NCBI GenBank assembly: GCA_028866835.1
Contig: JAGWHJ010000003.1
Location: forward strand, 1-62,670
Length of the DNA: 62,670 nt
Source: Candidatus Micrarchaeota archaeon
GTDB lineage: Archaea; Micrarchaeota; Micrarchaeia; Micrarchaeales; CABMGC01
Direction of reading: 5' to 3'
Shown here: positions 1 through 62,670 of the stretch, in pieces
Numbering within the stretch: position 1 is the stretch's first letter
Layout of the letters: every line of letters starts with the position of its first letter
Notes under the pieces: generated by a model
The model's input: the letters and a program-made list of their open reading frames with translations, nothing else
Database searches by the model: none
What the model was told of the DNA's origin: nothing
Program-made: the position numbers and the translations under genes

Positions 1-37
1 AGAGCCAGCCACTCTAACCAAGCTGAGTTACAGGTCC
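1..37 (-). tRNA. 5' part of a tRNA gene truncated by the window edge; anticodon begins CT, most likely tRNA-Lys(CTT)
   Basis: Minus strand reads GGACCTG TA ACTC AGCTTGGTTA GAGT G GCTGG CT CT...: acceptor 5' strand, D-arm ACTC/GAGT, anticodon 5' stem and start of loop. Third anticodon base lies outside the window. Confidence 0.8.
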
Positions 38-63
38 AGGCAGAATATTATTAGCGAGCTAGT

Positions 64-1389
64 TTATCTTTTTATGCTTTTTACAAAATCAGAGAGCCTT
101 TCGTCCAGAAGGTTGCTTTTCGGCGCAAGTTCATACTTAACCTGGACTATCGGCTTATTAACATTCACCAGCCTCTTCAGGTCTGTAGGGGTAGAAGAAA
201 CGACCACATCGCAATCAGCGGAATTTATGGTGGCTTCAAGATCCTTAATCTGCTTGGGGCTGTACCCCATCGCCGGCAGCTCTACATCAAGTGACCTGTA
301 TTTCTTATAAACATCCTTTATTGTGCCGTACGCGTATTTCTTGGCGTTTACTATCGTTTTCGCCCCGTATTGCCTCGCAGCTACCGTGGCGGCTCCAAAC
401 TTCATGCCGCCGTGCGTTATCGTGGGCCCGTCCTCCACAAGAAGCACGCGGCTGCCCTTTATTATCCTTGGGTTGTCCGCGGTTATTATCGAATCCGCAA
501 GTATTATCCCAGCACCAGGGTTTATGCTCTCCAAGTCTGCCCTGACCCTCTCAATCTCTTCCTTGGTCGCAGAGTTCACCTTGTTTATTATTAATATATC
601 CGCCATCCTGGCGACAGTTTCCCCTGGATAATAGGTAAGCTCGTTGCCGGCCCTGAGGGGGTCGGCTATTGCGATGAACAGATCGGTCTTTATGAAAGGC
701 GCATCGTTGTTTCCCCCGTCCCAGAGTATCACATCGGCTTCCTTCTCTGCTTGCACTAATATCTTACCGTAGTCCACCCCAGCATAAACCACAAAGCCGT
801 TCTTTATGTGCGGCTCATAGTCCTCACGCTCTTCTATCGTGGTCTTGTATTTGTCAAGGTCCGAGAGCTTTGCAAAGCGTTCGACTATCTCGTCTTTCAA
901 GATGCCATAAGGCATGGGGTGCCTTATCACAACCACCTTGAGCCCTGCGTTGCGCAAGAATTTCGATACGTATCTTGCAGTCTGGCTTTTGCCAACGCCC
1001 GTCCTGACCCCGCATACGCTTATAACTGGTTTCGCCGACTTAAGCATTGCTTTATCGGGGGCAATGAGCCAGAAATCGGCCCCCATCGCATTGACCAGGC
1101 TCGCCTTGGTCATGACCTCCTGATAAGGCAGGTCGCTGTAAGCCATAACACAAACGTCAACCTTCTCCTCCTCTATCAGCTTCGGCAATTCGCTTTCATC
1201 ATAGATGGGTATTCCCTTTGGGTACAGCCTGCCGCTTAATTCCTTCGGGTACGGCCTGCCAGAAATGAATGGAATTTGCGCTGCAGTGAAAGCCACGACG
1301 TCGTACTCCTTATTGTTCCTGAATATGGTATTGAAGTTCTGGAAGTCCCTGCCCGCAGCACCAACTATGATAACCCGTTTCCTCGCCAA
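64..1389 (-). CDS. COG2403 P-loop protein (cDPG-synthetase-like family), probable arginine synthetase ArcE
   Basis: 441 aa. Motifs GAAGRDFxNFN, AFTAAQIP, P-loop VRTGVGKSQT, IRHPMPYG, TIEERE, LWDGGNND, VEDGPT, LPAMGY. TTG start. Confidence 0.8.
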   Translation of the reverse strand: MARKRVIIVGAAGRDFQNFNTIFRNNKEYDVVAFTAAQIPFISGRPYPKELSGRLYPKGIPIYDESELPKLIEEEKVDVCVMAYSDLPYQEVMTKASLVNAMGADFWLIAPDKAMLKSAKPVISVCGVRTGVGKSQTARYVSKFLRNAGLKVVVIRHPMPYGILKDEIVERFAKLSDLDKYKTTIEEREDYEPHIKNGFVVYAGVDYGKILVQAEKEADVILWDGGNNDAPFIKTDLFIAIADPLRAGNELTYYPGETVARMADILIINKVNSATKEEIERVRADLESINPGAGIILADSIITADNPRIIKGSRVLLVEDGPTITHGGMKFGAATVAARQYGAKTIVNAKKYAYGTIKDVYKKYRSLDVELPAMGYSPKQIKDLEATINSADCDVVVSSTPTDLKRLVNVNKPIVQVKYELAPKSNLLDERLSDFVKSIKR

Positions 1390-1481
1390 AGATATGCCCG
1401 AAATAAAGGCTCGAAATAAATTAATTAAGCTTTAGAAAGCTTTTAAAGCGGAACCGGGGCGGCACAATTCTGTCGTCGTAA

Positions 1482-3467
<1,986 letters not shown>

Positions 3468-3469
3468 AC

Positions 3470-5878
3470 ATGCAGGAGATAATACCAGTTTCATTGGAGG
3501 GAGAGCTGCAATCCAGCTACATAGACTACGCAATGAGCGTGATCATAAGCCGCGCCATACCTGATGCGAGGGACGGTCTTAAGCCTGTTCAGCGCAGGGT
3601 GCTGTACGCGATGTACAGCATAAAGAACTTCCACGACCAACCGACGAAAAAGAGCGCAAGGGTCGTAGGAGAGGTCATTGGTAAGTTTCACCCCCATGGA
3701 GACACTGCAATATACGACGCCTTGGCGAGGCTCGCGCAAGACTTCTCTATGAACCATCTGCTCGTGGAGGGGCAAGGAAATTTCGGATCGATCGACGGCG
3801 ACCCACCAGCAGCCATGAGATACACCGAGGTCCGGCTGCAGAAACTGTCAGAGCAGATACTTGACGACATAGAGAAGAATACCGTAGACTTTGTGCCAAA
3901 TTTCGATGACACTGAAAAGGAACCAGTGGTGCTCCCTGCTAAAGTGCCGAATCTACTAATCAACGGCGCTACAGGGATAGCCGTAGGCGTGGCAACAAGC
4001 ATACCGCCACACAACCTCGCAGAGATCTGCGATGCAATAATGCTGCGTATAGACAAGAAGGAATCCACAATAGAGGACATGCTCAACGTGATAAAGGGGC
4101 CGGACTTCCCAACCGGAGGCATAGCTGTAATGTCGCAGAATGCCTATAACGGATACAAGTTCGGGAGGGGGCAGCTCACAATAAAGGCTAAGGCCGACAT
4201 AAACGAGGCACAGAAGAAGGTCATCATAAAGGAGATCCCCTACAACGTAAACAAATCAAACCTCATCCAGACTATGGCCGAGCTCGCACGCGACAAGAAG
4301 ATAGTGGGGTTGCGCGACATAAGGGACGAAAGCGACAAGAATGGGATAAGGATAGTCATAGACTATAAGGAGGAGGGCAGCGGGGAGCAGATACTCAACA
4401 TGCTTTACAAGCACACACAGCTGCAGGTGACATTCCCGTTGATAAACCTGGCCATAATCGGGAAGAGCCTAAAGAGTCTCAACATACTGCAGCTAATAGA
4501 CACATTTCTGACTCACAGGCGCGAAGTTGTGCTGAGGAGAAGCAAATACGAGCTCGAGGTTGCAATGGCGAGGCTGCACATCGTGGAAGGACTTCTGATA
4601 GCAATAGAACACATAGACCAGATCATAGCGACAATAAAGGGAAGCTCCGAGGTCGAAGAAGCCAGGAAGAAGCTTATGGAAGGATATTCACTTACAGAGA
4701 AGCAGGCCAACGCGATACTCGACATGAAGCTTAGCCGTCTTACAAGGCTGGAGAACAACTCATTGGCCCAGGAGAAGAAGGAACTTGAAACCAAAGTCGC
4801 GTACTACCAGAAGGTAATACGCACCCCAGAGGAGATAGACCGCATAATAAGGGAGGAGACTGCCGACATAAAGAAGAAGTTCGGGCGCCAAAGAAGGACA
4901 GAAATACTGCACGCTGAGGAAGACGTCATCATAACCGACGAGGATACGATAAGCGACGAGAAGATAACCATAATATTCACCAATTCCGGGTATGTCAAGA
5001 AATTAAGCCTAGCGGCTTACAGGGAGCAGGCCAGAGGGGGCAGAGGGATAATCTCCATAAACCTAAAGGAAGGGGACTACACAAGGCAGATACTAACGTG
5101 CAACAACAAGGACTACCTCATATGCATAACAAACGCCGGGAGGGTCTATTGGCTAAAGGCGTACAACGTGCCTGAGGGCGGCAGATACTCCGAAGGCAAA
5201 GCCATAGTGAATCTCCTCAACATAAAGGACGAGAAGGTGCTTTCGATAATAAACATAAAGGACTTCCAGAATGCGGACATCGTCTTCCTGACCGCAAAAG
5301 GCCTTATAAAGAAGACAAAAGCAATGCTTTTCTCAAAGCCAAGATCGAACGGCGTGCGGGCGATAACCCTTAATCAGGGCGATGAGATAGTCGATGTAAT
5401 AATACAGCGCGCAGAGAAGTACTTCACAATAGCAACGAAGAACGGCAAATCGATAAAGTTCGAGGGCACTGACGTAAGGGAGATAGGCCGTTCGGGAATG
5501 GGAGTAAGGGGGATAAGACTTTCAGGAAACGATGTGGCCGAGAATATAATAGCCACCGGAGACAACGGAAGCCTGCTCACGATAACTGAAAAGGGATACG
5601 GCAAGATCACCGACGTTAACGAGTACAGGCTTCAGGGCAGGGGAGGAGGCGGCGTGAAGAACATAAAGGTCTCAGACAAGACCGGCCCTGTGGCAAAATG
5701 CATCTTCATCAGCAACCAGACAAAGGTGATACTCATCAACTCCCTGGGCGTGAGCATCACCTTCCCGATAAGTATGATAAGGGTTACCGGAAGGGTTGCC
5801 AGCGGCGTGAGGCTCATGAAGCTTGAGGCCGGAGCAAAGGTTGTCGATGCAATACCACTCACCGAAGAGCCCTCCTAG
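3470..5878 (+). CDS. gyrA: DNA gyrase subunit A
   Basis: [29 protein letters not shown] (catalytic Tyr), GyrA-box QARGGRG and beta-pinwheel repeats. ATG 3470 chosen over GTG 3464. Confidence 0.97.
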
Positions 5879-8646
5879 CCTGCCTTCCAGAACTTCCTAT
5901 TCTTTATGAACACCTTCTGGGCCCTTATGACATCAAGGAAGAACGTCTTGTAGTCCGCCCTTATCAGCTTAAGGATCCGCGCAGCAGTATCAAGCCCTAT
6001 CCCATACGTCTTCAATGCAACCAGTGCCCTGTTGCCGTAAGCCTGTATGAGCGACGCTTCCTTGTGCATGCTGGCATACGTGCGCTGATCTGCAAACAAG
6101 AGCTTCTTGCCTTCCAGCCTCTTCCTTACAACCTTCTCATAATCTACCTCAAAAGTGACTAGCATGCTGCTCTTGCAAACCGGGCAATGGAGTTTTGCCT
6201 CGCTGGCCATCTCGATCTTCTGCGAAAAGACCTGCCCGCAGAAGGTGCACAGGAGCTGCACCTGCATGCCCTCGAACTTGCTCAGCATCTGCGCGATCTC
6301 CTTCTCCCCTACGACCCCCTGTAGAAGCTCTGAATGATGGTATGCGCTCTCAAGTATCTGTGCGGAGAATGGCGATCCCGAGCGCCGCACAATCTTTACC
6401 TTTAGGGTCCCGTTCTCCAAGTCCTCCAGGAACCTGCTTACCCTTGCCATATCAAAGTAATTCTTGTTAAGGTCCCTAAGGACCTCGTCATTCACCACGC
6501 CAGAACTGTAGAAGCTGATGAGGCGGTTCGCCATGCTCCTTGTAACTGTGGCCTCTTTCTCAACGATTCCGAAGACCTTGGCCACCTGCACGAACTTGTA
6601 GCGGTAGAGCTCCGAGCCAGATATTATGCTAAGCTCATTCTTGTACTTGAACCCCGCAAGGGCTTCGAAGATTTGGCTCATGTTCGCGCGCTTGGCAGCG
6701 CCCCCATAATCTATTATTATCGAGTATGGCGTTGCCTTGACGCGCACTACGCTTCCGACTACAGGTATGACAAGCGCGTTTATGACCCTTGCAAGGAACT
6801 CGTTGGCCAGTTTTCCAAGACCAATGTATGCTATCGTATAGTCATCAAGCTCCTCTACGAAAATGGTATCAGAAGACGGCATGAAAAACGCGCGCTGCCT
6901 ATCCATGAATTCCTGAACCGCCTTCAAGGTGGCAGGCTCAGTGAAGGCGCCGGCGTCTCCAATGCCTTTGTCAAAGAGCAGGTAGACCCTCCTGGCCACA
7001 TTATAGGACACCGGTATGTCCTCGCCTTCCCAGTCGGGTATCGCAGCCTCATCCTCCTCCTCGGTAGGCTCAACGTAGACGGTACCTTCATCAACGCTTA
7101 CAACCCTCCAAAGCAGGCCCTTCGTTATGAAGGTCGAGCCTACATCAAGCGAACTGTAAACGAAGCTTTCATCCAGCGAGGCGATGATCCTGTTCTCCAC
7201 GACGGTCCTGACCAGGAGCCTCTTCGTGTCAGGTATGACGCTTATGTTCTCTATGAAGTAGTTCCTTGATCTCCTGCCAAGCGCAAGCTCCTTCCCGTCG
7301 AATTTTACGAGCCCGAGTTCGGCGAGCAGCGATACAATTTCGTTCAGTTTCGATGCCTCCAGTTCCTTGTATGGTGCTGCACGCAGGATTATCCCTGCAA
7401 GGGCATCGATTCCTATCGTTTTGTATTCGAGCACAATGCTGCAAATCTGGTTTGCAAGGACGTCAAGCGCAAGCTTTTCCATGCGATGCTTCTCCAGCTC
7501 CAGTCCCTTCGCTGCCGACAATATCGCCATGGATTCGAGGCACTCCAAGAAGTCGGAGGCGAGTATGCTCCCTTTTGAGATTGCCAGTTCCTTGTGCCCC
7601 GCCCTTCCCACGCGCTGCATCAGCCTTATTACCTGCCTCGGCGATCCATACTGCACCACAACATCTATCTTACCGATGTCTATCCCGAGCTCAAGGGAGC
7701 TTGTCGCCAATAGGCTCTTCACCCTGCCTTCGCGGAAGGCGTTTTCGGTCTCAACGCGCTCAGCCTTGTCTATCGAGCTGTGGTGTATCCCTACAGACCC
7801 GAAGGGGGCGATTTTATCTAAATAGATTAGTTTGTTGCCCAAAGATTCAACAACCTGCCTCGTGTTTGCAAAGACGAGTGTCGCATTGGAATCCCTTATT
7901 ATATCGGCGAGCCTCGATATCCTTGCGAATGCCATGCTATCAAGGTTGAACTTGTCAGTGAACTCCTTGTTCTGGGCCCTTGCCGCAATGGGCATCTCTA
8001 TCTGCACATGAAACTCCTTTGCCTTTCCCGTGTCGATCACCTGGCTGCCCCTCCCTGCAAATAGGAATTTTGAAACCTCACCCACGTCGCCTACTGTAGC
8101 GCTAAGTCCTATTCTCTGGAACTGCCCGCTGAGCTCCTCCAATCTTTCGAGCGCAATCGATAGCTGTGCCCCCCTTTTGTTCGAGTAAAGCTCATGGACC
8201 TCGTCGACTATCACGAACCGCAGATTTCCCAGCGCGCTCCTCAATGCGGGCGACATAAAGAGGTTCTGCAGCGTCTCGGGGGTTGTTATCATGAACATTG
8301 GCGGCCGGAGTGCCTGCTCGCGCCTCTCCTTTTGCGATGTATCACCATGCCTTACGCCCATGCTGACACCCGCACCATCGGCAAGCCAGCCGAGCCTCTT
8401 TATAAGGTCCCTGTTAAGGGCCCTCAGAGGCGTTATATACAGGGCAAGCACGCCCTCCTTCGCGCCACCCTCCAATATCCTCTTGATGACCGGCAGGACC
8501 GACGCCTCTGTCTTGCCGCTGCCTGTTGGAGCTATTATTAGGCAGTTGCCGCCCTTCTCAACTGATGGCAGCGCCAGCCGCTGTATTTCTGTAAATTCAT
8601 TGTACCTGCTGAGGAAGAGGCTGTAGATGTCACTAATAGGAATCAC
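5875..8646 (-). CDS. lhr: Lhr-family SF2 helicase with C-terminal Zn-finger
   Basis: APTGSGKT, TPLRALNRD, DEVH, SAT, SLELGIDIG, QRVGRAGH, IPxWEGE. C-terminal CTFC...CPVC. Confidence 0.9.
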   Translation of the reverse strand: MIPISDIYSLFLSRYNEFTEIQRLALPSVEKGGNCLIIAPTGSGKTEASVLPVIKRILEGGAKEGVLALYITPLRALNRDLIKRLGWLADGAGVSMGVRHGDTSQKERREQALRPPMFMITTPETLQNLFMSPALRSALGNLRFVIVDEVHELYSNKRGAQLSIALERLEELSGQFQRIGLSATVGDVGEVSKFLFAGRGSQVIDTGKAKEFHVQIEMPIAARAQNKEFTDKFNLDSMAFARISRLADIIRDSNATLVFANTRQVVESLGNKLIYLDKIAPFGSVGIHHSSIDKAERVETENAFREGRVKSLLATSSLELGIDIGKIDVVVQYGSPRQVIRLMQRVGRAGHKELAISKGSILASDFLECLESMAILSAAKGLELEKHRMEKLALDVLANQICSIVLEYKTIGIDALAGIILRAAPYKELEASKLNEIVSLLAELGLVKFDGKELALGRRSRNYFIENISVIPDTKRLLVRTVVENRIIASLDESFVYSSLDVGSTFITKGLLWRVVSVDEGTVYVEPTEEEDEAAIPDWEGEDIPVSYNVARRVYLLFDKGIGDAGAFTEPATLKAVQEFMDRQRAFFMPSSDTIFVEELDDYTIAYIGLGKLANEFLARVINALVIPVVGSVVRVKATPYSIIIDYGGAAKRANMSQIFEALAGFKYKNELSIISGSELYRYKFVQVAKVFGIVEKEATVTRSMANRLISFYSSGVVNDEVLRDLNKNYFDMARVSRFLEDLENGTLKVKIVRRSGSPFSAQILESAYHHSELLQGVVGEKEIAQMLSKFEGMQVQLLCTFCGQVFSQKIEMASEAKLHCPVCKSSMLVTFEVDYEKVVRKRLEGKKLLFADQRTYASMHKEASLIQAYGNRALVALKTYGIGLDTAARILKLIRADYKTFFLDVIRAQKVFIKNRKFWKAG

Positions 8647-8668
8647 CTGATGATCTCATAAAAAGGAT

Positions 8669-10321
8669 TCAGCCAAAAGGTATGTAAGCGCTGCCTGGCA
8701 CAGAGGCCGACTGATTCGTCCATGTGTAGTTCAGGGAGAGGTTCAAGTATAAGTTCTCCGCCGTGCCTGTTATCGGCTTGCCAAACGAGGTGCACATAGA
8801 ACTTACGCTATCATTTTGCCCCGGCAGGACCGTGTTGTTCAGATCATGGTAGATCACGTTGCCGTTCCAGGTGCACGATACAGAAGACAGCCTGACGCTC
8901 TTGTTGGTGTTGTTTGCATATACTCTAAAGCTCAACGTCGAATTCGTGAAGGTCGCGTTTGTGCAACCTAGCACAATGCCACCTACACCATACTTGCTGT
9001 TGAAAGAGCATGAATTTGTTATACCCGATATGAACGAGACCGACGGCCCGGTTATGTTGAAGGCATGCAACAGGTGGATGTTTATAGGCACTTCCTGCAA
9101 CAGTGCAGAGTTGTTCTGTATCGAAAGCACGGTAAGGTTGTCGTTGTTCACGTAAGCCGTTGTAGATATGAGCGAGAAATTCCTGTTCTGCGAGTAGTAG
9201 GGGAAGACGTACGTGCTGCAGTATTCCGTGCCGTTTGCCTTATCAAGCAGCCCATAGCAAACATTTGTTCCTGTCTGGTTTGTGGTTATGGTCTTATAGA
9301 TAAGCGCGTTTATCCCTGGGATAGTCAGTATCCCTGCGGTTATCCTGTTCCCTACAAATCCAGTGTTGTTCTCGATGACCTCATCGTAAGGCGCTAATAT
9401 CCTACTTGTAAGCGGGGAGTAGAAGCCCGTAGAGGAATTGGACCTGGTCGCATTTGAGCTGTTGAGCAGCTTCAAGCATGTCGCGCCCCCTCCTGTACCC
9501 AGCAGCTTCAGCCATCCCTTGTCGTACCAGCTGCACAACGTGGTGTAATTACCTAGGTTCATGTATGTAACCGTCTCCGTCCCGACCGATACGTTAGTTG
9601 CGTTCAGTGACTTCCCCAAAGCCCCTGTATAAATTGCGCTAGGGGCTATATACCCCTTGATCCATACGGAATAGACCGAGTAGTTGGCATAAGCGGCGTC
9701 TGCCTCGTCAACGTTTGTTATGTATGGCGCCAGTATGTTCAGTAACGGATACAGGAAGCCCTTCAGGCCGTATACCCTTGCGATGCCGACCTTGTTAAGC
9801 GAGTAGTTGAAATATATGTAAGTGGACGCGACCAGCCCCACACCAGTCATCTGCGTTATGTTGCCCGCCAACATGCCCGATCTCGGGAGCATCGAGTATG
9901 CCATAGGTGCCTGCTGGCTCTGCACATTAAGTACCTCGTTGGCATTGATGCCGCTCCTGTCAACTATGTTGTAAAGCATGCTGGGATCCACAACCGTGTA
10001 TATCCTGTACGTTCCTGCGCTTGTAGGCGTGTAATTCCAGGAGAAGGTATCCTGCTTGCCGGCCGGTATGCTCACCTTGTATATCGTAGTAACGTTTCCA
10101 TTTATGCCAATCCCGATGTCCAGGTTCTCAATAGCACTCGAACCGGTGTTTAATACAGTAACCGGTACGGATATCTTCTCATAAGGATATACGTTATTCG
10201 GCTGCGGCGCACCGAGGGTGACCGTAAGGCTCGTGGCTGGCTGGTAGAAGTACCTTATGTACACAGCTGCGAGTACCACGACCAGAAAGAAAACTATCCA
10301 AACATAAATCTCCTTGTTCAT
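8669..10321 (-). CDS. N-terminally anchored surface glycoprotein with CARDB/Ig-like domain
   Basis: N-terminal TM helix, VTVLNTGS...PAG...WNYTPTSAGTYRIYTVVDP CARDB-like pattern, many N-x-S/T sequons, paired Cys. Confidence 0.7.
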   Translation of the reverse strand: MNKEIYVWIVFFLVVVLAAVYIRYFYQPATSLTVTLGAPQPNNVYPYEKISVPVTVLNTGSSAIENLDIGIGINGNVTTIYKVSIPAGKQDTFSWNYTPTSAGTYRIYTVVDPSMLYNIVDRSGINANEVLNVQSQQAPMAYSMLPRSGMLAGNITQMTGVGLVASTYIYFNYSLNKVGIARVYGLKGFLYPLLNILAPYITNVDEADAAYANYSVYSVWIKGYIAPSAIYTGALGKSLNATNVSVGTETVTYMNLGNYTTLCSWYDKGWLKLLGTGGGATCLKLLNSSNATRSNSSTGFYSPLTSRILAPYDEVIENNTGFVGNRITAGILTIPGINALIYKTITTNQTGTNVCYGLLDKANGTEYCSTYVFPYYSQNRNFSLISTTAYVNNDNLTVLSIQNNSALLQEVPINIHLLHAFNITGPSVSFISGITNSCSFNSKYGVGGIVLGCTNATFTNSTLSFRVYANNTNKSVRLSSVSCTWNGNVIYHDLNNTVLPGQNDSVSSMCTSFGKPITGTAENLYLNLSLNYTWTNQSASVPGSAYIPFG

Positions 10322-10330
10322 GCGGCTTCA

Positions 10331-10798
10331 CTAGATCGCGTTCCTGCTTTTTATGGTCTTTATTACCTCCCCTACCTTCTGCGCTATGCCCTTGTAGTTC
10401 GTTTCGAAAATATATAAAGCCCAAGCATCTATGTCAGCAAGCCCGCTCATGTCATTCCTCCTGAAGTAGAACTTGCCCTGCGTGTTCTCGATGAACCCCA
10501 TCTTCTTCATCCTCAGGAGATGGTATCTTAGCGTCTTCTCGTTTATCTGCTCCCAGTTCGCGTTTATGTACTCCGTAAGCTCCTTCACGTTCGGGTCCGA
10601 GTTCTTCACGAACTGGAAATGTATCAGGGCATCAAGAACGGCAAGCGAGCTAAGCCTCGATTCTCCCGGGTTGAGTATGCCCAGTGACAACGCAAGCCAC
10701 CTTATCGCTGAGCGCCTGGTCTCAAGCACGTCCTTCTGCAGCTTCAGGTTCCTTACAGTGAACTCGTTCTCTATCAGGGAAGCTTCATTAAGTTCCAA
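10331..10798 (-). CDS. Hypothetical protein with C-terminal winged-HTH
   Basis: C-terminal NEKTLRYHLLRMKKMGFIENTQGKFYF is wHTH-like. TTG start at 10798 preferred (ORF track starts at 10867). Confidence 0.65.
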   Translation of the reverse strand: MELNEASLIENEFTVRNLKLQKDVLETRRSAIRWLALSLGILNPGESRLSSLAVLDALIHFQFVKNSDPNVKELTEYINANWEQINEKTLRYHLLRMKKMGFIENTQGKFYFRRNDMSGLADIDAWALYIFETNYKGIAQKVGEVIKTIKSRNAI

Positions 10799-10879
10799 GC
10801 CTATCACTAGCGCAATCATGATATTGAACACATAAAGATATAAGACTATAGAACAATACGATATCATAACGATGATTTT

Positions 10880-11239
10880 ATGGCACAGTCAGCTCCAGGA
10901 GAGAAGGACGCAGAGAAGCTTGTAAAGGATTACCAGACGCTTCAGGACCAACTAAGGGTTTCGGCGCTGCAGCTTGACCAGCTCAGGGTCCAGAAGGCAG
11001 ATCTAGAAAGGGCGAAGGCCGAGATAGAGAAGTCCGAGGGCAAGGTCTACCTGTCGGTAGGCGGAGTTATAGTTGAGACAACCAAGGAAAAAGCGAATTC
11101 TGAGATAGGCGACAGGCTTGCAGTGACTGATGCAAGGACCCAGTCCATCAACAGGCAGTACACAGAGCTGAAGGGCAAGGAGAAGCAGCTGAGCGAGAAG
11201 ATTACGCAGCTCTACAAATCATCTCAGGGGGCTACGTGA
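10880..11239 (+). CDS. pfdB: Prefoldin beta subunit
   Basis: 119 aa coiled coil with central hairpin VYLSVGGVIVE. Typical context upstream of a DHH gene. Confidence 0.9.
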   Translation: MAQSAPGEKDAEKLVKDYQTLQDQLRVSALQLDQLRVQKADLERAKAEIEKSEGKVYLSVGGVIVETTKEKANSEIGDRLAVTDARTQSINRQYTELKGKEKQLSEKITQLYKSSQGAT

Positions 11240-12222
11240 AGAACCTTGACCTGAAAGAACTCGCAAAACTGCTCGAATCATACAGGAACAAGAGAATAGT
11301 CGTCACCACGCACTCAATGGCTGACAGCGATGGCATAGCCTCTGCGCTCATCCTATCCAGGTATCTGCGCGGAGCAACGGTTGTTGCGCCAAAGGTAATA
11401 ACAAGGAATGCCATGAGGATGCTGAAAGCTGCGGGCTACAGCAGGGAGATAAGCACCACAGCTCCATCAAGGGCAGATTTGATAGTGATGGTGGACACGA
11501 ACACGATGAGCTCGCTAGATCACCTTGGCAAGTACGTGAAGCGCAGCAAGGCGCCTAAGCTGGTCATAGACCACCACGTGTACCCTCGTTACGACATCCC
11601 CAACGCGAGCATCTTCGACAGCGAGGATTACAACTCAACGTCCAGCATAATATTCGAGCTGTGCGGCCTGCTCCAAATCCCGCTGGACCGTAAGGATGCC
11701 ATGCTGCTGCTCTATGGGATAATAGCAGATTCCGCGGATCTCCAGAATGCCACCCCGCAGACCTTCGCGCAGCTTTCATCGCTGCTTTCAGTTGCAGGCA
11801 TAAGCTACCAGAAGGTCTATGCATCCATAGCGGAGCATGCCGCCCCGGATGTCAGGTACCTTGCAATAATGGACCTCCTCAACTCCAAGGTAGAACTTGA
11901 AAACGGATACGTGATAATGTACGGCAAGACAAACGGCCATGCAAACGCAATCGCAGAGCGCGCATTGAAGATGGGCGCGGATGCTGCAGTCTTCCTCTCC
12001 GAGAGCGCAAGCGAAGCATCCATCTCCGCAAGGATGCGTGCGCCTTTGGACAAGGAGCTCTCGCTGCACCTGGGCAGGATAATGCAGGACGTGGCGCCGA
12101 TGATAGGCGGCACAGGAGGTGGCCATCCATGCGCCGCAGGCGCCTACGGCCCGGTGAGGGAGCACGCTCCCGATGCACTTGATGCCGCAGTGGAAGGAAT
12201 AAGAAGAGGGATGAAGAGATGA
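11236..12222 (+). CDS. DHH/DHHA1 phosphoesterase
   Basis: HSMADSDG, VMVDT, VIDHH, GIIADS, GGGHPCAAG. Confidence 0.9.
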   Translation: MKNLDLKELAKLLESYRNKRIVVTTHSMADSDGIASALILSRYLRGATVVAPKVITRNAMRMLKAAGYSREISTTAPSRADLIVMVDTNTMSSLDHLGKYVKRSKAPKLVIDHHVYPRYDIPNASIFDSEDYNSTSSIIFELCGLLQIPLDRKDAMLLLYGIIADSADLQNATPQTFAQLSSLLSVAGISYQKVYASIAEHAAPDVRYLAIMDLLNSKVELENGYVIMYGKTNGHANAIAERALKMGADAAVFLSESASEASISARMRAPLDKELSLHLGRIMQDVAPMIGGTGGGHPCAAGAYGPVREHAPDALDAAVEGIRRGMKR

Positions 12223-12743
12223 GATGCTTTGACGTTTCAGAAGGCCAGATAGAGAAAGGGCTGTCCAAGAGGCTCGGGTTCGAGCACATCTTTACGCTTG
12301 GCAGGGACATGGGCATCGGCACGAATCCGGGCGCATCAAGGAATACAAAATTCATAATAAAGAGCAGCGACGACGGCGCAGTTCTTAGGAACATGGGCAT
12401 GCACAACGTGGTCGGCATCATAATGGACCAGAACAAGAGGCAGAGGAGCATAATAGAAAAGCTCGCCTCGAGCGAGAAGCTGCTGTTCATAGTCACTAAA
12501 GGGATAACGAATTCAACCACTTATGCAAGGCTGCGCGAGATACAAAACGCAAGGAAGCTGGTAAGCCTCGCACACATGTACGGTGCAGGGGTCGCCCTTG
12601 TAAGCCTCGCATCGTCCAATGAAGAGCTCGTCTCATCGATGCAGATGTTCGAAATTGCAAAATTCATCGGCCTGAGCGATGCCAATGCAAGGCATGCGGT
12701 CGAAGCTATGGCGGTGCATTATGATAAGAAAAATAAAGAATAG
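12219..12743 (+). CDS. rnp3: RNase P protein Rpp30-like (short, divergent)
   Basis: C-terminal pattern LVSLASSNEELVS...KFIGLS. Adjacent to Pop5. Confidence 0.65.
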   Translation: MRCFDVSEGQIEKGLSKRLGFEHIFTLGRDMGIGTNPGASRNTKFIIKSSDDGAVLRNMGMHNVVGIIMDQNKRQRSIIEKLASSEKLLFIVTKGITNSTTYARLREIQNARKLVSLAHMYGAGVALVSLASSNEELVSSMQMFEIAKFIGLSDANARHAVEAMAVHYDKKNKE

Positions 12744-13080
12744 ATACGTGCTGGTGGAGGCTTCAAGCCCCATAAGGCTGGACAAGCCAGGCATAGACGA
12801 GCTCAGCACAAAGCTCGTATCGGTGCTCGGCGAGCTGTCCTTCTCGTATGCAAATCCAAGGGTAGTCACGCAATACGATGCAAACACGTTCGCCATAAGG
12901 GCTACGAGATCGACCGAGGGCCATGTGATACTCGCACTCGCATTCATAAACGAGTTGGCCGGTTCGAAGGTAAAGTTGTATACACTGCGAACATCAGGAA
13001 CGTTGGCCGCTCTGATGAAATCATACAAGAGGCTCACAGCAACTGCCGATCAGGCCAAATTCATCTCCAATAGCATATAA
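12721..13080 (+). CDS. rnp2: RNase P protein Pop5/Rpp14
   Basis: KNRYVLVE, LGELSFSYANP, TLRTSGTLAAL. Confidence 0.85.
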   Translation: MIRKIKNRYVLVEASSPIRLDKPGIDELSTKLVSVLGELSFSYANPRVVTQYDANTFAIRATRSTEGHVILALAFINELAGSKVKLYTLRTSGTLAALMKSYKRLTATADQAKFISNSI

Positions 13081-13141
13081 ACGTTCTCTGGAAATAGAAA
13101 GCGTATCAATCAGGTAAATTACACCTTCATTTTGTGATATA

Positions 13142-13825
13142 ATGACCCAAAGGCAGATTGAGGTTCCCAGAAAACAGATAATAGTTCCAACAGGCGAGCG
13201 GATGGGCTATCTTGCTGCAAGGGAAGCGGTAAGAGATAACGGCGGTCTTCCTTCAAACGTTCTGCATGATGATACATTGGTTTATTCTGACGCTTGGAAG
13301 GCATTGAGAAGAATTGGGTACTATGCAGCATGGGCAAGAGAGGTCTTGGTATATCCTTCCACATATGGCAAATTCAGAAAAGGAAAGGATGCGGTTGACG
13401 CGTTTAGGGACCGTAGCGGAAGAGAGTGGATATTCCCAGCATCTTCAATACCCCAAGAGGCATTAGAAAGGGCAAAGGTTGGATTGTTCGTCGACCCACA
13501 GCATATCGAAGTTGGCGATAAAAGAGTGGTAGTGGAGTCGGAGCCTCAATTGGTTGTTGTCTTAAGTCTGTTCAGGCAGAATCAAGGCCAAAGAGGCAAA
13601 GTTGATGAAAGGACAAGAGTGCCCTTAGAGGTTCCGCACGACGCTGCTTATTATGGCCTTCCTGAGGATCAAGTTAGATGGCTCTGGAGGACTGGCGGCG
13701 TAGGTGTCCGTCCTCTGGCTCGCGAGGGCTTGCCCAACAGACAGGTAGTCGGTGCAGCCTGGGGTCAGGATAGCCGTCTCGGGGTAGCTAGCGTTCAACT
13801 GGCTGGCATTAAACGTAGTGATTGA
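13142..13825 (+). CDS. Hypothetical protein; paralogue of 37992-38687; possible C-type-lectin-like fold
   Basis: 227 aa. Shares GGLPSN, WxREVLVxP, VDAFRDxxGRxWxFPASxIPxEA and GxGVRPxAR with the 37992 ORF. Confidence 0.75.
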   Translation: MTQRQIEVPRKQIIVPTGERMGYLAAREAVRDNGGLPSNVLHDDTLVYSDAWKALRRIGYYAAWAREVLVYPSTYGKFRKGKDAVDAFRDRSGREWIFPASSIPQEALERAKVGLFVDPQHIEVGDKRVVVESEPQLVVVLSLFRQNQGQRGKVDERTRVPLEVPHDAAYYGLPEDQVRWLWRTGGVGVRPLAREGLPNRQVVGAAWGQDSRLGVASVQLAGIKRSD

Positions 13826-13948
13826 AGGACATTCGCAGCGACCTTAATTCATAATCTAAAAGATTTTTAGCTAGCTTGCCTGCCTCGAGAGCACAAAAAG
13901 GTTAATATAACTATAGGAGGAATAGTAATAGCTAATTTCGGTGTTCAT

Positions 13949-14290
13949 ATGAAAATAAGCGACTTAAAGGCAGGCGCCAGCAACGTAGACGTTGAGGCGA
14001 CAGTAGTGGAGAAACAAGACGCAAGGGAGGTCATCACGAAGTATGGAAAGAGGCTTAACGTGGCTAACGCCACACTGAAGGACGATTCCGGAACAATCGC
14101 AATATCCCTCTGGGGCAAGGACATAGAGGCAATAAACGTGGGGGACAAGGTAAAGATCTCCAACGGCTATGTCGGCGAGTTCAGGGGCACTCCCCAGCTC
14201 TCAACCGGCAAGTACGGCAAGATAGAGGTTGTGGGCAAGGGAGAAGTCGAGGCCCCAAGCGACGCGCCAAGCGAAGAGTACCCAGAATAA
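13949..14290 (+). CDS. ssb: Single-OB-fold single-stranded DNA-binding protein with acidic tail
   Basis: MKISDLK, LKDDSGTIAISLWG, VGDKVKISNGYVGEFRGTPQLSTGKYG. Confidence 0.9.
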   Translation: MKISDLKAGASNVDVEATVVEKQDAREVITKYGKRLNVANATLKDDSGTIAISLWGKDIEAINVGDKVKISNGYVGEFRGTPQLSTGKYGKIEVVGKGEVEAPSDAPSEEYPE

Positions 14291-14298
14291 TACCTATC

Positions 14299-15549
14299 CT
14301 AGTCAAAGTCTAGGCTTATCACATCCCCAACATTCGGTGCGTAGCCCTGTATTCCCTCTTCATTAAGGAATTCCATTAGCGCCGCTGCGTTCTCTGGGCT
14401 TCCGTGCACGCAGAATACCGTGCTTGCGCCGCTTGATTTTATGTACCTGTGCAGGTCGCTCTTCCCAGCGTGGGCCGAAAAATCATAGAATGATACGGGG
14501 GTCTTTATCAGTATCTTCTTCTTGTCTATCAAGAGTGGCTTGTTGGCAAGGAGCTTGTTGCCATTGGTTCCTTCAACCTGGTACCCGTTCAGGAATATCC
14601 TCGAGTTCCTGTTGAGTTTTGTGACATAGTCAAGGACGGGTCCGCCATTCAGCATGCCCGATGTCGTTACTATTATCGAGCCTGCATTGAGAGCGGCTCT
14701 TCTCTGCGAAGGGGTTTCAACCACTGTAGCCGCCTTTACTGCTTTGCCAAGCAGATGCCCGTTGGCCAGGAAGTCGCTGTGCATGAGCATAATCTCCGTC
14801 GCAGCCTTAGCCATGCCGTCAAGGTGCACCCTGTCAGCAAGCCCGCATTTGTATAGTATCGCAAGGAGTTCCTGCGCCCTTCCCACGGCAAAGACCGGCA
14901 TGAGCGCTATGCCCCCCGATTGCACGGTTTCCATGACCTCCGCTGAAAATCTTTTGATGAGGGACTGTCTGTCAGGATGCTCCGAACCGGCATACGTCGA
15001 TTCTATTATGAGCGCATCAGCCTTGACTATCTCCGCCGGCCTCTGGAGGAGCTGCTCGCCGAGCTTGAAGTCGCCAGTATAAGCTATGCGCCGGCCCATC
15101 CTGTTCTCAATCAATGTTATAGCGCTTCCAGAGATGTGCCCGGCATCGTGTAGCGTTACGCCGTAGTCATCAAGCTCAACACCGCTGCCATAGCTTCTCG
15201 GTATGTACCTGTCCATGAAGCTCCTGAACTGGTGCTTGAAGAAGAGGGGCTTCTCGTGCTTCTGCCTGTTGAGCTTAAGCGAATCCTCTATCAAGAGCTC
15301 CGCCAGCTTGAGAGTGGGCGGCGTGCCCACTGTCGGGGGGAAGCTGTTTTCGTATATCGCCGGCACGTAACCGCTATGGTCAAGGTGGGCGTGGCTAAGC
15401 ACGCACAGGTCCACCTTTCCGCTTGGCAGCGGCCTTTCAGAGACTGCCTCTATCTTCAGCCCGTAATCGAGGAGTATGCTCCTGCTCCCTTTCAGCAAGA
15501 ATCCCGACCGGCCGACCTCATTCGCACCTCCCAGGAACTTAATCTCCAA
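14299..15549 (-). CDS. Metallo-beta-lactamase/beta-CASP ribonuclease without KH domains (aCPSF2-like)
   Basis: FLGGANEVGRS, SHAHLDHSG, AGHISGSA, YTGDF, ESTY, FAVGRAQE, FSAHAG, VHG. Confidence 0.9.
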   Translation of the reverse strand: MEIKFLGGANEVGRSGFLLKGSRSILLDYGLKIEAVSERPLPSGKVDLCVLSHAHLDHSGYVPAIYENSFPPTVGTPPTLKLAELLIEDSLKLNRQKHEKPLFFKHQFRSFMDRYIPRSYGSGVELDDYGVTLHDAGHISGSAITLIENRMGRRIAYTGDFKLGEQLLQRPAEIVKADALIIESTYAGSEHPDRQSLIKRFSAEVMETVQSGGIALMPVFAVGRAQELLAILYKCGLADRVHLDGMAKAATEIMLMHSDFLANGHLLGKAVKAATVVETPSQRRAALNAGSIIVTTSGMLNGGPVLDYVTKLNRNSRIFLNGYQVEGTNGNKLLANKPLLIDKKKILIKTPVSFYDFSAHAGKSDLHRYIKSSGASTVFCVHGSPENAAALMEFLNEEGIQGYAPNVGDVISLDFD

Positions 15550-15640
15550 AGAATCACTATATTTCTACAAGAAGCAGCAACATAGCCTTATTAGTGAAGA
15601 ACGTTTTTATTTATTGTTATTCAAAAACATATAGGAGACC

Positions 15641-16348
15641 ATGGCAGACGAACCGACCTTCCTTGATTTAGTGTGCATAATGCAGATAGGGCAGGATACT
15701 ACCCTTGAGAAGTTTGGGTCTACGATAAATGCCAGCATCTTCGATGCTTCGAACATCGCAGGCACATTGAAGCACAAGGCACTCATAGATTTCACATCCT
15801 ATTTTCCTGGACCCAACATCATAGTGGTATCGGATGCCGGCAAACTGGTGCTAAACGAGGCTCAGGCAAAGGCAACCGAGCCTTTCGACCCCCTCGACGA
15901 GACCATACTCTGGCAGCTCTCCGGGGGCAAGCGCATCCCTAGCGAGCTACAGGCTGCTCTCAACCTAAATCCGAAGGACCTCGCGCTGCACCTCTACAAG
16001 GTAAACAGCCAGGGCTTCATCTCTTATGATCTAAAGAGCGGCAACGTGGAGCTGCTGCTTACCGAAAAGGGGTTCATAAAAGCACAGGAGAAGAGGCGCC
16101 TCTCCGCGCAGATGCCGCCCACTGCAGGCGGCACGCAGCCACCGGCAGCTCCGGCCCCAAAACTCCAAGCGCCATCTTCAATGCCACAGCCGCAGACTGC
16201 GGCGCAGCCGCCCCCACAGGATACACCAGGCCAAGCCGCGATGCCGCAGCAGCCCAAGGCTGCCAGCAGAATTCCAATGATGGCCGCCGCAGCGATCCTA
16301 CTTGTCATCGTCATAGTCGTGCTCGCATATATGCTCAAAATAGTGTAG
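15641..16348 (+). CDS. Hypothetical tail-anchored protein: tandem wHTH-like domains, Pro/Gln linker, C-terminal TM helix
   Basis: Two repeats ending VSDAG and LTEKG, a P/Q/A-rich linker and a hydrophobic C-terminus. Confidence 0.7.
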   Translation: MADEPTFLDLVCIMQIGQDTTLEKFGSTINASIFDASNIAGTLKHKALIDFTSYFPGPNIIVVSDAGKLVLNEAQAKATEPFDPLDETILWQLSGGKRIPSELQAALNLNPKDLALHLYKVNSQGFISYDLKSGNVELLLTEKGFIKAQEKRRLSAQMPPTAGGTQPPAAPAPKLQAPSSMPQPQTAAQPPPQDTPGQAAMPQQPKAASRIPMMAAAAILLVIVIVVLAYMLKIV

Positions 16349-16352
16349 GAAA

Positions 16353-16973
16353 ATGGCGCTACTTGATTATATAGAAGCACAAAAATTGCTATTGAAATAC
16401 AGCATAAAAAGCGCCCCTGCAAAGTATGTCTCGACCCCTGGTGACGCTATCTCCTTCGCCAATGGCCGGAGGATAGCCCTCAAAGGCATATCAAACAAGG
16501 CGCTCCACAAGTCTAAGGCCGGACTGGTGCGCCTTGACCTAGTGTCCGACACCGAGATATCAAAGGCGTTTTCCGAAATAAAAGCAATCGCTTCAAAGTT
16601 TGCACCATACAAGATACTCGCGCAGCAGATGTCTACCGGAGGCGTCGAGATAATAATCGGCGGGCGCATAGACCCGCAGTTCGGCAAGCTTATACTCATA
16701 GGGCTTGGAGGCATATATGTCGAGGCTTTCAAGGACTTCTCCTTAAGAACATGCCCGATAACAAGATTCGATGCGGAGGAGATGCTCGCCGAATTGCGCT
16801 CTGGCGATGTGATCACCTACAAGGGGAAAAACAGGAGCGGCATGATCAACCTGCTGATGAAGACCTCAAAGATGCTCAATGACAACGACTGGATACAGGA
16901 ACTTGACCTGAATCCCGTAATAGTGAAGCCTGAAAGCTACGACGTTGTTGATATAAGGGTGCTTGGTGATTGA
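16353..16973 (+). CDS. acdB: ADP-forming acetate/acyl-CoA ligase beta subunit (ATP-grasp)
   Basis: HKSKAGLV, GVEIIIGGRIDPQFG, GLGGIYVE, ELDLNP. Confidence 0.9.
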   Translation: MALLDYIEAQKLLLKYSIKSAPAKYVSTPGDAISFANGRRIALKGISNKALHKSKAGLVRLDLVSDTEISKAFSEIKAIASKFAPYKILAQQMSTGGVEIIIGGRIDPQFGKLILIGLGGIYVEAFKDFSLRTCPITRFDAEEMLAELRSGDVITYKGKNRSGMINLLMKTSKMLNDNDWIQELDLNPVIVKPESYDVVDIRVLGD

Positions 16974-18372
16974 AATGACCGGCCTAGACCTAAAGCCGAT
17001 GCTCAAACCACGGTCGGTTGCCATAATAGGAGCATCCAGGGATCCAGACAAGGTAGGCCACGTAATACTCCAGAACTATATCAACGCAGGCTATTCCGGC
17101 AAGATCTACGTCGTCAATAACAAGGCAGACGAGATCATGGGCATAAAAGCTTACAGGAACATAAGGGATATAAAAGCCGGAATCGACCTGGCAGTCATAG
17201 CAATACCCGCCGAGTTCGTGCCTGACGCCCTGGAAGACTGCGGCAAGGCCGGCGTCAAGACTACAATAGTTGTAAGCGGAGGATTTGCCGAGATAGGGAA
17301 AAACGATCTCCAGGAGCGGCTTGTGCAGGTCGCAAGGAAGTACAACATGCCCACATTGGGGCCCAACTGCCTCGGCGTCATGGACCCAAGGTCGCGCATA
17401 GACACTCTTTTCCTTCCAACCTACAAGCTGAGCAGGCCCAGCGTGGGAGGAGTAAGCTTCGTATCGCAGAGCGGCGCCGTAGGCAGCACCATATTGGATC
17501 TCATCTCAAGCGAGGGCTTCGGTCTCTCCAAATTCATATCTTACGGCAACGCCGCGCACATAGATGAGATAGACGTCCTCGATTACCTCATGCACGACGA
17601 TGAGACAAAGGTCGTGATAATGTACATAGAGGGCATAAGGCGGGGACGCGAGTTCCTGGAAGCGGCGAAACGCATATCAAGGGTCAAGCCTGTCATCGTG
17701 CTCAAGGGAGGAAAGACGGCAGTCGGAATGGCCGCCGCACGCTCCCACACCGCAGCACTTGCTGGAGATGCGCAGGCCTACGAAGCGGTCTTCAGGCAGG
17801 CAGGTTTCATAATAGCGGATGACATAAGCGAACTGCTGTACTACGCAAAGATCATGGAATCCGAGGTTCCACCTGCAGGAAACAGGGTGGCCATAATAAC
17901 CAACGGCGGCGGCGCAGGCGTGCTGGCAACCGACGCCGTAGGCATGTCGGGCAAACTGAAGCTTGCTGAGTTGAGCAAGAAGACAATCGGTAGCCTTGCA
18001 AAGATAATGCCGAGCCTTGTCAATGTAAGGAATCCGCTCGATGTCGCAGGAGATGCCGATGAGAAGAGATACGGTAGTGCGCTGTCGCTGCTCATGCAGG
18101 ACGGCGGCGTAGACATGTTCCTTGTCATAGCCCTGTTTCAGACCCCCGGCGCGGATTCGAAACTCGCCGCACGCCTTGTAGACTTGAAGCAGAAGATGGA
18201 GAAGCCATTGGTGGTGGTGAGCATAGGCGCTGAGTACACTAAGATGCACCGCATCATAATGGAGAGCGGCGGCGTTCCGGTGTACGATTCCCCGGTGGAT
18301 GCGGTCAAGTCATTGGCAGCTTTGTACTCCTACTATACCTTAAGGAAGGCAAGGTCAAAATCGAATGTCTGA
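16963..18372 (+). CDS. acdA: ADP-forming acetate/acyl-CoA ligase alpha subunit
   Basis: PRSVAIIGAS, LGPNCLG, SQSGA, SHTAALAG (phospho-His), TNGGGAG, NPLD. Confidence 0.93.
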   Translation: MVIEMTGLDLKPMLKPRSVAIIGASRDPDKVGHVILQNYINAGYSGKIYVVNNKADEIMGIKAYRNIRDIKAGIDLAVIAIPAEFVPDALEDCGKAGVKTTIVVSGGFAEIGKNDLQERLVQVARKYNMPTLGPNCLGVMDPRSRIDTLFLPTYKLSRPSVGGVSFVSQSGAVGSTILDLISSEGFGLSKFISYGNAAHIDEIDVLDYLMHDDETKVVIMYIEGIRRGREFLEAAKRISRVKPVIVLKGGKTAVGMAAARSHTAALAGDAQAYEAVFRQAGFIIADDISELLYYAKIMESEVPPAGNRVAIITNGGGAGVLATDAVGMSGKLKLAELSKKTIGSLAKIMPSLVNVRNPLDVAGDADEKRYGSALSLLMQDGGVDMFLVIALFQTPGADSKLAARLVDLKQKMEKPLVVVSIGAEYTKMHRIIMESGGVPVYDSPVDAVKSLAALYSYYTLRKARSKSNV

Positions 18373-19224
18373 TCATGGCTGGGAATAGCCGTTCAGCCAG
18401 TTTGACATGAAAGTCACACCGACAGGATTACCATTGTTGCCGTTCCCTGAGTAGTCATTCTCATCCCCGTTCAAGGGCCACCATCCCACTATATGGAGCG
18501 TATCTATCGGAGCCGCGCCTATGCCCTTCTGATAAAGCGCTGTTACCTGCCCCTGGGATAGTGAGGTGTTGTAGATCTGCACGTTGGCTATGTCCCCTGG
18601 GAAGTAAGCACCCTGATAGCTGAACTGCCCCACATTGAACGAGGTGGCGGACTCCAGCGTGCCGCCAAACGAAATGTTGAACTGCGAAACGCCGTCTATG
18701 AACAGGCCAAATCTATGATTTGCCTGGTTCGCCCATCCTACCACGTGGTACCACTGGCCGCTGCTAATGCAGGAGCCTGCGTCATGGGCTTGCCACGATG
18801 TCGTTGTAACCCCGACCTGCACAAAACAATTGCCGTTGGGAAAGAAGGACAGCGTGCCGTATCTCGTTGCAGAGGCCGCAGATACTATTCCTGCATTGTT
18901 GCCTGGGATGCTATTGAGGTATATCCATGCCGATATTGTCACGTTGTTTCCACTGGGCCAAACAAGAGGCAGGCTTATATAACTTGCCCGTCCGTCAAGC
19001 TGAGCAACGAATTTCGGCAGCACGTTAGAGCACTGGCCTTCTAGGTTCGAGCCCTGCGTGTTCCTGACAACCTGGCACGCTCCCGCCGTTGCCCTCGGAC
19101 CAAACGCATTGTTATTGAAGATCCCCAGCGAGTAAAGGGCTATCATCACAACCGCTATGATTAGTATCGCCCAGCCGTAGGTCATCAGGTATTCCATTGC
19201 GCTTTGAAGCTTGATACCAAGCAT
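18373..19224 (-). CDS. Class III signal peptide (pilin-like) protein with LamG/concanavalin-like domain
   Basis: KLQSAMEYLMTYGWAILIIAVV N-terminus. LamG motifs TISAWIY, WYHVVG, FPGDIANVQIYNTSLS, VGWWPLNG. Confidence 0.85.
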   Translation of the reverse strand: MLGIKLQSAMEYLMTYGWAILIIAVVMIALYSLGIFNNNAFGPRATAGACQVVRNTQGSNLEGQCSNVLPKFVAQLDGRASYISLPLVWPSGNNVTISAWIYLNSIPGNNAGIVSAASATRYGTLSFFPNGNCFVQVGVTTTSWQAHDAGSCISSGQWYHVVGWANQANHRFGLFIDGVSQFNISFGGTLESATSFNVGQFSYQGAYFPGDIANVQIYNTSLSQGQVTALYQKGIGAAPIDTLHIVGWWPLNGDENDYSGNGNNGNPVGVTFMSNWLNGYSQP

Positions 19225-19257
19225 ACAGATTACACTTCCAGATAGGATGGCAAAATA

Positions 19258-20463
19258 CTAAAATGTCTTTGCCGTCAGCCTCTCAAGGGCCGCGGCAACT
19301 GCCTTGTCCTTGCTCCCATCCGCGCTGAGCAACTCAAAAAGCTCCGAGATATCCATGCCCAGATCCCCTTTCTTGTCCCTGAACTTCTCCAGGAGCACGC
19401 CCATGCCGAAGTCCCTTATAGAAGCGCCGTCAAGCATCTTACTCTTCGCCTCGGCTATGCCGAGCCCGACTATGCCATTGTCGGCTCCGTTCTTGGTTAT
19501 CTCGATGATTGCGCTGCCCTTGTAGCGCTTGGCGAGCTGCCGCAACTCTATGTCCATGGTGTTAGCTCCAGAAAGCGGTGTGCCATCAAGCTGTATCCTT
19601 ATTATCGGCAGCTCGTAGTTCCTTGAAATGGCTTCTATCTCCTCACCCAGCACCGATATGGCGTGATCTGCATGCATCCCTGAGATATCGAATTTCATGT
19701 ACTTGAACGGCCGTGAATTTATCGGAACGAATTCATACGACTTCCTTTCAGTGTCAAACAAGAAGAACCCCTTGCTCGCCTGCTCCCCCTCCTTCAGCTG
19801 CGTGAGCACTGTGCTGCCCGGTATCAGGAAAGGCCTGCCGTGCACCTCCGTCTCTACTGAGCTGTGTATGTGCCCGTTAACGTAAAGGTCGAAGCCGTCC
19901 GGGAGCTCATCGATGCGCACAAAGGCATCGTTAAACGGAAGCAGGTCGTAGATCGATTCATGGAACATGAACACATTGAACATGCCCTCAACGGGCTTCG
20001 GCGCACGCCTGACCAGCGCATCCCTGAACATCGTGTCCTCTATGCCTCCCATGCCGCACACGGCGACGCGCTCGCCTTCCTTCTCTATTACTGCAGATCC
20101 GTCGCTTATATCAACAAGCATCCCCGCGAGGTTCATAAGGCCGATAGGGTTCTCCACCCCCTCCGCCCTGCGTTCGTGGGTCCCGGCCACCGCGACTATC
20201 GGCAATGATGTGTAGTTCCCCCTTGCCGCATCGCAGCTTACGACCTTCGCGCTCCAGTCTTTCGACCTGAGCTCCCTGAAAATGTTTATCGCCTGGGCAA
20301 GAGCCTCTGGCTCCGGTGTTCTTGTATCAAAGACGTCGCCTGGGATCAGAAGAGCATCGGCAGCTGTCGACGCCTTCGTCACGGCTTCCCTCGCCTGCCT
20401 GTAGGCGTCTTCCTGAAACCGCCCATAACCCAGATGGAAGTCGGATAGTATCGCAAGCCTCAT
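19258..20463 (-). CDS. mre11: DNA double-strand break repair nuclease Mre11
   Basis: SDFHLG, PGDVFD, GTHE, MFHE, GHIH, PGS motifs plus capping domain. Confidence 0.88.
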   Translation of the reverse strand: MRLAILSDFHLGYGRFQEDAYRQAREAVTKASTAADALLIPGDVFDTRTPEPEALAQAINIFRELRSKDWSAKVVSCDAARGNYTSLPIVAVAGTHERRAEGVENPIGLMNLAGMLVDISDGSAVIEKEGERVAVCGMGGIEDTMFRDALVRRAPKPVEGMFNVFMFHESIYDLLPFNDAFVRIDELPDGFDLYVNGHIHSSVETEVHGRPFLIPGSTVLTQLKEGEQASKGFFLFDTERKSYEFVPINSRPFKYMKFDISGMHADHAISVLGEEIEAISRNYELPIIRIQLDGTPLSGANTMDIELRQLAKRYKGSAIIEITKNGADNGIVGLGIAEAKSKMLDGASIRDFGMGVLLEKFRDKKGDLGMDISELFELLSADGSKDKAVAAALERLTAKTF

Positions 20464-20467
20464 GCAA

Positions 20468-21673
20468 TCAGCCGTTTGCCTCCTTGGCCATCCCAGTCTC
20501 TATCGTATTCTTTATCTTCTCTGGAGGATAGGCCAGCTTTATCAGCTTCGTATGCCCGCGTATGCCCTTGCCGGATTCATAGGTTGTTATTATGCCCTGC
20601 ATGTCAAGGTCTGTTATGTACTTCCTGTACCATCTCGCGCTCTTCGGCTCCTTCTGCATCGACTGGGCTATGTTCTCGTACTTGCTGTATACGTCGCCGC
20701 TGAATATGTAGTTCTCCCCGTCGTTGCTCAGCCTCTTGTACTTCGTGCCCTGTATGGAGAGCAGCGCGACCGCATAGACTATGAGCTTCTGGTGCTCCGG
20801 CAGCGTGTTTATCAGCTCGTAGGCTATCTCCTCCTCGGCGACCTTTGCCGCCTCGCCGACCTCCTGCACCGTCACCTTCTTCCCGCCATTCTCATCAGCG
20901 ATCTCCCCGGCCTTGGATATGATCTTGAGCGCAAGCCTCGCGTCGCCGCTGTCCTTCGCAGCTATCGCTGCTGCGAGGTTCACCGCAGCAGGATCTACAA
21001 CCCCGTTCTTGAAGCCACCGGCAACCCTGTCCTGTATTATAGTTGCGAGCTCGTTCGAGTTGTACGAAGGGAAGATAAGCTCGTTCTCGTATAGCGTCGA
21101 CAAGCTTCTTGGGTCAAGCGAATCCTTGAACGAGACCCTGTTGGAAATCCCCACAATCGTTATGCCGCCTGCCTTGATGTCGCTGTTCGCCCTTGTCAGC
21201 GTGTATATCAGGTCATCCAGGTCCTTCACAACATCGATCTCGTCAAGAACCACGACCAGTACCTTGCCGTCCTCATCTACCCAGTTTATTATCCTCTCAT
21301 ATATGTCCACGATCCCGTACCCGCGCTTCGCGTAAAGCGGCAGGTAGTCGCTCACTATCTTGTAGAGCACCCTGTACCTGGAGTTGTATATCCTGCAGTT
21401 GATGTATGATATGCGGGCCTTCGTGACCGGTAGGCTCCTGAGCTTCTCCACTATCAGCTTCATGCACGATGTCTTCCCAGTGCCCGTCTTCCCGTATATG
21501 AAAAGGTTCCTGCCGCGCTCTCCCCTCAGCGACGGGGTCATGTACTTGACTATCTCGTTGATCTGCTTGTCCCTGAAGAGAAGGTTGTGCGGTATGTAGT
21601 GCGGGGAGAGCATCTCTCTGTTCGAAAAGATCTCAGATTCCTTGAAAAGGTCCTTAAAAGGTTCGTTCGACAA
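20468..21673 (-). CDS. cdc6: Orc1/Cdc6 replication initiator
   Basis: YGKTGTGKT, VLDEID, GDARLAL and a C-terminal wH domain. Confidence 0.95.
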   Translation of the reverse strand: MSNEPFKDLFKESEIFSNREMLSPHYIPHNLLFRDKQINEIVKYMTPSLRGERGRNLFIYGKTGTGKTSCMKLIVEKLRSLPVTKARISYINCRIYNSRYRVLYKIVSDYLPLYAKRGYGIVDIYERIINWVDEDGKVLVVVLDEIDVVKDLDDLIYTLTRANSDIKAGGITIVGISNRVSFKDSLDPRSLSTLYENELIFPSYNSNELATIIQDRVAGGFKNGVVDPAAVNLAAAIAAKDSGDARLALKIISKAGEIADENGGKKVTVQEVGEAAKVAEEEIAYELINTLPEHQKLIVYAVALLSIQGTKYKRLSNDGENYIFSGDVYSKYENIAQSMQKEPKSARWYRKYITDLDMQGIITTYESGKGIRGHTKLIKLAYPPEKIKNTIETGMAKEANG

Positions 21674-21686
21674 GAAGCCACCCCAA

Positions 21687-22487
21687 TCAAGTATTGACCA
21701 ACTTGCTTATTATACCATTAAATTCCTTCATTATCTCTGGGTCTGAAAGCACCGGTATCTCGCCCCTGTCGCTCAATTCCCCGAACTTCTTGTTCTCCTT
21801 CACGACCCCAAGGACCTCGCACTTCAGGGTGTCGGCGACGTCCTGCGCCCCTTTCGGTTTTCCATCCGACATCGTCTCCACAACCCCCAGAAGCGCCACG
21901 CCGAGCCTCTTCGCCATGACCCCCGACCTAATAGTATTGACCGAGGCTATGCGCTGAGGCGTTGTGACAAGCACGAAGCCGTCCAGCTCGAGCAGTTGTA
22001 TTATGGAGAGTGGGCTGTCGCTTGTGCCGGGCGGCATGTCAAGTATAAGGTAATCCAGTTCGCCCCACTCCGAATTCTCGAAGAACTCCCTGACCATCTT
22101 GCCTATCATCGGCCCCCTCCACACTATCGGGGTCCGGGTGTCGTCTACGAACATGGCCGTAGAGAGGACCTCAACGCCCTCCTTGACAACCGGCTTCAAA
22201 GGGTAATTGCTTTCGAATATGTCTTTTATTCCAAGGAACATGGTGACATTCGGGCAGTCTATGTCGGCATCAAGCAGGCCGACCTTGTAGCCCATCGAAC
22301 TCAGCGCATAAGCGATGTTTACCGACACTGTTGTCTTGCCAACGCCCCCCTTCGCGCTGTATATCCCTATCTTGTGCTTTATCTTTGAGAGCCTCTCCTT
22401 TATGTTCTTCCTTTGCTCTATGACCCCAAGTATTGATGGATGGGCTGACTTTACCTTGTATGCTCCTATGTCAACATCTCCATCCAT
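21687..22487 (-). CDS. Mrp/NBP35-family ATPase lacking the C-terminal CxxC
   Basis: SAKGGVGKT, DADIDCPNV, WRGPM, WGELDYLILDMPPGTSD, VTTPQ. Start 22487 preferred. Confidence 0.9.
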   Translation of the reverse strand: MDGDVDIGAYKVKSAHPSILGVIEQRKNIKERLSKIKHKIGIYSAKGGVGKTTVSVNIAYALSSMGYKVGLLDADIDCPNVTMFLGIKDIFESNYPLKPVVKEGVEVLSTAMFVDDTRTPIVWRGPMIGKMVREFFENSEWGELDYLILDMPPGTSDSPLSIIQLLELDGFVLVTTPQRIASVNTIRSGVMAKRLGVALLGVVETMSDGKPKGAQDVADTLKCEVLGVVKENKKFGELSDRGEIPVLSDPEIMKEFNGIISKLVNT

Positions 22488-22653
22488 AGAAATCACATAA
22501 TAATCTCTAAGCTTAAGCATAATAACGTTAGTTCTATATATAGTTTACCGGGATTTCCCAAAAGAAACAGCAGCCCCAAAGCAAAAGTATATAATAACCA
22601 AAGCAATATCACTAATAGTACTAATTATTAGAACAATAATATAGGTGCAATAG

Positions 22654-23349
22654 ATGTACCCAAACGTACAAGCATACGACAGAGGTGTGATGTTCAACCC
22701 AGATGGCAGGCTCTTTCAGGTAGAGTACGCCAAGGAAGCAGTCAGGAAGGGAGCCACATCAATAGGGATAGTGGCCGACAAAGCCGTAATCTTCGTGGCG
22801 CACAAGAACATGACCGAGCCATTGGCGCTTTCATCGACGATACAGAAGGTATTCAGGATAGATTCGCACATAGGTGCAACATACAGCGGAATGGTGGCGG
22901 ACGGACTTCACATAATAGACGCGGCGAGATCCTCGACGCAGAACCACAAGCTCGTATACGATGACATAAAGTCCGTCGAATCTCTTGCAAAGGGCATTTC
23001 ATCATATATGATGCAGGCAACCCAGTACGGAGGCATGAGGCCTTACGCCGTGTCCTTACTCGTGGGGGGCATAGACGAGGAGCCACGACTCTTCGAGATA
23101 GAGCCTGGAGCATCGTTCCTGGGCTACAAGGCCGATGCAATAGGGGTGGGCAAGAAGCTTGCAACAGAGATACTTGTAAAGGAATACAAGGAAGGGCTCA
23201 ACCTCAACGACGCCATATCCCTGGGCGTCAGGATAATAAAGAAAGTAAGCGAAGCCCATCTTACAGTAGACAATCTTGATATAGGTTATGTTAAATCTGA
23301 TTCGGAGTTCACCATAATGCCGCCTGAGAAGATAGCTGCCTATTTATAG
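22654..23349 (+). CDS. psmA: Proteasome alpha subunit
   Basis: [29 protein letters not shown]. Confidence 0.97.
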
Positions 23350-23365
23350 AGATGCAGTGACTTTA

Positions 23366-24049
23366 ATGTCGAAGACGATAGTCGCCAAATATTCAGTTAA
23401 CGGAGAGGAATTTGAGATTTTTGTTGATTCTGATATGGCATACGAATTCATAACTGGCAAGAGGACGGACGCATACTCTACGTTGCAGGCGTACGAGATA
23501 TTCGAGGACGCGAACAAGGGTAAAAGGCAGGGTCAGGATCAGATAAAGAAGGCCTTCGGCACGACAGACGTCGCAAAGGTCGCCGAGACCATACTCAAGA
23601 AGGGCAATGTACCCATAACGACCGAGCAGAGAACAAAGCTCGTAGAGGAGAAGAGGAAGCAGATAGTGAACATAATAGCAAGGAACTCCATAGACCCGCG
23701 CACTAACGCGCCGCATCCAATACAGAGAATAGAGAACGCCATGGAGCAGGCCAAGGTTTCCATAGATCCTTTCAAGAATGCCCAGGAGCAGGTAGACTTA
23801 ATAATCAAAAAGCTCAATGCAATATTACCATTAAAGTTTGCAACTGCAAAGATAGAAGCAATAATTCCGCCTGAATACGCAAACAGGTGCTTCAATGTCC
23901 TTAAGCAGTACGGCCTCAAGTCTGAGGAATGGCAGTCTAATGGATCGCTGAAGGCGGTCGTTGAGTTCCCTGCAGGGTTGCAGGGCGAATTCTTCGAGAA
24001 GCTCAACAATGCCACAAAGGGCAGTGCAGTGACAAAAATTCTGGTGTAA
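23366..24049 (+). CDS. Ribosome maturation factor SBDS/Sdo1
   Basis: [23 protein letters not shown]. Canonical position after psmA. Confidence 0.95.
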
Positions 24050-24051
24050 GA

Positions 24052-24645
24052 ATGCAGAGAATAGTAGTTCCAGGAGAAAAGATAAGCGACGGGCAACTGC
24101 GGTTAGAGAACACGATAACCGAAAACAACGCGACATACTCAACGGTAGTGGCGATATACGACGAGGAAAAGAAAACCCTCCTTCCCCTTGAGGGGCTCTG
24201 GTACCCAAGGTACGGCGACACTGTGGTCGGCGTGATAGAGGAGGACAAGCTTAACACCTACGTGGTCAACCTCAACGCGCCATACAAGGGACTTTTGCTC
24301 ACTAAGTTCACGGAGATAGAGATAACTACCGGAGACGTTGTTGAAGCGACGGTGAAGGAGCTCGACAAGACGCAGACGGCGATGCTCATGAGGCCCAGGA
24401 AGCTCTCGGGAGGCAAACTCCTATCCGTGAAGCCATCGAAGGTACCACGGATAATAGGCAGCGGCAACACGATGCTCAAGGAGCTCACAGAAGGAACCGG
24501 ATGCAGCATAATGGTGGGAAACAACGGAATAATCTGGCTCAAGGGCAAGAACGTTGATCTTGCCACGAAGGCGATACTTAAGATAGAGGAGGAAGCGCAC
24601 ACAAGCGGTCTTACCGAGCGCATCAAGGAGATGCTTAAGAGCTAA
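24052..24645 (+). CDS. rrp4: Exosome subunit Rrp4
   Basis: IVVPGE, S1 domain, KH motif KVPRIIG, VGNNGIIW, EAHTSGLT. Confidence 0.92.
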   Translation: MQRIVVPGEKISDGQLRLENTITENNATYSTVVAIYDEEKKTLLPLEGLWYPRYGDTVVGVIEEDKLNTYVVNLNAPYKGLLLTKFTEIEITTGDVVEATVKELDKTQTAMLMRPRKLSGGKLLSVKPSKVPRIIGSGNTMLKELTEGTGCSIMVGNNGIIWLKGKNVDLATKAILKIEEEAHTSGLTERIKEMLKS

Positions 24646-24654
24646 AGTGATAAC

Positions 24655-25395
24655 ATGTCAGGAGGAGAAAACCAAGAACTGATAATCAACGGAAAGAGGC
24701 TGGACGGGCGCATGCCCGATGAGCTAAGGCCGATAAAGATAGAAGCAAACGTGCTTCACAATGCCGATGGCTCCGCATACATAGAGTGGGGCAACAACAA
24801 GATAATAGCAGGCGTCTACGGGCCCAAGGAGGCCCTGCCAAAGCACATCTCGGACCCGGAGAGGGCAATAATAAAGTGCAGATACCAGATGGCACCATTC
24901 TCATCCCTAGAGGAGCACGGCAGGAGCGGCCCCAACAGGAGGTCCATAGAGATCTCAAAGGTCACGAAGGAGGTATTCGAGAACGTCGTGATGCTTGATC
25001 ATTTCCCTGGCAGCGAGATCGACATATTCGTCGAGGTGCTGCAGGGCGACGGCGGCACTAGGACCGCCGGCATAACTGCGGCTGCAGTGGCGCTGGCCAC
25101 ATCGGGAATACCGATGCGCGACCTGCCCTTTGCGGTATCCGCAGGGAAGGTTGGCGACACCATTATACTTGACCTTAACAAGATCGAAGACAACAGCTCT
25201 GATGCAGACATGCCCGTGGCCGTCAGCCCTCGGACCAACACCGTGTTGCTGCTCCAGATGGACGGCGAGCTGACAAGGCAGGATATCAACACCGCATTCT
25301 CAATGGTACAGAAGGCCGGCACGTACATCTCAAAGCTGCAGCGCGAGGCCATAAAGGCACCGTACGAGAAGATCAAGGACAAGTACAACAAATGA
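24655..25395 (+). CDS. rrp41: Exosome subunit Rrp41
   Basis: RLDGR...ELRPI, ADGSAYIEWG, RRSIEIS, DGGTR. Confidence 0.96.
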   Translation: MSGGENQELIINGKRLDGRMPDELRPIKIEANVLHNADGSAYIEWGNNKIIAGVYGPKEALPKHISDPERAIIKCRYQMAPFSSLEEHGRSGPNRRSIEISKVTKEVFENVVMLDHFPGSEIDIFVEVLQGDGGTRTAGITAAAVALATSGIPMRDLPFAVSAGKVGDTIILDLNKIEDNSSDADMPVAVSPRTNTVLLLQMDGELTRQDINTAFSMVQKAGTYISKLQREAIKAPYEKIKDKYNK

Positions 25396-25404
25396 GGAGA
25401 TCAA

Positions 25405-26190
25405 ATGCAAATTAGAACCGTAACTGACGATTTCATAAAGGACCTGCTGATGAAGGGCACAAGAGAGGATGGAAGAGGCATGGGGGCGTACAGGCCGATC
25501 AATATAGCCACAGGCACGATACCCAATGCCGAAGGATCAGCAACTGTTGACATGGGGCACACGAAGGTCCTCTGCGGCGTCAAGATAGGGGTGGGGGAGC
25601 CGATGCCAGACAAGCCCAAGGATGGCAATATAATAACATCGGCAGAGCTTCTGCCGCTGGCATCACCTCATTACGATATAGGACCGCCGACACCTGAGGC
25701 GATAGAATTCGCCAGGGTGGTGGACAGGGGGATAAGGGCCGCAAAGGTGATCCCGACGGAGAAGATGTTCATAGAGGAGGAGAAGGTATGGGAAGTGTAC
25801 ATAGACCTTTATGTGCTTAATTATGATGGGAACCTCTTCGACGCAGGGACAATGTCGGCCGTAGCCGCCATTATGTCGGCGAGGATGCCAAAGTACGAGG
25901 GCGAAAAGGTAATAAGGGAGGGCAGTCTTGGAAAGTTCGAGACCGGCAACGTCATTTCCTCATGCACTTACGCGAAGATAGGAAACAGCATAGTGCTCGA
26001 CCCTGACGGAAACGAGGAAGCCTCCATGGACGCAAGGATAACCATAGCAAACGACGAGAATTACGTGCGCGCTATGCAGAAGGGGGCGGGAGGCTCGTTC
26101 ACGTTCAAGGAGACCGAGGAGCTAATAGAGAAGACCTTCGAGAAGTCCAAGGAGCTACGCGGCATACTAAAGAAAGCAGTTGGTGAATAG
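25405..26190 (+). CDS. rrp42: Exosome subunit Rrp42
   Basis: REDGR, AEGSA, ARVVDRGIR, DGNLFDA. Confidence 0.95.
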   Translation: MQIRTVTDDFIKDLLMKGTREDGRGMGAYRPINIATGTIPNAEGSATVDMGHTKVLCGVKIGVGEPMPDKPKDGNIITSAELLPLASPHYDIGPPTPEAIEFARVVDRGIRAAKVIPTEKMFIEEEKVWEVYIDLYVLNYDGNLFDAGTMSAVAAIMSARMPKYEGEKVIREGSLGKFETGNVISSCTYAKIGNSIVLDPDGNEEASMDARITIANDENYVRAMQKGAGGSFTFKETEELIEKTFEKSKELRGILKKAVGE

Positions 26191-26427
26191 ATGGCTAACT
26201 ACGGCATTAGATACGGTGTAGGCCTCAGGAAGAGATACGATTCGGTGAAGGCGGACAAGCAGAGGAGGTACAAGTGCGACCTCTGCGGCAAGGTGACCAT
26301 CAGAAGGGTCAGCAACGGAATATGGCACTGCAGGCATTGCAACGCAACCTTCGCTGGAGGGGCGTACACGTTCAAGACGACCGGCGGCGAGACTGCCGCA
26401 AGGATGCTTACAAAGCCGAAGGCATAG
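26191..26427 (+). CDS. rpl37ae: 50S ribosomal protein L37ae (eL43)
   Basis: RYGVGLRK, CDLC...GIWHCRHC, FAGGAY. Confidence 0.95.
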   Translation: MANYGIRYGVGLRKRYDSVKADKQRRYKCDLCGKVTIRRVSNGIWHCRHCNATFAGGAYTFKTTGGETAARMLTKPKA

Positions 26428-26564
26428 AAATGAAGAACCCCGACCTAAAGTTCGGGGTATCTAAGAGAAGCAAGACAATTAACGAGGGAAGATAATACTG
26501 AAGTATGACGTAGGTATCCGAAAGGTATATATATGTTGTAGCTCCCAATATAAGTGTGGTAAAT

Positions 26565-26843
26565 ATGTCCGAACAAAACAACATGGAACGAAAGATGATA
26601 GCTGTAAGGTCTGAACATGCTGCATGGGTAGCAATGTTCAAAGAGATAGGTAAGACCTTCAATATATCTGATGAGGAACTTAACAACATCAAAAAATATA
26701 GACCAATGTTCAGTGCGATAGAAAAATGGGGCATTGAATATTTTAAGTCTATGAAAGCACAAGGAGTAGAGGCATGGCAAGCAAAAGGGTTATTCCAAGA
26801 CGACCCTTCAATAACAGCAACTAACGATTTAAAGGTGATTTGA
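26565..26843 (+). CDS. IS passenger hypothetical protein (92 aa)
   Basis: ATG preceded by TATA-like TATATATAT; coupled to the next ORF by TGATG overlap. Confidence 0.65.
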   Translation: MSEQNNMERKMIAVRSEHAAWVAMFKEIGKTFNISDEELNNIKKYRPMFSAIEKWGIEYFKSMKAQGVEAWQAKGLFQDDPSITATNDLKVI

Positions 26844-27112
26844 TGGCTGCTGGAATAATACCAAGATATACTGATGAGAAGCCTCTATTCAAAGGCGATG
26901 TTGCCTATGATAAAAATTGCATAAAACATGGCGACTGCAAAGCAACGAAAGAACTTAGGGAAACAGTGTGTAAATACTGTGGCAAAAATCTTGATAAGGC
27001 AGGAATGAGATTTTATGACATAGGGGAATTTCCAATGCATGTTTATGTGCATGCAGATTGCGAAGAAGACTACATAGAACAAGAACAGAAAAAACAGATG
27101 GTGAAAGCATGA
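26843..27112 (+). CDS. IS passenger small Zn-finger-like protein (89 aa)
   Basis: GGTGA RBS upstream. CIKHGDC, CKYC and HADC motifs. Confidence 0.7.
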   Translation: MAAGIIPRYTDEKPLFKGDVAYDKNCIKHGDCKATKELRETVCKYCGKNLDKAGMRFYDIGEFPMHVYVHADCEEDYIEQEQKKQMVKA

Positions 27113-27231
27113 AGATAACCACAATCAAGATAAGCACAGACACAGTAAAGAAACTAAAGAAGGCGAAGATATACAAACATGAATCATACGAAGAAATAAT
27201 CAATCGTCTATTAGGTGTCAAGCATGATTAA
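27109..27231 (+). CDS. 40-aa ribbon-helix-helix/antitoxin-like DNA-binding protein (not in ORF track)
   Basis: MKITTIKISTDTVKKLKKAKIYKHESYEEIINRLLGVKHD, matching the archaeal TTIxIS...ESYxEVIxRL pattern. GGTGA RBS and ATGA overlap. Confidence 0.75.
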   Translation: MKITTIKISTDTVKKLKKAKIYKHESYEEIINRLLGVKHD

Positions 27232-27790
27232 CCGTTATCCACACCACAAACAACCATCAGAGCAACAGTTAGACACAATCAGGAAGGAAGCACACACAAC
27301 TTACAATGTGAATTACCATTGCGTATGGATTCCAAAGTACCGCAGAAGAATACTCTCAACAAGGAATCTAAAGAGAATCTTGGAAGACATAATTAGAGGT
27401 CAATGCGAGGAAAGAGATTGGAAGGTTCTTGCACTTGAAACACAACCCGACCATATTCACTTGTTCGTAAGTGTCCAGCCTAAGTTCTCAATCTCTTATG
27501 TCATGAACATAATCAAGGGCAATACTTCAATTCAGTTAAGGCGTATCTTTCCACAGCTAAAGCAAAACATGGGAAAGTCATTATGGGCTGATGGTTACTA
27601 TGTAAGCACCGCAGGGTTCATCAGCGAAAACAAGGTTAAGCGTTACATTGAAGACCAGATACACCACTTAAGGCAACAGGAATACCACAAGAAATTCGGA
27701 GGGGTTCAAAGAGGGATTCGTGACTTCTTTGAAAATTCGCCCCATTCACTCTCCGCCCTAAAGGGTGGAGTTCCTCTGGGTTCTTATTAA
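27224..27790 (+). CDS. tnpA: IS200/IS605 Y1 HUH transposase
   Basis: YHCVWIPKYRR, PDHIHLF (HUH), IKGNTS, LWADGYYVST, RYIEDQ (catalytic Tyr). Confidence 0.96.
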   Translation: MINRYPHHKQPSEQQLDTIRKEAHTTYNVNYHCVWIPKYRRRILSTRNLKRILEDIIRGQCEERDWKVLALETQPDHIHLFVSVQPKFSISYVMNIIKGNTSIQLRRIFPQLKQNMGKSLWADGYYVSTAGFISENKVKRYIEDQIHHLRQQEYHKKFGGVQRGIRDFFENSPHSLSALKGGVPLGSY

Positions 27791-28152
27791 TGGTAAGGAT
27801 AAGCTACTCACCAACGGAAGAGCTCGTCGTGCATGAGATACTTCACGTGCAGATGGATGACTTGCTCAGGGAGCGCGTAACTCCTGCTGCGGTGATGCCA
27901 TTGTACTGGTGCCAGGGCATACTGTTCAGCTTCAATTCACTGCCCTTGTCAGATGAGGTCACCAAGGATTACCTTAAAGGGAAGATACACTGGCTTGAGG
28001 TACATTACACCAGCCTTCCCGAATACACGCCGATACTTCCGCTTCATGACGATGAATACAAGTCCACGCTGAACGTCAGAGTTATAGATACAAGCTTCTC
28101 TGCACTCCATCAGGACTTCATAAAATGGCTCAAGGTCAACACAAAAAAGTGA
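27790..28152 (+). CDS. Hypothetical protein in the rpl37ae-rpoP operon
   Basis: 120-aa ORF with host-like codon use, 4 nt upstream of rpoP. Confidence 0.75.
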   Translation: MVRISYSPTEELVVHEILHVQMDDLLRERVTPAAVMPLYWCQGILFSFNSLPLSDEVTKDYLKGKIHWLEVHYTSLPEYTPILPLHDDEYKSTLNVRVIDTSFSALHQDFIKWLKVNTKK

Positions 28153-28156
28153 TACT

Positions 28157-28288
28157 ATGCCCTACATATGCATCCATTGCGGAAAGGAGATAAAGTCGCT
28201 GGAAAAGTTCATCAGGTGCCCGTACTGCGGCTACAGGGTCCTAGCAAAGAAGAGATCATCGATAGCGAAGGAAATCTCTACTGACTGA
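28157..28288 (+). CDS. rpoP: RNA polymerase subunit P (Rpo12), 43 aa (not in ORF track)
   Basis: MPYICIHCGKEIKSLEKFIRCPYCGYRVLAKKRSSIAKEISTD: Zn ribbon in canonical position downstream of rpl37ae. Confidence 0.93.
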   Translation: MPYICIHCGKEIKSLEKFIRCPYCGYRVLAKKRSSIAKEISTD

Positions 28289-28538
28289 CTTCGTGGTCCT
28301 TCTCGCTGACGACTATCATCGCGCTTATCTTCTTGACCCTGCCGTAAGGCACGCTGTTCTTGAAGAAGTCTGCGCGGACGTCCTTGCTCCTTATTAGGTT
28401 GTCTATGTTGTCAAGGAGCAGATGCGAGACCTCCCCGTTCTCCATATTTAGAAGAACGCCCTTAACCTCACCGAGCATCCTGCCGTTAAGCGACATCACG
28501 TGCTTGCTGTAGAGATCCGATATCATGACCATAGGCAC
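28278..28538 (-). CDS. PRC-barrel domain protein (CdpB-like)
   Basis: ISDLYSKHVMSLNGRMLGEVKGVLLNMENGEV...VPYGRVKKISAMIVV. Confidence 0.85.
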   Translation of the reverse strand: MPMVMISDLYSKHVMSLNGRMLGEVKGVLLNMENGEVSHLLLDNIDNLIRSKDVRADFFKNSVPYGRVKKISAMIVVSEKDHEVSQ

Positions 28539-28540
28539 AC

Positions 28541-29113
28541 CTAGACTGGATTCATCCTACTAATCTTCTTGGAAGCAAAAATTCTTATTATGTACTCCTG
28601 CAGGACCCCGATGAAGGCATCTTCATCGGCATTCATCTCACCCAGCTCCTCCTTCGTGAAGAGGTCCGAATTTGACTTAGCAAGCAGCCTGAGGTAGTTC
28701 TCTGTCATCGAATAGAACTTCTTGCTGCATCCGAGGCAGATGAATATCGGCACGACAGGCACCTTGTTTATGTTTATCGGGTCCACCAAGTCAAGCTGTC
28801 GCACAATCTTTCCCTCATTGCAGCCGTTGCACTTTGCCGACACCGGTATCCTCTCGTACGCCTTCACTTCCCTGACCTCCGGCTCCCCATCGATCTCGAG
28901 GTATGCACAGAGCCCTTCGAGCGCATCCTTGCTCTCGTTCGTGCGCTGGCTTAGCACCTGCCCCGCAGCGTCGAATTCGGTCAGTAGTATGCCGTTGCTC
29001 GTCCTCTCCGCAACGCACACAGCCTCCCCGCCCCCAAGCATGTATTTCGAGGTCTTCAACCTGGAATCCGGGCTCCTGAATACAACAACGCTAGCGCTGT
29101 CCATGCGAACCAT
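28541..29113 (-). CDS. Hypothetical Zn-ribbon protein
   Basis: CNGC...CLGC pairs; operonic with the histone and PRC-barrel genes. Confidence 0.7.
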   Translation of the reverse strand: MVRMDSASVVVFRSPDSRLKTSKYMLGGGEAVCVAERTSNGILLTEFDAAGQVLSQRTNESKDALEGLCAYLEIDGEPEVREVKAYERIPVSAKCNGCNEGKIVRQLDLVDPININKVPVVPIFICLGCSKKFYSMTENYLRLLAKSNSDLFTKEELGEMNADEDAFIGVLQEYIIRIFASKKISRMNPV

Positions 29114-29315
29114 TCTTTATTGCGTATTCGCGTATGTCGCTGCGCGTGACCTTCCCTCCTTCGCGTTTCTTTGCGTTCTGCACGGCAAAGGCGGAGATAC
29201 GCTTGGCTTCCTTCTCTATTATGCCAGCTATCTCATCCGCGCCTTCGGAGGTAAGGTTAAAACCGAAACTGCCCTTTACAAGCTCGCGCACGGCCTTCCT
29301 CGAGATGTTTGCCAT
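29091..29315 (-). CDS. Archaeal histone-fold protein
   Basis: 74 aa: ISRKAVRELVK...LTSEGADEI...A...AKKREGGKVTRSDI (alpha1, alpha2, RxxVxxxD-type L2/alpha3). Confidence 0.8.
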   Translation of the reverse strand: MANISRKAVRELVKGSFGFNLTSEGADEIAGIIEKEAKRISAFAVQNAKKREGGKVTRSDIREYAIKNGSHGQR

Positions 29316-29319
29316 TCAA

Positions 29320-29368
29320 TCAGCACTCAAGATCGTCATCATCTGATATCAGACTGAGAACTCATCAC
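29320..29368 (-). ncRNA. Box C/D 2'-O-methylation guide sRNA
   Basis: Minus strand GTGATGA gttctcagt CTGA tatcag ATGATGA cgatcttgagtg CTGA gives consensus C, D', C' and D boxes in 49 nt. TATA-like TTTATA about 25 nt upstream. Confidence 0.9.
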
Positions 29369-29510
29369 GTTACTTAATTTTCACGAAGAAGGAATATAAA
29401 TCCATGCAAGAATACCTGTGCTTCCGCTAATTTCCCTGAGCCTTCGGCGAGGAGTTGCCGCACGGCCCCAATCTTTAAGAATGAGAATTTATTGGGTTTT
29501 ATTGTTTAGC

Positions 29511-30137
29511 ATGAGTACTTTCAAATTCGCGCGCGAATCCGCAGAGTCGATGGCGCTGCGCGAAATCATGCGCACACCTAACCCGGATACTCTTTCTATC
29601 GGCGTATACCGCAGCGCATCAACCACGAAGTACGTTTCTTTTGTGGGGCCGAGAGCCGCATTCACGCCTGATCTCGGAACGTCAGCGCTGATATCCCTGC
29701 AGCGCCTCCCTCCCGCATGGATTGAGAGCATGCAGATGCACATATTGCTCTCAGACCATCGGCTTCCATTGACGGAACTCGGACTCATAACGATTGGCAT
29801 CTCACTTAGTGGAGAGAGGGCAACCGCGCGCACTGACGTGTACAGCCCAAAACTATGGCTGAATCGGACAGGCATTACCGTGCTCGGTCTGGGGTACAAG
29901 ACCGAGATGATCGTGCTCGAGAGCCTTGTTGGGGAAGTGACCCACGTCCGCACTACTGGCAGCCCATCATATGCCAGAAGCCAGCAGCTCCTGAATGTCG
30001 GCCTCGCTGTCAATACCGAGACACCCATCGACCAATGGCTGGAGGGACTGCGACGCGGCCTAAGGAGCAGCCTTAGAAAGCAAAGGGCCGTAAACGTACG
30101 TAACAGAAGACACGAGCCGGCTCACAAAAGTTTATAA
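29511..30137 (+). CDS. Hypothetical protein
   Basis: ORF fills the gap before trxA. ATG 29511 follows an AT-rich promoter-like tract. No family recognised. Confidence 0.55.
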   Translation: MSTFKFARESAESMALREIMRTPNPDTLSIGVYRSASTTKYVSFVGPRAAFTPDLGTSALISLQRLPPAWIESMQMHILLSDHRLPLTELGLITIGISLSGERATARTDVYSPKLWLNRTGITVLGLGYKTEMIVLESLVGEVTHVRTTGSPSYARSQQLLNVGLAVNTETPIDQWLEGLRRGLRSSLRKQRAVNVRNRRHEPAHKSL

Positions 30138-30177
30138 TCTTTTAATGAGAAATGGCCATGCTAAATCTGGTGATTTT

Positions 30178-30492
30178 ATGATGGATATTACCTCCGATAA
30201 TTTCGAGAACGAAGTATTGAAGTCAAAGACCCCTGTGCTCATAGATTTCTGGGCGGAATGGTGTGGGCCGTGCAGGATATTCTCGCCTATCATAGAGGAT
30301 GTTGAAAAAGGCTATACAGACAAGGTCAAGTTCGGGAAGCTTAACACCGATGAGAACACAGATATAGCGCAGAGATACAACATAATGAGCATACCAACGG
30401 TTCTGCTTTTTGAGAGAGGCGAGGTAAAGGCCATGTCCGTCGGCGCTGTGCCGAAGGAATCACTTAAGAAATGGCTGGACAAGAACCTCTGA
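30178..30492 (+). CDS. trxA: Thioredoxin
   Basis: DFWAEWCGPC, IMSIPT. Confidence 0.97.
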   Translation: MMDITSDNFENEVLKSKTPVLIDFWAEWCGPCRIFSPIIEDVEKGYTDKVKFGKLNTDENTDIAQRYNIMSIPTVLLFERGEVKAMSVGAVPKESLKKWLDKNL

Positions 30493-30512
30493 CATGTCCC
30501 TGCTCTGATATC

Positions 30513-31814
30513 ATGCAAGACGACGATAAACCCAGGAAAGCCATAGACACGCCCAGGGGCACAAGCGACATGGGCTTCAGCGAGGCAATCGCTGCAGACG
30601 AGACCATATCTGTCATAACCGAGACATTCAAGAGGTTCGGCTTCTCGCCGATCGACACGCCGGCGATAGAGAACCTGAGCGTGATAAATTCCAAGGCTTA
30701 CGGCGACGAGCCCACAAAGCAGATATACACCCTTGAAGGCGGCGAAGCAGGAATGAGGTTCGACTTCACTGTGCCGCTAGCAAGGTACCTTGCGATGAAC
30801 AGGAACCTTGCGCTGCCCTTCAAGAGGTACCAGGTGGGCAAGGTGTGGCGCAAGGACGAGCCGCAGCGGATGCGCTCCAGGGAGTTCATACAGGCTGATA
30901 TAGACATAGTCGGGAGTTCGGAGCTGGACTGCGAGGCCGAGGTCCTAGCCGCTACGGCGAGCGCACTGGACGCGCTCGGCATCAATGGCTTTGTCATACT
31001 GCTAAACAACAGGAGGATGCTCAACTCGCTGCTCCTCTCATTCGGCGTGCCGAACGAGAAGGAAGCCGCAGCTGTAAGGATAATAGACAAGCTCGCCAAG
31101 CAGGGCGCAGAGGCGACTATAGACCAGCTCTCGCAAGGCATAATGGACAGGCCAAACGCCGAGAAGCTCGTTGCATTCGTACAGGAGTCCGGCGGCAACG
31201 ACGAGAAGCTCTCAAAGCTTGCAGCCAACTCCAACGCAAGCCAAAAGGAGATAGAGGACACTAAGAAGCTCATTGCCATGCTCCAGCAGTACGGCCTCAA
31301 ATGCGAGATAAGGGTCGATCTCTCGCTCGCCAGAGGCCTCGACTACTATACTAGTTTCATCTGGGAATTCATAGCCTTTGATGGCAAGAAGCAGCTGCCA
31401 TCGATTGCCGCAGGCGGCAGGTACGACGAGCTCATTTCCATGTTCACAAAGAGCAAGATGCCAGCCGTCGGTTCTTCGATAGGGGTGAGCAGGCTCCTCG
31501 CGCTCTTCAACGGGAGGAAGCCCAAGAAATCATACGTCCAGGTGTTCGTTGCAAGGATAGGCGAGGAGAACCGCGAGTACGCCGGCACGGTGTGCCAGCT
31601 TCTGAGGCTGGGCGGCATTTATACGGACATGGATGTCACTAGGCGCAGCATCTCGAAGCAGCTCGATTATGCTAACTCGATAGGGGCAAGGTACGTTGTT
31701 GTGGTGGGAAACCAGGAAAGGGCAGCCAAAAAGGTCAAGCTCCGCGACATGTCCAGCGGCAACGAGGAGCTCCTTGATCTTGCAGCGCTGCTGCCGAGAC
31801 TGAAAGGTGTTTGA
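30513..31814 (+). CDS. hisS: Histidine--tRNA ligase
   Basis: TPRGTSD, RFDFTVPLAR, REFIQADIDIVG, LARGLDYYT, AGGRYD. Confidence 0.97.
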   Translation: MQDDDKPRKAIDTPRGTSDMGFSEAIAADETISVITETFKRFGFSPIDTPAIENLSVINSKAYGDEPTKQIYTLEGGEAGMRFDFTVPLARYLAMNRNLALPFKRYQVGKVWRKDEPQRMRSREFIQADIDIVGSSELDCEAEVLAATASALDALGINGFVILLNNRRMLNSLLLSFGVPNEKEAAAVRIIDKLAKQGAEATIDQLSQGIMDRPNAEKLVAFVQESGGNDEKLSKLAANSNASQKEIEDTKKLIAMLQQYGLKCEIRVDLSLARGLDYYTSFIWEFIAFDGKKQLPSIAAGGRYDELISMFTKSKMPAVGSSIGVSRLLALFNGRKPKKSYVQVFVARIGEENREYAGTVCQLLRLGGIYTDMDVTRRSISKQLDYANSIGARYVVVVGNQERAAKKVKLRDMSSGNEELLDLAALLPRLKGV

Positions 31815-31815
31815 T

Positions 31816-32334
31816 ATGGCAAAAACCGAAGTAGACGAAGTGACTGAGAGTGCATTGAACAACGGCGGTCTTCTTGTAAAGTTCTATTTTGACATGGAGA
31901 GCGAGAAGAAGGAGGACCTGCAGCCGCTCATGGCCGACCTGATAAACAACAGGCTGCTTAAGACGACCGGCGTGGTTTACTGCTACGGCAGCATAGAGGA
32001 GCCCATAAAGACGAAGGAAACGTACGTGACAAACGCTACGGTCACGGCCCTTGTAAAGGACTTGAGAACCCTTGTGGGAATAACCTTCACATTCTCTCCT
32101 GCCGGGCTCGAGATACTCCGGCCGCAAAAGGACTACCCACTGAAGATAAGCGAGATGCAGTCGATACTTCTCAGCCTTTCCCAGACTGCTGCTGACTACT
32201 CGCAATACATCCTAAGCAGGGTTCTTACCAAGGAGGATTACGAGAAGATAAAGCTCGCGATGCAGGCAAGGGAGGAGATAGGCAAGAAGATGCTTTCTAA
32301 GAAGGATGCCAACGCCGGAGAGAAGAAGGACTAA
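31816..32334 (+). CDS. Hypothetical protein
   Basis: Coupled to hisS, host-like codon use. Confidence 0.75.
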   Translation: MAKTEVDEVTESALNNGGLLVKFYFDMESEKKEDLQPLMADLINNRLLKTTGVVYCYGSIEEPIKTKETYVTNATVTALVKDLRTLVGITFTFSPAGLEILRPQKDYPLKISEMQSILLSLSQTAADYSQYILSRVLTKEDYEKIKLAMQAREEIGKKMLSKKDANAGEKKD

Positions 32335-33434
32335 TCTACAAGGCCCCTAAGGACCAATCTCTTCAGTATGACCGTGGGCATGTCCATGTCGCCGTACTTC
32401 CCGAGGAAGGAGCTCATGCCAAACATCTCCATCAGCCCGAACGCCAACTCGAGCCCCCTGTTTCCTGATCTGCTGTAGAATGACCTCAGCATCTTATGAA
32501 GGCCGATATCGGCGCCGAATCTCTTCATAAAGACCCTCCTGTACTCCAGAAGGCTCCCGCCGTCATTTATGTGCCTTACTATCGCCTCGGCTGCCATTAT
32601 CGCGGCATTCCCCCCGAAGACTATCCCTCCGCCAGTGGTTGCCTTTATCTGTCCTGCCGCATCGCCCACGAGAAGCACACGCCTCTCCGCGTCAACTATG
32701 CTCTCCCTCAGACCTGTCGGTATTATGCTCGCCCCTTCCTCGATAGGTTTCAGCCCTCCGACGACATCACTCATCGCCTTCGATCCAATGAAATTGTCGA
32801 ATGCCTGCTTGCCATTGCCGAAACGCTGGTCGATGCCAACGCCGACTTCCAGTCTGTCCTCCGCATTCGGGCACGTCCAGGCGAAGAGGCCTTTGTATGC
32901 CGTATTGTCGAAGTAAAGGTCCACAAGGCCCACGTCCTCCACGGGCGTTTCGTAAACCGCCTTGTAGGTAAGGAGCATGCCGCTCATCCGCCCCATCGAG
33001 AAGTGGCTTGCAACCGAGGAGACCGCGCCATCAGCGCCTATAACTATCCCCGCCTTTGAAAACCCATCTAGTTCCCTGCCGCCTATCCTTGCCCCAAGCC
33101 TGATATCCGCCCCTGCAGATGCAGCCTCTTCGAAGCAGATGGCGTTAAGCGCTTTTCTGTCAAGAACATGCGCTATGGGCGCCTTTGAGGACACTTTCAT
33201 TGTCTTCCTGCCCGCGTGCAGCCTTGCTCCTGTAAGCGTATTCGTCACCGCCATCGAATAGCCTATGCCCAGGGATTCAAGACCCTTTATCGATATTATG
33301 CCTGATGCGCTTATCGGCGCGTCAAGGCGATGCTTCTTCTCGTGCACTACTGTATTTATGCCACTGCGCGCCAGGTGTTTCGCGGCTATAAGCCCCGCCG
33401 TACCTCCACCTATAATATTGACGCATTCGTCCAA
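32331..33434 (-). CDS. Geranylgeranyl reductase family flavoprotein
   Basis: IIGGGTAG, VLDRKAL, IGADGA, FAWTCP, LVGDAAGQIKATTGGGI. Confidence 0.9.
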   Translation of the reverse strand: MDECVNIIGGGTAGLIAAKHLARSGINTVVHEKKHRLDAPISASGIISIKGLESLGIGYSMAVTNTLTGARLHAGRKTMKVSSKAPIAHVLDRKALNAICFEEAASAGADIRLGARIGGRELDGFSKAGIVIGADGAVSSVASHFSMGRMSGMLLTYKAVYETPVEDVGLVDLYFDNTAYKGLFAWTCPNAEDRLEVGVGIDQRFGNGKQAFDNFIGSKAMSDVVGGLKPIEEGASIIPTGLRESIVDAERRVLLVGDAAGQIKATTGGGIVFGGNAAIMAAEAIVRHINDGGSLLEYRRVFMKRFGADIGLHKMLRSFYSRSGNRGLELAFGLMEMFGMSSFLGKYGDMDMPTVILKRLVLRGLVD

Positions 33435-33503
33435 AGAAACACAACCTTAATAATCTTTCATGGCCCACACTAACTAATATTCTTTTCTAAACAGTATGAT
33501 TAG

Positions 33504-36500
33504 ATGGCACTACTTGTACCAATTCTAATAGGTCTAATTTCGATAATCGTTCCGGGCCTGCTCCTGGCGCTTGCACTTCTGAGGAAGACAGACCTGCCGA
33601 TGTTCGAGATAGTCGTAATAGGGTTTCTCTTCGGCATGATCTTCCCGCCTACGCTGACGTGGCTGGAATCCTATCTTATCAGTTACGTCCATTTCTTCAC
33701 GTTCTCTGCGAATCTGTACGGCCTCAACGTGCTGATACTCAGCATCATAGGCGCCGCGCTTTGCCTCTGGCAGGGCATCTTCAACATCAGCTCATTCACG
33801 AAATCAACGAGGAAGGGGCAGGACATCAGCGTTGCGATGGCGGCCGACTACAAGCAGAGGATAAAGAACGTCCGCGAGACGGTCTCGAACCTCAGCATAG
33901 ACATGGGCGTCATCAAGAAGCACGAGAAGGAGGAGGAAGAGCTCGTGCAGAGGCACAGGGAGGAGATGCAGCTGCTGGGCAGCGCTGGCGATGAGGAGAA
34001 GCGGAAGGTCCAGGAAGCCCACATGCAGCAGGAGAGGCAGCTTTATCAGGAGCACGAAGCCGAGGAGCGCATGCTGCTAAGGAGGGGCGGGGAGCAACCG
34101 AGCTTCAGGATAAATCCCATCTGGGTATTGCTCCTGATTCTAATGCTTGTCGCGTTCTCCACAAGGATAGCGAACATAGGCGTCGCCCCTACGTACTTCG
34201 AGTTCGACCCGTATTTCGACATGATAAGCACGGAGTACATACTCGTGCACGGTTACCAGATACCTACGGACCATTCCGCATGGCCGACTGTTGTCAACGG
34301 CACCAACCACGTGCTCGAGCCCATAGTCCCGTATGTGGAAGCATACTGGTACCAAATCTCGGCCCCGCCACTGCCTTCAAACACCGTCTCGCTGTCGCCA
34401 GCAAGCCAGGCTAATGTCTTTGCGCCATCCGCAACCTCGATCAACATCGCGCTGTTATCAGACGTAAGCAGCTTCTACCCGCCAATAGCCGCTGCGCTTC
34501 TAGTGTTCGCTGTGTTCCTGTTCCTTTATCACGAGTATGGAGAGATGCCGGCCATAGTCGGCGCAATCCTTGCAACTGCCATGCCAGCACTTATAACTAC
34601 CTTCATAGCCGGAGAGCAGCTCGTTGAGCCGTGGGGCATCATGATAATGTTCTTCTTCTACGCAGCATTCCTGCTTGCCGTCAACAATCCGAAGGAGAAG
34701 AGATTCGCCATCCTTGCAGGAATTGCGTTTGCAGCCAACTTCCTCGGGGCGCACTACTACACGGTCACCGCCGGAGTTTACGCGTTCTACATCATACTGC
34801 AGGGCATAATAGACATCCTGCGGAAGAGCGACACGAAGGACTTCTACATCATGAATGCGATAATACTCGGTATCATAATACTGATCTACCTGCCTTACGG
34901 TCCTTACAACTCTTCGCTTACAAACAGGGTATCCACAATACTCGGAGTGCCGATAATCATCGCAATGCCTTTGCTCGCACTCGTATTCGTATTCGTTGCA
35001 GAGTACATAATCAAGCAGCTTGTCAGGATGAGGACCATAGCTGACGCCGTTATGTACAGGGCAGCAATCATCGCGCTGCTCATAGTCATTGCAGTTGCGC
35101 CTCTACTCTTCACCAGGCTTGGCGCCCCGTTCCAGAAGTACATACAGCTCAGCGTCCATTTCACCACGCCATCATCGCCTCTTTTCATGACTGTCCAGGA
35201 GTACATGCCCACGGGCTGGAACTATGACTTCGGCGCAGCAGGCTTCGGCATAATAGGCAGCAACATATTCGGCGTTTCATTACTGATATGGTCTGTGCTC
35301 ATCGGGTTCACCGCGATCGAGCTTTACTCCATATACAAGAGGAACTCAAAGAGCAGCATACTTGCCATAGCGGCCGTAATACCACTTGCAGTTGCAGGGA
35401 TGAGCGAAGTCAAGTACCTGCCCCACTTCGGCGTTGGGTACGTAATTGCAATATGCGCCATAATCGGCGAACTGCTGATACTGATGAAGATAACCAACGT
35501 CGAGAAGCACCAGAAGTTCGTGTATGGATACACCGCGGCCCTGATCCCCATTGCAGTGATCCTTGCAGTTACAGGCGTCTCGTATCTCCTGATGCTCATC
35601 GCAGGCATGGTAATAGGACTGATACTTCTGGCGATAGGGATGCTCTACTACTTCAAGAGCGAGAACTACGGTCTCTACTTCTCCATAGTATTTCTGTTTG
35701 TAATATTGATAATAACGTCGGAATTCATGCCAGCGACGGCCACTGTGCTCCAGGCAGCATTCAATCCAAGTTGCTCTTCGATAAACAACTCGAACAACGT
35801 GATCGGCGCAGACATGTTCTGCAACCAGGTTCCTAAATACTGGCTGCTCGCCACTGCATGGATGCGAAACAACGTAGGTCCTTTCGGACCGAGGATCCTC
35901 TCATGGTGGGACTACGGTGACTGGATAAACTGGTACGGCAACAGCAACGCGGCCCTTAGGGGTGACAACTCGGTGGCGTCCTACGACTACGCTACAGCAG
36001 CGCACATAATCCTCAGCGCAAAGGATGGGATGACCGCGTCGGCCCTTGCGAGCTTCATGGACGCCTCCCAGGCAAAGTACATGCTTCTTGACGACCAGCT
36101 TGTGCCTAAGTGGGGCGCTCTCGACTTCCTCGGTTGCGTCAACATCAACCAGACGAGCCAGTCGTTTGCAACGCAGGCAGGCAAGAGCCTGAACCCGCCG
36201 CAGCAATACCTGCTCGGGACCTCCAACTGCGAGCTTACCCATGATCCTGTATCCATACTCGTCCCCATCTCACCTACTGTTACTGACTATTGCTCATTCT
36301 CCAATTCGTCGAACATCGCGGTGACCGGGATAGGCATCCTCGGCACCACGGGGATACCAGCAAACGTCAGCTACTGCGTGCCTGAGTCATTCCTGTACAA
36401 CCCGACAACCACAAGGCTACTTAATACAAATGGCACGGCCTCAAACGCATACATCGTTCCGTACTATTTCGATGGCGTGCAGGCCATTGGAGGTCAGGAC

Positions 36501-36776
36501 TATGCAATCTTCCTGGTTATATACGCGCCGAACGGGCCGAACGGCACAATCACGGATGCTCCCACAAGCTTCTACAACTCCACGTTCTACCGCGGTTTCT
36601 TCCTCGGCAAGCTGCCTGGCTTTTCGGTCGCCTACCCGAGCAACTTCACCGGCATCAATTTCGTGAACGGCACGTACAAGGTCGTTATACTGCAGCTCAA
36701 CAACTTCAGCGGCAGCCTCCCGGCCGTGACCCAGAAGAAGCCTTGGGTCAACAACAGCTACGTAATGCCAGGATAA
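33504..36776 (+). CDS. aglB: Oligosaccharyltransferase AglB (STT3 family) with long N-terminal extension
   Basis: FEFDPYF, TVQE, multiple TM helices, ILSWWDYG, DDQLVPKW (DK-like motif). Confidence 0.92.
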   Translation: MALLVPILIGLISIIVPGLLLALALLRKTDLPMFEIVVIGFLFGMIFPPTLTWLESYLISYVHFFTFSANLYGLNVLILSIIGAALCLWQGIFNISSFTKSTRKGQDISVAMAADYKQRIKNVRETVSNLSIDMGVIKKHEKEEEELVQRHREEMQLLGSAGDEEKRKVQEAHMQQERQLYQEHEAEERMLLRRGGEQPSFRINPIWVLLLILMLVAFSTRIANIGVAPTYFEFDPYFDMISTEYILVHGYQIPTDHSAWPTVVNGTNHVLEPIVPYVEAYWYQISAPPLPSNTVSLSPASQANVFAPSATSINIALLSDVSSFYPPIAAALLVFAVFLFLYHEYGEMPAIVGAILATAMPALITTFIAGEQLVEPWGIMIMFFFYAAFLLAVNNPKEKRFAILAGIAFAANFLGAHYYTVTAGVYAFYIILQGIIDILRKSDTKDFYIMNAIILGIIILIYLPYGPYNSSLTNRVSTILGVPIIIAMPLLALVFVFVAEYIIKQLVRMRTIADAVMYRAAIIALLIVIAVAPLLFTRLGAPFQKYIQLSVHFTTPSSPLFMTVQEYMPTGWNYDFGAAGFGIIGSNIFGVSLLIWSVLIGFTAIELYSIYKRNSKSSILAIAAVIPLAVAGMSEVKYLPHFGVGYVIAICAIIGELLILMKITNVEKHQKFVYGYTAALIPIAVILAVTGVSYLLMLIAGMVIGLILLAIGMLYYFKSENYGLYFSIVFLFVILIITSEFMPATATVLQAAFNPSCSSINNSNNVIGADMFCNQVPKYWLLATAWMRNNVGPFGPRILSWWDYGDWINWYGNSNAALRGDNSVASYDYATAAHIILSAKDGMTASALASFMDASQAKYMLLDDQLVPKWGALDFLGCVNINQTSQSFATQAGKSLNPPQQYLLGTSNCELTHDPVSILVPISPTVTDYCSFSNSSNIAVTGIGILGTTGIPANVSYCVPESFLYNPTTTRLLNTNGTASNAYIVPYYFDGVQAIGGQDYAIFLVIYAPNGPNGTITDAPTSFYNSTFYRGFFLGKLPGFSVAYPSNFTGINFVNGTYKVVILQLNNFSGSLPAVTQKKPWVNNSYVMPG

Positions 36777-36809
36777 AAGTTATTAATTCAGAGCGGCGGA
36801 ACAATAATC

Positions 36810-37943
36810 ATGAAGCTTATTGTGCTCCAGCCCTATCTGAATCTGAGGGGCGGCGTTGAAAGGGTAATACTGAAGATAGCACAGCACTACAGGGCAAAAA
36901 TCTACACCCTTGAGTACGACCCAAAGACCACTTTCGACGGGTTCGGAGACATTGACGTCAATGTCATTGGGAAAGATGCGCCACTCTCAAACCTTCTGCC
37001 ATACCGTGCATCCCAGGGCATGAGGTACGGCTACAATTTCTACAACATGAAGATAAAGGAGGACTACGACGTCCTCAATCCGCACATCTCTCCAAGCGAA
37101 TGGATACGCCACAAGAACGCGAGGGTTCTGTGGTACTGCCACACGCCGCCGAGGGAGGTCTACGACCTTTACGAGACGAGGATGCAGAACCGGCCCTACC
37201 GCGAAAAGCTCGTCTACGCCGCAATGGCAAGCGTGTACAAGGCCATCGCCGGCGGCACGATAAGGAAGATCGAGCGGATAGCAACCAACAGCAAGACTAC
37301 CAACGAGCGGATAAAGAAGTATTACGGCAGGCCGGCAACCGTTGTCAATCCAGGCATAGACGCCAAGGACTTCACGAACAGCGGCGATTCGAGGTACTTC
37401 CTCTGCCCGTCGAGGATAGTCGTCAACAAGCGCCAGGAATACATGATAACTGCGTTCAGCCAGTTCTCAAAGGCAGCGAAGGACGGGAGGTACAAGCTGG
37501 TGATAGCAGGCACGCTGTCAAACGACCCGGAACACGCCAAGTACCTCACAAGGCTTAGGCACGCCGCGAAAGGGCTCAATGTCGTATTCAAGACAAACGT
37601 AGGCGACAAGCAGCTCAAGGAGCTTTATTCAAGCGCATCCGCAGTGCTATTTGCCGCCATAAACGAGGATTACGGCCTCATTCCTTTAGAGGCCATGGCA
37701 AGCGGGAAGCCGATAATCTCGGTCAACGAGGGAGGCCCCAGGGAGACGGTACTCCAGGGCAAGACCGGGTATCTGGTGAACTCGCCATCGGAGATGGCCG
37801 AGAGGATGCTGCAGCTCTCAAAGGATCGCAAGCTCGCAGAGGACATGGGCGCCGCAGGGAGGCGCCTAGTCGAGCTCAGATACAGCTGGGATGCCTTCTT
37901 CGAGAAGCTGGGGCCGCTCCTCAAGCAGGCAGGCAAGGCCTGA
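36810..37943 (+). CDS. GT4 family glycosyltransferase
   Basis: GGVERV, YCHTP, EDYGLIPLEAMASGKP, GGPRETV. Confidence 0.93.
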   Translation: MKLIVLQPYLNLRGGVERVILKIAQHYRAKIYTLEYDPKTTFDGFGDIDVNVIGKDAPLSNLLPYRASQGMRYGYNFYNMKIKEDYDVLNPHISPSEWIRHKNARVLWYCHTPPREVYDLYETRMQNRPYREKLVYAAMASVYKAIAGGTIRKIERIATNSKTTNERIKKYYGRPATVVNPGIDAKDFTNSGDSRYFLCPSRIVVNKRQEYMITAFSQFSKAAKDGRYKLVIAGTLSNDPEHAKYLTRLRHAAKGLNVVFKTNVGDKQLKELYSSASAVLFAAINEDYGLIPLEAMASGKPIISVNEGGPRETVLQGKTGYLVNSPSEMAERMLQLSKDRKLAEDMGAAGRRLVELRYSWDAFFEKLGPLLKQAGKA

Positions 37944-37991
37944 CCATGGAATAAGTTTTTATATCTCCGAAGACTCATCTTATTAGATATT

Positions 37992-38687
37992 ATGAACGCT
38001 GAGAGAAAAGTAGCACATAATGGCAACGGTAGGCATGGCTGGCTCGAGGCGATGAACACTCTGCGCGGCGGCCTCCCGTCAAACATACTGCTTGATGAGG
38101 TCTTGATGCAATCCGAAGCATGGATGCCAATAATGGCGCAGGGATATCATGGTTCATGGACAAGGGAGGTCCTAGTGCATCCTGCAGCGAACGGCACCTT
38201 TATCAGGGGGAAGGCCGTTGTCGACGCATTCAGGGACGGCGCAGGCAGGCGATGGGTCTTTCCAGCCTCGCAGATTCCCGAGGAGGCCATAGGCGTCCGT
38301 AATGTTGCGCTGGTTGTGAATCCCCACATTGTCGATGTTCAAAGGGGAAGAGTGACTATAATAGCCCTGCCAGGAGCAGTAACAGTACTGGCCCCGTTCA
38401 TGCAGCAAAGCGGTTTTGGGGCAGTAGAGCCATCCACAAGGCTGCCCTTGGCATCCAATGGAAATGGGTTTGCTGAAGAGGGACAGAAGGGGCACCTTTA
38501 CAGGATCGAAGGCGCCGGCGTACGCCCCATGGCACGATACTTCATCTTGGTTGACAGGGGACTGATATACGCAAGCATAGGACCTGACGAGAACCTAGGC
38601 GGCGTCAAGGGAGGAAACCATGCGCTTGGGCCTGGCCGAACAGAGCTTGAGAATGCGCTCGGCGGAGCGGCATTACTGAGGAAGTGA
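37992..38687 (+). CDS. Hypothetical protein; paralogue of 13142-13825
   Basis: 231 aa, colinear shared motifs (see 13142). Confidence 0.75.
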   Translation: MNAERKVAHNGNGRHGWLEAMNTLRGGLPSNILLDEVLMQSEAWMPIMAQGYHGSWTREVLVHPAANGTFIRGKAVVDAFRDGAGRRWVFPASQIPEEAIGVRNVALVVNPHIVDVQRGRVTIIALPGAVTVLAPFMQQSGFGAVEPSTRLPLASNGNGFAEEGQKGHLYRIEGAGVRPMARYFILVDRGLIYASIGPDENLGGVKGGNHALGPGRTELENALGGAALLRK

Positions 38688-38697
38688 GCCGGGCGGC

Positions 38698-39132
38698 TTA
38701 TTGCCCAGTAAACATAGCATCCTTTATTTTCGAACTCTTGAATCTCCCACTTTTGTAAGCCCTGATCCTGACTATCCTTACCTTCATGTGGTGGCGTGCA
38801 AGGAATTGCTTCAGGTACGGCATGTCAACCCGCTGGTCGTATCCGAGCACTATGACATCCGGATTTATCACCGGCAATATCTCGTACACGTCATTCCAGT
38901 GTGCTATCCTATTGCCGAGCATCGCCTTGTGTACGAACCTTATCGCGCCAACCATCTCCAGCCGTGCCCTCTCGTCCATCACCGGCTTCTTGTGCTTCAG
39001 CATCTCGATGCTCCTGTCCCTTGCAACCACTACAAAGAGCCTGCCGTACCTGCTCGCCTGCTCGAGGTAGTGCACATGCCCTGGATGGAGTATGTCGAAA
39101 GAACCGAAGGCAACGGCTGTCTTTGTGCGCAT
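38698..39132 (-). CDS. ribL: FAD synthase (cytidylyltransferase-like)
   Basis: GSFDILHPGH, VVVARD, PDVIVLGYDQ, KSSKIK. Confidence 0.88.
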   Translation of the reverse strand: MRTKTAVAFGSFDILHPGHVHYLEQASRYGRLFVVVARDRSIEMLKHKKPVMDERARLEMVGAIRFVHKAMLGNRIAHWNDVYEILPVINPDVIVLGYDQRVDMPYLKQFLARHHMKVRIVRIRAYKSGRFKSSKIKDAMFTGQ

Positions 39133-39163
39133 AAGTAGACTTTGACTGTTAAGAATAAGAAGA

Positions 39164-39358
39164 TTATGCGGCCGCGCCGCGCAGTTCTGTCATCAACTGC
39201 TTCCTCAGCACCTTCCTGTCTGCCGGCGACAGTGCGCCCCTGTCCCTCTGTATCTCCTTTAACCTCCTATCAACTGCCTGCCCTAGCCGCCTTGCTCCGT
39301 GCAGTTCTGCAGCACGCAATTGCGCCTGCCTCCTGCCTATGGTCCTGTAATCCGCCAT
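39164..39358 (-). CDS. Small basic hypothetical protein (64 aa)
   Basis: ATG preceded by GGAGG; fills the gap between ribL and the divergent Lrp gene. Confidence 0.5.
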   Translation of the reverse strand: MADYRTIGRRQAQLRAAELHGARRLGQAVDRRLKEIQRDRGALSPADRKVLRKQLMTELRGAAA

Positions 39359-39467
39359 TGCAATCCTCCTTAGCTAATTAAAGGTGCGGAACGGCTATTT
39401 TATTATTCTTGCCAAATTTTCCAATAATAACCGAAAAATATTTAAAAGTTTGAATATAATTCAAATC

Positions 39468-39923
39468 ATGAAAAAACTACGACGGGAGATAATAGAGCTG
39501 CTTAAGGCGGGGAATTGCACGCCACGGATCTCCACTATAGCGAGCAAGCTGCATTCCAGGTCGAGTACCATCCATTACAACATAAAACAGCTGGAGAAGG
39601 AAAGCGCGATAAGGTCATACAGGGCGGTTTTCGACTACAAGAAGATAGACGAAGGCTTCTGCAGCTTTGTGCTCATAAGCCTTGCATCCGGTAGCTACAA
39701 GGACCCGGACAAGATTGCGGAGATACTGTCAAAGTATCCGCAGGTGGAGAGCGTCGACATAATAACAGGCAGATGGGAGCTCATAATTAAGGTTCGTACG
39801 GCCAACATGGACGAATACTACGAATTCGCTAAGAATCTGGTAGCGATAGGAGGCGTCGACAAGACCGAGACGCTTAACTCCATAAGGCAGGTAAAATCGG
39901 AGTTCACAAGGGCAATCAATTAG
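39468..39923 (+). CDS. Lrp/AsnC transcriptional regulator
   Basis: HTH STIHYNIKQLEKESAIRSYRAVFDYKKI and RAM domain ITGRWELIIKV. Confidence 0.92.
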   Translation: MKKLRREIIELLKAGNCTPRISTIASKLHSRSSTIHYNIKQLEKESAIRSYRAVFDYKKIDEGFCSFVLISLASGSYKDPDKIAEILSKYPQVESVDIITGRWELIIKVRTANMDEYYEFAKNLVAIGGVDKTETLNSIRQVKSEFTRAIN

Positions 39924-40057
39924 GACTACGTCAAAATATCGCCGACAACCAAAACCTATAAAAAGTTTACCCACGCATATATGCTAGGATTATTGATATC
40001 ATAAAACCCCAGTTTATGGTATTGCTACTCATAACGACAAAAAACTAAGGTGAAAAT

Positions 40058-41722
40058 ATGGCTGAAAACCAATTAGGAGGACAACAGTATCTCGTTTTGC
40101 CAGAAGGAGCATCAAGACTTCTTGGAAAGGAGGCCCAGCGAACCAACATCGCAGTGGGCTACGCAGTAGCGAGTGTGGTCAAGACCACGTTGGGGCCGAA
40201 AGGCATGGACAAGATGCTCGTCAGCGAGCTCGGCGACATAGTGATAACCAACGACGGAGCTACTATACTCGAGGAGATGAACGTAGAGCATCCAGTGGCA
40301 AAGATACTTGTGGAGGTTGCAAAGACGCAGGACAAGGAGGTAGGCGACGGCACGACGTCGGCTGTCATAATCGCAGGAGACCTTCTAAGGAACGCGGGCA
40401 ACCTTCTTGACATGGGCATACCTCCCGCAGCGATAATAAGGGGCTACGACATAGCGAGGGAGAAGGCGCTGGAGGCCCTCCAGAACGCAAGCAGCACGGT
40501 GACGATAGACGATTCCGACAAGCTGGAGAAGATCGCAAAGATCTCGATAGGCTCGAAGAACATCGGCAGCGACGCCACTAAGGCCGCGCTGACAAAGCTT
40601 GTCATACAGGCGATAAAGCAGGTTTCCGTGAAGAACGGCAGCAAGGTAACGATAGACAAGGACTTCATAAAGCTCGAGAAGAAGGAGGGCGGCAGCATAG
40701 AAGACACCGCCTTCATCAACGGCGTGCTCATAGACAAGGAGGTCGCACACCCTGGCATGCCCAAGAGCGTAAAGAACGCCGCTATCGCGCTTCTCGACAT
40801 CGCGCTTGAGATAGAGAAGACCGAGACCGACGCAAAGATAGAGATCACATCACCGGAGCAGATGCAGGCCTTCCTGTCGCAGGAAGAGAAGATGCTCAAG
40901 GACATGGCTGACAAGATAGTGAAGAGCAAGGCCAATGTGGTGTTCGTGCAGAAGGGAATAGATGACGTGGCGCAGCACTACCTCGCGAAGGCCGGTGTTA
41001 TGGCTGTTAGGCGCGTAAAGAAGAGCGACATGGAAAAGCTCTCGAAGGCAACGGGCGCAAGAATGATAACAAGCCTTGATGACCTCGACGCAAAGGACCT
41101 TGGATTTGCAGGGCTCGTGGAGGAGCGCAAGATCTCAGGAGAGCAGATGATCTTCGTAGAGAAGTGCAAGGACCCCAAGAGCGTTACGATCTTCATAAGG
41201 GGAGGCACGAAGCAGGCCGCAGACGAGGTGGAGCGTGCCCTCACCGATGTCATAGGCGCCGTATCCAGCGCGATTGAGATCGGCAGGTACGTTACGGGAG
41301 GAGGCAGCACCGAGGTGGAGGTGGCAATGAAGCTCAGGGACATAGCCACGGACATAGGGGGCAGGGAGCAGCTCGCGATACAGGCATTTGCTGACGCTCT
41401 GGAGGTGGTTCCAAAGGCCCTTGCCGACAGTGCCGGCATGGACCCGATAGACACGCTCGTGCAGCTGAGAAGCAAGCACAAGGGCAAGGATGGCAGGATC
41501 TATGGAATAGATGTGTACAAGAACTCAATAAGCGACATGGAGAGGCTCGGCGTGATAGAGCCCCTCAAGGTCAAGGCACAGGCCATATCCAGCGCAACGG
41601 AGGCCTCAGTCTCGATACTGCGCATAGACGACATGATAAGCTCCAAGGGAACAAGGCCTCCTGCAGGAGGCCCTGGAGGCATGGGCGGAATGCCAGGCGG
41701 AATGGGAGGAATGGAGGACTAA
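40058..41722 (+). CDS. ths: Thermosome (group II chaperonin) subunit
   Basis: [30 protein letters not shown]-rich tail. Confidence 0.98.
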
Positions 41723-41731
41723 TGTGTTCCA

Positions 41732-42298
41732 ATGCCAAAATTCATAATAACAACCGGAACACCCGGCTCTGGCAAGAGCACTATACTGAAGCAGATAAGT
41801 GACGTGAAGATAGTCAGCTTGGCGGATGAGATGCTCTCTGTAGCGCAGAAGGGGAGCAACGGCCTTACCGACAGGGACAAGCTTAGGTCCTTGAGCGACG
41901 AGGAGATAGTGAAGATAAGGGCAGCCGCCCTGCGCCACATCAACAGCATGAGGGACAACAGCATAATAGACACGCACGCGTCGGTGAAGAAGGGCACAAG
42001 GTACGTCCCGGGGCTAACCATGGACGGCCTCGGAAGCCTGAACCGGGTAGAGGCCATAATCTACATAGACGCCACCGCCGATGAGATAATCAACAGGCGG
42101 AAAAAGGACAAGACACGGGTAAGGGAAGAGGAGAGCAAGGGGGAGATCGAGGAGCAGCGTATAGTCAACATCTCCCTGATCTCGGCGTTCGCCTTCAGTC
42201 TCAGCATACCCATATACATCGTCGACAACAAGGAGGGCAAGGTCGACTTCGCCGTTGCCGAGGTGAAGCGCATAGCTAAGGAGGTATTCGGAAAGTAG
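41732..42298 (+). CDS. adkA: Archaeal adenylate kinase
   Basis: TGTPGSGKST, DRDKLR, IDTH, YVPGL, RRKKDKTRVR. Confidence 0.9.
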   Translation: MPKFIITTGTPGSGKSTILKQISDVKIVSLADEMLSVAQKGSNGLTDRDKLRSLSDEEIVKIRAAALRHINSMRDNSIIDTHASVKKGTRYVPGLTMDGLGSLNRVEAIIYIDATADEIINRRKKDKTRVREEESKGEIEEQRIVNISLISAFAFSLSIPIYIVDNKEGKVDFAVAEVKRIAKEVFGK

Positions 42299-42346
42299 AA
42301 AGTTTAAATATCAAGCCAGCCATATTATATTTACAGGGTATAAGTC

Positions 42347-42817
42347 ATGTTTCCAATAAGCCCGATTCTTATAGGCCTTATCTGCTTTGCCATAGCCTAT
42401 TCCATATTCTCTGTCATGATGCAGCGCAGGCTCGCAAACATGCCGCGTGTGAGCGAGCTCCAGAGGAACATGAAGACCAAGATGGATGAGTACAAAACCA
42501 AGGCAAAGGGCAGCGCCTCAAACGACGAGCTCTCGAAGATACAGAGCGAGCTAGGCGCGATAAGCTCCGAGCTCATGAAGCACCAGCTAAAGCCGATGCT
42601 TGTCATATTCCCCGTGTTCATAGTGGTATTCTACTTCTTCCTGCCAGCCATATTCCCTCCGCAGACGGCAGTAACGCTGTTCTCGTATCCCCTTTCATAC
42701 AGGAGCACATTCGTTGTAGTAGCTGCGGTGCTCGGAATTGCGCTGTCTTCCACCCTTATGCTCAGAGACAGGAGAAAGTACAAGAAGACTGCACCAGCCG
42801 CGAGCTCCAACGCCTAA
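42347..42817 (+). CDS. DUF106 / EMC3-TMCO1 (Oxa1 superfamily) membrane protein
   Basis: TM-coiled coil-TM-TM layout with LKPML; canonical position between adk and rpl34e. Confidence 0.88.
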   Translation: MFPISPILIGLICFAIAYSIFSVMMQRRLANMPRVSELQRNMKTKMDEYKTKAKGSASNDELSKIQSELGAISSELMKHQLKPMLVIFPVFIVVFYFFLPAIFPPQTAVTLFSYPLSYRSTFVVVAAVLGIALSSTLMLRDRRKYKKTAPAASSNA

Positions 42818-42937
42818 TAATAACGCCCGAAAAACCCGGTTCAGGCGCGCTACCATAACAAATAAATACGTTGTTAACACTAATCTTAACCATATTTCTG
42901 ATAGTTTAAGAGACGCCCAGTATTTAAAGGTGCTAAA

Positions 42938-43264
42938 TTGCCAAAACCAATGCATAGATCAAGGAGCCTGAGGAAGCTTGACAGGGTCACTCCCAAGGAC
43001 AGGCATGTGATCCACTACAAGCGAAGGCCGGGCTCGCTGCCCATATGCGCCATCTGCAAGTCTGAGCTCAACGGCATAAGCAACGCCAGCAACAAGAAGG
43101 GCAGGACCACGGCAACCAATTCAAGGCTCTTCGGCGGCGTCCTTTGCGCCAGATGCGCGGCCAATATAATAACGCTTGCAAGCAGGATAGAGTACGGGGA
43201 GATGAAGCTCAACGACATAAGCATCGTGGAGCGCGCCTACGTCCTGCAGATGATATCGCATTGA
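42938..43264 (+). CDS. rpl34e: 50S ribosomal protein L34e
   Basis: RVTP...HY, CAIC, RLFGGVLCARC. Confidence 0.92.
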   Translation: MPKPMHRSRSLRKLDRVTPKDRHVIHYKRRPGSLPICAICKSELNGISNASNKKGRTTATNSRLFGGVLCARCAANIITLASRIEYGEMKLNDISIVERAYVLQMISH

Positions 43265-43280
43265 ACACAGGCTAATCATT

Positions 43281-43838
43281 ATGAAGGCAATCATCATATC
43301 GGGAATGCCCGCAGCGGGCAAAACCACCGTGGCGAACCTGCTGGGCAAGGCCCTGGGCATCAGGGTCGTTGGCATGGGCGATATCCTTAAGGAGATGGCA
43401 AGGGAGCGCGGCTACATAGTTACCGGAGAAGACTGGTGGGATACTCCCCCTGGCATAAAGTTCCTCAAGGAAAGGGAGGGCAATCCAGAACTAGACAAGG
43501 AGGCGGACCACAAGCTCATCCACCTAATAGAGACCGGCGACATAATACTTACAAGCTGGACTGCGCCATGGATAGCCCAGGACGGCTACAAGATCTGGCT
43601 CGATGCTAATGCAGAGAACCGCGCCGAGCGGATGGCGAAGCGCGACAACACGAAGCTGAGCCAGGCGATAAAGACCACGAAGGTGAGGGACGAGGAGAAC
43701 TACAAGCTCTACAAGCGCCTCTACCATTTCGAGCTCGGCAGGGACAAGAGCCCATTCGACCTTGTCATCAACACCAACAGCATACCTCCTGAAGAAGTCA
43801 CACAGATAATAATAAAGCACATAAAATCCAAAGAGTGA
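43281..43838 (+). CDS. cmk: Cytidylate kinase (archaeal type)
   Basis: ISGMPAAGKTT, RAERMAKRD, YKRLY, FDLVINT. Confidence 0.9.
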   Translation: MKAIIISGMPAAGKTTVANLLGKALGIRVVGMGDILKEMARERGYIVTGEDWWDTPPGIKFLKEREGNPELDKEADHKLIHLIETGDIILTSWTAPWIAQDGYKIWLDANAENRAERMAKRDNTKLSQAIKTTKVRDEENYKLYKRLYHFELGRDKSPFDLVINTNSIPPEEVTQIIIKHIKSKE

Positions 43839-43843
43839 TTCGC

Positions 43844-44125
43844 ATGCCATTGATAGAAGAAGGAAGGATCTGCATAAAGAAGCTCGGAAGGGACGCGGGC
43901 AGCAAGGCCGTTGTCACAAAGGTGATAGACAGCAACTTCGTCAGCATAATGACGTCATCCAGGCTGAAGGAGAGGAGGTGCAACATCAAGCACCTCGAAT
44001 TTCTCTCGGAGAAGGTCGACCCTAAGGACAAGGCAAAGCTCGCACAAACCCTCGAGATAGACGAGCAGAAGCTCTCAAGGCCACCGGCCGCTTCAAAGCC
44101 CCAGACCAAGGGCAAACCGGCGTAG
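43844..44125 (+). CDS. rpl14e: 50S ribosomal protein L14e
   Basis: EGRICIKKLGRDAG, RRCNIKHLE. Confidence 0.93.
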   Translation: MPLIEEGRICIKKLGRDAGSKAVVTKVIDSNFVSIMTSSRLKERRCNIKHLEFLSEKVDPKDKAKLAQTLEIDEQKLSRPPAASKPQTKGKPA

Positions 44126-44136
44126 GCTATTCTTGG

Positions 44137-44715
44137 GTGAGATGGTTGGTACTGCTGATCACCGCCCTTGAAATAATACTTGTCGTACTTGCAGGAGTGC
44201 TGGTCATAATATACAACACTCTAGTCTCGCTGAGAAACAACGTGAGCAAGGCCTGGGCCAATATCGACGTCCTCCTAGAGAAAAGGCACGACCTTATAGG
44301 GAGGCTCGTGGAAACCGTAAAGGGCTATATGAATTACGAGAGAAGCCTCCTGGTCCAGATAACCGCGATGAGGACCTCATGGTCAAACGTGCAGCAGGAT
44401 CGGGATCCGCAGAACAAGATGAAAGCGTCGAACCAGATAACCGCAGCGCTCAAGACCGTCATTGCCAATCGGGAGAACTACCCCGACCTGAAGACCGACA
44501 ACACATTCATCGAGCTAATGCAGGCCCTTACAGAGATAGAGGACCAGATAGCCGACAGAAGGGAGTTCTACAACGATACGGTTAACATATACAACACGAA
44601 GATAAAGGTGATCCCCTACAACCTGCTCTCCGGTGCACTCCATTACGCACCGCTCCAGTACTTCAGCGCCCCCGATCAGGACAGAAAGCAGGTCGACGTC
44701 GATTTAGGCAGGTGA
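44137..44715 (+). CDS. lemA: LemA family protein
   Basis: YNTLV, AWANIDVLLEKRHDLI, ENYPDLK, RREFYND. Confidence 0.93.
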   Translation: MRWLVLLITALEIILVVLAGVLVIIYNTLVSLRNNVSKAWANIDVLLEKRHDLIGRLVETVKGYMNYERSLLVQITAMRTSWSNVQQDRDPQNKMKASNQITAALKTVIANRENYPDLKTDNTFIELMQALTEIEDQIADRREFYNDTVNIYNTKIKVIPYNLLSGALHYAPLQYFSAPDQDRKQVDVDLGR

Positions 44716-44719
44716 CTTA

Positions 44720-45691
44720 ATGGCAATGCCTTATTCAGATGACGGCAGTGTAGCTATAAACAAGGCTGCCCTTACCTCCACTAACAGCAAATTCCTCTCT
44801 GGATTCGATGCGCCAAAGCGGAAGATCAACGTTATTGCCAGGCTCATAGTAGGCGCAATCATACTTATCCTAATAGTCTTCTTCGGATTCCATTCCCTAC
44901 CAATTGCAGCCGCCATACTCGCGGTTTTGGGTATACTGCTGATACTTTACGGCTGGAGGCAGTTTTCACTTATGCAGCAGGTGGAAGGCACCCCTGCCAC
45001 TAAGATAGAGGGTGCTGCTGAAGGTCTCAATGAAATATACGGTGTATTCATTCCGGAAAGCGCAAAACCGCTTAAAAGCCCTCTCTCCGGAAGCGAATGC
45101 GTATACTGCCAGCTGGACCTGCAGCAGCTTGTGCACACCAAGAACGGAAGCTACTGGTCAACGATCAGGTCCTATGGCTATGGCGTCCCCTCCCTGTTCA
45201 CTGACAATACCGGATATCTAGCAGTAGATCTGCCAGATTCTGACATATCCATACGGCAGTCAGAGAGGCAATACATAGTCGATGGCGAAGGGAAGGCGGT
45301 ATTCGTGAGAGACACCATAACCAAGAACCTCATTGATTACCTGTCCGGCCCTGGCAAGGCCCTCCCGGACCTCTCCGCCTCAGGGGCATACTTTGCCCCT
45401 GCGGCCCGCTTCAAGTTCGAGCTCTTCGGAGGGGACCAGGTGTCACTTGTCGAATCGTACATACCGACCGGGACGCAGTATTTTGCAATGGGCAGGGTTA
45501 GCGGCACTTCCTCGTCAATAGGGGGGAAAGCCGTAAAACTCATGACGGTGGACCCGAACAGCGGGATACTCACCGTAAGGCAGGAAAGCAAGATAATGAT
45601 AGAGGTGTTTGACAAGCTGCAATCGATATTCGAGCTTTCGCTTGGGATACTGTTCCTTCTGGGTGGCCTGGCCTACCTAGGGTTCGCATGA
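44720..45691 (+). CDS. GIDE-domain-like membrane protein
   Basis: TM helices, TPATKI...GLNEIYG, PLKSPLSGSECVY, WSTI, DNTG, C-terminal TM; follows lemA. Confidence 0.7.
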   Translation: MAMPYSDDGSVAINKAALTSTNSKFLSGFDAPKRKINVIARLIVGAIILILIVFFGFHSLPIAAAILAVLGILLILYGWRQFSLMQQVEGTPATKIEGAAEGLNEIYGVFIPESAKPLKSPLSGSECVYCQLDLQQLVHTKNGSYWSTIRSYGYGVPSLFTDNTGYLAVDLPDSDISIRQSERQYIVDGEGKAVFVRDTITKNLIDYLSGPGKALPDLSASGAYFAPAARFKFELFGGDQVSLVESYIPTGTQYFAMGRVSGTSSSIGGKAVKLMTVDPNSGILTVRQESKIMIEVFDKLQSIFELSLGILFLLGGLAYLGFA

Positions 45692-45733
45692 TAACGCGCC
45701 ACCAGAAGCATGCCATAGAAAGCGTTATTTATT

Positions 45734-47086
45734 TTGGCATGCCTGAATTATTGGGATGGTTCAACGAGAGTTAATGTAACAAAGAAGATAAGCGACATCA
45801 TAGCAAGGGACAAGAAAGTAATAATGACGACAACAAGGAGCGAAATCCCGTTTGTCCCCGCAAAGGGCGATGGGGATTTCATATATGATGTCTCCGGAAA
45901 CAAGTTCATAGACTTCTCCTCATTCATTGCCGTGTACAATCTAGGAGTAAATTCGAGCAAGGCGGTTCACAATGCAATAACCTCGCAGGCCGGAAGGCTC
46001 ATGCATTCCGCGTTCACCGATTTCTACGCGGAGCCGCCTGTAAGGTTTGCAGAGAACCTTCTTACAATGTTCCCGAAAGGGTTCGGCAGGGTTTTCTATT
46101 CCAACTCTGGCACGGAAGCTAACGAAGCCGCGCTAAAGTTCTCAAAGCTATTCACAAAGAGGCAGTATGTGCTGTCTTTCTACAATTCCTTCCATGGGAG
46201 GACATACGGCTCGCTTTCGATGACGTCATCGAGGACGGTCCAGCGCGAGCATTTCGGCCCGTTCAACTCTGCAGTGCACGCACCCTACGCATACTGTTAT
46301 AGGTGCCCTTTCGGCCAGGAATATCCCTCCTGCGGGATGGCCTGCGTGGACTACATCAAGAAGTACCCGCTTTCAAAGGACGTCTCCCCGAAGGAGGTCG
46401 CTGCGATATTCGTCGAGCCTATACAGGGAGAAGGAGGCTACGTCGTCCCGCCAAAGGAGTTCATCGCGGGCCTCAGGGAGATTGCAAGCGACAACGGGAT
46501 GGCCCTGGTCTCAGACGAGGTCCAGGCGGGCTACCTGCGTGCAGGGAAGTTCCTCTGCATGGATAATTTCGGCGTCGAAGCCGACATTTACACCATGGCA
46601 AAGGCGGTAGGCGCAGGTCTTCCGATTGGAGTGACAGTCACCCGCAGCTCCCTTGGCAGCATCCGCGCCGGAGCCCATGCCAACACATTCGGCGGGAATC
46701 TCGTCTCCATAGCTGCGGCTGAGGCGCAACTCACCTATGTGAAGAACAACCTCAGGCACCTCGAGGCAGAATCCAGGCAAAAAGGCAGGCACGCAATGAA
46801 AAGGCTTGAAGAGATGAAGGAAAGGTACGAGCTGATCGGGGATGTGCGCGGCATCGCGCTGATGATAGGCATGGAGCTTGTAAAGAGCAAGAAGACGAAG
46901 GAGCCGGCGGCAAGCGAGCGCGACAGGGTGATCAGGCAGTGCTTTGAGAACGGCCTGATACTGCTGCCTGCAGGCGATTCTTCCATAAGGATAATACCGC
47001 CGATAACTGTTTCGCAGCAGAGCCTGGACCGCGGCCTTTCGATACTTGAGGAAGCCATAAGTTCCGTGAACAAAAGCGTTGGCTAG
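45734..47086 (+). CDS. Class III PLP aminotransferase (ornithine/4-aminobutyrate type); start uncertain
   Basis: NSGTEANEAA, SFHGRT, EPIQGEGGY, DEVQAG, AKA (PLP Lys), NTFGGN. Confidence 0.92.
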   Translation: MACLNYWDGSTRVNVTKKISDIIARDKKVIMTTTRSEIPFVPAKGDGDFIYDVSGNKFIDFSSFIAVYNLGVNSSKAVHNAITSQAGRLMHSAFTDFYAEPPVRFAENLLTMFPKGFGRVFYSNSGTEANEAALKFSKLFTKRQYVLSFYNSFHGRTYGSLSMTSSRTVQREHFGPFNSAVHAPYAYCYRCPFGQEYPSCGMACVDYIKKYPLSKDVSPKEVAAIFVEPIQGEGGYVVPPKEFIAGLREIASDNGMALVSDEVQAGYLRAGKFLCMDNFGVEADIYTMAKAVGAGLPIGVTVTRSSLGSIRAGAHANTFGGNLVSIAAAEAQLTYVKNNLRHLEAESRQKGRHAMKRLEEMKERYELIGDVRGIALMIGMELVKSKKTKEPAASERDRVIRQCFENGLILLPAGDSSIRIIPPITVSQQSLDRGLSILEEAISSVNKSVG

Positions 47087-50000
47087 ACGTACTTGAGCAG
47101 GCTGAACTGCCCCTCAGTGGCGCTGTCCGCCTGCGCCTTCGCGTCCATGAATATCGCATCTATCTCCTCCTTTATCAGGTAGAGGCGCTGCCTTATGTAG
47201 TCCTCCAGCGAATACCTCTCCGCAAGCGCGATGGCGACGGCGAGGTACTTTTCGATGCTGCCCTTGGAGATCGTGAGGAGCAGCTTGCCGCCGCATCGCG
47301 CGCACTTCCCGATGAGCGGCATCCTCCTGTATTTGGAGTTGCAGTTGGAGCACCTGAAGATCTGCTTTGAGAACGAGTGGAGGTTGCCTATGAGATCGGG
47401 AATAAAGTGGCTCATTATGACCTTCTTCGCGACGTCACGCTTGTTTACTGCGTCTATCTTGTCTATCAGCAGGAACTCAGCGTCCAGCTTCTGCTGCATG
47501 GTCTTCAGCTGGGTGTAGGTGCTGTGCTTCGGAGAATCAGCGACAGAGTGCCATGAGGATTGGTGGGTGAACCCGATATTCGAGTATACAGAATCTGTGC
47601 CAAGCCTGTTCTCGACGAGCTCAAGCTTTACTTCGGAGGGCGGCGCGGATTCGAAGGTCCTGTTGTAGAAGTCCATATTGTACGCCGTCACCACCTCCAT
47701 CGCATGGACCTCGTCGTCGACCTCCTGCGGGTTCACGTTGATCGTGAGTATGAGAGGCGTGTCCATCGTGCCACCTACCGTATTTGGAAGGTAGTCCCTC
47801 GAGAAGTTTATCAGCGCATCCAGCAGGAGCATGGTTGTATCCTCGTCACCGTCGCAGTTCCTTCTTCTTGCCGATATTATGTAGGGGTGCGCAAAGCCAA
47901 CGCTCGCGTCGGTAAAACCTATTATCCTATTGAGCACGCCGCAGGATGTGTGCGGCGAGAGCGTTATCACCAGCTTGCCGACCATGTCGTTCACCTCTGC
48001 TGCGTTGTAGAATGGTGGCAGTTTGTAGAACTTCGCGAGCAGGTCATCGATGAAAAGGGCAACGCGGAGCATGTAGTCAGCGCCGCGCCTGTTGAGTATC
48101 ACATCCTGGTGCATAAGCTCCACAAGCTGCGTATCGTCAGTAAGCTCATTCCCCATGTAATCCTTGGTGTAACCCAGCTGCCTGAGCCTCTCCACGCTCA
48201 CGCCTATCTCCATAGGATAGAAGTGCGTTATCGGCACATCGGTGGCATCGAATCTCGAGGTCCCGTCCTTGAATATGTATATGCCTCTGTTGCCCCTCAA
48301 TATGCCCTTCTCTAGTGGCTCAACGTTCTTGTCGACATTGGTGAGGCCCTTCACGCCCTTTATCACCTGTGGCAGTTTGTTTTCGCCGATCATGCCAAGC
48401 GCAGCAGTCACGAGCTTTACGATGTTGACGTTCCTTTTTTCGTATCCTACCGTTTCTTTTCCGCAGCGCACGCATATCTTCTCTAGGCTTGCGCTGTTGC
48501 AATTAGGGCAGTACCTTTCCACGAAGCCTGGCATCCTGCATTCATAGCAATAGTTTGAAGGGAGTATCTTCCTGCAGGTCCTGCACTTGTATCTTGCTAT
48601 CTCGAGCACCATCTCCGCATTGAACCTCCTGGACCCGTAGGCGTATGCGCTTGCTATGCTCCTCTCCTTGCCCCCATACTCGGATATAGGGAAGAGGACG
48701 TTCGGTGCAGGCTTCATCAGCCTCTCCTTCGCCTTCTCGGGCCTTCCGACCCTTGCGGCTATGTATGTTGACTTCTTAGGTACCTGGAAAGGGGAGAACG
48801 CATTCACAGCGGCAAGGGCATCTTCCGTGCCCATGTCATATTTTTTCTCTTCAAACTTCAATCGGTTGCCTGGCTTTGACACGAAGCCCATCTGGGCTGA
48901 CAGCGCCTGCGCATGCTCGCCGTCTATCACTATCCTGCCGTCCTCACCAATCCTGTGCGGCACGTTGATCAGTTCAAGCGCCCTCTTGACTTCGGGATCG
49001 CTTTCAATGGAAAGCGCCTCAAGGTCGAATAGCAGTTCGCCCCCCGTTTTACTGCCTCTCAAGAGCGCCGCCGAGAGCCTCGCAAGCGCGTCGGTCTTTA
49101 TCGCCTGGAATTCGTAGAGGAATTTCGGATGTATCGGTATTCCCTGTGCCATTGAGATTTCATACGCTTCCCTGAAGCCTATGCCCACATGATCGACCTC
49201 CTTCTCGTACCCTGAGTTCTTCAGCTGCAGGCTCCAGAGTTCCTCTACATAGCTGCTAGGCTTGAGGAGCGAATTGGGCTTCTTGAAGTCCCCATATGCT
49301 ATCAATATGTCTCCAAGCGCGATTATCTCGGAGATCTGGTCCTTGAACTTCATTGCCATCTCGGAGTTGTTTAGCCGCAGGCACTCGCCTGATTTCAGCT
49401 TCACGAAAGGCCCCTCGATGGTATCCACGGGCATGGCTATGCAGCCCTTTCCGGGGCTTTCCATCTTAAGCTGGGTGCCTACCGCTATGAAGCCGTCGAG
49501 CGTGATCATCGTTGCCGGATTGAATCCCTTCGCTGCGATTCCCGTGAACCTGCTCCTTCCGTACCGGAGCCTGAACCCGCCGTAGTAATTAGGGTAAGAA
49601 AGTATGGGCCTTCCAGCGACAAGCTCCTCAAGGAAAGACGAATCCGATTTAGTCGGCTCAACCTTTTTTATCTCCACCTTTATCACCTTGTTGAGCCATT
49701 CCCAGTCAAGACCTACCGATTTTGTCTCCTTGACTATCTTCTTCGCCTTCTGCGCGATGCCCTCGCAAACGACCAATGCAATGCCTCCACGAACCCTGTT
49801 AGTTATCAGTATCTCCTTTCCGTCCGGCCCTAACCTCTTGAGGTTTCCATGGACGCTCACCTCTATCGTCTCCGTCGGCACGCCGTCTATGCATATCGGG
49901 CAGTTCCCAACGATGGTCCTTATATCGTCGTCGCTTGGCTTGTATTGCAGCCTTGCTGCCCTGGTGTGATAGAGCTCCGCCTCCTCAACATATCTCTCTA

Positions 50001-50523
50001 TCTCGTCCGCGCTTGGCTTGTATATGTCGATCTTGAATATCTTCCTCGCGTAGTCCGCAAGCGCAACCGAAAGCGCAGCGGCAGTTCCCCCCGCGCCTCT
50101 TATCGGGCCTGCATACGATACCGCCAGATAATCCGATCCATCGGCGTTCTTGTACCTCCTTACGCCGCTTATGCCTTCCGTAGGCGCCACAAGTATACCC
50201 TCGGTCAGGATCGCGGTCCCTACCCGTACGGCGAGATCTATCCTCTTTACAGTCTCGTAGCCGTCAAAGTCTGGGCTCTTGCATATCTCGTCCACTACGT
50301 TGAAAGCGAGCTTGTTCCTAGACTGGCCCTTGGAGAGGCCCCTTATCCTCTCAGCAATGCCGTTCACGTTCATCAGGCCTTCGACCCTGCTCGGAAGGTC
50401 CGGCGCAGGCTTTATCTCAACGTAGTTCTTCGGGTCCATGTTCAGGGCTCTTGCCTTCTTCGCGACTTCGTAGGCCCTGTCGAAATCCTTGCCTATAGAA
50501 GAAAAGTATTCTTTTATCTCCAT
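47083..50523 (-). CDS. polC: DNA polymerase D large subunit DP2
   Basis: YAGPIRGAGGTA, GGFRLRYGRSR, GRPEKAKER, RRNCDGDED, C-terminal Zn fingers. No intein seen. Confidence 0.97.
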   Translation of the reverse strand: MEIKEYFSSIGKDFDRAYEVAKKARALNMDPKNYVEIKPAPDLPSRVEGLMNVNGIAERIRGLSKGQSRNKLAFNVVDEICKSPDFDGYETVKRIDLAVRVGTAILTEGILVAPTEGISGVRRYKNADGSDYLAVSYAGPIRGAGGTAAALSVALADYARKIFKIDIYKPSADEIERYVEEAELYHTRAARLQYKPSDDDIRTIVGNCPICIDGVPTETIEVSVHGNLKRLGPDGKEILITNRVRGGIALVVCEGIAQKAKKIVKETKSVGLDWEWLNKVIKVEIKKVEPTKSDSSFLEELVAGRPILSYPNYYGGFRLRYGRSRFTGIAAKGFNPATMITLDGFIAVGTQLKMESPGKGCIAMPVDTIEGPFVKLKSGECLRLNNSEMAMKFKDQISEIIALGDILIAYGDFKKPNSLLKPSSYVEELWSLQLKNSGYEKEVDHVGIGFREAYEISMAQGIPIHPKFLYEFQAIKTDALARLSAALLRGSKTGGELLFDLEALSIESDPEVKRALELINVPHRIGEDGRIVIDGEHAQALSAQMGFVSKPGNRLKFEEKKYDMGTEDALAAVNAFSPFQVPKKSTYIAARVGRPEKAKERLMKPAPNVLFPISEYGGKERSIASAYAYGSRRFNAEMVLEIARYKCRTCRKILPSNYCYECRMPGFVERYCPNCNSASLEKICVRCGKETVGYEKRNVNIVKLVTAALGMIGENKLPQVIKGVKGLTNVDKNVEPLEKGILRGNRGIYIFKDGTSRFDATDVPITHFYPMEIGVSVERLRQLGYTKDYMGNELTDDTQLVELMHQDVILNRRGADYMLRVALFIDDLLAKFYKLPPFYNAAEVNDMVGKLVITLSPHTSCGVLNRIIGFTDASVGFAHPYIISARRRNCDGDEDTTMLLLDALINFSRDYLPNTVGGTMDTPLILTINVNPQEVDDEVHAMEVVTAYNMDFYNRTFESAPPSEVKLELVENRLGTDSVYSNIGFTHQSSWHSVADSPKHSTYTQLKTMQQKLDAEFLLIDKIDAVNKRDVAKKVIMSHFIPDLIGNLHSFSKQIFRCSNCNSKYRRMPLIGKCARCGGKLLLTISKGSIEKYLAVAIALAERYSLEDYIRQRLYLIKEEIDAIFMDAKAQADSATEGQFSLLKYV

Positions 50524-50576
50524 ACAACCACCGGAAGGAAAGAGCAAGATATCTCTGCGTCTCGCAAATATTTATA

Positions 50577-52121
50577 CTATTCCGTTGCGGAATTGAAGTC
50601 CAGGGCAGACAGCGTTCCTTTATGGGCATCGTATACCGGGAGCATCGCCGGCGTCGGCATGTGGCCCAGCTTCTGCTGGTACGACGTCCTTGCCTGCCAT
50701 GTGCCGCTGTTGATGACCAGAGTGCCGTGGTAGTCAGAGTAGCCGTTCTTGTGGAGGTGCCCCATGTGCAGTATGTCTGGCACGTCCTCCATTACCATCT
50801 GGTCCACCCTGCTTGGCACTATCGGATTGTCGCCGTATATCGGGGAGAGGTGCCTCCTCTTGAGGAGCTCAACCATCGCGGTCTCAGGCTTGGAGTAGCT
50901 GCATCCCTGTATCCCCTGTATCACCGAATCCAGCGATGTCCCATGATAGGAGAGTATCCGTATCCCTTCTATGGTTACGTATCCCGGATTCGATACTAGG
51001 TGCATGTTCGACTGCCTCAGGCCCGAAGTAAGCTCATTAGGGAGAACGGGCTGCGGCTCGGCCCTCTGCACAGCGTCGTGGTTTCCCGTGAGGACGAAGA
51101 TATGCACGTATTCCGGTATCTTCGAGAGCGATTCGAAGAGCATGGCATACTGCTTGTATATGTCGTCTACCGCCAACTCCTTCTGCTGGTTCGGGTACAC
51201 TCCTATGCCATCGACCAGGTCGCCGCTTATGACCAGCGCACGCACTTTCTCCGCGGCGGCCTTGTTGTAATCAAGGGAGCCGTTTATCCATTCTAGGAAC
51301 TTTGTGAACTGCTTGTCGAGGAAGAGCCTGCTGCCGAAATGTGTGTCTGACATGAATGCGATCCCGAGCTCCTCCTCGCATGTCCTGCGCTGGTGTATTG
51401 GTATGTCGGGCCTTGCAAGGTAATAGGCTATCAGGAAGGGATCCTTCGAGCTGCTGTCTCCAGAGAGTTTGCCCCTTACCGCTATGACCTCGTCGAGCAC
51501 TATCTTCTGCGCCTCGTCGAACATCGCAAGCACCTCGGGAGTCACGTTTCTTTCAGGCCTTGGGAACAGTATCTTAGCCGAGCCCGTCTCGTCGTCTATG
51601 GTGACAAGCACGTGCCCGTTCTTCGTTATCTTCTTGTCGTAGACTAGGCCTGCGATAGTGACCTCCCTGCTGTTCACGTACTGGCCAAGGCTCTGCACGC
51701 TGTTTATCATCCCCCCGAGCTTGGCGTTCCTCCCGTGCTGTATTATGTCCTTCAGCTTCCTGAGTCTGTCGCTGAAGTACCTCGCGAAATCGTTGACGTC
51801 GCCGGCCGTCTTCTCGGCCTTTATGCTCCTTATGGAAAATCTGAGGTCCGACCCCTTACCAACGGGCTTGAATGAGGCATTGCCAAGCACCTCTATCTCT
51901 ATCTGCGGCATAGCGGCAGACTTTTTTACGTCAAGTATGCCCGTCAATGTTGCCTTGTCAAGCACGCCGGGCTTGCTCTTATCCTTAAAGTAGTCAACTA
52001 TGTATGCGGTAAGAGATTCTATCTCGATGCCTTTTATGTCCTCCTCCTTTACGTCGGAGCTGACCACCGCTACCCCGTTCAGCCTCTTTGCTAGCTCTAT
52101 GATAAGCCTGTTGTCTGCCAT
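50577..52121 (-). CDS. polB: DNA polymerase D small subunit DP1
   Basis: SDTHFGS, GDLVDGIGVYP, GNHD, RRHLSPIYG, GHLH, NSGTWQ. Confidence 0.96.
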   Translation of the reverse strand: MADNRLIIELAKRLNGVAVVSSDVKEEDIKGIEIESLTAYIVDYFKDKSKPGVLDKATLTGILDVKKSAAMPQIEIEVLGNASFKPVGKGSDLRFSIRSIKAEKTAGDVNDFARYFSDRLRKLKDIIQHGRNAKLGGMINSVQSLGQYVNSREVTIAGLVYDKKITKNGHVLVTIDDETGSAKILFPRPERNVTPEVLAMFDEAQKIVLDEVIAVRGKLSGDSSSKDPFLIAYYLARPDIPIHQRRTCEEELGIAFMSDTHFGSRLFLDKQFTKFLEWINGSLDYNKAAAEKVRALVISGDLVDGIGVYPNQQKELAVDDIYKQYAMLFESLSKIPEYVHIFVLTGNHDAVQRAEPQPVLPNELTSGLRQSNMHLVSNPGYVTIEGIRILSYHGTSLDSVIQGIQGCSYSKPETAMVELLKRRHLSPIYGDNPIVPSRVDQMVMEDVPDILHMGHLHKNGYSDYHGTLVINSGTWQARTSYQQKLGHMPTPAMLPVYDAHKGTLSALDFNSATE

Positions 52122-52143
52122 AAACTAGACCCTGGCAGTTCTT

Positions 52144-52410
52144 TTACTCCTTGATCGACTCAAGCAGACTCAGTATGTTCCATATGACCGTTCTTGCATA
52201 CGGCGGCAGGTTTATGTCGTTGCTAACCTCATCTATCTTGTAGGTCGCGGCCGAAGACCTGACCGAATAGCCCCCCTGCTGATCGAGTGCCTTCTTTGCC
52301 TCGTCAAGCGCTACCTTCACATTCCTTGGCACGCTGTTGTCATTCAGTAGAAGGTCTATCTGTTGTTTTACTTGGGTTATCTTCTCATCAAATATCTTGT
52401 CGTTGCTCAT
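52144..52410 (-). CDS. UPF0147 family protein
   Basis: DNSVPRNVK, DEVSNDINLPPYART. Confidence 0.9.
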   Translation of the reverse strand: MSNDKIFDEKITQVKQQIDLLLNDNSVPRNVKVALDEAKKALDQQGGYSVRSSAATYKIDEVSNDINLPPYARTVIWNILSLLESIKE

Positions 52411-52497
52411 GGGGTCATCTCGAAGCGTAGCTGTGAGTGTATAGAAATATATAGCACCATGTTTTTATACCAGTGCCCCAAACCCTTTTATGCAACC

Positions 52498-53103
52498 TTA
52501 TCTTTGCAGCAACGGGGCAAGCTGCGCCCTCAGGTCCGCCGCCGTCGTGAAGAGATAGCCCCTCATCCCAAGCCGTACTGCAGCATCGACATTGATTTTT
52601 GTGTCATCAATAAATACCATCCCGCTTGGGAATACGGTTGCCTGGAGCGCCTTCTTCAGCTGCGCAATCACGTACCTGTACGCCTCCGGATCCGGCTTGA
52701 GGAGTTTCATTTCACAGGAAACGAAGTAGAAGTCCATTAGGTCATTGAACCGTGACTTTATCATCGTGCTCCTGCTTGCGTCCTCGTTTGTCATGAGCGT
52801 GATGAGATAGCCATTCGCCCTAAGCTCCATTGCAATCTTCGCGACCTCCTCATTCCGCTCGATGCCTTTATAGTAGTCCACCCACCTGACCTGCTCTTTC
52901 TTTATGTTGAGTTTCTCGGCGACGCTGCTCTCGAACATGTCGAGCGTTATCTGTCCTACGGCAAGCAGGTTTATCAGCGGCTGCACAGCCTCGCTCGCCT
53001 CCTCCACGGTAATTCCTGCGAGCCCGCCCAGGTACGACCTATACCTTGTAGGGGAGTAATCGTTGAGCACCCCATCCACGTCAAATATCGCCAGTTTTAT
53101 CAT
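52498..53103 (-). CDS. HAD-superfamily hydrolase
   Basis: IFDVDGVL, TN, KPDPEAY, FIDD...N. Confidence 0.9.
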   Translation of the reverse strand: MIKLAIFDVDGVLNDYSPTRYRSYLGGLAGITVEEASEAVQPLINLLAVGQITLDMFESSVAEKLNIKKEQVRWVDYYKGIERNEEVAKIAMELRANGYLITLMTNEDASRSTMIKSRFNDLMDFYFVSCEMKLLKPDPEAYRYVIAQLKKALQATVFPSGMVFIDDTKINVDAAVRLGMRGYLFTTAADLRAQLAPLLQR

Positions 53104-53119
53104 GTGCACCACTGTATCT

Positions 53120-53194
53120 CGGGCCCGACGGGATTTGAACCCGTGACCATCACCTTAGAAGGGTGCTGCTCTATCCAAGCTGAGCTACGGGCCC
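53120..53194 (-). tRNA. tRNA-Arg(TCT), intron-less, CCA not encoded
   Basis: GGGCCCG TA GCTC AGCTTGGATA GAGC A GCACC CT TCT AA GGTGA TGGTC ACGGG TTCAAAT CCCGT CGGGCCC G, with a G27-A43 mismatch. Confidence 0.95.
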
Positions 53195-53201
53195 GTGAGT
53201 A

Positions 53202-53924
53202 CTATATGTAAAAGAACTTTTTAACGTTCTCGGTCAGGCTGAATGCAGCATCGCTCAAATCAAGGCCCTTTACCTCAGCGACCATGCTTATTACATTCAA
53301 TATCTCCGCTGGCGTCTTGCCTGCCGCAGGGGAATCGGATTCGGCGACAATATTGTGTTCGTCAACTACGTTTATTATGCGCTTCCTCCTATCTAGGCCG
53401 ACAGGAGGTATGGATATCATGAAGCCGCGCTTGGCTAGTTCCGCGGCCTGCTCGGCATTCCCCTCGAAGAAATGGAACATTGCGCGCTCCAACTTCTCCT
53501 CCCTTACGATCTCAATGACTTCCTTGATCATGCCCCTGGAGTGTATCACCACCGGCACATCAAGCGATTTTGCTATGCTAATCTGTTCCGCAAACGCCTT
53601 CTTCTGCATATCGTGGCTCGCAGAAGTCACCTTCACATCGAGCCCCACTTCACCTATGCCGACGATGTGTTTGCTTGACTTGAGCAACCTCTCGAGCTCG
53701 CCTATGTGCCTGCTGTCGCTTGCAACGAAACTTGGATCTATGCCAACCACCCCGAACACATGCTGGTTCCCTGTAAGCTTAAGCGTAGCCTGGTTGCTCT
53801 TGTCACTTCCCCCCGCCGTTATCATGACCTTTACTCCATCGGCAACGGAATCCATGATAACCTTTTCAGGATTTTCGAAAAGGTCAAGATGGCAGTGCGC
53901 GTCAGCGAGCTCGGCATAGTGCAT
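53202..53924 (-). CDS. tatD: TatD family nuclease
   Basis: DAHCHLD, GIGEVGLD, IHSR, FHFF, ESDSP. Alternative start at 54014. Confidence 0.92.
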   Translation of the reverse strand: MHYAELADAHCHLDLFENPEKVIMDSVADGVKVMITAGGSDKSNQATLKLTGNQHVFGVVGIDPSFVASDSRHIGELERLLKSSKHIVGIGEVGLDVKVTSASHDMQKKAFAEQISIAKSLDVPVVIHSRGMIKEVIEIVREEKLERAMFHFFEGNAEQAAELAKRGFMISIPPVGLDRRKRIINVVDEHNIVAESDSPAAGKTPAEILNVISMVAEVKGLDLSDAAFSLTENVKKFFYI

Positions 53925-54090
53925 TCGGTTTTCCAATGTTGCGCTTCTGGTTGTCTGCGTGATGCAATCACCCCGAGTCGGTTCCTGCGGTCTTGGCGTG
54001 GTAATAGCCTGCATACTGTAGGTTAGTCCCTAATCAATACAATAGGTATTTATACTTTCAAAGAGCTTTAAAAGACCAGAGGTTTTATTC

Positions 54091-55158
54091 TTGCCAACGA
54101 AATCTAATAGGCGCAGTACGACGTCTACAACGGCCCAGTACAGCGACATGGTAAGGAGCTTCAAGATAGTTTCAACAGTAGCGCTTGTAGTGGGAATAGT
54201 CGCGATAGCGATAGGGGTCACCGCGCTTGTGTACTCGATAGGCAGGCCGCCTCCATCAAACACTATAATAATCGAAAATAGCACGCACAGCACAACCACA
54301 GTGAACCAGGCAGGGCCGGGGAGCAACCTCGCGGGGATAAACCAGCCCCTTAACGCAACGCAGCTTTCCATCATAAACAACGCCTCTAGCGCTTACTTTG
54401 AGCAGGCCGCGCTGATGCTTCTCAACGGGTCCATCAAAAACCAGATCAGCGACTCGGCCCCGTATGTCATCAAGCCGGTAACTCCATTCAAGTACGGCAA
54501 CAAGACAACCGTAGTCTATCTAGGGTCCATAACCTGCATATTCTGCGGCGAGAACAGGTGGGCCATGGCCCTCGCCCTTTCCAGGTTCGGGAACTTCACC
54601 AGCCTATACACCGGCTATTCCTCATTGGGCGACGGCGATGTGCCGACAATCTACTGGCTGCCCGATACGGTAAACTCGTCAAATGATGTCCTAGGAAATC
54701 ACTACGCAAGCAACCAAGTAGACTTCGTTGCAATAGAGGACACCAATCCTATATCCGGAGGGTTCCAGCTCAACTCCCTCTCCACCATACAGGCAAACAT
54801 ACAAAAGGCCAACAGCACGGAGTACAAAAGTGCGCTAAACTACATAATAAACCTCAGCAATAACAAGACAACCGCATTCTCCGGAACGCCTTATACGGTA
54901 TGGGGCAACCACCTGTTTCTGGGCGCAGACGCATCAGACTTCGGGAACACCACCAGCTCCGTGAACGGCTACCCAGAGATGTCCTACATGTCGCACGCGC
55001 AAATCTTCGACCAGCTAGCAAACCCCAACGACCAGTTCGCCTGGACGGAGTACGCGGCTGCTGACATCTACATAGTCTCGCTCTGCGATTCAACAGGCAA
55101 CGCCGCGCCCGTATGCAAGCTCGGCGGCATAAAGCTCCTGGAAGCCGAAGGGGTGTGA
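54091..55158 (+). CDS. DUF929-like membrane-anchored extracellular CxxC protein
   Basis: TM anchor, then YLGSITCIFCGENRWAMALALSRFGNF, DVPT, GTP (thioredoxin-like cis-Pro candidate). Confidence 0.75.
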   Translation: MPTKSNRRSTTSTTAQYSDMVRSFKIVSTVALVVGIVAIAIGVTALVYSIGRPPPSNTIIIENSTHSTTTVNQAGPGSNLAGINQPLNATQLSIINNASSAYFEQAALMLLNGSIKNQISDSAPYVIKPVTPFKYGNKTTVVYLGSITCIFCGENRWAMALALSRFGNFTSLYTGYSSLGDGDVPTIYWLPDTVNSSNDVLGNHYASNQVDFVAIEDTNPISGGFQLNSLSTIQANIQKANSTEYKSALNYIINLSNNKTTAFSGTPYTVWGNHLFLGADASDFGNTTSSVNGYPEMSYMSHAQIFDQLANPNDQFAWTEYAAADIYIVSLCDSTGNAAPVCKLGGIKLLEAEGV

Positions 55159-55164
55159 TCCCTG

Positions 55165-55677
55165 GTGGCCCGCCAATCGACCATAGGCCGGCTCACGATG
55201 CTGTCGATGATATTCAAGTCGCCCAGCTACATCGCGATAGCAATAGCAAGCGTCGTTATCAATTACCTGATCTTCATATCCCTGGTAAAGTACTCGAACC
55301 GCGGGATCCTTCTCGTAACGGCACCGCTGCCGCTGATATACCTGATCATTGCAACAGGGGCAATACTTTTCAGCATAGCGATATACTCCATACGCTACAA
55401 TGCCGCCAACAAATACGAGGAGACTTCAGTGGGGATACTCGGGTTTGCAATCCCCTCAATAGGCAGCATGATAGCGAGCTGCAGCTGCGCGTATCCCATC
55501 TTCGCGACAGCGCTTATAGCGGCAGGCACCAACATCTTCGCTGTATCAAACCTTGTCTCATGGGTGTCAATGTACCAGTCCTACATCCTGCTTGCGATCC
55601 TTTGCACAAACCTGGCCCTGGCCTACCTTTACCTTGGGGTCGTGGCGCGCGGGTGCAGCATAAAAAGGAGAAAATAA
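55165..55677 (+). CDS. Four-TM membrane protein with SCSC motif
   Basis: Hydrophobic segments and IASCSCAYP. Confidence 0.7.
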   Translation: MARQSTIGRLTMLSMIFKSPSYIAIAIASVVINYLIFISLVKYSNRGILLVTAPLPLIYLIIATGAILFSIAIYSIRYNAANKYEETSVGILGFAIPSIGSMIASCSCAYPIFATALIAAGTNIFAVSNLVSWVSMYQSYILLAILCTNLALAYLYLGVVARGCSIKRRK

Positions 55678-55756
55678 AAGCGAATAATACGTCTGCTAAT
55701 GCCCCTGTAAACCTCATAAATAGTGTTAAAAGCTTTATTGTGCCTAATCTATTGCT

Positions 55757-56239
55757 ATGGGGACTCTTTTTCCAATGGGAGCAGGCATAAGTAGGGTACG
55801 TGCAATTGTCAACATAATAAAGGAATTCGGGGGCTCTATAGAGATCTCGAGGCTTGCGGAGGAATCCAGAACCAACATCGACTCATTGCTCCCGCTTATC
55901 GAAGCCTCAAATCAGCTCGGGTTTACCAAAATAGTGGAATCCGAGATAAAGCTCACCCAGACCGGCGCAAAACTCAACATAAAGAACTCATCCGCGCTCG
56001 TCAAGGAGGGCCTGCAGAACCTTGAACCGTTCAAGACCACGAAGAAGATACTCGAGGAGCAGCACGACATAAGCTCGAAGGAACTGTTCGACGAGCTCAG
56101 CAGGCGCGGCCACGTGGTCCACGGAGACCGCGTCATAAACGACATGATGCTTAAGAAAGTGCTCATAAGATGGGGCGTCAGGAGCAAGATGTTCAGGTAC
56201 AGCACCGATACGGATATGTGGAGCCTTGCAAATTCCTAG
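55757..56239 (+). CDS. Stand-alone AAA-associated (wHTH-like) domain protein
   Basis: LFPMGAGISRVRAIV, ISRLAEE...IDSLLPLIEA...LGF...IKLTQTG, LIRWG...MFRY. Resembles the C-terminal domain of some NitT/TauT ATPases. Confidence 0.7.
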   Translation: MGTLFPMGAGISRVRAIVNIIKEFGGSIEISRLAEESRTNIDSLLPLIEASNQLGFTKIVESEIKLTQTGAKLNIKNSSALVKEGLQNLEPFKTTKKILEEQHDISSKELFDELSRRGHVVHGDRVINDMMLKKVLIRWGVRSKMFRYSTDTDMWSLANS

Positions 56240-56982
56240 CGGGCAAGGGTTGCATACACAAGGTCCACTATTTTTGTGAACTCAGGAGCACGCTTGTTCC
56301 TCGGCCTTGAGGAATTTATGTTTATTATGCGCTTTATCTTCGATGGTTTCGATGAGAGAACGACTATCTTGTTCGACAGTTCCACCGCCTCCTCAACGTT
56401 GTGCGTCACCATTATAACTGCATTTACCGAGATGTCCTTGCTCTCAAGCATGTATACTATGTCGCCTCTTAGCGTGTTTGCGGTAAGCTCGTCAAGGGCG
56501 CTGAAAGGCTCGTCCATGAGCAGCACCTCGGGGTCGGATGCTATGGCCCTGGCTATGCCGACACGCTGCTTCATCCCTCCGCTCAATGCATTTGGATAGC
56601 TAGATCCCAATCCAGAGAGGCCCACCCGCTCCAGGAGGTTCTTGGCTCTCCTTGCCTTTTCGTCATCGCTGATATCCACTCTTGAAAGCCCTATCTTCAC
56701 GTTCTCAAGGTTTGTGAGCCATGGCATCAGGGCGAAATCCTGGAATACGAAGGAGATCTTGCTAACAGGCCCGGCTATGCGCTTTTCATGGTACAGTATG
56801 TTTCCTCCCGATGATTTGACAAGACCGGCGATTATTCTCAGGAGCGTGCTCTTTCCGCATCCTGAAGGGCCTACTATGGATACGAAATCACCCTTATTAA
56901 CCGTGAAGGATACGTCGCTTATTATCTGCGGCCCTATGTCTGCATAGCCGAAACTGATATTCTCCAGATCTAGGATTTCCAT
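56236..56982 (-). CDS. ABC transporter ATP-binding protein (NitT/TauT family)
   Basis: GPSGCGKST, FQDFALMPW, LSGGMKQR, LLMDEPFSALD, VTHNVEEA. Confidence 0.95.
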   Translation of the reverse strand: MEILDLENISFGYADIGPQIISDVSFTVNKGDFVSIVGPSGCGKSTLLRIIAGLVKSSGGNILYHEKRIAGPVSKISFVFQDFALMPWLTNLENVKIGLSRVDISDDEKARRAKNLLERVGLSGLGSSYPNALSGGMKQRVGIARAIASDPEVLLMDEPFSALDELTANTLRGDIVYMLESKDISVNAVIMVTHNVEEAVELSNKIVVLSSKPSKIKRIININSSRPRNKRAPEFTKIVDLVYATLAR

Positions 56983-56986
56983 GTCT

Positions 56987-58567
56987 CTACCTATATATCT
57001 TTGACACTTCCTTATAAAATCTCTTCCACACGAAGGTGTTTATGAGCAATATCATCGCTACCATGTTGATGATGGCGACCACCATGAGCACGATGTTGTT
57101 CGATGCCAGCGCGCCGTCAAGCAGTCTGCCTATACCTGCGTTGACCGAGGTTATTGTCGCTGTAGTGCTGCTGCCTATCCCGCTGTAGGTGAAGTACTCT
57201 GCAACTATGCTCGCATTCCACTCGGCGGCTATTCCCGTCAATGCCCCCGTTATAAAGCCCGGTATCAGCGCCTTGACGTAGATGTTCCTCCATGCATTAA
57301 TTCCCTTTACTCCGAATACGCTGCGCACCTCGAAGACAGTGCCTGGCAGCGTGGCCCCGTTAGAGAGCATCCCGAATATTATGTACCAGAGGCCGCTAAG
57401 GAAGAAAATGATAAAAGCGACAAGTTCTCCCTGCATTGGGTAGCCCTGCAATTGCTGTGCTATGAGCGGCAGCAACACCGTAGCAGGTATGGACGATATT
57501 ATCTGGAACAGAGTTATGTACTTGCTCACCTTCCTGGATATGAATACCAGGTACACGCAAAGGGGCAGCGACACCACAACTATGAGCAAGAATGCGAGCC
57601 ATACGCGTGTGAAAGAAAATGCCAGGGAGTATATGACTTCGGCCTCATCGCCGATTAGCCATGGGGAAGTAAGCACGGCGTATCCTATGGCAATTGCAAG
57701 CACTATCGCGGCAACGGCATATGCGCGCCTCTGGTCTAAGGGTTTCATCCGCGCTCCGGCACTCTTGATCGCCTTTCGCGCACCAACAAGGCTGTATCGC
57801 GGTTTTGCCGTTGCTGCCTTCTTCGATCTGCCGCGCCTCATGCTTGAAAACCAGTTCTCCAGAGCGTGCTCATATTGGGATAGCCTTGGTGCAGGCCTTC
57901 TGTCAAGCCTCATGTACCTGCTCGCGTAGTTCTCCCATGGCCTGAAGAACAGGAACCTTGTCAGGACGACGAACAGGATGAAGACCGCTATGGCTGCCAG
58001 ATAATAACTCGTTGGTCCTGAAGAGAGCTTTACCAGCTGCACCCCTATCCCGTAGGTTACGGAGTAGTTGGAATTGCCTACAGAGAAGATCTCGCTGGTT
58101 ACAAGGTAGAAAAGGCCTATCGACCATGACAGTATTGATTGCTCGACAAGCTTGTTCATGCTGCCCGGTATGAAGATGAGCCTCGCCCTCTGGAAATAAT
58201 TTAGTTTATAGAGGTCGGCAAGCTCGAGGTACTCCCTCGGCATCGTCTTTACCGATTCGTAAACGCCGAATATCATGTTCCAGAGCATGCTCGTTATTAT
58301 GAGGAATATCACCGCGGTGTTGACCCCTATGTATCCCGGCAGGATGAAGACGAAGACATAGATTGCAAATGGGAAGAAGGCGAGTATCGGAAGCGTCTGG
58401 AATATGTCGAGTATCGGGAGGAGGAGTTTCTCGGCGGTTTCCGAGGTCGCCATCCATATGCCGACGATTATGCTTAAAGCTGCGGATAGGAAGAGCGCTA
58501 TAAACATCCTTGCCCATGAGGCCGATGTGGCCAGTATCAGCTGTAGGACAAGGCTCAGTACATCCAT
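56987..58567 (-). CDS. ABC transporter permease with two fused TM domains (NitT/TauT family)
   Basis: Two permease repeats (ASWARM...LDIFQTLPIL; SFTRVW...FQIISSIPA...WNASIVAEY). True start probably 58567. Confidence 0.9.
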   Translation of the reverse strand: MDVLSLVLQLILATSASWARMFIALFLSAALSIIVGIWMATSETAEKLLLPILDIFQTLPILAFFPFAIYVFVFILPGYIGVNTAVIFLIITSMLWNMIFGVYESVKTMPREYLELADLYKLNYFQRARLIFIPGSMNKLVEQSILSWSIGLFYLVTSEIFSVGNSNYSVTYGIGVQLVKLSSGPTSYYLAAIAVFILFVVLTRFLFFRPWENYASRYMRLDRRPAPRLSQYEHALENWFSSMRRGRSKKAATAKPRYSLVGARKAIKSAGARMKPLDQRRAYAVAAIVLAIAIGYAVLTSPWLIGDEAEVIYSLAFSFTRVWLAFLLIVVVSLPLCVYLVFISRKVSKYITLFQIISSIPATVLLPLIAQQLQGYPMQGELVAFIIFFLSGLWYIIFGMLSNGATLPGTVFEVRSVFGVKGINAWRNIYVKALIPGFITGALTGIAAEWNASIVAEYFTYSGIGSSTTATITSVNAGIGRLLDGALASNNIVLMVVAIINMVAMILLINTFVWKRFYKEVSKIYR

Positions 58568-58631
58568 TACTATATCAAAATCGAAGAGTAAATATAAGTC
58601 TTTGCGTGTTTTAATATATAGGGCGTTGCCG

Positions 58632-59621
58632 ATGGCAATTAATGCAAACTCAAGAAAGGCCCATGCGCCGGCTGCCGGAAGGAGAAAGGAAAAGCCGAGG
58701 CAGGCAAGGATCAGGCCAGTATTCCAACAGTTCGACAATGTAGAGGATATACTCATAAACCTCCTTCTGAATTCCAGGCAGCGGGGAGGCAGCACGGCAG
58801 TCTACGACATCCTATACAGCATGACCCAATCGACTTCAAACATAGGATATCTGCACGGATTCTCTGTTGGAAGAAGGATGGCCCTTGCGGCAGGGGGCAA
58901 GAACCATATACCTGATATACTCGAGAAGAGGAATTTTGGCAAGGTGATATACCAGCCTCTTCAGGACAGGCTTTCTATAAGCTCAACGGCCACCCCTCGT
59001 CTGCCTCTATCTATCAAAAAGAACATACATGTCTACGAGGCCGGGATAATAGCAGGATACATGTCAACGGCGACCGGAACAAGGCTCAGCGCCGTGGAGA
59101 CAAGGTGCACGTTCAACGAATCGGACTTCTGCCATTTCGTATGCTCCCCGTATGGCCACCGCGTGCGCGCTGTGGATGCTGGCAGCGCGAGTGTCATCGC
59201 ATCATTGGCAGAGGCGATAAGCAGGATGCCCTATCACGACCATGGCATAAGCTATGACTATTCCACACTGCACATCATGCCGCTCATCAGGGAGCCGCTT
59301 CTTCTCCATGAGGTGTCTGCAATAATGCACCTCGCAGGCGCAAGGCTCGCAACCGGCGTGCCCAAGACGGAGCTGGAGCCTATTGCGGAGAAGATAGGCG
59401 CAAGCATAGGGATACGCAACGTCTCAGTCGGCACGCTAAGGGCGGAGAAGGCGATAAGGATAAAGTACGGGCCCTACAACTCCACGGAAGGCTTCCTCAA
59501 GTTCTCCGCACAGCCGTTCATAGGCTTCGCAACCAGGCTTTTGGGCTCAAGGGCAAGCATATATAAAACAATCAACCAAGATAAGACCTATACTCTCTCG
59601 ATAGAGCTTACCCGGATTTAG
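58632..59621 (+). CDS. V4R-domain protein
   Basis: HVYEAGIIAGYMS...VETRCTFNESDFCHF. Start 58632 avoids overlap with the permease. Confidence 0.75.
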   Translation: MAINANSRKAHAPAAGRRKEKPRQARIRPVFQQFDNVEDILINLLLNSRQRGGSTAVYDILYSMTQSTSNIGYLHGFSVGRRMALAAGGKNHIPDILEKRNFGKVIYQPLQDRLSISSTATPRLPLSIKKNIHVYEAGIIAGYMSTATGTRLSAVETRCTFNESDFCHFVCSPYGHRVRAVDAGSASVIASLAEAISRMPYHDHGISYDYSTLHIMPLIREPLLLHEVSAIMHLAGARLATGVPKTELEPIAEKIGASIGIRNVSVGTLRAEKAIRIKYGPYNSTEGFLKFSAQPFIGFATRLLGSRASIYKTINQDKTYTLSIELTRI

Positions 59622-59630
59622 TGTTTGAAG

Positions 59631-61100
59631 ATGCCCATCTTAGATAGGATACTTAAATTCATACCCAACGTGAGGAAGCCGAGCGAGCCGCTGTCATTCA
59701 GGGACAAGCTTAAATGGACGGCAGTGATAATGTCCGTCTACTTCCTCATGTTCAGCACCCCTGCATACGGGGTGAGCACGTCGACACTGAAGCTCCCTAT
59801 ATTCCAGATAATCAACATCATATTCGCATCGAGGGCTGGAACGCTCCTGACCGTGGGAATAGGGCCCATAGTCCTTTCGAGCATAGTGCTGCAGCTCTTC
59901 CAGGGAGCCGGTCTGATCAAGATAGACATGCAGGACCCGGAGCAGAAAGGCAAGTTCCAGAGCATCCAGAAGCTGGGCGCAATAGCCATAGCAATAATAG
60001 AGGCTGTCATATACACGGGCAAGGGCCTTGTCCCGCTCATAAGCCCTTCGTTCTTCGGCATAGTGGCCTTCCAGCTGGCGGTATCCTCAATATGCCTCAT
60101 CTTCATGGACGAGATGATGGTCAAGTACGGGATAACTTCAGGAATAAACCTGTTCATAGCAGGCGGTGTTTCGTACGCGATAGTTACCGGAACCTCTACA
60201 ATACTCGTGAACGAGGCGATACAGGCGCTCGCAGCCGGAGGGGCATCGGCATTGCCCAACGCGATCCTTGCGTTCGGGCCTCTGGTCTTCGCGGTAATAG
60301 TCATGCTCATCAGCATATACATATACGACATAAAGGTGGAGCTTCCGCTCGCATTCAGCCAGTTCAGGGGCGTGGGCGGCAGGCTGCCCATACCATTGCT
60401 CTACGTGAGCGTCATACCTGTGATACTCGCCACAACCCTCATAGCTAGCATGGGCGTATGGTTCACCTACATCGCAGGGGCTAGCGGAAGCCTTGCACCC
60501 ATAGCGCATTTCATAGCCTATTACCAGCAGGTGCCTACCGGCACCGGTGCAACCGCGCCGACGCTGTCCGGAGGACTGCTCTACCTGATCTCGCCGGACT
60601 TTCCGTCACCGTATTCAAGCACCTACGGGGGAATAGGCGGCTACGGGCCCTACGTGTCGTTCCTCGCGAGCAGCACGAGCCCGTTGTACATCCCATGGGG
60701 CAGCCAGGGAATACTCTACGTGCCCGAGTGGGTCCACATAATAACCTACACGCTGGCGATAGTGGTCCTCTGCGTCCTCTTCGGGACGTTCTGGGTGGAG
60801 ATGACCGGGCAAAGTCCAAAGTCTATGGCGGAGCAGCTACAGGAGATAGGCTGGCAGATCCCGGGCTTCAGGAGGGACCCGAGGGTCATAGAGAGCGTGC
60901 TCAACAAGTACCTGCCTTCCATAACCGTGCTAGGCAGCATACTGGTCGCGCTTCTGGCGGTGCTGGCGACGCTCACAGGGGCGATAGGCACGGGCATAGG
61001 CGTGCTGCTCATGGTTGGAATAATGTACATGCTATACCAGCAGCTCGAGCAGCAGCACATGCTCGAGGGCATGCCTGCGCTGGACAAGTTCCTGTCCTAG
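59631..61100 (+). CDS. secY: Protein translocase subunit SecY
   Basis: KLKWT, GIGPIV, SGINLFIA, QIPGFRRDPR, GTGIGVLLMV. Confidence 0.97.
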   Translation: MPILDRILKFIPNVRKPSEPLSFRDKLKWTAVIMSVYFLMFSTPAYGVSTSTLKLPIFQIINIIFASRAGTLLTVGIGPIVLSSIVLQLFQGAGLIKIDMQDPEQKGKFQSIQKLGAIAIAIIEAVIYTGKGLVPLISPSFFGIVAFQLAVSSICLIFMDEMMVKYGITSGINLFIAGGVSYAIVTGTSTILVNEAIQALAAGGASALPNAILAFGPLVFAVIVMLISIYIYDIKVELPLAFSQFRGVGGRLPIPLLYVSVIPVILATTLIASMGVWFTYIAGASGSLAPIAHFIAYYQQVPTGTGATAPTLSGGLLYLISPDFPSPYSSTYGGIGGYGPYVSFLASSTSPLYIPWGSQGILYVPEWVHIITYTLAIVVLCVLFGTFWVEMTGQSPKSMAEQLQEIGWQIPGFRRDPRVIESVLNKYLPSITVLGSILVALLAVLATLTGAIGTGIGVLLMVGIMYMLYQQLEQQHMLEGMPALDKFLS

Positions 61101-61138
61101 CCGCGCACGCATATCTTTAAATATTATGACAGAAAGAA

Positions 61139-61549
61139 ATGATTTTGATAGACATGAGACAAACCGCCCGAATCATTGACAGGCAGCTTCGCTCAGCATC
61201 GGCCTCTGCGATAGCAATCAGCGTTCCAGTAACCGATCTTCTTGCGAACATGCAGAGGACGGCAGGAGGCATCGCGGCACCCAGATCGGCAATTTTCGAC
61301 GCTGCAGATGGCGCATTAAGAGCAACTGCAATCGGTGGAATGCCAAGAACAAACTTCCTTAAGCAGCACGTCTACACCGACAGGCCCTCAAAGGCAAGGG
61401 ACGGCACGCTGAAAAGGACCAGCGCTGCATTCCGTGCGAGGAGGAATCAAGCAAGACAAGAGGCAAGGGCCAAGAAAAAGACACGGGCCCAGCAGGCGGA
61501 GGCAAGAAGGCGCGGCGACGAAGCGCTAAGGAACTCAAAGAGATCCTGA
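61139..61549 (+). CDS. Basic hypothetical protein
   Basis: 136-aa ORF with Arg/Lys-rich C-terminus, preceded by TTTAAATA. No family recognised. Confidence 0.5.
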   Translation: MILIDMRQTARIIDRQLRSASASAIAISVPVTDLLANMQRTAGGIAAPRSAIFDAADGALRATAIGGMPRTNFLKQHVYTDRPSKARDGTLKRTSAAFRARRNQARQEARAKKKTRAQQAEARRRGDEALRNSKRS

Positions 61550-61563
61550 TCTCTTAGAAGCGT

Positions 61564-61797
61564 TTACGGGCATGACGGGAACTGAACCTCGCTCGGCGTC
61601 AAGCTTGGGCTAGGACGGCCAGAGCCGTCCGCTAACTCTAAGCCTTGAACTCTCATGCTCTCCTGCTCTTTTAAGCTCATGTCCTCAAGCCTCTTGGGGT
61701 TCGTTAGTAGCGTGGTCTCGCTGGCTTGGCTATTGCTTAGGAAAAGGCTGAGTGGCTTTTGGTATCGCATACTTGAACCTGTATTATTTTTGCTCAT
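61564..61797 (-). pseudogene. Possible N-terminal fragment of a split (att-interrupted) integrase
   Basis: 77-aa ORF with TTATAAA upstream; its last codons are a tRNA-3'-end-like sequence and it stops right after it. Confidence 0.35.
61567..61588 (-). repeat. tRNA 3'-end-like sequence, candidate att site
   Basis: Minus strand GGTTCAGTTCCCGTCATGCCCG, 18/22 identical to the 3' end of the tRNA-Arg at 53120-53141. Lies near the switch to AT-rich DNA. Confidence 0.5.
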
Positions 61798-61887
61798 ATC
61801 TTTATAAGCGGTTGCGGTTCAGTTTCGCCGTCAACGCAAGCTTATTATATCTTGGTCGGACATAATCTTATGTATTCGACTGCATTA

Positions 61888-62005
61888 AGGCATCATTAGG
61901 ATTCGAACCTAAATTTGCTATGCCCCGTCTGGGTAATTTCGACGGCAGGGTTGCTCCACAACCCCGTCATAAGCAAAGCTGTTTTTCCATTTAAACTACG
62001 ATGCC
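61888..62005 (-). ncRNA. 118-nt tRNA-like RNA with expanded, branched anticodon arm
   Basis: Acceptor GGCATCG/TGATGCC, T8A9, D-arm GTTT-AAATGGAA-AAAC, T-arm TTAGG-TTCGAAT-CCTAA. About 63 nt replace the 17-nt anticodon arm. Confidence 0.75.
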
Positions 62006-62018
62006 AATCATATTGTCA

Positions 62019-62670
62019 TTAAGGGTCTTGTTCTCCACCTTCAGCATTATTCGATTCATTAGTTTCTTTTTTTCCCCAGTTTTTAAGAAGTTCCTTTGAG
62101 AGAGCCTCAAATATGACTTTGTCTATAGGACTTTGTAAATTAAAATCATGTCTCCTACCCTCTACTAACATCAGCATCATATTATCCTGAGCTGGTGGCT
62201 GAGGAGCTATTTGTTGTATTTTCTGCACTTTTTGTGAAGCTTGCTTTGAAGGTCTGTTGCCTTTCGATTTGTCCTTCGTGGTTGCAGTACGTTCTCGCTC
62301 CTGTGTTAAATCTTGTGATAGTGGTAGTCCTGCAAGTTTCCACAAATTTACCACGAAAACAGCTGAAATTACTGCTCTTGCATGTGGGTATGAATGTTTA
62401 TTAATAAAGTAATTTACCAATTTCTCTCTCGTAGAGCTTTCTGGAGGCGTAACAGCTATAAGATCTGCATATGCATCAGTAGCAACTTTCTGCAACCTAA
62501 CTCTAAATTCCTCCCCCACAACTCGTAAGCCCTTTAACTTCTCTGTAACCTCGCCTTTATCGTCTATAAGATCAAGCCATCTTAAAGCAGATAACACCTT
62601 ATCCTCATATCCTTTACCTATACCATATATCCTCAGTGTGGATTTGTCTATGCGTGTTAGTGTAACCTTG
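62019..62670 (-). CDS. DUF5343-like protein, 5' end beyond the window
   Basis: Frame stays open to the window end (KVTLTRIDKSTLRIYGIGKGYEDKV...). LRWLDLIDDKGEVTE...AYADL...REKLVNYF pattern. AT-rich. Confidence 0.65.
   Translation of the reverse strand, partial: KVTLTRIDKSTLRIYGIGKGYEDKVLSALRWLDLIDDKGEVTEKLKGLRVVGEEFRVRLQKVATDAYADLIAVTPPESSTREKLVNYFINKHSYPHARAVISAVFVVNLWKLAGLPLSQDLTQERERTATTKDKSKGNRPSKQASQKVQKIQQIAPQPPAQDNMMLMLVEGRRHDFNLQSPIDKVIFEALSKELLKNWGKKETNESNNAEGGEQDP

Follow-up and report, generated by a model that had tools for sequence, protein, structure and literature searches.

In textbooks, IS200/IS605 insertion sequences stand for selfish DNA without extra genes, with TnpB regarded as what prevents their loss. 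In IS608, guides pair with cleavage words in a fixed scheme (guide position 1 with word position 2, 2 with 1, and 4 with 4), and the known chemistry of TnpA moves DNA lying between the two ends and offers no simple way to load DNA inside. Transposases of the family are defined by an HUH and a YxxxQ motif (excerpts of PMC6006769), and each hairpin has on its 5′ side a guide tetramer that pairs with a cleavage word across a linker of 15–16 nt at the left end (LE) and 8 nt at the right end (RE) (excerpts of PMC3597680). IS200 and IS605 were formerly not known to carry cargo, and rare TnpB-linked cases have been reported (PMC10691335, in part). Family members occur in >65% of Micrarchaeota genomes according to PMC13343696, excerpts of which make no mention of a passenger. 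Our literature search, with several key reviews and supplements outside it, found neither a tnpB-less cargo-carrying Y1 clade nor such elements in Micrarchaeota, and the partial texts of PMC9330008, PMC11870625, PMC13565253 and PMC12647753 hold no tnpB-less cargo case.

The window, the whole 62,670-nucleotide stretch analysed here (contig C30 of a 1.09 Mb Micrarchaeota genome, 88% complete), contains one IS200/IS605-family element at 26430–27789. It falls outside both the IS200 and the IS605 groups and is a tnpB-less transporter variant of the family. Very probably it is a single element, likely still mobile, from a lineage without tnpB whose passengers are exchangeable between the ends. It resembles IS608 (ISHp608) and ISDra2 in its Y1/HUH TnpA (E 1.8e-21 to the ISHp608 transposase structure and 5.3e-31 to 2ec2) and in its subterminal hairpins, 5′ guide tetramers and linkers of 15 nt at LE and 8 nt at RE (compared with the available sections of PMC3597680); three of its relatives use AAAG, the IS608 LE guide, with TTAC. 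It differs from both in having no tnpB and no Rfam match above gathering score (two chance-level matches fell below it), in holding passengers between its ends, in reading its genes from a promoter inside RE towards LE, and in a TnpA that is extended by about 20 residues at the N-terminus and is longer at the C-terminus as well. The tnpB or iscB gene with an omega RNA at the right end that marks the IS605/IS1341 group was not found in it. As in the IS200 group, tnpA is the sole mobility gene, but three more ORFs are present and tnpA lies opposite the predicted transposed strand.

Other described elements share single features with it. Arc-containing IS605 elements carry within their ends a small ribbon-helix-helix (RHH) gene overlapping the tnpA start, where the window element has a small RHH-like gene, but those tested are bacterial and have tnpB (arc+tnpB or arc+tnpA+tnpB; bioRxiv 10.64898/2026.09.24.754181, in part), whereas the window element has no tnpB, DUF7557, Arc-like or AbrB genes take turns in this slot across its lineage, and it carries additional cargo. 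The cargo cases in excerpts of PMC10691335 are TnpB-associated (the example being branch Ser-3), whereas here a whole Y1 clade is without tnpB. ISHp609 offers a four-gene precedent with the fixed layout orf1, orf2, ORFA, ORFB (PMC3091627, in part), whereas here the cargo varies. The transporter IS (tIS) concept, as set out in excerpts of PMC9330008, covers extra genes inside an IS, as found here.

We placed the boundaries by applying the IS608 pairing scheme to the minus strand, the predicted transposed (top) strand. The RE hairpin (26438–26457, loop TTTA on the minus strand) is preceded by the guide GATA at 26461–26458, the whole feature occupying 26438–26461, and this guide predicts the right-end cleavage word TCAT (C_R, minus strand, ATGA on plus) at 26430–26433, 8 nt from hairpin foot to cut. 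LE (27736–27789, minus strand) has an upper hairpin at 27751–27770, again with loop TTTA, the guide GGAA at 27774–27771, a second, lower stem surrounding the guide, and a 15-nt linker to the cut; the predicted target word CCAT (C_L, minus strand) at 27790–27793 is the ATGG start of a host gene. Since GATA and GGAA thus predict TCAT and CCAT at the right distances, the element spans 26430–27789 (1,360 bp), with boundaries that can slide by a few bases because AATG stands at both junctions. Both hairpins fold as single-stranded DNA (−7.7 and −8.6 kcal/mol). The earlier note had reported these two subterminal hairpins and a span of 26430–27785; the hairpins and the left edge stand, the right boundary moves to 27789, and a polarity is added, the 26437 hairpin being RE and the 27751 hairpin LE, with minus as the predicted transposed strand. 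A genome-wide scan for a hairpin, guide and predicted cleavage word returned seven ends, compared with 0, 0 and 0 in three shuffled genomes, and four of the seven belong to the window element and a sister element on contig C29. The family requires no terminal inverted repeats; the termini do share an imperfect inverted match of 11 nt, to which the model gives no part.

The element sits in a host operon (exosome–rpl37ae–120-aa gene–rpoP, the exosome labels being a reading of the translations). Its neighbours, both outside it, are rpl37ae (26191–26427, plus strand, PF01780) and a conserved 120-aa gene with no Pfam family (27790–28152, plus strand), after which comes rpoP. The insertion point is the ATGG start of the 120-aa gene, just past rpl37ae, and homologs fix this start codon. 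Excising the element in silico leaves the rpl37ae stop, 2 nt and the ATG of the 120-aa gene, a gap resembling the short gaps in relatives. The 120-aa gene was matched in 39 of 41 genomes, its own included. Among the 29 best relative loci out of 38, all 29 keep the order rrp42–rpl37ae–120 aa–rpoP, and none has a match to ORF1, ORF2, ORF3 or TnpA at the locus; the gap between rpl37ae and the 120-aa gene measures 5–99 nt in 27 of them and holds unrelated inserts of 317 and 612 nt in two. Insertion between a stop and the next start, in the same direction as the host operon, likely explains why the element is tolerated. Its GC content is 39% against 52% for the genome, and third-position GC is 0.31–0.46 in its ORFs against 0.61–0.76 in four host genes. 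Contigs from run X1, which may be the source, span both junctions and show no differences, and short X3/X4 contigs bridge the RE junction (X3/X4 and X5/X6 are near-identical pieces, not independent runs). An assembly artefact was rejected. The contigs of six runs, which cannot show rare forms, contained no joints, empty allele or circle, and no second copy of the element was seen in the genome.

Four plus-strand genes run from RE to LE behind a predicted promoter, a BRE/TATA-like box (GAAAGGTATATATATG, 26520–26535, plus strand) that is found at the same place in sister elements. Just upstream lies a 5-bp inverted repeat (ATACT-ga-AGTAT, 26496–26507), and a sigma-70 scan, a model that does not cover archaeal promoters, was at chance level. 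For ORF1 (26565–26843, plus strand, 92 aa) we found no homolog among proteins of 50–161 aa, a range that leaves out fused or longer forms, nor in 247 other genomes of the order or in viral contigs, and no usable atlas match. ORF2 (26843–27112, plus strand, 89 aa) is a predicted zinc-binding protein with CxxHxxC upstream and then CxxC...HxxC. Its one homolog, P0003, is 67% identical and has every Cys/His ligand in place, in support of the view that ORF2 encodes a genuine zinc-binding protein; 400 other genomes of the phylum and the viral contigs held no relative, and its atlas matches (unnamed small proteins, DUF2175, zf-PARP-like) are leads only. Both passengers are likely hitch-hikers outside the transposition machinery. 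ORF3 (27109–27231, plus strand, 40 aa) comprises only the RHH-like DNA-binding part of a DUF7557 protein (PF24434, 36.3 bits, cut-off 25). The fourth gene, tnpA (27224–27790, plus strand), encodes a Y1/HUH transposase of 188 aa (PF01797, 128.5 bits, cut-off 23; NF033573, 141.6 bits, cut-off 55) with HIH at residues 77–79 and YIEDQ at 141–145. Six aligned homologs support its start; its reading frame continues across the LE hairpin and closes with a TAA stop that borrows the A of the host ATG.

These results bear out much of the earlier note, which had described an AT-rich insert with an intact HUH/Y1 TnpA, a translationally coupled four-gene unit (its stop/start junctions do overlap) with a TATA-like box, and no tnpB inside (the genome's four PF07282 matches all lie on other contigs). 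The virus- or plasmid-like origin that it conjectured for the passengers stays presumptive for ORF1 and ORF2, neither of which has a match in viral contigs. It had also proposed looking for the same ends with the same or different cargo; elements with different cargo turned up both elsewhere in this genome and in relatives. In the one from this genome (C29:518–2022), RE matches that of the window element at 86% identity over 50 nt, and TnpA at 65%. Its gene order is unknown ORF, AbrB-like gene, tnpA and Cys-rich ORF, a single X1 contig spans the whole of it, and it interrupts a methyltransferase-like gene.

We then placed this TnpA among its relatives. Scans gave at least 80 TnpA loci from metagenomes, 55 from genomes and 10 from viral contigs. 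In a quick tree of 124 distinct TnpAs (146 columns), the window TnpA fell in a 20-row clade with SH-aLRT 92. None of the 20 has tnpB within 4 kb, compared with 66 of 104 outside the clade; seven of the 20 clade rows have less than 1,200 nt of flank on one side. The close TnpA group is uncommon: it occurs in 6 of 248 genomes of the order, the window's own included, and a 50%-cluster search returned few clusters close to it. Both ends could be assigned for 17 elements (among these, two pairs each represent one and the same element, and one is without tnpA) and a single end for two more; no ends were found for clade members L056, L060 and L128. With the predicted element taken out, an interrupted reading frame is restored at four sites (C29, L134, L135 and L054). 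In contrast to the window element, eight of nine sister-clade loci scanned have tnpA on the predicted transposed strand, just before RE.

The ends of these elements follow the guide rule. The predicted word is present at 18 of 18 RE and 18 of 18 LE ends examined (at LE, 13 strictly and five with one G–T pair), a count of 36/36 that is partly circular because hairpin scans near tnpA matches supplied the ends and the rule itself was used to locate the words. At RE, guide and word covary in three types (GATA/TCAT, AATA/TTAT and AAAG/TTAC). Within the close group the word at RE varies in step with the guide while its position stays nearly constant (14/14 in the permutation set, p = 3e-5, with rows that are not independent). 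Both LE stems also covary: in 16 aligned ends, 87.9% of cells are paired compared with 30–46% when the alignment is slid, and 13 of 14 pairs show two-sided changes. The exact RE pattern has no match in viral contigs. Insertion 3′ of a short word without target duplication fits the reconstructed empty sites, that is, the four sister frames and the 2-nt gap at the window locus.

Every two-ended member carries cargo, mostly unrelated between members, and those bearing tnpA range from 1.0 to 3.0 kb. Among 41 passenger and regulator proteins scanned, the named matches were a C5 methyltransferase and an NgoFVII-like nuclease in L134, an N6 methyltransferase–Mrr fusion in L052, an N6/N4 methyltransferase in L058, a JAB domain in L053 and a TBP-like domain in L061; PHROGs added a methyltransferase in L186 and a radical SAM protein in L055. 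Most passengers match no family. Genome G282 holds two copies of a restriction-modification element (AbrB, tnpA, C5 methyltransferase and restriction enzyme) that are 99.97% identical over 2,973 aligned bases and have different flanks; cargo therefore moves as a unit. For the window copy, whose passengers lie within its ends, co-movement is predicted from this duplicated relative. Although the TnpAs of L134 and L052 are 97.7% identical, the two elements part precisely where the downstream cargo begins, at its start codon, and the identity between their AbrB genes is only 33%; exchange in both slots thus outpaces the drift of TnpA. There are also mini-elements with a single ORF and no transposase (L054:1384–1623 and another beside L051). 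With matched LE and RE hairpins and passengers absent from the locus in 29/29 relatives, the earlier view of the element as a transporter variant is upheld. Its wording that the passengers stand in place of tnpB holds by position here and does not extend to the relatives, which also have cargo on the other side of tnpA.

The cargo swaps raise the question of how genes enter. On the gene strand the family targets ATGA, ATGG, ATAA or TTAA, all words containing start or stop codons. Insertions of the close group interrupt ORFs in four cases, fall at gene junctions in three (a start for the window element, stops for L131 and L053) and are intergenic in two. In the distant group, four of five testable insertions lie at ORF starts compared with 93 of 660 ATGA words (14%) on those contigs, by a crude classifier that mislabels the site of the window element and C29. 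One alternative to ordinary recombination is that TnpA itself cuts and joins at gene boundaries, loading or swapping whole genes like a minimal integron. The cleavage words are indeed antisense to start and stop codon words (ATGA, ATGG, ATAA), cargo and regulator swaps between near-identical elements break at start codons, the cargo genes are complete, with overlaps at ATGA-type junctions, and the ORF-start excess of the distant group and the one-ORF mini-elements point the same way. However, because such words open and close every gene, the breakpoints have no power to discriminate, and selection for intact genes predicts the same picture. Survival bias explains the insertion-site pattern as well as targeting does. 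Known TnpA chemistry, moreover, has no simple route for putting DNA between the ends, we found no inner hairpin remnants within the window element, four of nine two-ended close-group insertions interrupt genes, and the start-codon excess rests on the classifier that mislabels two sites. We regard this explanation as unlikely. The broader version, in which the Y1 clade serves DPANN archaea and their viruses as a cassette shuttle, with guides converged on the antisense of start and stop codons, harmless insertion at junctions and TnpA-driven loading and swapping of whole genes (regulators, methyltransferases, restriction systems) on either side of tnpA without TnpB, is doubtful.

We next considered ORF3, which the earlier note had proposed as a possible autoregulator of tnpA or as an antitoxin replacing TnpB as a maintenance device. 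Autoregulation has a precedent in IS605 elements, where an RHH protein whose gene overlaps tnpA binds the element promoter and represses it (bioRxiv 10.64898/2026.09.24.754181, in part). A small RHH- or AbrB-like gene is present in nine of nine close-group elements, directly before tnpA in six, and most of these regulator matches lie below Pfam cut-offs; in the distant group only L061 has a small regulator gene and five elements show none. The structure model of ORF3 has two helices (pLDDT 68), and neither sequence nor Foldseek comparison gave a PDB match. Under the antitoxin proposal, ORF3 would pair with ORF1 or ORF2 as toxin in an addiction module that retains the element in place of TnpB. 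Its relatives lend this some appeal: the two other DUF7557 proteins of the genome (77–78 aa) each directly precede a ParE-family toxin gene, as in archaeal DUF7557–ParE/RelE pairs; ORF3 has a weak match to PF02697 (VAPB_antitox), below cut-off; and a restriction-modification pair, which is itself a recognised type of addiction module, is found in one relative. But ORF3 aligns only to the N-terminal half of the two host proteins (40–41% identical) and stops where the DNA-binding part stops, without their C-terminal tail of about 35 residues; tnpA comes next, and no recognisable toxin gene accompanies it. Neither ORF1 nor ORF2 matched a toxin family in Pfam, NCBIfam, PHROGs or PADLOC, nor did any of 41 sister-element proteins at E≤0.001. 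Sister elements fill the slot with unrelated AbrB or Arc-like genes, and L134 and L052 have a small regulator beside restriction-modification genes only, with no partner gene running through the family. The antitoxin proposal is thus not sustained, and an addiction module is quite improbable here. Given the Arc precedent in IS605 and the absence of a recognisable toxin alongside, autorepression is the best reading of ORF3, which is likely an Arc-like autorepressor and not an antitoxin.

That the locus is not one element, as two independent insertions or a decayed viral fragment caught between two hairpins, could draw on its single copy and on passengers unique to the locus, but it is extremely unlikely, and two independent elements were rejected, since the ends are one matched RE and one LE of the right asymmetry and polarity, relatives lack the passengers at this locus, removal leaves a normal 2-nt intergenic gap, and the layout recurs in 17 two-ended elements, one of them duplicated whole.

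For the single mobile element that we favour, a course of events can be proposed by analogy with IS608 and ISDra2. TnpA would bind both hairpins on the minus strand and cut at CCAT and TCAT as specified by the guides GGAA and GATA. A single-stranded circle holding ORF1, ORF2, ORF3 and tnpA would then be excised and would reinsert 3′ of a CCAT word, with no target duplication. One promoter inside RE probably drives all four genes, and ORF3 would repress it, as Arc does in IS605. Passengers were probably gained by ordinary recombination while ancestral copies were resident in the AT-rich viruses, or in integrated elements, of DPANN archaea. This loading route and the viral origin of the cargo are the most tentative parts of the reading.

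By itself the window copy is of modest consequence, having two passengers without assignable function. Across the clade, the members seen all lack TnpB and carry up to about 2 kb of cargo including defence genes, which shows another way to persist. A normally bare transposon family thus likely ferries genes in Micrarchaeota-type archaea and their viruses, which would provide a route of gene flow among them. The natural guide/target pairs (GGAA/CCAT, GATA/TCAT, AATA/TTAT and AAAG/TTAC), together with the natural cargo sizes, are material with which Y1 transposases could be tried out as compact tools for DNA-guided insertion.

The contexts of the relatives bear on where such elements reside. Two clade members lie in IMG/VR contigs, and L054, L062 and L135 lie near integrase genes. 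Capsid, portal and terminase families had no match in 81 flanking proteins, so the "virus" label for most host contigs is a presumption. Elements in host chromosomes are 6–13 points poorer in GC than their flanks, except at L051, and on most small contigs the GC of the element matches that of the flank, which would fit an AT-rich viral or integrative reservoir of the family.

Besides the main, tnpB-less element, the host genome (G000) carries another cargo-bearing member of its family at G000:C29:518-2022 (L014; target TCAT), which disrupts a methyltransferase-like gene close to the 3' end of that gene. In contigs from run X2, the promoter or left end is shared with this C29 element before the sequence diverges, hinting that further family members may be present. 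DUF7557, the domain of the main element's ORF3, is also paired with a ParE-family gene at two other places in the host genome (G000:C11:23117-23612 and G000:C5:43125-43612, between them loci L209 and L211), suggesting that DUF7557 serves as the DNA-binding domain in a family of archaeal antitoxins.

Cargo elsewhere in the family included a type II restriction-modification pair in two near-identical copies on G282:C3 (L046 and L047), one of which interrupts a large gene resembling those for surface proteins, within the part that encodes the signal peptide. Other passengers encoded a JAB domain (L053:5456-5932), a radical SAM domain (L055:53-769) and a TBP-like domain (L061:5531-5884). The last lies within a transposon on a virus-like contig that also has a chaperonin gene, an unusual setting. 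On G258:C3 (L048, L206, L207), a member of the family spans 2.06 kb and carries five passengers. This 30-kb contig resembles a provirus or integrative element: it encodes two integrases and numerous large uncharacterised proteins, and has a ParB-like gene. Mini-elements with family ends and a single small ORF, lacking a transposase, occurred at L051:6560-6910 and L054:1384-1623 and 5745-5780; L054 has five family ends within 6 kb, adjoining an integrase gene.

The conserved 120-aa gene beside the main element (window 27790-28152) lies between rpl37ae and rpoP, an order constant in 29 of 29 relatives, and matched no family in Pfam, NCBIfam or PHROGs. It is a candidate uncharacterised core gene of the host's order; a paralog lies on C1. 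At its junction with rpl37ae, two relatives (L022 and L023) have small unrelated inserts of 317 and 612 nt, with neither IS hairpins nor tnpA matches.

The host genome also contains an IS605-type element with both tnpA and tnpB (G000:C38:1-1640, L003/L006). A 78-aa hydrophobic ORF, possibly a passenger inside this TnpB-bearing element, sits between the tnpA end and tnpB, and a tnpB on contig C40 closely resembles the C38 copy.
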